Position numbers and translations under genes: made by a program
In this document: positions 1 through 13,097 of the stretch, piece by piece
How positions within the stretch are numbered: position 1 is the first letter of the stretch
Layout: every line of letters begins with the position of its first letter
Notes under the pieces: model-generated
The model's database searches: none
What the model was told of the DNA's origin: nothing
The model's input: only the letters and a program-made list of their open reading frames with translations
Origin: Propionibacterium ruminifibrarum
GTDB taxonomy: Bacteria > Actinomycetota > Actinomycetes > Propionibacteriales > Propionibacteriaceae
DNA: 13,097 bases
NCBI RefSeq assembly: GCF_900289195.1
Contig: NZ_OMOH01000017.1
Span: forward strand, 1 to 13,097
Direction: 5' to 3'

Positions 1-65
1 TTCTGACAGTGGACGACTTCGCAATCCCCACTCAACCAGCAAGGCCCTCCCATGCGTTCACACCC

Positions 66-79
66 CTGGATCACAGTCC
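66..79 (+). repeat. Copy 1 of the 14-bp direct repeat CTGGATCACAGTCC
   Basis: An exact 14-mer is also present at 226-239, with a 160-bp offset. It lies in non-coding DNA downstream of the minus-strand operon. Confidence 0.6.
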
Positions 80-225
80 TTCAACCAACCAGCCCGATCA
101 GTACACCTAGCGGTGATCTCGAACACGCTTCACTGGCGAGGAAGTTGACGCTATGCGAACAGCCCGCGCGCAAGGTGTGAGCGTGCACGTGCTGGCGAGA
201 TAGTACGATATCCAGCGGGGGTGGT

Positions 226-239
226 CTGGATCACAGTCC
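226..239 (+). repeat. Copy 2 of the 14-bp direct repeat CTGGATCACAGTCC
   Basis: Exact match to 66-79. Confidence 0.6.
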
Positions 240-283
240 GGTCTGACCAAGGTTGATGAAGACTACCTCCCAATCGCTGGCGC

Positions 284-793
284 TTAACGAACGCCGGCGG
301 CATCTAATCGCCGCAGTAGCAGCGACGCCAGCGCTAGGTAGTCGAGCGCTTCATCAGGTGTGTCACCGATGTCGATTTCGTGTCCACGCGGGTTCCGGAT
401 ACCAGCAGCAGCCCCAGCGAAAATGGACTTGTAGCCGCGCTGTTCATCAATTTCTGACTCAGTAACGAGTGCATTGAGCCGAATCTTGGCGTTGGCCTCG
501 TTGAACGCGTCCATCATCAAGGCGTATCCGGTCTTGCCCCTCAGCTTGGAAAGGCGTTTGACTTCCTTCTCGACGAACTTGAATGCCTCAAAAACAGCTT
601 GCTCGCCGTATCCATCGTCGAAGAGACTTCTGATTTTCGACGGAAGATCGGGGTGAATGTTCCTCGTCTCGAAAGGATGCAGGTCTACCGCAGTCTCGTC
701 CTGCTCACTGTCTGGCTCCGAGATCTTTCTTATGAGTGGGTCAGCACTGATTGCCCGGACAATGCGCTCGAATCGATCCAGGCTAATGCTCAT
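284..793 (-). CDS. TIGR02391 / Hypoth_Ymh-family protein (169 aa) with a HEPN-like Rx4H motif; candidate RNase-type effector or toxin
   Basis: ORF-track ORF with an ATG start and a TAA stop at 284-286. Its start overlaps the upstream stop as ATGA (ATG 793-791, TGA 792-790). The pattern HPDL..LFDDGYGEQAVFEAFKFVEKEVK...GIRNPRGHE...DEALDYLALASLLLRRLD matches my recollection of the TIGR02391/PF09509 family. R133-N-P-R-G-H138 is encoded at 380-397. Confidence 0.8.
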   Translation of the reverse strand: MSISLDRFERIVRAISADPLIRKISEPDSEQDETAVDLHPFETRNIHPDLPSKIRSLFDDGYGEQAVFEAFKFVEKEVKRLSKLRGKTGYALMMDAFNEANAKIRLNALVTESEIDEQRGYKSIFAGAAAGIRNPRGHEIDIGDTPDEALDYLALASLLLRRLDAAGVR

Positions 794-1482
794 GACATCA
801 GGTGCTTTTTGATACTCGCGAAGATGGCGTCATATGTAGCAGCGTCTCCGTCCGCTGGAAGATTGACTTCTACGCGTACTGACAGACCGACCTCCCGGCT
901 GGACGAACCGGCTCCCACTGGAACTGCGGGGTGTGGTGCTGCGGAATCCGGCAAAGACCCTTCCGCCTTGGTGACGTGCTTCGCGGCGGGTGATTTTGGC
1001 TTCCGGGCTGAGGTTCCAGTGTTTGTCACGGTCTTCTGGTTACTCGTGCGTGCGGACGGAAGCTCGCCGTGTCCCGAGAGCGCAGCCAAGGTTAGAAAGG
1101 TTGATGCTTGGCGCTTGCCCACCAGCTCTGAAGTCTTGTCCGCACCACGAAACCAGTGGATCAGCGTGTCCTGATCCGCCTGTAGGGCATCATTCATCTC
1201 AGTGAATAGCTGAGAGTAGGCGTTTCGCATTGTATCTTCGAGGCCAGCTTTGAATTCATCGTCGTTGCCAAAGAGATAATCACCGGTCCCTTCCGGCCGG
1301 CTCCCATCTTCATCAATGATCCTGAGGAACCGGAGGATCGATAGGACGTAGGACTCGTTCGAGGGTGCGATGTTAAACCGCTTAAGATAGCTCGCGTCGA
1401 TCTTCGCTGGCGCTCCTTTGCGGAGCTGAGTGAACGTTTGGACTAGTGCGCCCTGGGTGGACGTGTAGGGATAAGTTGGCAT
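790..1482 (-). CDS. DUF5343-like protein (230 aa from the preferred ATG)
   Basis: The ORF track starts at TTG 1512. I prefer ATG 1482 (M11) because AGGAGG (1489-1494, minus) sits 6 nt upstream of it. The N-terminal part (PYTSTQGALVQTFTQLRKGAPAKIDASYLKRFNI...LSILRFLRIIDEDGSRPEG) resembles DUF5343 as I remember it. It is followed by an S/T/P/A/K-rich linker and a short C-terminal module (VRVEVNLPADGDAATYDAIFASIKKHL). Confidence 0.75.
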   Translation of the reverse strand: MPTYPYTSTQGALVQTFTQLRKGAPAKIDASYLKRFNIAPSNESYVLSILRFLRIIDEDGSRPEGTGDYLFGNDDEFKAGLEDTMRNAYSQLFTEMNDALQADQDTLIHWFRGADKTSELVGKRQASTFLTLAALSGHGELPSARTSNQKTVTNTGTSARKPKSPAAKHVTKAEGSLPDSAAPHPAVPVGAGSSSREVGLSVRVEVNLPADGDAATYDAIFASIKKHLMS

Positions 1483-1498
1483 GAGTGTCCTCCTGAAC

Positions 1499-1574
1499 TG
1501 GGGCCGACTCAAATCGGCACGTTGATAGCGACATGAGCAGTATACCTAGATAAGTACGCATGGAGTCGGCCCCA
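1499..1574. repeat. 12-bp perfect inverted repeat (TGGGGCCGACTC at 1499-1510, GAGTCGGCCCCA at 1563-1574) flanking a 52-bp AT-rich spacer
   Basis: Read directly; the arms are exact reverse complements. The spacer contains TATACT (minus) and TTGATA (plus) promoter-like hexamers. The proximal arm lies between the putative -10 and the RBS of the DUF5343 gene. Confidence 0.7.
1539..1544 (-). promoter_or_regulatory. Candidate -10 hexamer TATACT for the DUF5343/TIGR02391 operon
   Basis: The minus-strand sequence TATACT lies about 55 nt upstream of ATG 1482 in the only AT-rich patch. No convincing -35 was seen. Confidence 0.3.
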
Positions 1575-1629
1575 CTCCCAGTGCTCTTAGACGTGCAAAG
1601 CCCGCGAGCAACCGTAAAACCGCGGAGTG

Positions 1630-2241
1630 TTAGGTGTATGGACCGAGGAAGCGCTCGTCACAGTAATGGATCATGTGGGCCGGGTGGTCGACACACCACG
1701 CCTCGGACTCCTAGGCGATCTTGTCAAGATGCTTGCGGAACTTGGCACTGTCAAGGAAGTATGACACATAGACGAGGCCTACTGGTGATTCTGTGAACAG
1801 GGCGGTCAGTTCGGTTTGTCCCTTGGAGTCCATGGGGTCATGAGAACTGGCTGCCTCTAGGGGCACGAGCCAGTTGCGATCAGGTATCTTTTCTTGCGCG
1901 TCGGCCTCTATGGTGAGCGAGGACAGAGTCGCTCGCCCGAAGAGTGTCCATTTGCCGCCTGCGCCGCCAATGTAGAGCCCTTCCCTCCAGGTGTGAAGCG
2001 AGGACAGAAGTCCTCGGCTATAGTTGCTTGAGTAGCACGGTCTACCCGCCAGGTGTCAGAGTGGAGACTGATCTATCAGGGAAAGTGAGTGGGATGTGAT
2101 CCATCTCCGTGCTGCCGCGTAGCGAACCCTGAGCCCAGGCGGCTCGGCAAGGTGCTGATTGACAGCTAACTGCCAATCATCGGTGTCGTAAGCGCACAGT
2201 ATGCCTAGCGTCTCCGCTATGGCCTGATAGTTCCACTTTAG
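1630..2241 (-). pseudogene. Decayed reading frame of unknown family (about 203 codons, two in-frame stops, no start codon)
   Basis: My own minus-strand translation gives a single frame open from 2241 to TAA 1630-1632. It is interrupted only by TGA (2056-2058) and TAG (1711-1713). It reads LKWNYQAIAETLGILCAYDTDDWQLAVNQHLAE...SPL*HLAGRPCYSS...GLYIGGAGGKWTLFGRATLSSLTIEADAQEKIPDRNWLVPLEAASSHDPMDSKGQTELTALFTESPVGLVYVSYFLDSAKFRKHLDKIA*ESEAWCVDHPAHMIHYCDERFLGPYT*. About 9-10 stops would be expected by chance in 203 codons at this GC. It is absent from the ORF track because no piece has a start codon with 60 or more codons after it. Confidence 0.4.
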
Positions 2242-2492
2242 TCAGTCTCGTGGTCAAGTTGTGACCGTCAGTGATTTCTGGGGTGCTGCGCTTACCGGGG
2301 CAGCGAGTCGAGCAACGGGGAAGAAATTGTCTGTGCATTGAGACGTCTCAGACCTTTACGTGCGACTGAGGGCACTAATGACGGGCATTTTTTCGCCCCC
2401 AGAGAAACCCTTCTTGGTCATCGCTTTTCGAGACATCCAAGAAAAACACCCCGCATCTTCTGATACCGCGCGGCCTAGCAAGACACTGTGGG

Positions 2493-2565
2493 TGGAGCAT
2501 AGGGGACTCGAACCCCTGACCTACGGCTTGCAAAGCCGTCGCTCTACCAGCTGAGCTAATGCCCC
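2493..2565 (-). tRNA. tRNA-Ala (anticodon UGC)
   Basis: The reverse complement folds as a 73-nt cloverleaf: GGGGCAT TA GCTC AGCTGGTA GAGC G ACGGC TTTGCAA GCCGT AGGTC AGGGG TTCGAGT CCCCT ATGCTCC A. The anticodon loop is UU-UGC-AA. The G3:U70 alanine identity pair and the GTTCGAGTC T-loop are present. The discriminator is A73, and the next three bases are CCC rather than CCA, so the CCA tail is not exactly encoded. Confidence 0.95.
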
Positions 2566-2616
2566 AGTCGCCTGCCGGGCCGCTTCGCTTCGGGCGGCCG
2601 CGGAACGGCGCCTCAC

Positions 2617-2622
2617 AGTGTA
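2617..2622 (-). promoter_or_regulatory. Candidate -10 (TACACT) for the tRNA-Ala gene
   Basis: The minus-strand TACACT (TANNNT) lies about 50 nt upstream of the mature tRNA 5' end. The -35 region is weak (TTCGGC-like). Confidence 0.3.
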
Positions 2623-2660
2623 GCGGGTGGGCGGGCGGCGCGCCGAACCCGCTGACCGGC

Positions 2661-2730
2661 CACGACGCCGCGGGCACGGCTGCCTCGAGATCTCCGAAGC
2701 CGCCTCCGGATCGATCTCACGACGCCGCGG
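2661..2730 (+). repeat. 13-bp direct repeat CACGACGCCGCGG (2661-2673 and 2718-2730)
   Basis: Exact copies 57 bp apart in the apparently non-coding gap between the tRNA and the DUF5318 gene. A nearby GCCACCGG duplication occurs at about 2739-2760. Confidence 0.5.
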
Positions 2731-3019
2731 ACGCAGGGGCCACCGGTGAGCCGCCACCGGCTGGTGCTCGTGCCTGAGGTCGTGGCCCATGGCACAGCAC
2801 GCCGGCTCAGGACCCTTTCGGCCTGGCAACGGCGGTCCTGCGAGGCGACCAACGGGGCCGGCCCAGGTCTGTGGGCAGTGGCGGACGGTCGCGGCCCTTG
2901 ACAGGTCCGGTAGCCCGCCGGGGTCGTCGCGTTCGTCCTCGGGGACGGTCCTCCGTTCGCCGTGACGTTCTGTGACATCGGGGGCGCCTGGCACAGCCGG
3001 CCCAGTTACTCTTGGATCC

Positions 3020-3439
3020 ATGCGGACACAACGTCAGGTGGTGAGTTACGCGTTGCGGCGCCGGGCCACGCTCGAGGCGATGCGGCGCCCCAACGCCACC
3101 ATGATGGAGTCCGACCCGTGTGACGCGGATCCGCTGCTCATCCGGTCGGCCCTCCACCATGGCGTCCCGTCCGACGCCGAGTGTCCGGTCTGCGCCGGCG
3201 AACACATGAGCGTGCTGCACTATGTGTTCGGCGACCAGCTCGGACAGTTCTCGGGGCGCATCAAGCAACCCGCCGAGCTGGACGAGATGGAGACCGAGTT
3301 CGGCGAGTTCACCGTCCGCGAGGTCGAGGTCTGCCCCGACTGCGGATGGAACTTCATGATCTCGGCCTACAAGCTGGGTGATGGCCGCCGACGCCGCCCG
3401 CCGCGGCATCAGCAGACAGTTGAGGACATCTATGGCTAG
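3020..3439 (+). CDS. DUF5318-family zinc-ribbon protein (139 aa)
   Basis: The ORF track begins at GTG 2972. I prefer ATG 3020 (MRTQRQVVSYALRRRATL...), which matches the usual N-terminus of this family as I recall it. Two CxxC pairs (CPVC and CPDC) suggest a Zn ribbon. TACTCT (3007-3012) lies 7 nt upstream of the ATG with no SD, so the transcript may be leaderless. The stop TAG 3437-3439 overlaps the PBP start. Confidence 0.8.
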   Translation: MRTQRQVVSYALRRRATLEAMRRPNATMMESDPCDADPLLIRSALHHGVPSDAECPVCAGEHMSVLHYVFGDQLGQFSGRIKQPAELDEMETEFGEFTVREVEVCPDCGWNFMISAYKLGDGRRRRPPRHQQTVEDIYG

Positions 3440-5618
3440 CAACAAGAGCACTCCCCGCCGTCCTGCCAGGCCCCGCAAGGGCGGCAAGAAGCGCATCGCC
3501 GCCATCGCCGGCATGGTCGTGGCCGGGCTCGTCGTCCTCGCCCTCATCGTGTCGGGCATCTTCTACGCCTCCGTCAAGCTGCCCGAGCCCAACGAGGACT
3601 ACACGACGCAGACGACGAGCATCTACTACCGTGACGGCTCGACCCTCGTCGGCGAGCTCTCGGTGCAGAACCGCACCGAGGTCGAGTACTCCGCCATGTC
3701 CGAGAACATCAAGAACGCGGTCATCGCGGCCGAGGACCGCAGCTTCTGGACCAACCACGGCATCTCGCCGAAGGGCATGGTCCGTTCCCTGTGGGCCATC
3801 GCCCGCGGCCAGGACCTGCAGAGCGGTTCGACGATCACCCAGCAGTACATCAAGATCCGCTATCTCACCAGCGCCCAGACGATGAGCCGAAAGCTCAAGG
3901 AGCTGGCGCTGGCGGTCAAGATCAACAAGACGGTCTCCAAGGAGGAGATCCTGACCGGCTACCTGAACACCGTCTACTTCGGCCGCGGCGCCTACGGCGT
4001 CGAGCAGGCCGCCCAGACCTGGTTCGACACCAACGCCGCAGGCCTGGACCCGGCCCAGTCCGCGATGCTCTCGGCCCTCATCAACAGTCCCTCCGCGCTC
4101 GACCCGTCCAACGGTGACGAGGCCGCGGCCCAGCTGCTCGAGCGCTACCAGTACGTGCTCGACGGCATGCTCGAGGCCGACAGCATCAGCCAGGCGGACC
4201 ACGACGCCGCCTACGACGCCCTGCCCGAGACCGCGCCGGTCGCGGCGGACGACACCTACGGCGGCCCCAGCGGCTTCCTCATGACGATGGTCCAGAGTGA
4301 ACTGCTCGATGCCGGCCTCACTGACGAGCAGATCTCCGGGGGTGGCCTGAAGGTCACCACGACGTTCGACGCGACCATGCAGAACGCGGCCGTCGAGACC
4401 GCTCAGGACTACACGACCCGTGCCGTGGCGAACGCCCCCACCGAGGGCCTGTCCGAGGACGACCTGCACATCGCCATCGCCTCGGTGGCCGTCGGCACCG
4501 GCGAGGTCTACGCGCTCTACGGCGGCCCCGATTACCTGACCTCGCAGATCAACTGGGCGACCACCGCCCGTCCGGCGGCGTCCACCTTCAAGGCCTGGGC
4601 GCTGCTCGCCGGCCTGGAACAGGGCTTCGGGCTGGGCACGACCCTCAACGGCAGCACCTTCACCCCCGCCGGCGACCCGGTGGTCGTGCACAACGACTCC
4701 AACGTCAACTACGGCAACGTCTCCCTGCTGCAGGCCACCTCGTACTCGATGAACACGGCCTTCACCGACCTGGTGACGACCATGGAGGACGGCCCGCAGT
4801 CGGTCATCGACATGGCCAACGCGGCGGGCATCCCCACCGGTGAGGGCTGGGACATCAACAACCGCATCGCCCTGGGCACCGCCCAGGTCAGCCCGCTGGC
4901 CAACGCCACCGGCTTCGCTACGATCGCCAACGACGGCAAGGCCAACACCACCCATGTCGTGCAGAGCGTCACCGACGCCGGCGGCGAGACGCTCTACACC
5001 GGCGACACGTCGAGCACCCAGGCGATCGACGAGAACGTCGCCCAGAACGCCCAGACGGCCCTCGAGTCGGTCGTCACGAGCGGCACCGGCACGACGGCCG
5101 GCCAGCTCGGCCGCGACGTCATCGCCAAGACCGGCACCAAGGACGACAACGACTCCGAGACGATCTCGGCCTGGTTCGTCGGCGCCACCAAACAGGTCTC
5201 GACGTCCGTCATGTTCGTCGCCGGCGATGGCAACGCCGACCTCAACCCGTACTCGCCGTACGGCTCGTTCAGCTCCGGCCTCTACCCGGCCAACACCTGG
5301 GAGGACTACATGGAGGTGGCCACCGCCGGCATGGACTACGAGTACTTCTCGGGGCTGAACAACATCGGCGCCGGCTCGGGGAACAACGCCACCTACGGTC
5401 CGACGGACAACCAGACCTACTACCCGTCCTCGGAGTCCACTTGGTCGGAGCCGACGGAGCAGCAGCCGACGTCCGAGCCCTCCCAGACGACCATGCCCTC
5501 GGCGGAACCGAGCGGCGGCACAGGCGGTGGCCAGAACCCAAGGCCGGGTGGCGGCGTTGGTAACAATGACAACGAAAACGAGGAGCAGAACGAGAACAAG
5601 CCAGAACGGGAGGGCTGA
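3432..5618 (+). CDS. ponA: Class A (bifunctional) penicillin-binding protein: GT51 transglycosylase plus transpeptidase
   Basis: ATG 3432 (MASNKSTPRRPARPRKGGKK, then the TM segment IAAIAGMVVAGLVVLALIVSGIF) overlaps the upstream stop by 8 nt. GT51 motifs are EDRSFWTNHG, GSTITQQY and RKLKE. Transpeptidase motifs are STFK, SMN and KTGT. The protein ends in a low-complexity S/T/P/E/Q/G/N tail. Confidence 0.95.
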   Translation: MASNKSTPRRPARPRKGGKKRIAAIAGMVVAGLVVLALIVSGIFYASVKLPEPNEDYTTQTTSIYYRDGSTLVGELSVQNRTEVEYSAMSENIKNAVIAAEDRSFWTNHGISPKGMVRSLWAIARGQDLQSGSTITQQYIKIRYLTSAQTMSRKLKELALAVKINKTVSKEEILTGYLNTVYFGRGAYGVEQAAQTWFDTNAAGLDPAQSAMLSALINSPSALDPSNGDEAAAQLLERYQYVLDGMLEADSISQADHDAAYDALPETAPVAADDTYGGPSGFLMTMVQSELLDAGLTDEQISGGGLKVTTTFDATMQNAAVETAQDYTTRAVANAPTEGLSEDDLHIAIASVAVGTGEVYALYGGPDYLTSQINWATTARPAASTFKAWALLAGLEQGFGLGTTLNGSTFTPAGDPVVVHNDSNVNYGNVSLLQATSYSMNTAFTDLVTTMEDGPQSVIDMANAAGIPTGEGWDINNRIALGTAQVSPLANATGFATIANDGKANTTHVVQSVTDAGGETLYTGDTSSTQAIDENVAQNAQTALESVVTSGTGTTAGQLGRDVIAKTGTKDDNDSETISAWFVGATKQVSTSVMFVAGDGNADLNPYSPYGSFSSGLYPANTWEDYMEVATAGMDYEYFSGLNNIGAGSGNNATYGPTDNQTYYPSSESTWSEPTEQQPTSEPSQTTMPSAEPSGGTGGGQNPRPGGGVGNNDNENEEQNENKPEREG

Positions 5619-5708
5619 TCCTTCTTGACACCGGACCACCGGAAGCCGAGTATCAGACATCGGTGCTGTTGTATCGTCCCTTGTCGTGGTCGGTGACGGT
5701 TCCTGCCG

Positions 5709-7331
5709 GTGCCGGCTGGCAGGATGGGTGCCGTGAACGGATCAGTACGTCTCTCGGAGCGCATCGGCGGCCCGGTGGGCAGGCATGCGCGCCCGTGGGG
5801 CATCTGGTTCGACCCGATGCCGTGGTCGATTCTCGTCGCCGGCCTGTCCTGGGTGGCCCTCATGCTGCGCCAGGTGCCCTGTCACCAGACCAGCTACGGC
5901 AACCCCGTCAACACCTACTCCCGCCTGTGCTACTCCGACATCCCGCTCGTCTACCAGGGTGACGGCATCGCCACGGGCGCCGGGCTCTACTCCGAGGCGG
6001 GCCTGCCCTACCCGCCGCTGGTCGGCCTCGTCATCGCGGCCTGCCGGGGGTTCACGGGCCTGCTCGGCGCCAACGTCAGTCCCTCGGCGACGGGCCAGGA
6101 GCAGCTCGACGCCTCCTACCTGTTCTTCGTCCTGACCGCCGTCGTCCTGTTCATCGCCTTCCTCGTGGTCGTCGTGGCTCAGGCCCGGCTCGGGGCCGGC
6201 TCGGCCAGCCAGGCCACGCAGGGCGTCCAGACCCGCAGCTTCGACGCGCTGCTCGTCGCGGCGGCCCCCGTCGTCATCGCCTCCGGCCTGATCAACTGGG
6301 ACATGCTGGCCGTCGCGCTCGTCATGCTCGGGGTCTTCGCCTGGGCCGGGCGACGGCCCCTGCTCGCCGGAGCCGCGCTGGGCGCGGCCTTCTCGGCGGC
6401 GTTCTTCCCCGTCCTCGTCCTCGTGGCCCTGGCACTGGTGTGCTGGCGCGGCGGGCGCATGCGCGCCTGGGCGGTGGGCCTCGGCGGGTTCGCCGGGGCC
6501 TGGGCGCTCCTCAACGCGCCGCTGCTCCTCACCGACCCCGGTGGCTGGTCGGTGTACTGGACCAGCGGCATCGAGCGCTCCGCCGACCTCGGCTCGCTGT
6601 GGTACGTCCTGGGGCTCATGGGCCTGCAGGTCCCGGCCGTCACCGTGATCAGCGCCGCCCTCACGGTGACTGGCCTCTTCCTCGTCGCCGCCCTCGTGGC
6701 AGGGGCACCGCGCCGCCCGCGCGTCGCGCAGGTGATCCTGCTCGTCCTCGTCGTCTTCACCGTCTGCTCCAAGGTCTACTCCCCGCAGTACGCCCTGTGG
6801 CTGCTGCCCTTCGTCGTCCTGGCACGGCCGAAGGTCCGCGACTGGGCCGAGTGGAACATCACCGAGCTGTGCTACTACTTCGCCGTCTGGGGTTTCCTCA
6901 ACGGCGTCCTGGGCCCGGGCACCGGGGCCGACGCCCTCTACTGGATCGCCACGTTCCTGCGCATCGGCGGTCAGTTGTGGCTGGCGTCCTCGGTGGTCCA
7001 CGACATCCTCAACCCCTGGGACGACCCGGCCCGTGTCGGTCATCTCGACGACCTCACCGGCGGCGTGCTCGATCACGCGGCCGACCCGGTGGCGATCGCC
7101 GTACCGGCCGGGGCCCGGGTCGGTGCCGGGTACGCGCCCGGCCAGGCCCCCGTGCCCGCGGGGACGCCCGGCCACCGGCTGCCCGGCGGGCTACCGGCCC
7201 ACGGACAGCCCGGCGGATACCCGTCGGGGGCCGCGCCACAGGGCAGCGCCATACCGGGGGCCGTTCCTCAAGAGGGCGGTGCCGCCCCGGAACAGGCCCG
7301 GCCCCCATGGCCCGGCGAGGGGCCCCGGTGA
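5709..7331 (+). CDS. Polytopic membrane protein, GT87/DUF2029-like glycosyltransferase (Rv0051-like), with a Pro/Gly-rich C-terminal tail
   Basis: Long ORF with many hydrophobic helices (for example LFFVLTAVVLFIAFLVVVVA, VVIASGLINWDMLAVALVMLGVFAW, FFPVLVLVALALV). It follows a class A PBP, as I recall for Rv0050-Rv0051. The start is uncertain among GTG 5709, ATG 5724 and ATG 5817. Confidence 0.8.
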   Translation: MPAGRMGAVNGSVRLSERIGGPVGRHARPWGIWFDPMPWSILVAGLSWVALMLRQVPCHQTSYGNPVNTYSRLCYSDIPLVYQGDGIATGAGLYSEAGLPYPPLVGLVIAACRGFTGLLGANVSPSATGQEQLDASYLFFVLTAVVLFIAFLVVVVAQARLGAGSASQATQGVQTRSFDALLVAAAPVVIASGLINWDMLAVALVMLGVFAWAGRRPLLAGAALGAAFSAAFFPVLVLVALALVCWRGGRMRAWAVGLGGFAGAWALLNAPLLLTDPGGWSVYWTSGIERSADLGSLWYVLGLMGLQVPAVTVISAALTVTGLFLVAALVAGAPRRPRVAQVILLVLVVFTVCSKVYSPQYALWLLPFVVLARPKVRDWAEWNITELCYYFAVWGFLNGVLGPGTGADALYWIATFLRIGGQLWLASSVVHDILNPWDDPARVGHLDDLTGGVLDHAADPVAIAVPAGARVGAGYAPGQAPVPAGTPGHRLPGGLPAHGQPGGYPSGAAPQGSAIPGAVPQEGGAAPEQARPPWPGEGPR

Positions 7332-8458
7332 GCCGGCGCTCCGGCAGCACCCGCACCATCGTCATGGTGTGGGCGTGCACCCGTGCCCTGCTCGCCGCGG
7401 TGCTGCTGCACACCGTCAGCACCAATGACACGACGATCGGCCGGGCGCTGGGCAACTGGGACGTCCAGCACTACCTCGCCATCGCCACCAGCGGCTACGC
7501 AGACCGCACGGACATGGCCTTCTTCCCCGGCATCCCACTGGTCATGCACGTGGCCACGCTGCTCGGCCTGCCCGCCGTCGAGACGATCGCCGCGGTCAGC
7601 GCACTGGCCTCGCTGGCCGCCGCCCTCGCCATGGGCCGCCTGGGCGGGCAGTGGGCCGCGGTCGCGTGGCTGCTCGCGCCGATGGCCGTTTTCACCGTCG
7701 TCGGCTACACCGAGGCTCTCTTCTGCGCCTTCGGCCTGTGGGCCTGGGTGCTCGCCCGCCGGGGCCACTGGTGGGGGGCCGCCCTGCTCGCCGCACTCGC
7801 CTGCACCACCCGCATCTCGGGCGTCTTCCTCGTCGCCGGACTCGTCCTGCTGGCACTGGCCGGGGGCGAACCCACCGTCGAGGGAGCCGTGGACTGCAAG
7901 CGCACCACCTCGCCGCCGGCCCGTATCCGGCACGCCGTCATCGCCGCGCTGCCGCTGCTCGTCGTCGTCGCCTTCTTCGCCCACCTGCACGGCATCACCG
8001 GCAGCTGGGACGCCTGGTTCAGCGCCCAGCGCGCGGGCTGGGACCGCAGCTGGACGACGCCTTGGCAGAGCCTGCAGAACACCCTGTTCGCCACCGACCC
8101 GGCATCCTGGCCGGACGAGCCGACCCGCGCCTGGATCTTCCGGTTCGAGATCGTCTCGGCCGCAGCCGGTCTGGTCACGGTGATCGTGGCCCTCGCCCGC
8201 AGGGCGTGGGCGCAGGCCGGCTACGTGCTCACCCAGCTCCTCGCCCTGACCACCGCCACCTGGTTCCTGTCGGTCAACCGCGGCGACCTGCTGTGGTTCC
8301 CGATGTTCATCGGCATCGGGTGGCTCATCGCCCGCCGGCCCGCATCGAGGGGAGCCGACCTGGTGCGCGCCATCGTCTGGCTGCTCGTCACCTTGGCCGA
8401 TCTGGTGCTCATGGCCTGGTGGGCGAGATTGTTCTTCCTGGGGCACTGGGCCAGTTAG
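7307..8458 (+). CDS. Polytopic membrane mannosyltransferase-like protein (PIG-V / GT-C-like)
   Basis: The N-terminal motif GNWDVQHYLAIATSGYADRTDMAFFPGIPL resembles the PIG-V-type mannosyltransferase signature (WD..HY..IA..GY...AFFP). Many TM helices follow. Candidate starts are ATG 7307, GTG 7328 (a GTGA overlap with the upstream stop at 7329-7331) and ATG 7364. The ORF-track extension back to 6440 is an out-of-frame overlap with the previous gene. Confidence 0.8.
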   Translation: MARRGAPVSRRSGSTRTIVMVWACTRALLAAVLLHTVSTNDTTIGRALGNWDVQHYLAIATSGYADRTDMAFFPGIPLVMHVATLLGLPAVETIAAVSALASLAAALAMGRLGGQWAAVAWLLAPMAVFTVVGYTEALFCAFGLWAWVLARRGHWWGAALLAALACTTRISGVFLVAGLVLLALAGGEPTVEGAVDCKRTTSPPARIRHAVIAALPLLVVVAFFAHLHGITGSWDAWFSAQRAGWDRSWTTPWQSLQNTLFATDPASWPDEPTRAWIFRFEIVSAAAGLVTVIVALARRAWAQAGYVLTQLLALTTATWFLSVNRGDLLWFPMFIGIGWLIARRPASRGADLVRAIVWLLVTLADLVLMAWWARLFFLGHWAS

Positions 8459-8534
8459 GACCGTCCGGCGCCCCGCTGGCCGTAGAGTGGGGCCACGAGG
8501 CGGCGCAGCGCGCCCGCCGGGAAAGGAGTCAACG

Positions 8535-9785
8535 ATGACCGGCTGGAGCGACGACACGATCTGGTGGGCCGTCTACCCGCTCGGCTTCCTCGGCGCGTCC
8601 ACCCGTCCGGCCGACGGGAACCGGCCCCTGGAACACCGACTGCCCGCGCTCGAGGGCTGGCTCGACTACCTGCTGTCGATCGGCTGCAACGGCTTGGCCC
8701 TCGGCCCGATCTTCGAGTCCGTCTCGCACGGCTACGACACCCTCGACTACTTCCGCATCGACCCCCGCCTGGGCGACGAGGACGACCTCGCCCACCTCGT
8801 CCGGGCCTGCCACGACCGCGGCATCCGCGTGGCCCTGGACGGCGTCTTCAACCACGTCAGCGCCGCCTACCCGGACCTGCTCGCCGCCCTGGCCGGCGGC
8901 CCGGGGGCGCCGACCGCCGACATGTTCCACATCGACTGGTCAACGAACCCGCCCACCCGACTCAACTTCGAGGGCAGCGACGACCTCGTCCGCCTCAACC
9001 ACGAGTCCGGCGCCGTGCGCGAGCTGGTCACCCGCGTCATGAACCACTGGCTCGACCTCGGCGTCGACGCCTGGCGTCTCGACGCCGCCTACGCCGTGCC
9101 GCCCGCCTTCTGGGCGCCCGTCCTCGCCGACGTCCGTGCCGCCCACCCGCAGGCCTTCGTCTGGGGCGAGGTCATCCACGGCGACTACGCCCGGATCGTC
9201 GCCGACTCCACCATGGACTCGCTCACCGAGTACGAGCTGTGGAAGGCGACGTGGAGCAGTCTCGCCGACGAGAACTTCTACGAGCTCGACTGGACGCTGA
9301 CGCGGCACAACGAATTCTGCGAGAGTTTCACCCCGCTCACCTTCCTCGGCAACCACGACACCACGCGCATCGCGAGCCGGGTGGGCGGGGCGAAGGCGAT
9401 CCTGGCCGCCACGGTGCTCTTCACCGTCGCCGGGACCCCCAGCATCTACTACGGCGACGAGCAGGGCTTCCACGGCGTCAAGTACGACCGCGCCTGGGGT
9501 GACGACGAGGTACGCCCGGTGATGCCCGCCCGCCCCGACGAGCTCTCCGAACTCGGCGCTGACGTGCTGCGGTACTACCAGCAGCTCGTCTCGATCCGGC
9601 GCCGCAACCCGTGGCTGGTGCGCGCCCGCACCACCGTCACGCAGCTGGCCAACGATCGCATCGACTACGAGGCCTGGGACCCCGATGAGCGGACCCGCCG
9701 GTTGCATGTCGCGCTGGGAGTGGGGGAGTCCGTCACGGCGCGCATCGCCGACAGCGGCGGGGAACTCTTCGCGTTCGAGGGCTGA
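8535..9785 (+). CDS. GH13 alpha-amylase-family glycoside hydrolase (cytoplasmic, 416 aa)
   Basis: ATG 8535 is preceded by AAGGAG (8523-8528) with a 6-nt spacer. The four GH13 conserved regions are present: DGVFNH, DAWRLDAAY, WGEVIHGDY and FLGNHDTTR. No signal peptide is apparent. Confidence 0.92.
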   Translation: MTGWSDDTIWWAVYPLGFLGASTRPADGNRPLEHRLPALEGWLDYLLSIGCNGLALGPIFESVSHGYDTLDYFRIDPRLGDEDDLAHLVRACHDRGIRVALDGVFNHVSAAYPDLLAALAGGPGAPTADMFHIDWSTNPPTRLNFEGSDDLVRLNHESGAVRELVTRVMNHWLDLGVDAWRLDAAYAVPPAFWAPVLADVRAAHPQAFVWGEVIHGDYARIVADSTMDSLTEYELWKATWSSLADENFYELDWTLTRHNEFCESFTPLTFLGNHDTTRIASRVGGAKAILAATVLFTVAGTPSIYYGDEQGFHGVKYDRAWGDDEVRPVMPARPDELSELGADVLRYYQQLVSIRRRNPWLVRARTTVTQLANDRIDYEAWDPDERTRRLHVALGVGESVTARIADSGGELFAFEG

Positions 9786-9821
9786 ACCAGGCCGACGAAC
9801 CCCTACCGGACGGGGGTGAGA

Positions 9822-9859
9822 GTGGTGCGCGGACAGCGACGTTGATGCCCGCGCACCAC
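9822..9859. terminator. GC-rich hairpin: 11-bp stem (GTGGTGCGCGG / CCGCGCACCAC) with a 16-nt loop
   Basis: The arms are perfect reverse complements, at 9822-9832 and 9849-9859. The hairpin lies in the convergent intergenic region between the GH13 gene and the CBM48 gene. There is no clear U-tract. Confidence 0.45.
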
Positions 9860-9868
9860 GTGTGGTGT

Positions 9869-9895
9869 GGGCCCGGCCGGTCACCGCCCGGGCCC
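9869..9895. terminator. Second GC-rich hairpin: 8-bp stem (GGGCCCGG / CCGGGCCC) with an 11-nt loop
   Basis: The arms lie at 9869-9876 and 9888-9895, 10 nt from the stop of the minus-strand CBM48 gene. Confidence 0.4.
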
Positions 9896-9904
9896 GTCGC
9901 CCGG

Positions 9905-10183
9905 TCAGACGGACAGGAAACCACCCTGCTCGGTGACCTCCTGGGCGTCGATGTCGTCGAACCATTCGCCGTTGGCGCCGAGGTACCGGAAATGAATGAG
10001 CGTGCCGGCCGGCACGGTGATCATCGTCGAGGCGCTGCCGTCGGGTCGTACCCGCAGCGGGTTGCGCAGGGGCTGCCAGTCGTTGAAGGAGCCGACGACG
10101 CTCACCGGCATCGCCGGGTGATCGGCTGGCAGGGTGAACGTGATGGCGACAAGATTCTCCGACACCGTTTCCTTGCGGATCAT
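9905..10183 (-). CDS. Stand-alone CBM48 / isoamylase-N 'early set' glycogen-binding domain protein (92 aa)
   Basis: ATG 10183 is preceded by GGAGG (10190-10194) with a 6-nt spacer; the ORF-track TTG at 10189 is too close to that SD. The sequence VAITFTLPA...VSVVGSFNDWQP...L...DGS....ITVPAG..IHFRYLGANGEWFDD is typical of CBM48/AMPK-beta-like domains. Confidence 0.88.
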   Translation of the reverse strand: MIRKETVSENLVAITFTLPADHPAMPVSVVGSFNDWQPLRNPLRVRPDGSASTMITVPAGTLIHFRYLGANGEWFDDIDAQEVTEQGGFLSV

Positions 10184-10316
10184 GACCAACCTCCGCGGTG
10201 CGAACCCCGGCTCTGGACAGGACTGTGCGGTCCGGACGAGAACGGGGCTGAAGTGATCCGGCAGACCCTCTTGAATCCAAGATTAGAGATGTTCTGCTCA
10301 TTAAGCGAGGCGTCTC

Positions 10317-10366
10317 ATCAAAAGAAACAACCCTCCGCACAGGAAGCCCACAGGCAGGCCGCGGAG
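10317..10366 (-). terminator. Possible intrinsic terminator after tag
   Basis: On the minus strand, CTCCGC (10361-10366) and GCGGAG (10333-10338) form a 6-bp stem with a long 22-nt loop. GGTTGTTTCTTTT follows. The structure sits immediately after the TGA stop at 10367-10369. Confidence 0.3.
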
Positions 10367-10978
10367 TCAGCAGAAGGCGGCGTCGCCGGGCTCGCCGGGG
10401 GCCTCGATCAGGCCGTCGGCGCCCTCGAGCCGGTCATCCACCATGCCGATCGCCTGCATCATCGCGTACATGGTCGTCGGCCCGACGAAGACGAAGCCCT
10501 CGGCGCGCAGCGCCCTGGCCAGCGCCTCGGACTGCGGGCTGCGAGTCGGGATCTCGGCCATGCTCGCAGGACGCGGCCCCGCCGGTGGGAGGAACGACCA
10601 GACGAGCCGGGGCAGACCGCCGCGGTCGCGCAGCGCCCTGGTCGCGCGGGCGTTCGTGACGGCCGCCTCGATCTTGCGCCGGTTCCGCACGATCGACGCG
10701 TCGGTGAGCAGCCGCTCGACGTCCGCCGGCCCGAAGCGGGCGACCCGGTCGACGTCGAAGCCGGCGAACGCCCGGCGGAAGGCAGGGCGCTTGCGCAGGA
10801 TCGTCGCCCAGCTCAGGCCCGACTGGAAGGCCTCCAGGCACAGGCGCTCGTACAGGCCGCGCTCGTCGGTGACGGGGGCGCCCCACTCGTGGTCGTAGTA
10901 GTCGCGCAGCAAGGGGTCATGGGCGGCCCAGACGGGGCGGACGCGCCCGTCCTCGCCCACGATCAGTTCGGCGCTCAT
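10367..10978 (-). CDS. tag: DNA-3-methyladenine glycosylase I
   Basis: ATG 10978 (MSAELIVGEDG...) is preceded by GGAGAGG (10984-10990). It forms an ATGA overlap with the ogt stop. The motifs YYDHEWGAPV, LCLEAFQSGLSWATILRKRPAFRRAF, IVRNRRKIEA, NARA and FVGPTTMYAMMQAIGMV are collinear with E. coli Tag. The longer ORF-track version to 11482 overlaps ogt out of frame. Confidence 0.92.
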   Translation of the reverse strand: MSAELIVGEDGRVRPVWAAHDPLLRDYYDHEWGAPVTDERGLYERLCLEAFQSGLSWATILRKRPAFRRAFAGFDVDRVARFGPADVERLLTDASIVRNRRKIEAAVTNARATRALRDRGGLPRLVWSFLPPAGPRPASMAEIPTRSPQSEALARALRAEGFVFVGPTTMYAMMQAIGMVDDRLEGADGLIEAPGEPGDAAFC

Positions 10979-11523
10979 GGGCGCCTCTCCAGATCGAGCA
11001 GGTACCTCTTCATCGCGGCGCCGCCCCGGTAGCCGCCCACACCCCCGCCGGCGGGCAGCACACGGTGGCAGGGCACGATGATCGGCACCGGGTTGTGCGC
11101 GCACGCGCCCCCGACGGCCCGGGCGGCACCCGCAGGGGCGCCGGCCATGTCGGCCAGGCGGGCGTAGCTGACGGTCTGGCCGTAGCCGACGGTGAGAAGA
11201 GCGCGCTGCACCCGTTCCCGGAACGGGGTCGACAGCCGCAGGTCGACCGGTACGTCGAAGGTCATGCGCGTCCCGGCGAAGTATGCGCGCAGTTCGTCGG
11301 CCGCCGCGAGGACGTGCTGCCCCGACCGCTCGGGCGCCGACCCGCAGGCCCTCGCCAGGGCGGCCAGCACCTCGTCGTGGTCCTCGGCGGGCAGGCCGAC
11401 GCGCAGCACTCCCCGCTCGGTGACGGCGACGAGGAGCGGTCCCAGCGGCGACTCGACCGTGTCCCAGCGCACCGGACCCCACTCCGCAGGGCCGGTTCGG
11501 GCCCGGCCGGGCCCGGGGTTCAT
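10975..11523 (-). CDS. ogt: Methylated-DNA--protein-cysteine S-methyltransferase
   Basis: ATG 11523 is preceded by GAGGAG (11530-11535) with a 6-nt spacer. It forms an ATGA overlap with the upstream ATPase stop. The active-site motif IIVPCHRVL is present, along with the upstream YGQTVSYARLA helix and an N-terminal Ada/Ogt-like domain. Confidence 0.92.
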   Translation of the reverse strand: MNPGPGRARTGPAEWGPVRWDTVESPLGPLLVAVTERGVLRVGLPAEDHDEVLAALARACGSAPERSGQHVLAAADELRAYFAGTRMTFDVPVDLRLSTPFRERVQRALLTVGYGQTVSYARLADMAGAPAGAARAVGGACAHNPVPIIVPCHRVLPAGGGVGGYRGGAAMKRYLLDLERRP

Positions 11524-12692
11524 GGTTGGCTCCTCAGGTAGCGGCCGAAGTGCGGCACGGTGAACGCGATCTTGCCGCGCTCGCTCGAGTAGATGAGCCC
11601 CTTCTTCATGAGGGCGTCCCGCGCCGGTGACAGGGACTGCGGTTTGCGGCCCAGCGAGGCCGCCACCTCGGAGCTGGAGACCTCGGCGTCGTCGATGCCG
11701 AGGTCGGCCATCGCCCGCAGGTAGTCGCGCTCGGCGGGGGTCGCCCGCTCGAAGCGGCTGCCGAAGAAGCCGACCGCCAGCTCGCTCTCGGCCTCCGGGG
11801 TGCCCATGCGTACGTCGTCGGCGGTGATCGGGCTGGCCGCCGCGACGTCCCAGACGGCCTTCCCGTAGGCCTGGATGAAGTACGGGTATCCGCCGGTCGC
11901 CTCGTACATGGCGTCCAGGGCGTCGGCGCCCCAGTCCGCGTCCTCGTCCTGGGCCGGTACCCGAAGGGCCTTGTCTGCCTCGTCCCGGTCGAGACGGTCG
12001 ATGTTCTGGTAGCTGAACAGCCGCTCCGAGTAGCTCTTGGACGCCGACAGCAGCGCCGGAAGGTGCGGCAGGCCGGCGCCGATGACGATGAGCGGGAGTC
12101 GCTGCTGGCTGATCTCGTGGCAGGCCGCGCACAGCGCCGAGACGTCCCCGGGCCCCAGGTCCTGCATCTCGTCGATGAAGACGCCGACGCCCACCCCCAT
12201 GTCGGACGCCAGCCCGCCGAGGTCGGTGAACAGCTCGACGAGGTCGATCTCGATGTCGCCGGAGTCGGCGCGGCCCTTCGTCGCGGGGACGCGGATGCCG
12301 GGGTTCCACCGTTCGGCGAGCTTGGCGCCCGGCTTGGCGTCACGTTCGATGAAGGCGCGGATCTCGCCGAGCAGCTGGTCGGTGTCGGGATGGCCCAGCT
12401 CGCGGACGGCCATGTGCAGGGCGGCGCCGAGGGGGCGGCGCAGCGTCTGGTCGGGCCGGGCCTCGAGCTTGCCCGTGCCCCAGCGGGCGCGGACCGCCTG
12501 GCCCCGCAGCGCGTTGAGCAGAACCGTCTTGCCGACGCCGCGCAGGCCGGTGAGGATCAGTGAGCGCTCGGGGCGGTTGCGGGCCACCCGCTCCAGCACC
12601 ACGTCGAAGTGGGCGAGCTGCTCGCCGCGTCCGGCGAGTTCGGGAGGGCGCTGGCCGGCGCCGGGCGCGTACGGGTTGCGGATGGGGTCCAT
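11520..12692 (-). CDS. AAA/STAND-like ATPase (Arch_ATPase / ORC-Cdc6-like) with a C-terminal winged-helix domain
   Basis: 390-aa ORF. The N-terminus NPYAPGAGQRPPELAGRGEQL is the typical pre-P-loop segment of this family. Walker A is GLRGVGKT (nt 12525-12548) and Walker B is VGVFIDEMQ. The C-terminal segment ERDYLRAMADLG...SSEVAASLGRKPQSLSPARDALMKKGLIYSSERGKIAFTVP looks like a MarR-type wHTH. Confidence 0.88.
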   Translation of the reverse strand: MDPIRNPYAPGAGQRPPELAGRGEQLAHFDVVLERVARNRPERSLILTGLRGVGKTVLLNALRGQAVRARWGTGKLEARPDQTLRRPLGAALHMAVRELGHPDTDQLLGEIRAFIERDAKPGAKLAERWNPGIRVPATKGRADSGDIEIDLVELFTDLGGLASDMGVGVGVFIDEMQDLGPGDVSALCAACHEISQQRLPLIVIGAGLPHLPALLSASKSYSERLFSYQNIDRLDRDEADKALRVPAQDEDADWGADALDAMYEATGGYPYFIQAYGKAVWDVAAASPITADDVRMGTPEAESELAVGFFGSRFERATPAERDYLRAMADLGIDDAEVSSSEVAASLGRKPQSLSPARDALMKKGLIYSSERGKIAFTVPHFGRYLRSQP

Positions 12693-12698
12693 GGGACC

Positions 12699-12704
12699 AC
12701 ACTA
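12699..12704 (-). promoter_or_regulatory. Candidate -10 (TAGTGT) positioned for a leaderless ATPase-ogt-tag transcript
   Basis: The minus-strand TAGTGT (TANNNT) ends 6 nt before ATG 12692, and no Shine-Dalgarno lies between them. This spacing is typical of actinobacterial leaderless mRNAs. Confidence 0.4.
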
Positions 12705-12712
12705 TGACAGTG

Positions 12713-12730
12713 TCTAGGAGAAAGCCTAGA
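12713..12730. repeat. Palindrome TCTAGG-agaaag-CCTAGA over the -35 region of the ATPase operon
   Basis: The 6-bp arms are exact reverse complements. A third CCTAGG occurs at 12791-12796. CTAG is otherwise scarce in the high-GC part of the window. Confidence 0.45.
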
Positions 12731-12811
12731 TGCACGCCATCGACGTGTCGGTGCGGCCCGTTCCACGGGAGATCGGAGAGGACATCTGAGCCTAGGACTC
12801 GGGTCTGGGTT

Positions 12812-13097
12812 TCAGTCGGTGAAGTGTCGGGCGAGTCTGGTTCTCAGTATTTCTTCGTCGCCTGAGTACATGTCGTCCTCCCAGTCACTGGCCAGGTAGT
12901 TGGGTGGGGCGTCGTGGTAGGACACGAATCTCATCTCGGGGGGCTGGCGGGTCATTTTCACTGCCCCGAACAGCGCCCCGGGTCGGTCGTCCCGGTATGC
13001 CCGGGCATGCCATGTCCCGGCGGCCGCTGCGAGTTCCTCGGCATACCGGCCGGCAGGCCAGCCCGTGATCTCGCCGCCGTCGGCCAGGGCCCTGATC
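12812..13097 (-). CDS. Hypothetical protein, 3' portion only (5' end beyond the window)
   Basis: My own minus-strand translation is open from the window edge to TGA 12812-12814. It reads IRALADGGEITGWPAGRYAEELAAAAGTWHARAYRDDRPGALFGAVKMTRQPPEMRFVSYHDAPPNYLASDWEDDMYSGDEEILRTRLARHFTD*. It is not in the ORF track because there is no start in the window. I do not recognise the family. Confidence 0.5.
   Translation of the reverse strand, partial: IRALADGGEITGWPAGRYAEELAAAAGTWHARAYRDDRPGALFGAVKMTRQPPEMRFVSYHDAPPNYLASDWEDDMYSGDEEILRTRLARHFTD

Follow-up and report, generated by a model that had tools for sequence, protein, structure and literature searches.

What is the role of two small overlapping genes, here called A and B, which have stayed intact in a low-GC island of Propionibacterium ruminifibrarum between two genes that have decayed? 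Both lie in the window, which is the whole stretch of 13,097 nucleotides that was analysed. HEPN ribonucleases belong to the commonest effectors of both bacterial immunity and toxin-antitoxin systems. To our knowledge, however, well-understood restraints on these enzymes are few, namely AMPylation by MNT proteins, control by cyclic oligoadenylate in CRISPR ancillary nucleases and the cage of type IX retrons. The DUF5343 family of A, being the partner of two HEPN families and having a tethered 35-residue peptide as its most conserved part, would put a simple, testable new control mechanism on offer. At the same time, a putative function can be offered for the Pfam families DUF5343 and Hypoth_Ymh, both of which are annotated as being of unknown function. 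An earlier reading of this DNA, made from the sequence only, had considered the pair undescribed. This stands insofar as no paper describing the A-B pair was found in the literature, but not for its parts, as Ymh has been counted among the HEPN families, with a conserved Rx4-6H motif, since 2013 (PMC3710099), and A falls into a family that PADLOC lists as candidate PDC-M34A. The pair is real and uncharacterised, and has so far been catalogued only as a database candidate.

An intact operon in the remnant of an integrative element

Gene A (1482..790, minus strand, 230 aa) encodes the upstream partner, a DUF5343 protein, and extends from an ATG at 1482-1480 to a TGA stop codon at 792-790. Gene B (793..284, minus strand, 169 aa), also starting with ATG, encodes a member of the Ymh/TIGR02391 HEPN family and putative RNase effector. 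As can be read from the sequence, the stop codon of A and the start codon of B overlap in an ATGA (790..793, minus strand), resulting in translational coupling. The sequence-only reading had proposed exactly such an operon, with a strong Shine-Dalgarno site for the first gene only, and both points are borne out: bases 793-790 are common to both genes, an AGGAGG is located 6 nt before the ATG of A (1489..1494, minus strand; cctcct on the plus strand), and no Shine-Dalgarno site is present in the sequence before B. The homologues of A begin with MPxYPY, which favours the ATG at 1482 over a TTG at 1512. Two small genes with the regulator first, coupled translation and a single Shine-Dalgarno site correspond to the layout of type II-like toxin-antitoxin systems. 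Both proteins are full length and have kept all invariant residues of their families together with the Shine-Dalgarno site and the ATGA coupling, while exact-sequence look-ups of the two window proteins returned no record. A 12-bp inverted repeat upstream of A was considered as a conserved operator and rejected, since only 7-9% of 131 upstream regions contain a comparable repeat, compared to 1-4% in shuffled sequences, and these repeats have no sequence in common.

The GC content is about 0.55 at positions 1-2400 and about 0.70, as in the host, beyond a tRNA-Ala(TGC) gene (2489..2566, minus strand; ARAGORN; Rfam RF00005, 74 bits). Hence, the low-GC island at a tRNA gene that had been noted from the sequence is indeed there. 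The 3' end of the tRNA gene faces the island and marks its boundary, beyond which ordinary host genes follow; an Rfam scan of positions 1-2700 gave this tRNA only. On one side of the cassette, a BsuBI/PstI-type restriction endonuclease pseudogene (1630..2238, minus strand) is truncated at its 5' end, displays two in-frame stops in translation and aligns by tblastn with aa 111-320 of the intact enzyme of a related locus, L004, at 51% identity. On the other side, a large serine recombinase fragment (117..221, plus strand) comprises only the last ~35 aa, with stops upstream in the same frame, and aligns by tblastn with aa 606-640 of the 651-aa L004 recombinase at 66% identity. Nucleotide homology to six related loci (L002-L007) extends over positions 115-2238 of the window. 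The related copies are carried by an integrative element in which a BsuBI/PstI type II restriction-modification (R-M) system adjoins the pair and a large serine recombinase gene comes after it. The island in the window is a remnant of such an element: the recombinase and the methyltransferase of the ancestral element have been lost here, and two decayed genes flank a cassette that is itself intact. The cassette has thus outlived the restriction and recombinase genes, in keeping with a module that is either under selection or difficult to lose.

The two proteins and their conserved parts

Profile searches placed B in Hypoth_Ymh (PF09509, 107.5 bits, curated cut-off 25, E=5.1e-31) and in TIGR02391 (78.5 bits, curated cut-off 39.45, E=4.3e-22), and A in DUF5343 (PF17278, 50.1 bits, curated cut-off 27, E=4.5e-13; aa 5-136 on profile positions 1-133 of 140). 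All family assignments made beforehand from the letters alone therefore hold above curated cut-offs. Among the PADLOC models, B matches the C-terminal region of PD-Lambda-3_B (E=1.6e-15) and Aga_HEPN (E=5.9e-8). The HEPN-type Rx4H motif attributed to the downstream protein is present as R133-N-P-R-G-H138 (codons at 380..397, minus strand) and is strongly conserved: GIRNPRGHE is invariant in 40 close homologues of B, and IRNPRGH shows almost no variation across 76 sequences from different phyla. The predicted structure of B is all-alpha, with helices at 63-82, 89-97, 112-132 and 146-165, at a mean pLDDT of only 67. Regarding the proposed HEPN fold, the best structural matches of B in Foldseek are HEPN proteins, with 2hsb on top (prob 0.84, TM 0.41/0.52), followed by 1wol, 2q00, AbiV and 7ae8, all with E>0.5 (best E 0.53). 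None of these matches is statistically significant, which is explained by the only moderately confident model of B.

For A, 377 homologues were collected, and 1.84 billion representatives contained 475 clusters of the family, with lengths of 200-240 aa in nearly all cases. The architecture anticipated for the upstream partner, a DUF5343-like domain, a long disordered linker and a small C-terminal module, is recovered in the PF17278 match, the pLDDT profile and the conservation alike. The N-terminal globular domain (1057..1482, minus strand; aa 1-142) is helical and winged-helix-like in its first ~65 residues; aa 7-142 are predicted at a pLDDT of about 90-95, with helices at 10-23, 30-34, 40-52 and onwards. 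Foldseek gave only weak local matches of A to GntR, Rrf2, IclR and MarR regulators (E>=0.7) and nothing significant against PDB and BFVD, while sequence and profile searches of PDB chains revealed no relatives of A or B. Based on these weak local matches and the order of secondary-structure elements, the N-domain is possibly a winged helix. It is followed by a disordered, basic linker rich in K, A, T, P and S (898..1056, minus strand; aa 143-195), with pLDDT below 50 for aa 145-201. Across phyla, this linker retains a length of 42-61 aa and a charge composition of 6-14 K+R versus 1-9 D+E, at a sequence identity of only 14%. The C-terminal module (VGLSVRVEVNLPADGDAATYDAIFASIKKHLMS; 793..897, minus strand; aa 196-230), predicted as a strand followed by an amphipathic helix (214-229, pLDDT about 70), is better conserved than any other part of A. 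Its mean pairwise identity is 0.70 versus 0.49 in the N-domain, and it hardly varies among 76 sequences from many phyla. Instead of contacting B, this peptide could also serve as an oligomerisation element. The earlier statement that the partner is not an MNT-type antitoxin agrees with the searches of Pfam, NCBIfam and PADLOC (E<=1), in which A matched no nucleotidyltransferase family but only DUF5343 and PDC-M34A.

Conservation and spread of the cassette

Whether the two families are co-conserved as neighbours was answered reciprocally. B is located directly downstream of A in all 80 genome loci found from A, and A directly upstream of B in 77 of the 77 metagenome loci that were retrieved with B and could be tested. 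In a set of 85 loci, the order of A before B holds for all 85, and nearly every one of them has overlapping genes, by -4, -8, -11, -14 or -17 nt. The pairing is far beyond chance in both directions, and the pair is an obligate cassette, so the suspected co-conservation is strict. Additionally, divergence in A is matched by divergence in B (r=0.81, Mantel 0/999), and the two have therefore been inherited and transferred as one unit. Two apparent A-B fusion proteins, P0221 and L022, were dismissed as frameshift or start-calling artefacts. With 93 relatives among 185,579 species genomes, the distribution is patchy and spans at least nine bacterial phyla; one Rhodothermales genome carries actinobacterial-type copies of the pair. 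Altogether, roughly 240 loci were gathered, among them one of Streptomyces parvus (L001). A has no match among 72,556 plasmids and 50,697 phage records, and B none in IMG/VR.

Among 150 flanking genes (136 Pfam families), no recurrent third gene or conserved neighbourhood was detected, and most of these genes are ordinary metabolic ones or of unknown function. About one tenth of the flanking genes match a PADLOC defence model, mostly R-M enzymes; at E<=1e-10, the 150 nearest neighbours matched 28 PADLOC families, with one or two neighbours per family. Judged without a proper background, the defence-island enrichment of the pair is modest. Clear individual defence neighbours are R-M systems in L002-L007, Hachiman in L166, a Bordetella locus with a DUF4145-type pair, and HsdR in L173, and the copies of branch 2 adjoin Hachiman genes, type I HsdR and NYN/PIN genes.

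In a sister branch of the DUF5343 family, the partner comes from another HEPN family, DUF4145, for which neither hmmsearch nor hhalign detected a relationship to B. The pairing of DUF5343 proteins with both Ymh and DUF4145 argues for a job that is specifically tied to HEPN enzymes. The C-terminal module of A homologues occurs in two types, type 1 always being found together with Ymh, while type 2 goes along with a DUF4145-type partner in five loci and with a Ymh protein in L176 and L177. A strict rule by which the module type tracks the partner HEPN family was consequently discarded, as it is broken by these two loci.

Proposed function, rival explanations and known systems

Judging from family membership, gene layout and distribution, it appears somewhat probable that the two genes make up a self-contained cassette, moved by horizontal transfer, which acts in toxin-antitoxin or abortive-infection fashion and in which a HEPN RNase is controlled by A. 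B would be a HEPN ribonuclease and, as its family suggests, probably a dimer with an active site composed of two Rx4H motifs. A would act as dedicated regulator of B, being made first and in fixed proportion by translational coupling, as the gene anatomy indicates, and its direct binding would keep B inactive. The likeliest contact would be the extremely conserved strand-helix peptide at the C-terminus of A, for which the flexible basic linker would give the reach, while the N-domain, possibly a winged helix, may bind DNA, RNA or an infection cue. Once A is lost, degraded or displaced, which phage infection or loss of the element could cause, B would be freed and would cut cellular or phage RNA, leading to growth arrest. 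On a broader scale, DUF5343 proteins may tentatively be regarded as a modular class of HEPN-RNase regulators, in which a nearly invariant, linker-tethered C-terminal peptide would bind to the partner and thereby control access to its composite active site; combined with Ymh and DUF4145, two or more HEPN families unrelated to each other, they would represent a new toxin-antitoxin or abortive-infection family of many phyla. Just as tentatively, the basic disordered linker would join this peptide to a domain sensing nucleic acid or a cue, and the docking site may be the N-terminal helix of the partner.

Some features speak against a simple toxin-antitoxin reading. For a simple antitoxin, the larger size of A compared with B and its well-conserved folded domain are unusual. 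Moreover, classical toxin-antitoxin pairs are common on plasmids, and the absence of the pair from the plasmids searched is hence atypical of an addiction module. Both observations speak for a rival reading, in which B is inactive alone and requires A as a positive subunit; A would bind nucleic acid via its winged-helix-like domain and basic linker and would bring the HEPN RNase to specific targets, or switch it on there or upon a phage cue. We consider such a sensor-effector or targeting complex rather unlikely. In its favour, A is conserved as widely as B, its linker is consistently basic, and the strict two-way co-occurrence fits an obligate complex equally well as a toxin-antitoxin pair. 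It is less easily reconciled with the order of regulator first and HEPN second under coupled translation, which is the classical antitoxin-toxin layout, with the restraining role of the partner in HEPN-MNT and in the HEPN-winged-helix pair of type IX retrons, and with the fact that the pair has outlasted its decayed neighbours, which addiction explains more easily.

That the pair has a housekeeping or regulatory task without any role in genetic conflict, A being, e.g., a transcription factor and B an RNA-processing enzyme, is improbable. The mostly ordinary metabolic or uncharacterised flanking genes and the transcription regulators among the winged-helix-like matches of A would suit such a task, but rarity and patchiness across phyla, a GC content atypical for the host in an island at a tRNA gene, and the lack of a conserved genomic neighbourhood do not. 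Some copies are, in addition, accompanied by integrative elements, R-M or Hachiman genes, and the Ymh and DUF4145 HEPN families are otherwise tied to defence contexts (PMC3710099). Slightly less credible still is a pair that is merely a dead remnant of the decayed element in this genome. The state of both ancestral flanking genes, one a pseudogene and the other a fragment, and the loss of recombinase and methyltransferase would point this way, yet full-length reading frames, invariant residues, Shine-Dalgarno site and ATGA coupling have all been kept.

In AbiE, a type IV toxin-antitoxin and abortive-infection system, the large antitoxin AbiEi, consisting of an N-terminal winged helix and a C-terminal neutralising part, is encoded upstream of the toxin AbiEii, which is a nucleotidyltransferase; the system doubles as abortive infection. 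Like A, AbiEi is large and located upstream, whereas the AbiE toxin, in contrast to B, is not a HEPN RNase, and A has no AbiEi match in Pfam or PADLOC. HEPN-MNT (type VII toxin-antitoxin) resembles the A-B pair as a mobile two-gene operon found in islands with the partner first and a HEPN RNase second. Its partner, however, is a minimal nucleotidyltransferase, which A is not, and B belongs to a different HEPN family (Ymh). Given that A lacks a nucleotidyltransferase match, neutralisation by AMPylation is not expected. PD-lambda-3 is reportedly an abortive-infection system of E. coli originating from Vassallo et al. in 2022. It has been used as Abi control (PMC13190303) and has been listed under PD-(D/E)XK nucleases (PMC10952713). 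Its subunit B ends in a Ymh-type domain, to which B from the window aligns (model positions 137-263 of 270), so abortive infection is a task that HEPN domains of the Ymh type can take on. The additional N-terminal domain of PD-lambda-3_B, of about 136 aa, is absent from B, and the partner differs as well, since A matches no PD-lambda-3 model, which places the pair outside this system.

A close catalogued relative is PDC-M34, a candidate cassette of two genes (FAM_01148>>FAM_01657) from the preprint by Payne et al. (bioRxiv 10.1101/2024.01.29.577857). It counts 97 RefSeq instances and was put forward because of its embedding in R-M, BREX or DISARM loci. A matches the subunit A model PDC-M34A (PDLC04589) over its full length (E=1.5e-24; aa 3-229 on model positions 4-208 of 208), including the C-terminal module. 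The best match to this model, however, comes from the sister branch (P0462, E=4e-38), whose partner is of the DUF4145 type, whereas the branch of the window pairs with Ymh. Under the name PDC-M34B, no match was obtained for B, for five B homologues of other phyla or for two partners of the DUF4145 type, so that this model is either absent from the library or too narrow. If the cassette protects against phage, the PADLOC candidate would become a defined system and be extended to Actinomycetota.

The mechanism proposed here has a precedent in the type IX retron Retron-Kva2, in which a winged-helix protein is wrapped around the HEPN subunit and keeps its active site covered until infection occurs (bioRxiv 10.64898/2026.07.14.738597). 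This system needs a reverse transcriptase and msDNA, has the HEPN gene first, and its HEPN protein is without the canonical Rx4-6H motif. No reverse transcriptase occurs among the window ORFs or recurrent neighbours, and A-B has neither detectable sequence similarity to the retron pair nor a match to a PADLOC retron model; hence, it does not belong to the type IX retrons. Still, the HEPN RNase gene of the retron overlaps a winged-helix gene (about 245 aa), and the logic is the same as that proposed for A and B.

Anatomy of the gene pair

The coordinates proposed by the sequence-only reading for the two open reading frames were correct, both genes being located on the minus strand: gene A, encoding a DUF5343 protein of 230 aa, starts with the ATG at 1482 and ends with the TGA at 792-790, and gene B, encoding a 169-aa Ymh/TIGR02391 protein, extends from the ATG at 793 to 284. 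Likewise as proposed, stop and start codons overlap in the common bases ATGA (793-790), and a strong Shine-Dalgarno sequence, AGGAGG at 1489-1494 with a spacing of 6 nt to the ATG, is present for A alone. For B, which lacks such a site, translation by coupling is probable. A perfect 12-bp inverted repeat is located upstream of A at 1499-1510 and 1563-1574 (TGGGGCCGACTC / GAGTCGGCCCCA), with arms 52 nt apart and the near arm ending 4 nt short of A's Shine-Dalgarno site; it could act as an operator at this locus or form a hairpin in the 5' UTR. Upstream repeats of like geometry and different sequence occur in S. parvus (L001) and Janibacter (L020), and such repeats are only slightly commoner in 131 loci than in shuffles.

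Both family assignments are borne out by profile searches, with A scoring 50.1 bits for DUF5343 (Pfam cut-off 27) and B 107.5 bits for Hypoth_Ymh PF09509 (cut-off 25) as well as passing the TIGR02391 threshold. Ymh has been classed among the HEPN families, its conserved motif being Rx4-6H, and is described as a domain that stands alone or is fused to paraMORC, AbiJ-NTD1 and AbiTii domains, in restriction-modification contexts (Anantharaman et al. 2013, PMC3710099). In B, the anticipated HEPN motif is found as R133-N-P-R-G-H138, invariant in 40 close homologues and nearly invariant in 76 sequences spanning many phyla. The predicted structure of B is all-helical at moderate confidence (mean pLDDT 67), and its top PDB matches are HEPN proteins (2hsb, 1wol, 2q00, AbiV and the 7ae8 toxin). 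Since none of these matches is significant, the HEPN assignment derives mainly from profile match, motif and published classification. Among the PADLOC models, A matches PDC-M34A, part of a two-gene phage defence candidate, along its full length, and B matches the C-terminal Ymh portion of PD-Lambda-3_B, from an E. coli abortive-infection system, and of an Argonaute-associated HEPN protein.

In agreement with the three-part architecture initially described, protein A has a folded domain and a flexible, basic tether; the peptide at its end proved to be extremely conserved. The domain, predicted with confidence (pLDDT about 90), spans residues 7-142, and its first elements (helix, short strand, helix, helix, hairpin) follow the winged-helix order. 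Foldseek returned chiefly GntR, Rrf2, IclR and MarR regulators as weak local matches (E>=0.7); the winged-helix reading of this model is to be taken as a lead and not as a result. The linker at residues 145-201 is predicted to be disordered; in different phyla, its length (42-61 aa) and an excess of K+R over D+E are maintained at a sequence identity of only 14%. The best conserved part is formed by residues 196-230 (VGLSVRVEVNLPADGDAATYDAIFASIKKHLMS), a predicted strand followed by an amphipathic helix, with a mean pairwise identity of 0.70; the corresponding values of the N-domain and of B are 0.49 and 0.53. Searching 1.84 billion representative proteins with the N-domain gave only 475 clusters, nearly all of 200-240 aa, which means that the three-part architecture defines the A family.

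Co-conservation and genomic context

The expected conservation of the two families as neighbours was assessed from either side. Starting from A, a single genome of each of 185,579 species was scanned with A's C-terminal peptide as pattern, which biases the set toward A proteins retaining this peptide; the scan yielded 93 relatives, and 80 loci were kept. These are distributed over Actinomycetota, Acidobacteriota, Alpha- and Gammaproteobacteria, Planctomycetota, Bacteroidota/Rhodothermota, Verrucomicrobiota, Nitrospirota, Bipolaricaulota and Bdellovibrionota. In all 80 and in 5 further loci, A is immediately followed on its strand by a B homologue (E 1e-39 to 1e-95), the overlap usually being 4 to 17 nt. 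Conversely, a metagenome scan starting from B gave 391 relatives; for the best 80, A is directly upstream in 77 of the 77 loci with room on that side, a few contigs duplicating genome loci. Pairwise divergences of the A N-domain and B are correlated (r=0.81, reached by 0/999 permutations), indicating that the two genes travel together. Around 75 loci, the nearest flanking genes represent 136 Pfam families and no third gene recurs; A and B constitute a two-gene unit. Two apparent A-B fusions (L022:6001-7191 and protein P0221) were rejected, being overlapping pairs that were frameshifted in long-read MAGs or had a miscalled start.

In the window, the low-GC island at a tRNA gene was confirmed: GC content rises from about 0.55 in the part up to 2400 to about 0.70 past it, and the 3' end of tRNA-Ala(TGC) at 2489-2566 points toward the low-GC segment. 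Past the tRNA, ordinary host genes encode DUF5318, a class A penicillin-binding protein, a mannosyltransferase-like membrane protein, alpha-amylase, 3-methyladenine glycosylase, Ogt and an AAA_16 ATPase. This high-GC part also contains a predicted membrane protein of 540 aa (5709-7331, plus strand) and a 94-aa ORF (9905-10189, minus strand), both having no Pfam match at E<=1e-4 and no relation to the A-B pair. Positions 115-2238 share 71% nucleotide identity with loci of a Propionibacterium MAG, a Tessaracoccus genome and a Micrococcales MAG, where an intact N6-methyltransferase and BsuBI/PstI restriction enzyme are followed by the pair, after which comes a large serine recombinase; the element there also includes another recombinase and a coupling protein of the TraG type. 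Of these genes, the window holds a 5'-truncated BsuBI/PstI-type endonuclease pseudogene with two in-frame stops (1630-2238, minus strand) and the last ~35 codons of the large serine recombinase (117-221, plus strand), and the methyltransferase is absent. The island is what is left of an integrative element after decay, with the A-B pair alone still intact. In the related locus L004, segment 4462-4583, about 4.7 kb upstream of A, displays 76-81% identity to the tRNA-Ala region (window 2445-2566), a serine recombinase ORF having been called over this segment. Both are probably the same tRNA integration site, in which case about 3.7 kb have been deleted in the window. A had no match in plasmid or phage collections, nor B in IMG/VR. 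Overall, PADLOC models match only about one in ten of the genes flanking the pair, mostly restriction-modification enzymes.

A sister branch with other HEPN partners

Divergent relatives of A, from hosts including Bordetella bronchiseptica, Variovorax and Sphingomonas (L166-L168 from B. bronchiseptica, L169-L171, L173, L178, L180), carry a related yet distinct C-terminal peptide, hHIDVQVHISxDxSxEQIDxIFASMxKHL (type 2, compared to type 1 in the window's branch). In five independent loci, the overlapping downstream gene encodes a 170-172-aa protein with DUF4145 as top Pfam match, at a score exceeding the cut-off in one case (32.8 bits) and slightly under it in the other four. DUF4145 likewise ranks among the HEPN families of the 2013 classification (PMC3710099); relatedness of these partners to B was not detectable. 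One further locus pairs with a different Ymh protein, so that peptide type is not strictly tied to HEPN family. The partners of DUF5343 proteins are thus specifically of HEPN type and come from more than one family. The top PDC-M34A score (4e-38) belongs to this branch, on which the PADLOC candidate was probably defined; among the models searched, none for PDC-M34B matched any partner.

Partners of type-2 proteins, DUF4145-type (L166, L169, L173, L178, L180) or Ymh-type (L177:5079-5654), have a common N-terminal helix, A..[LI]Q.E[VI]....G.P, which is replaced by L..FE.I.R in partners of type-1 proteins. This covariation with peptide type, seen in a very small sample of six sequences, hints that A's C-terminal peptide may dock there. 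The Bordetella locus adjoins Hachiman (HamA and DEAD helicase) and VbhA, L173 adjoins a type I HsdR, and NYN and PIN genes occur elsewhere.

Proposed function and known systems

A and B form a strictly coupled, mobile two-gene unit with an intact HEPN catalytic motif. On balance, we lean towards B being a putative RNase whose activity would harm the cell or an invading phage, restrained by A through direct binding, most plausibly via A's terminal peptide, and released upon infection or element loss. This reading is supported by, among other things, the classical antitoxin-toxin layout and the type IX retron precedent. The main rival, with A as an activating or targeting subunit instead of an inhibitor, seems rather doubtful. 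A housekeeping role for the pair is quite unlikely. That the pair is a dead remnant in P. ruminifibrarum would fit the decay around it and is very unlikely, both proteins being full length with every family-invariant residue kept.

The earlier statement that no function has been assigned stands insofar as no functional mention of DUF5343, TIGR02391 or PDC-M34 was found in the literature searched, yet the cassette itself is on record, the sole prior record found being an unnamed supplementary-table line and the PADLOC models. The A-B cassette is solidly real and yields a sharp, testable hypothesis on its putative function, but is one of a large number of candidate defence or toxin cassettes yet to be characterised. 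Cassettes of a HEPN RNase and its cognate upstream partner are a well-known kind, but the same does not hold for the present partner and the tethered-peptide design that it apparently has. The favoured restraint of B by A has its precedent in the type IX retron (Retron-Kva2; bioRxiv 10.64898/2026.07.14.738597), where the HEPN active site is surrounded by a winged-helix protein until release is triggered by a phage nuclease.
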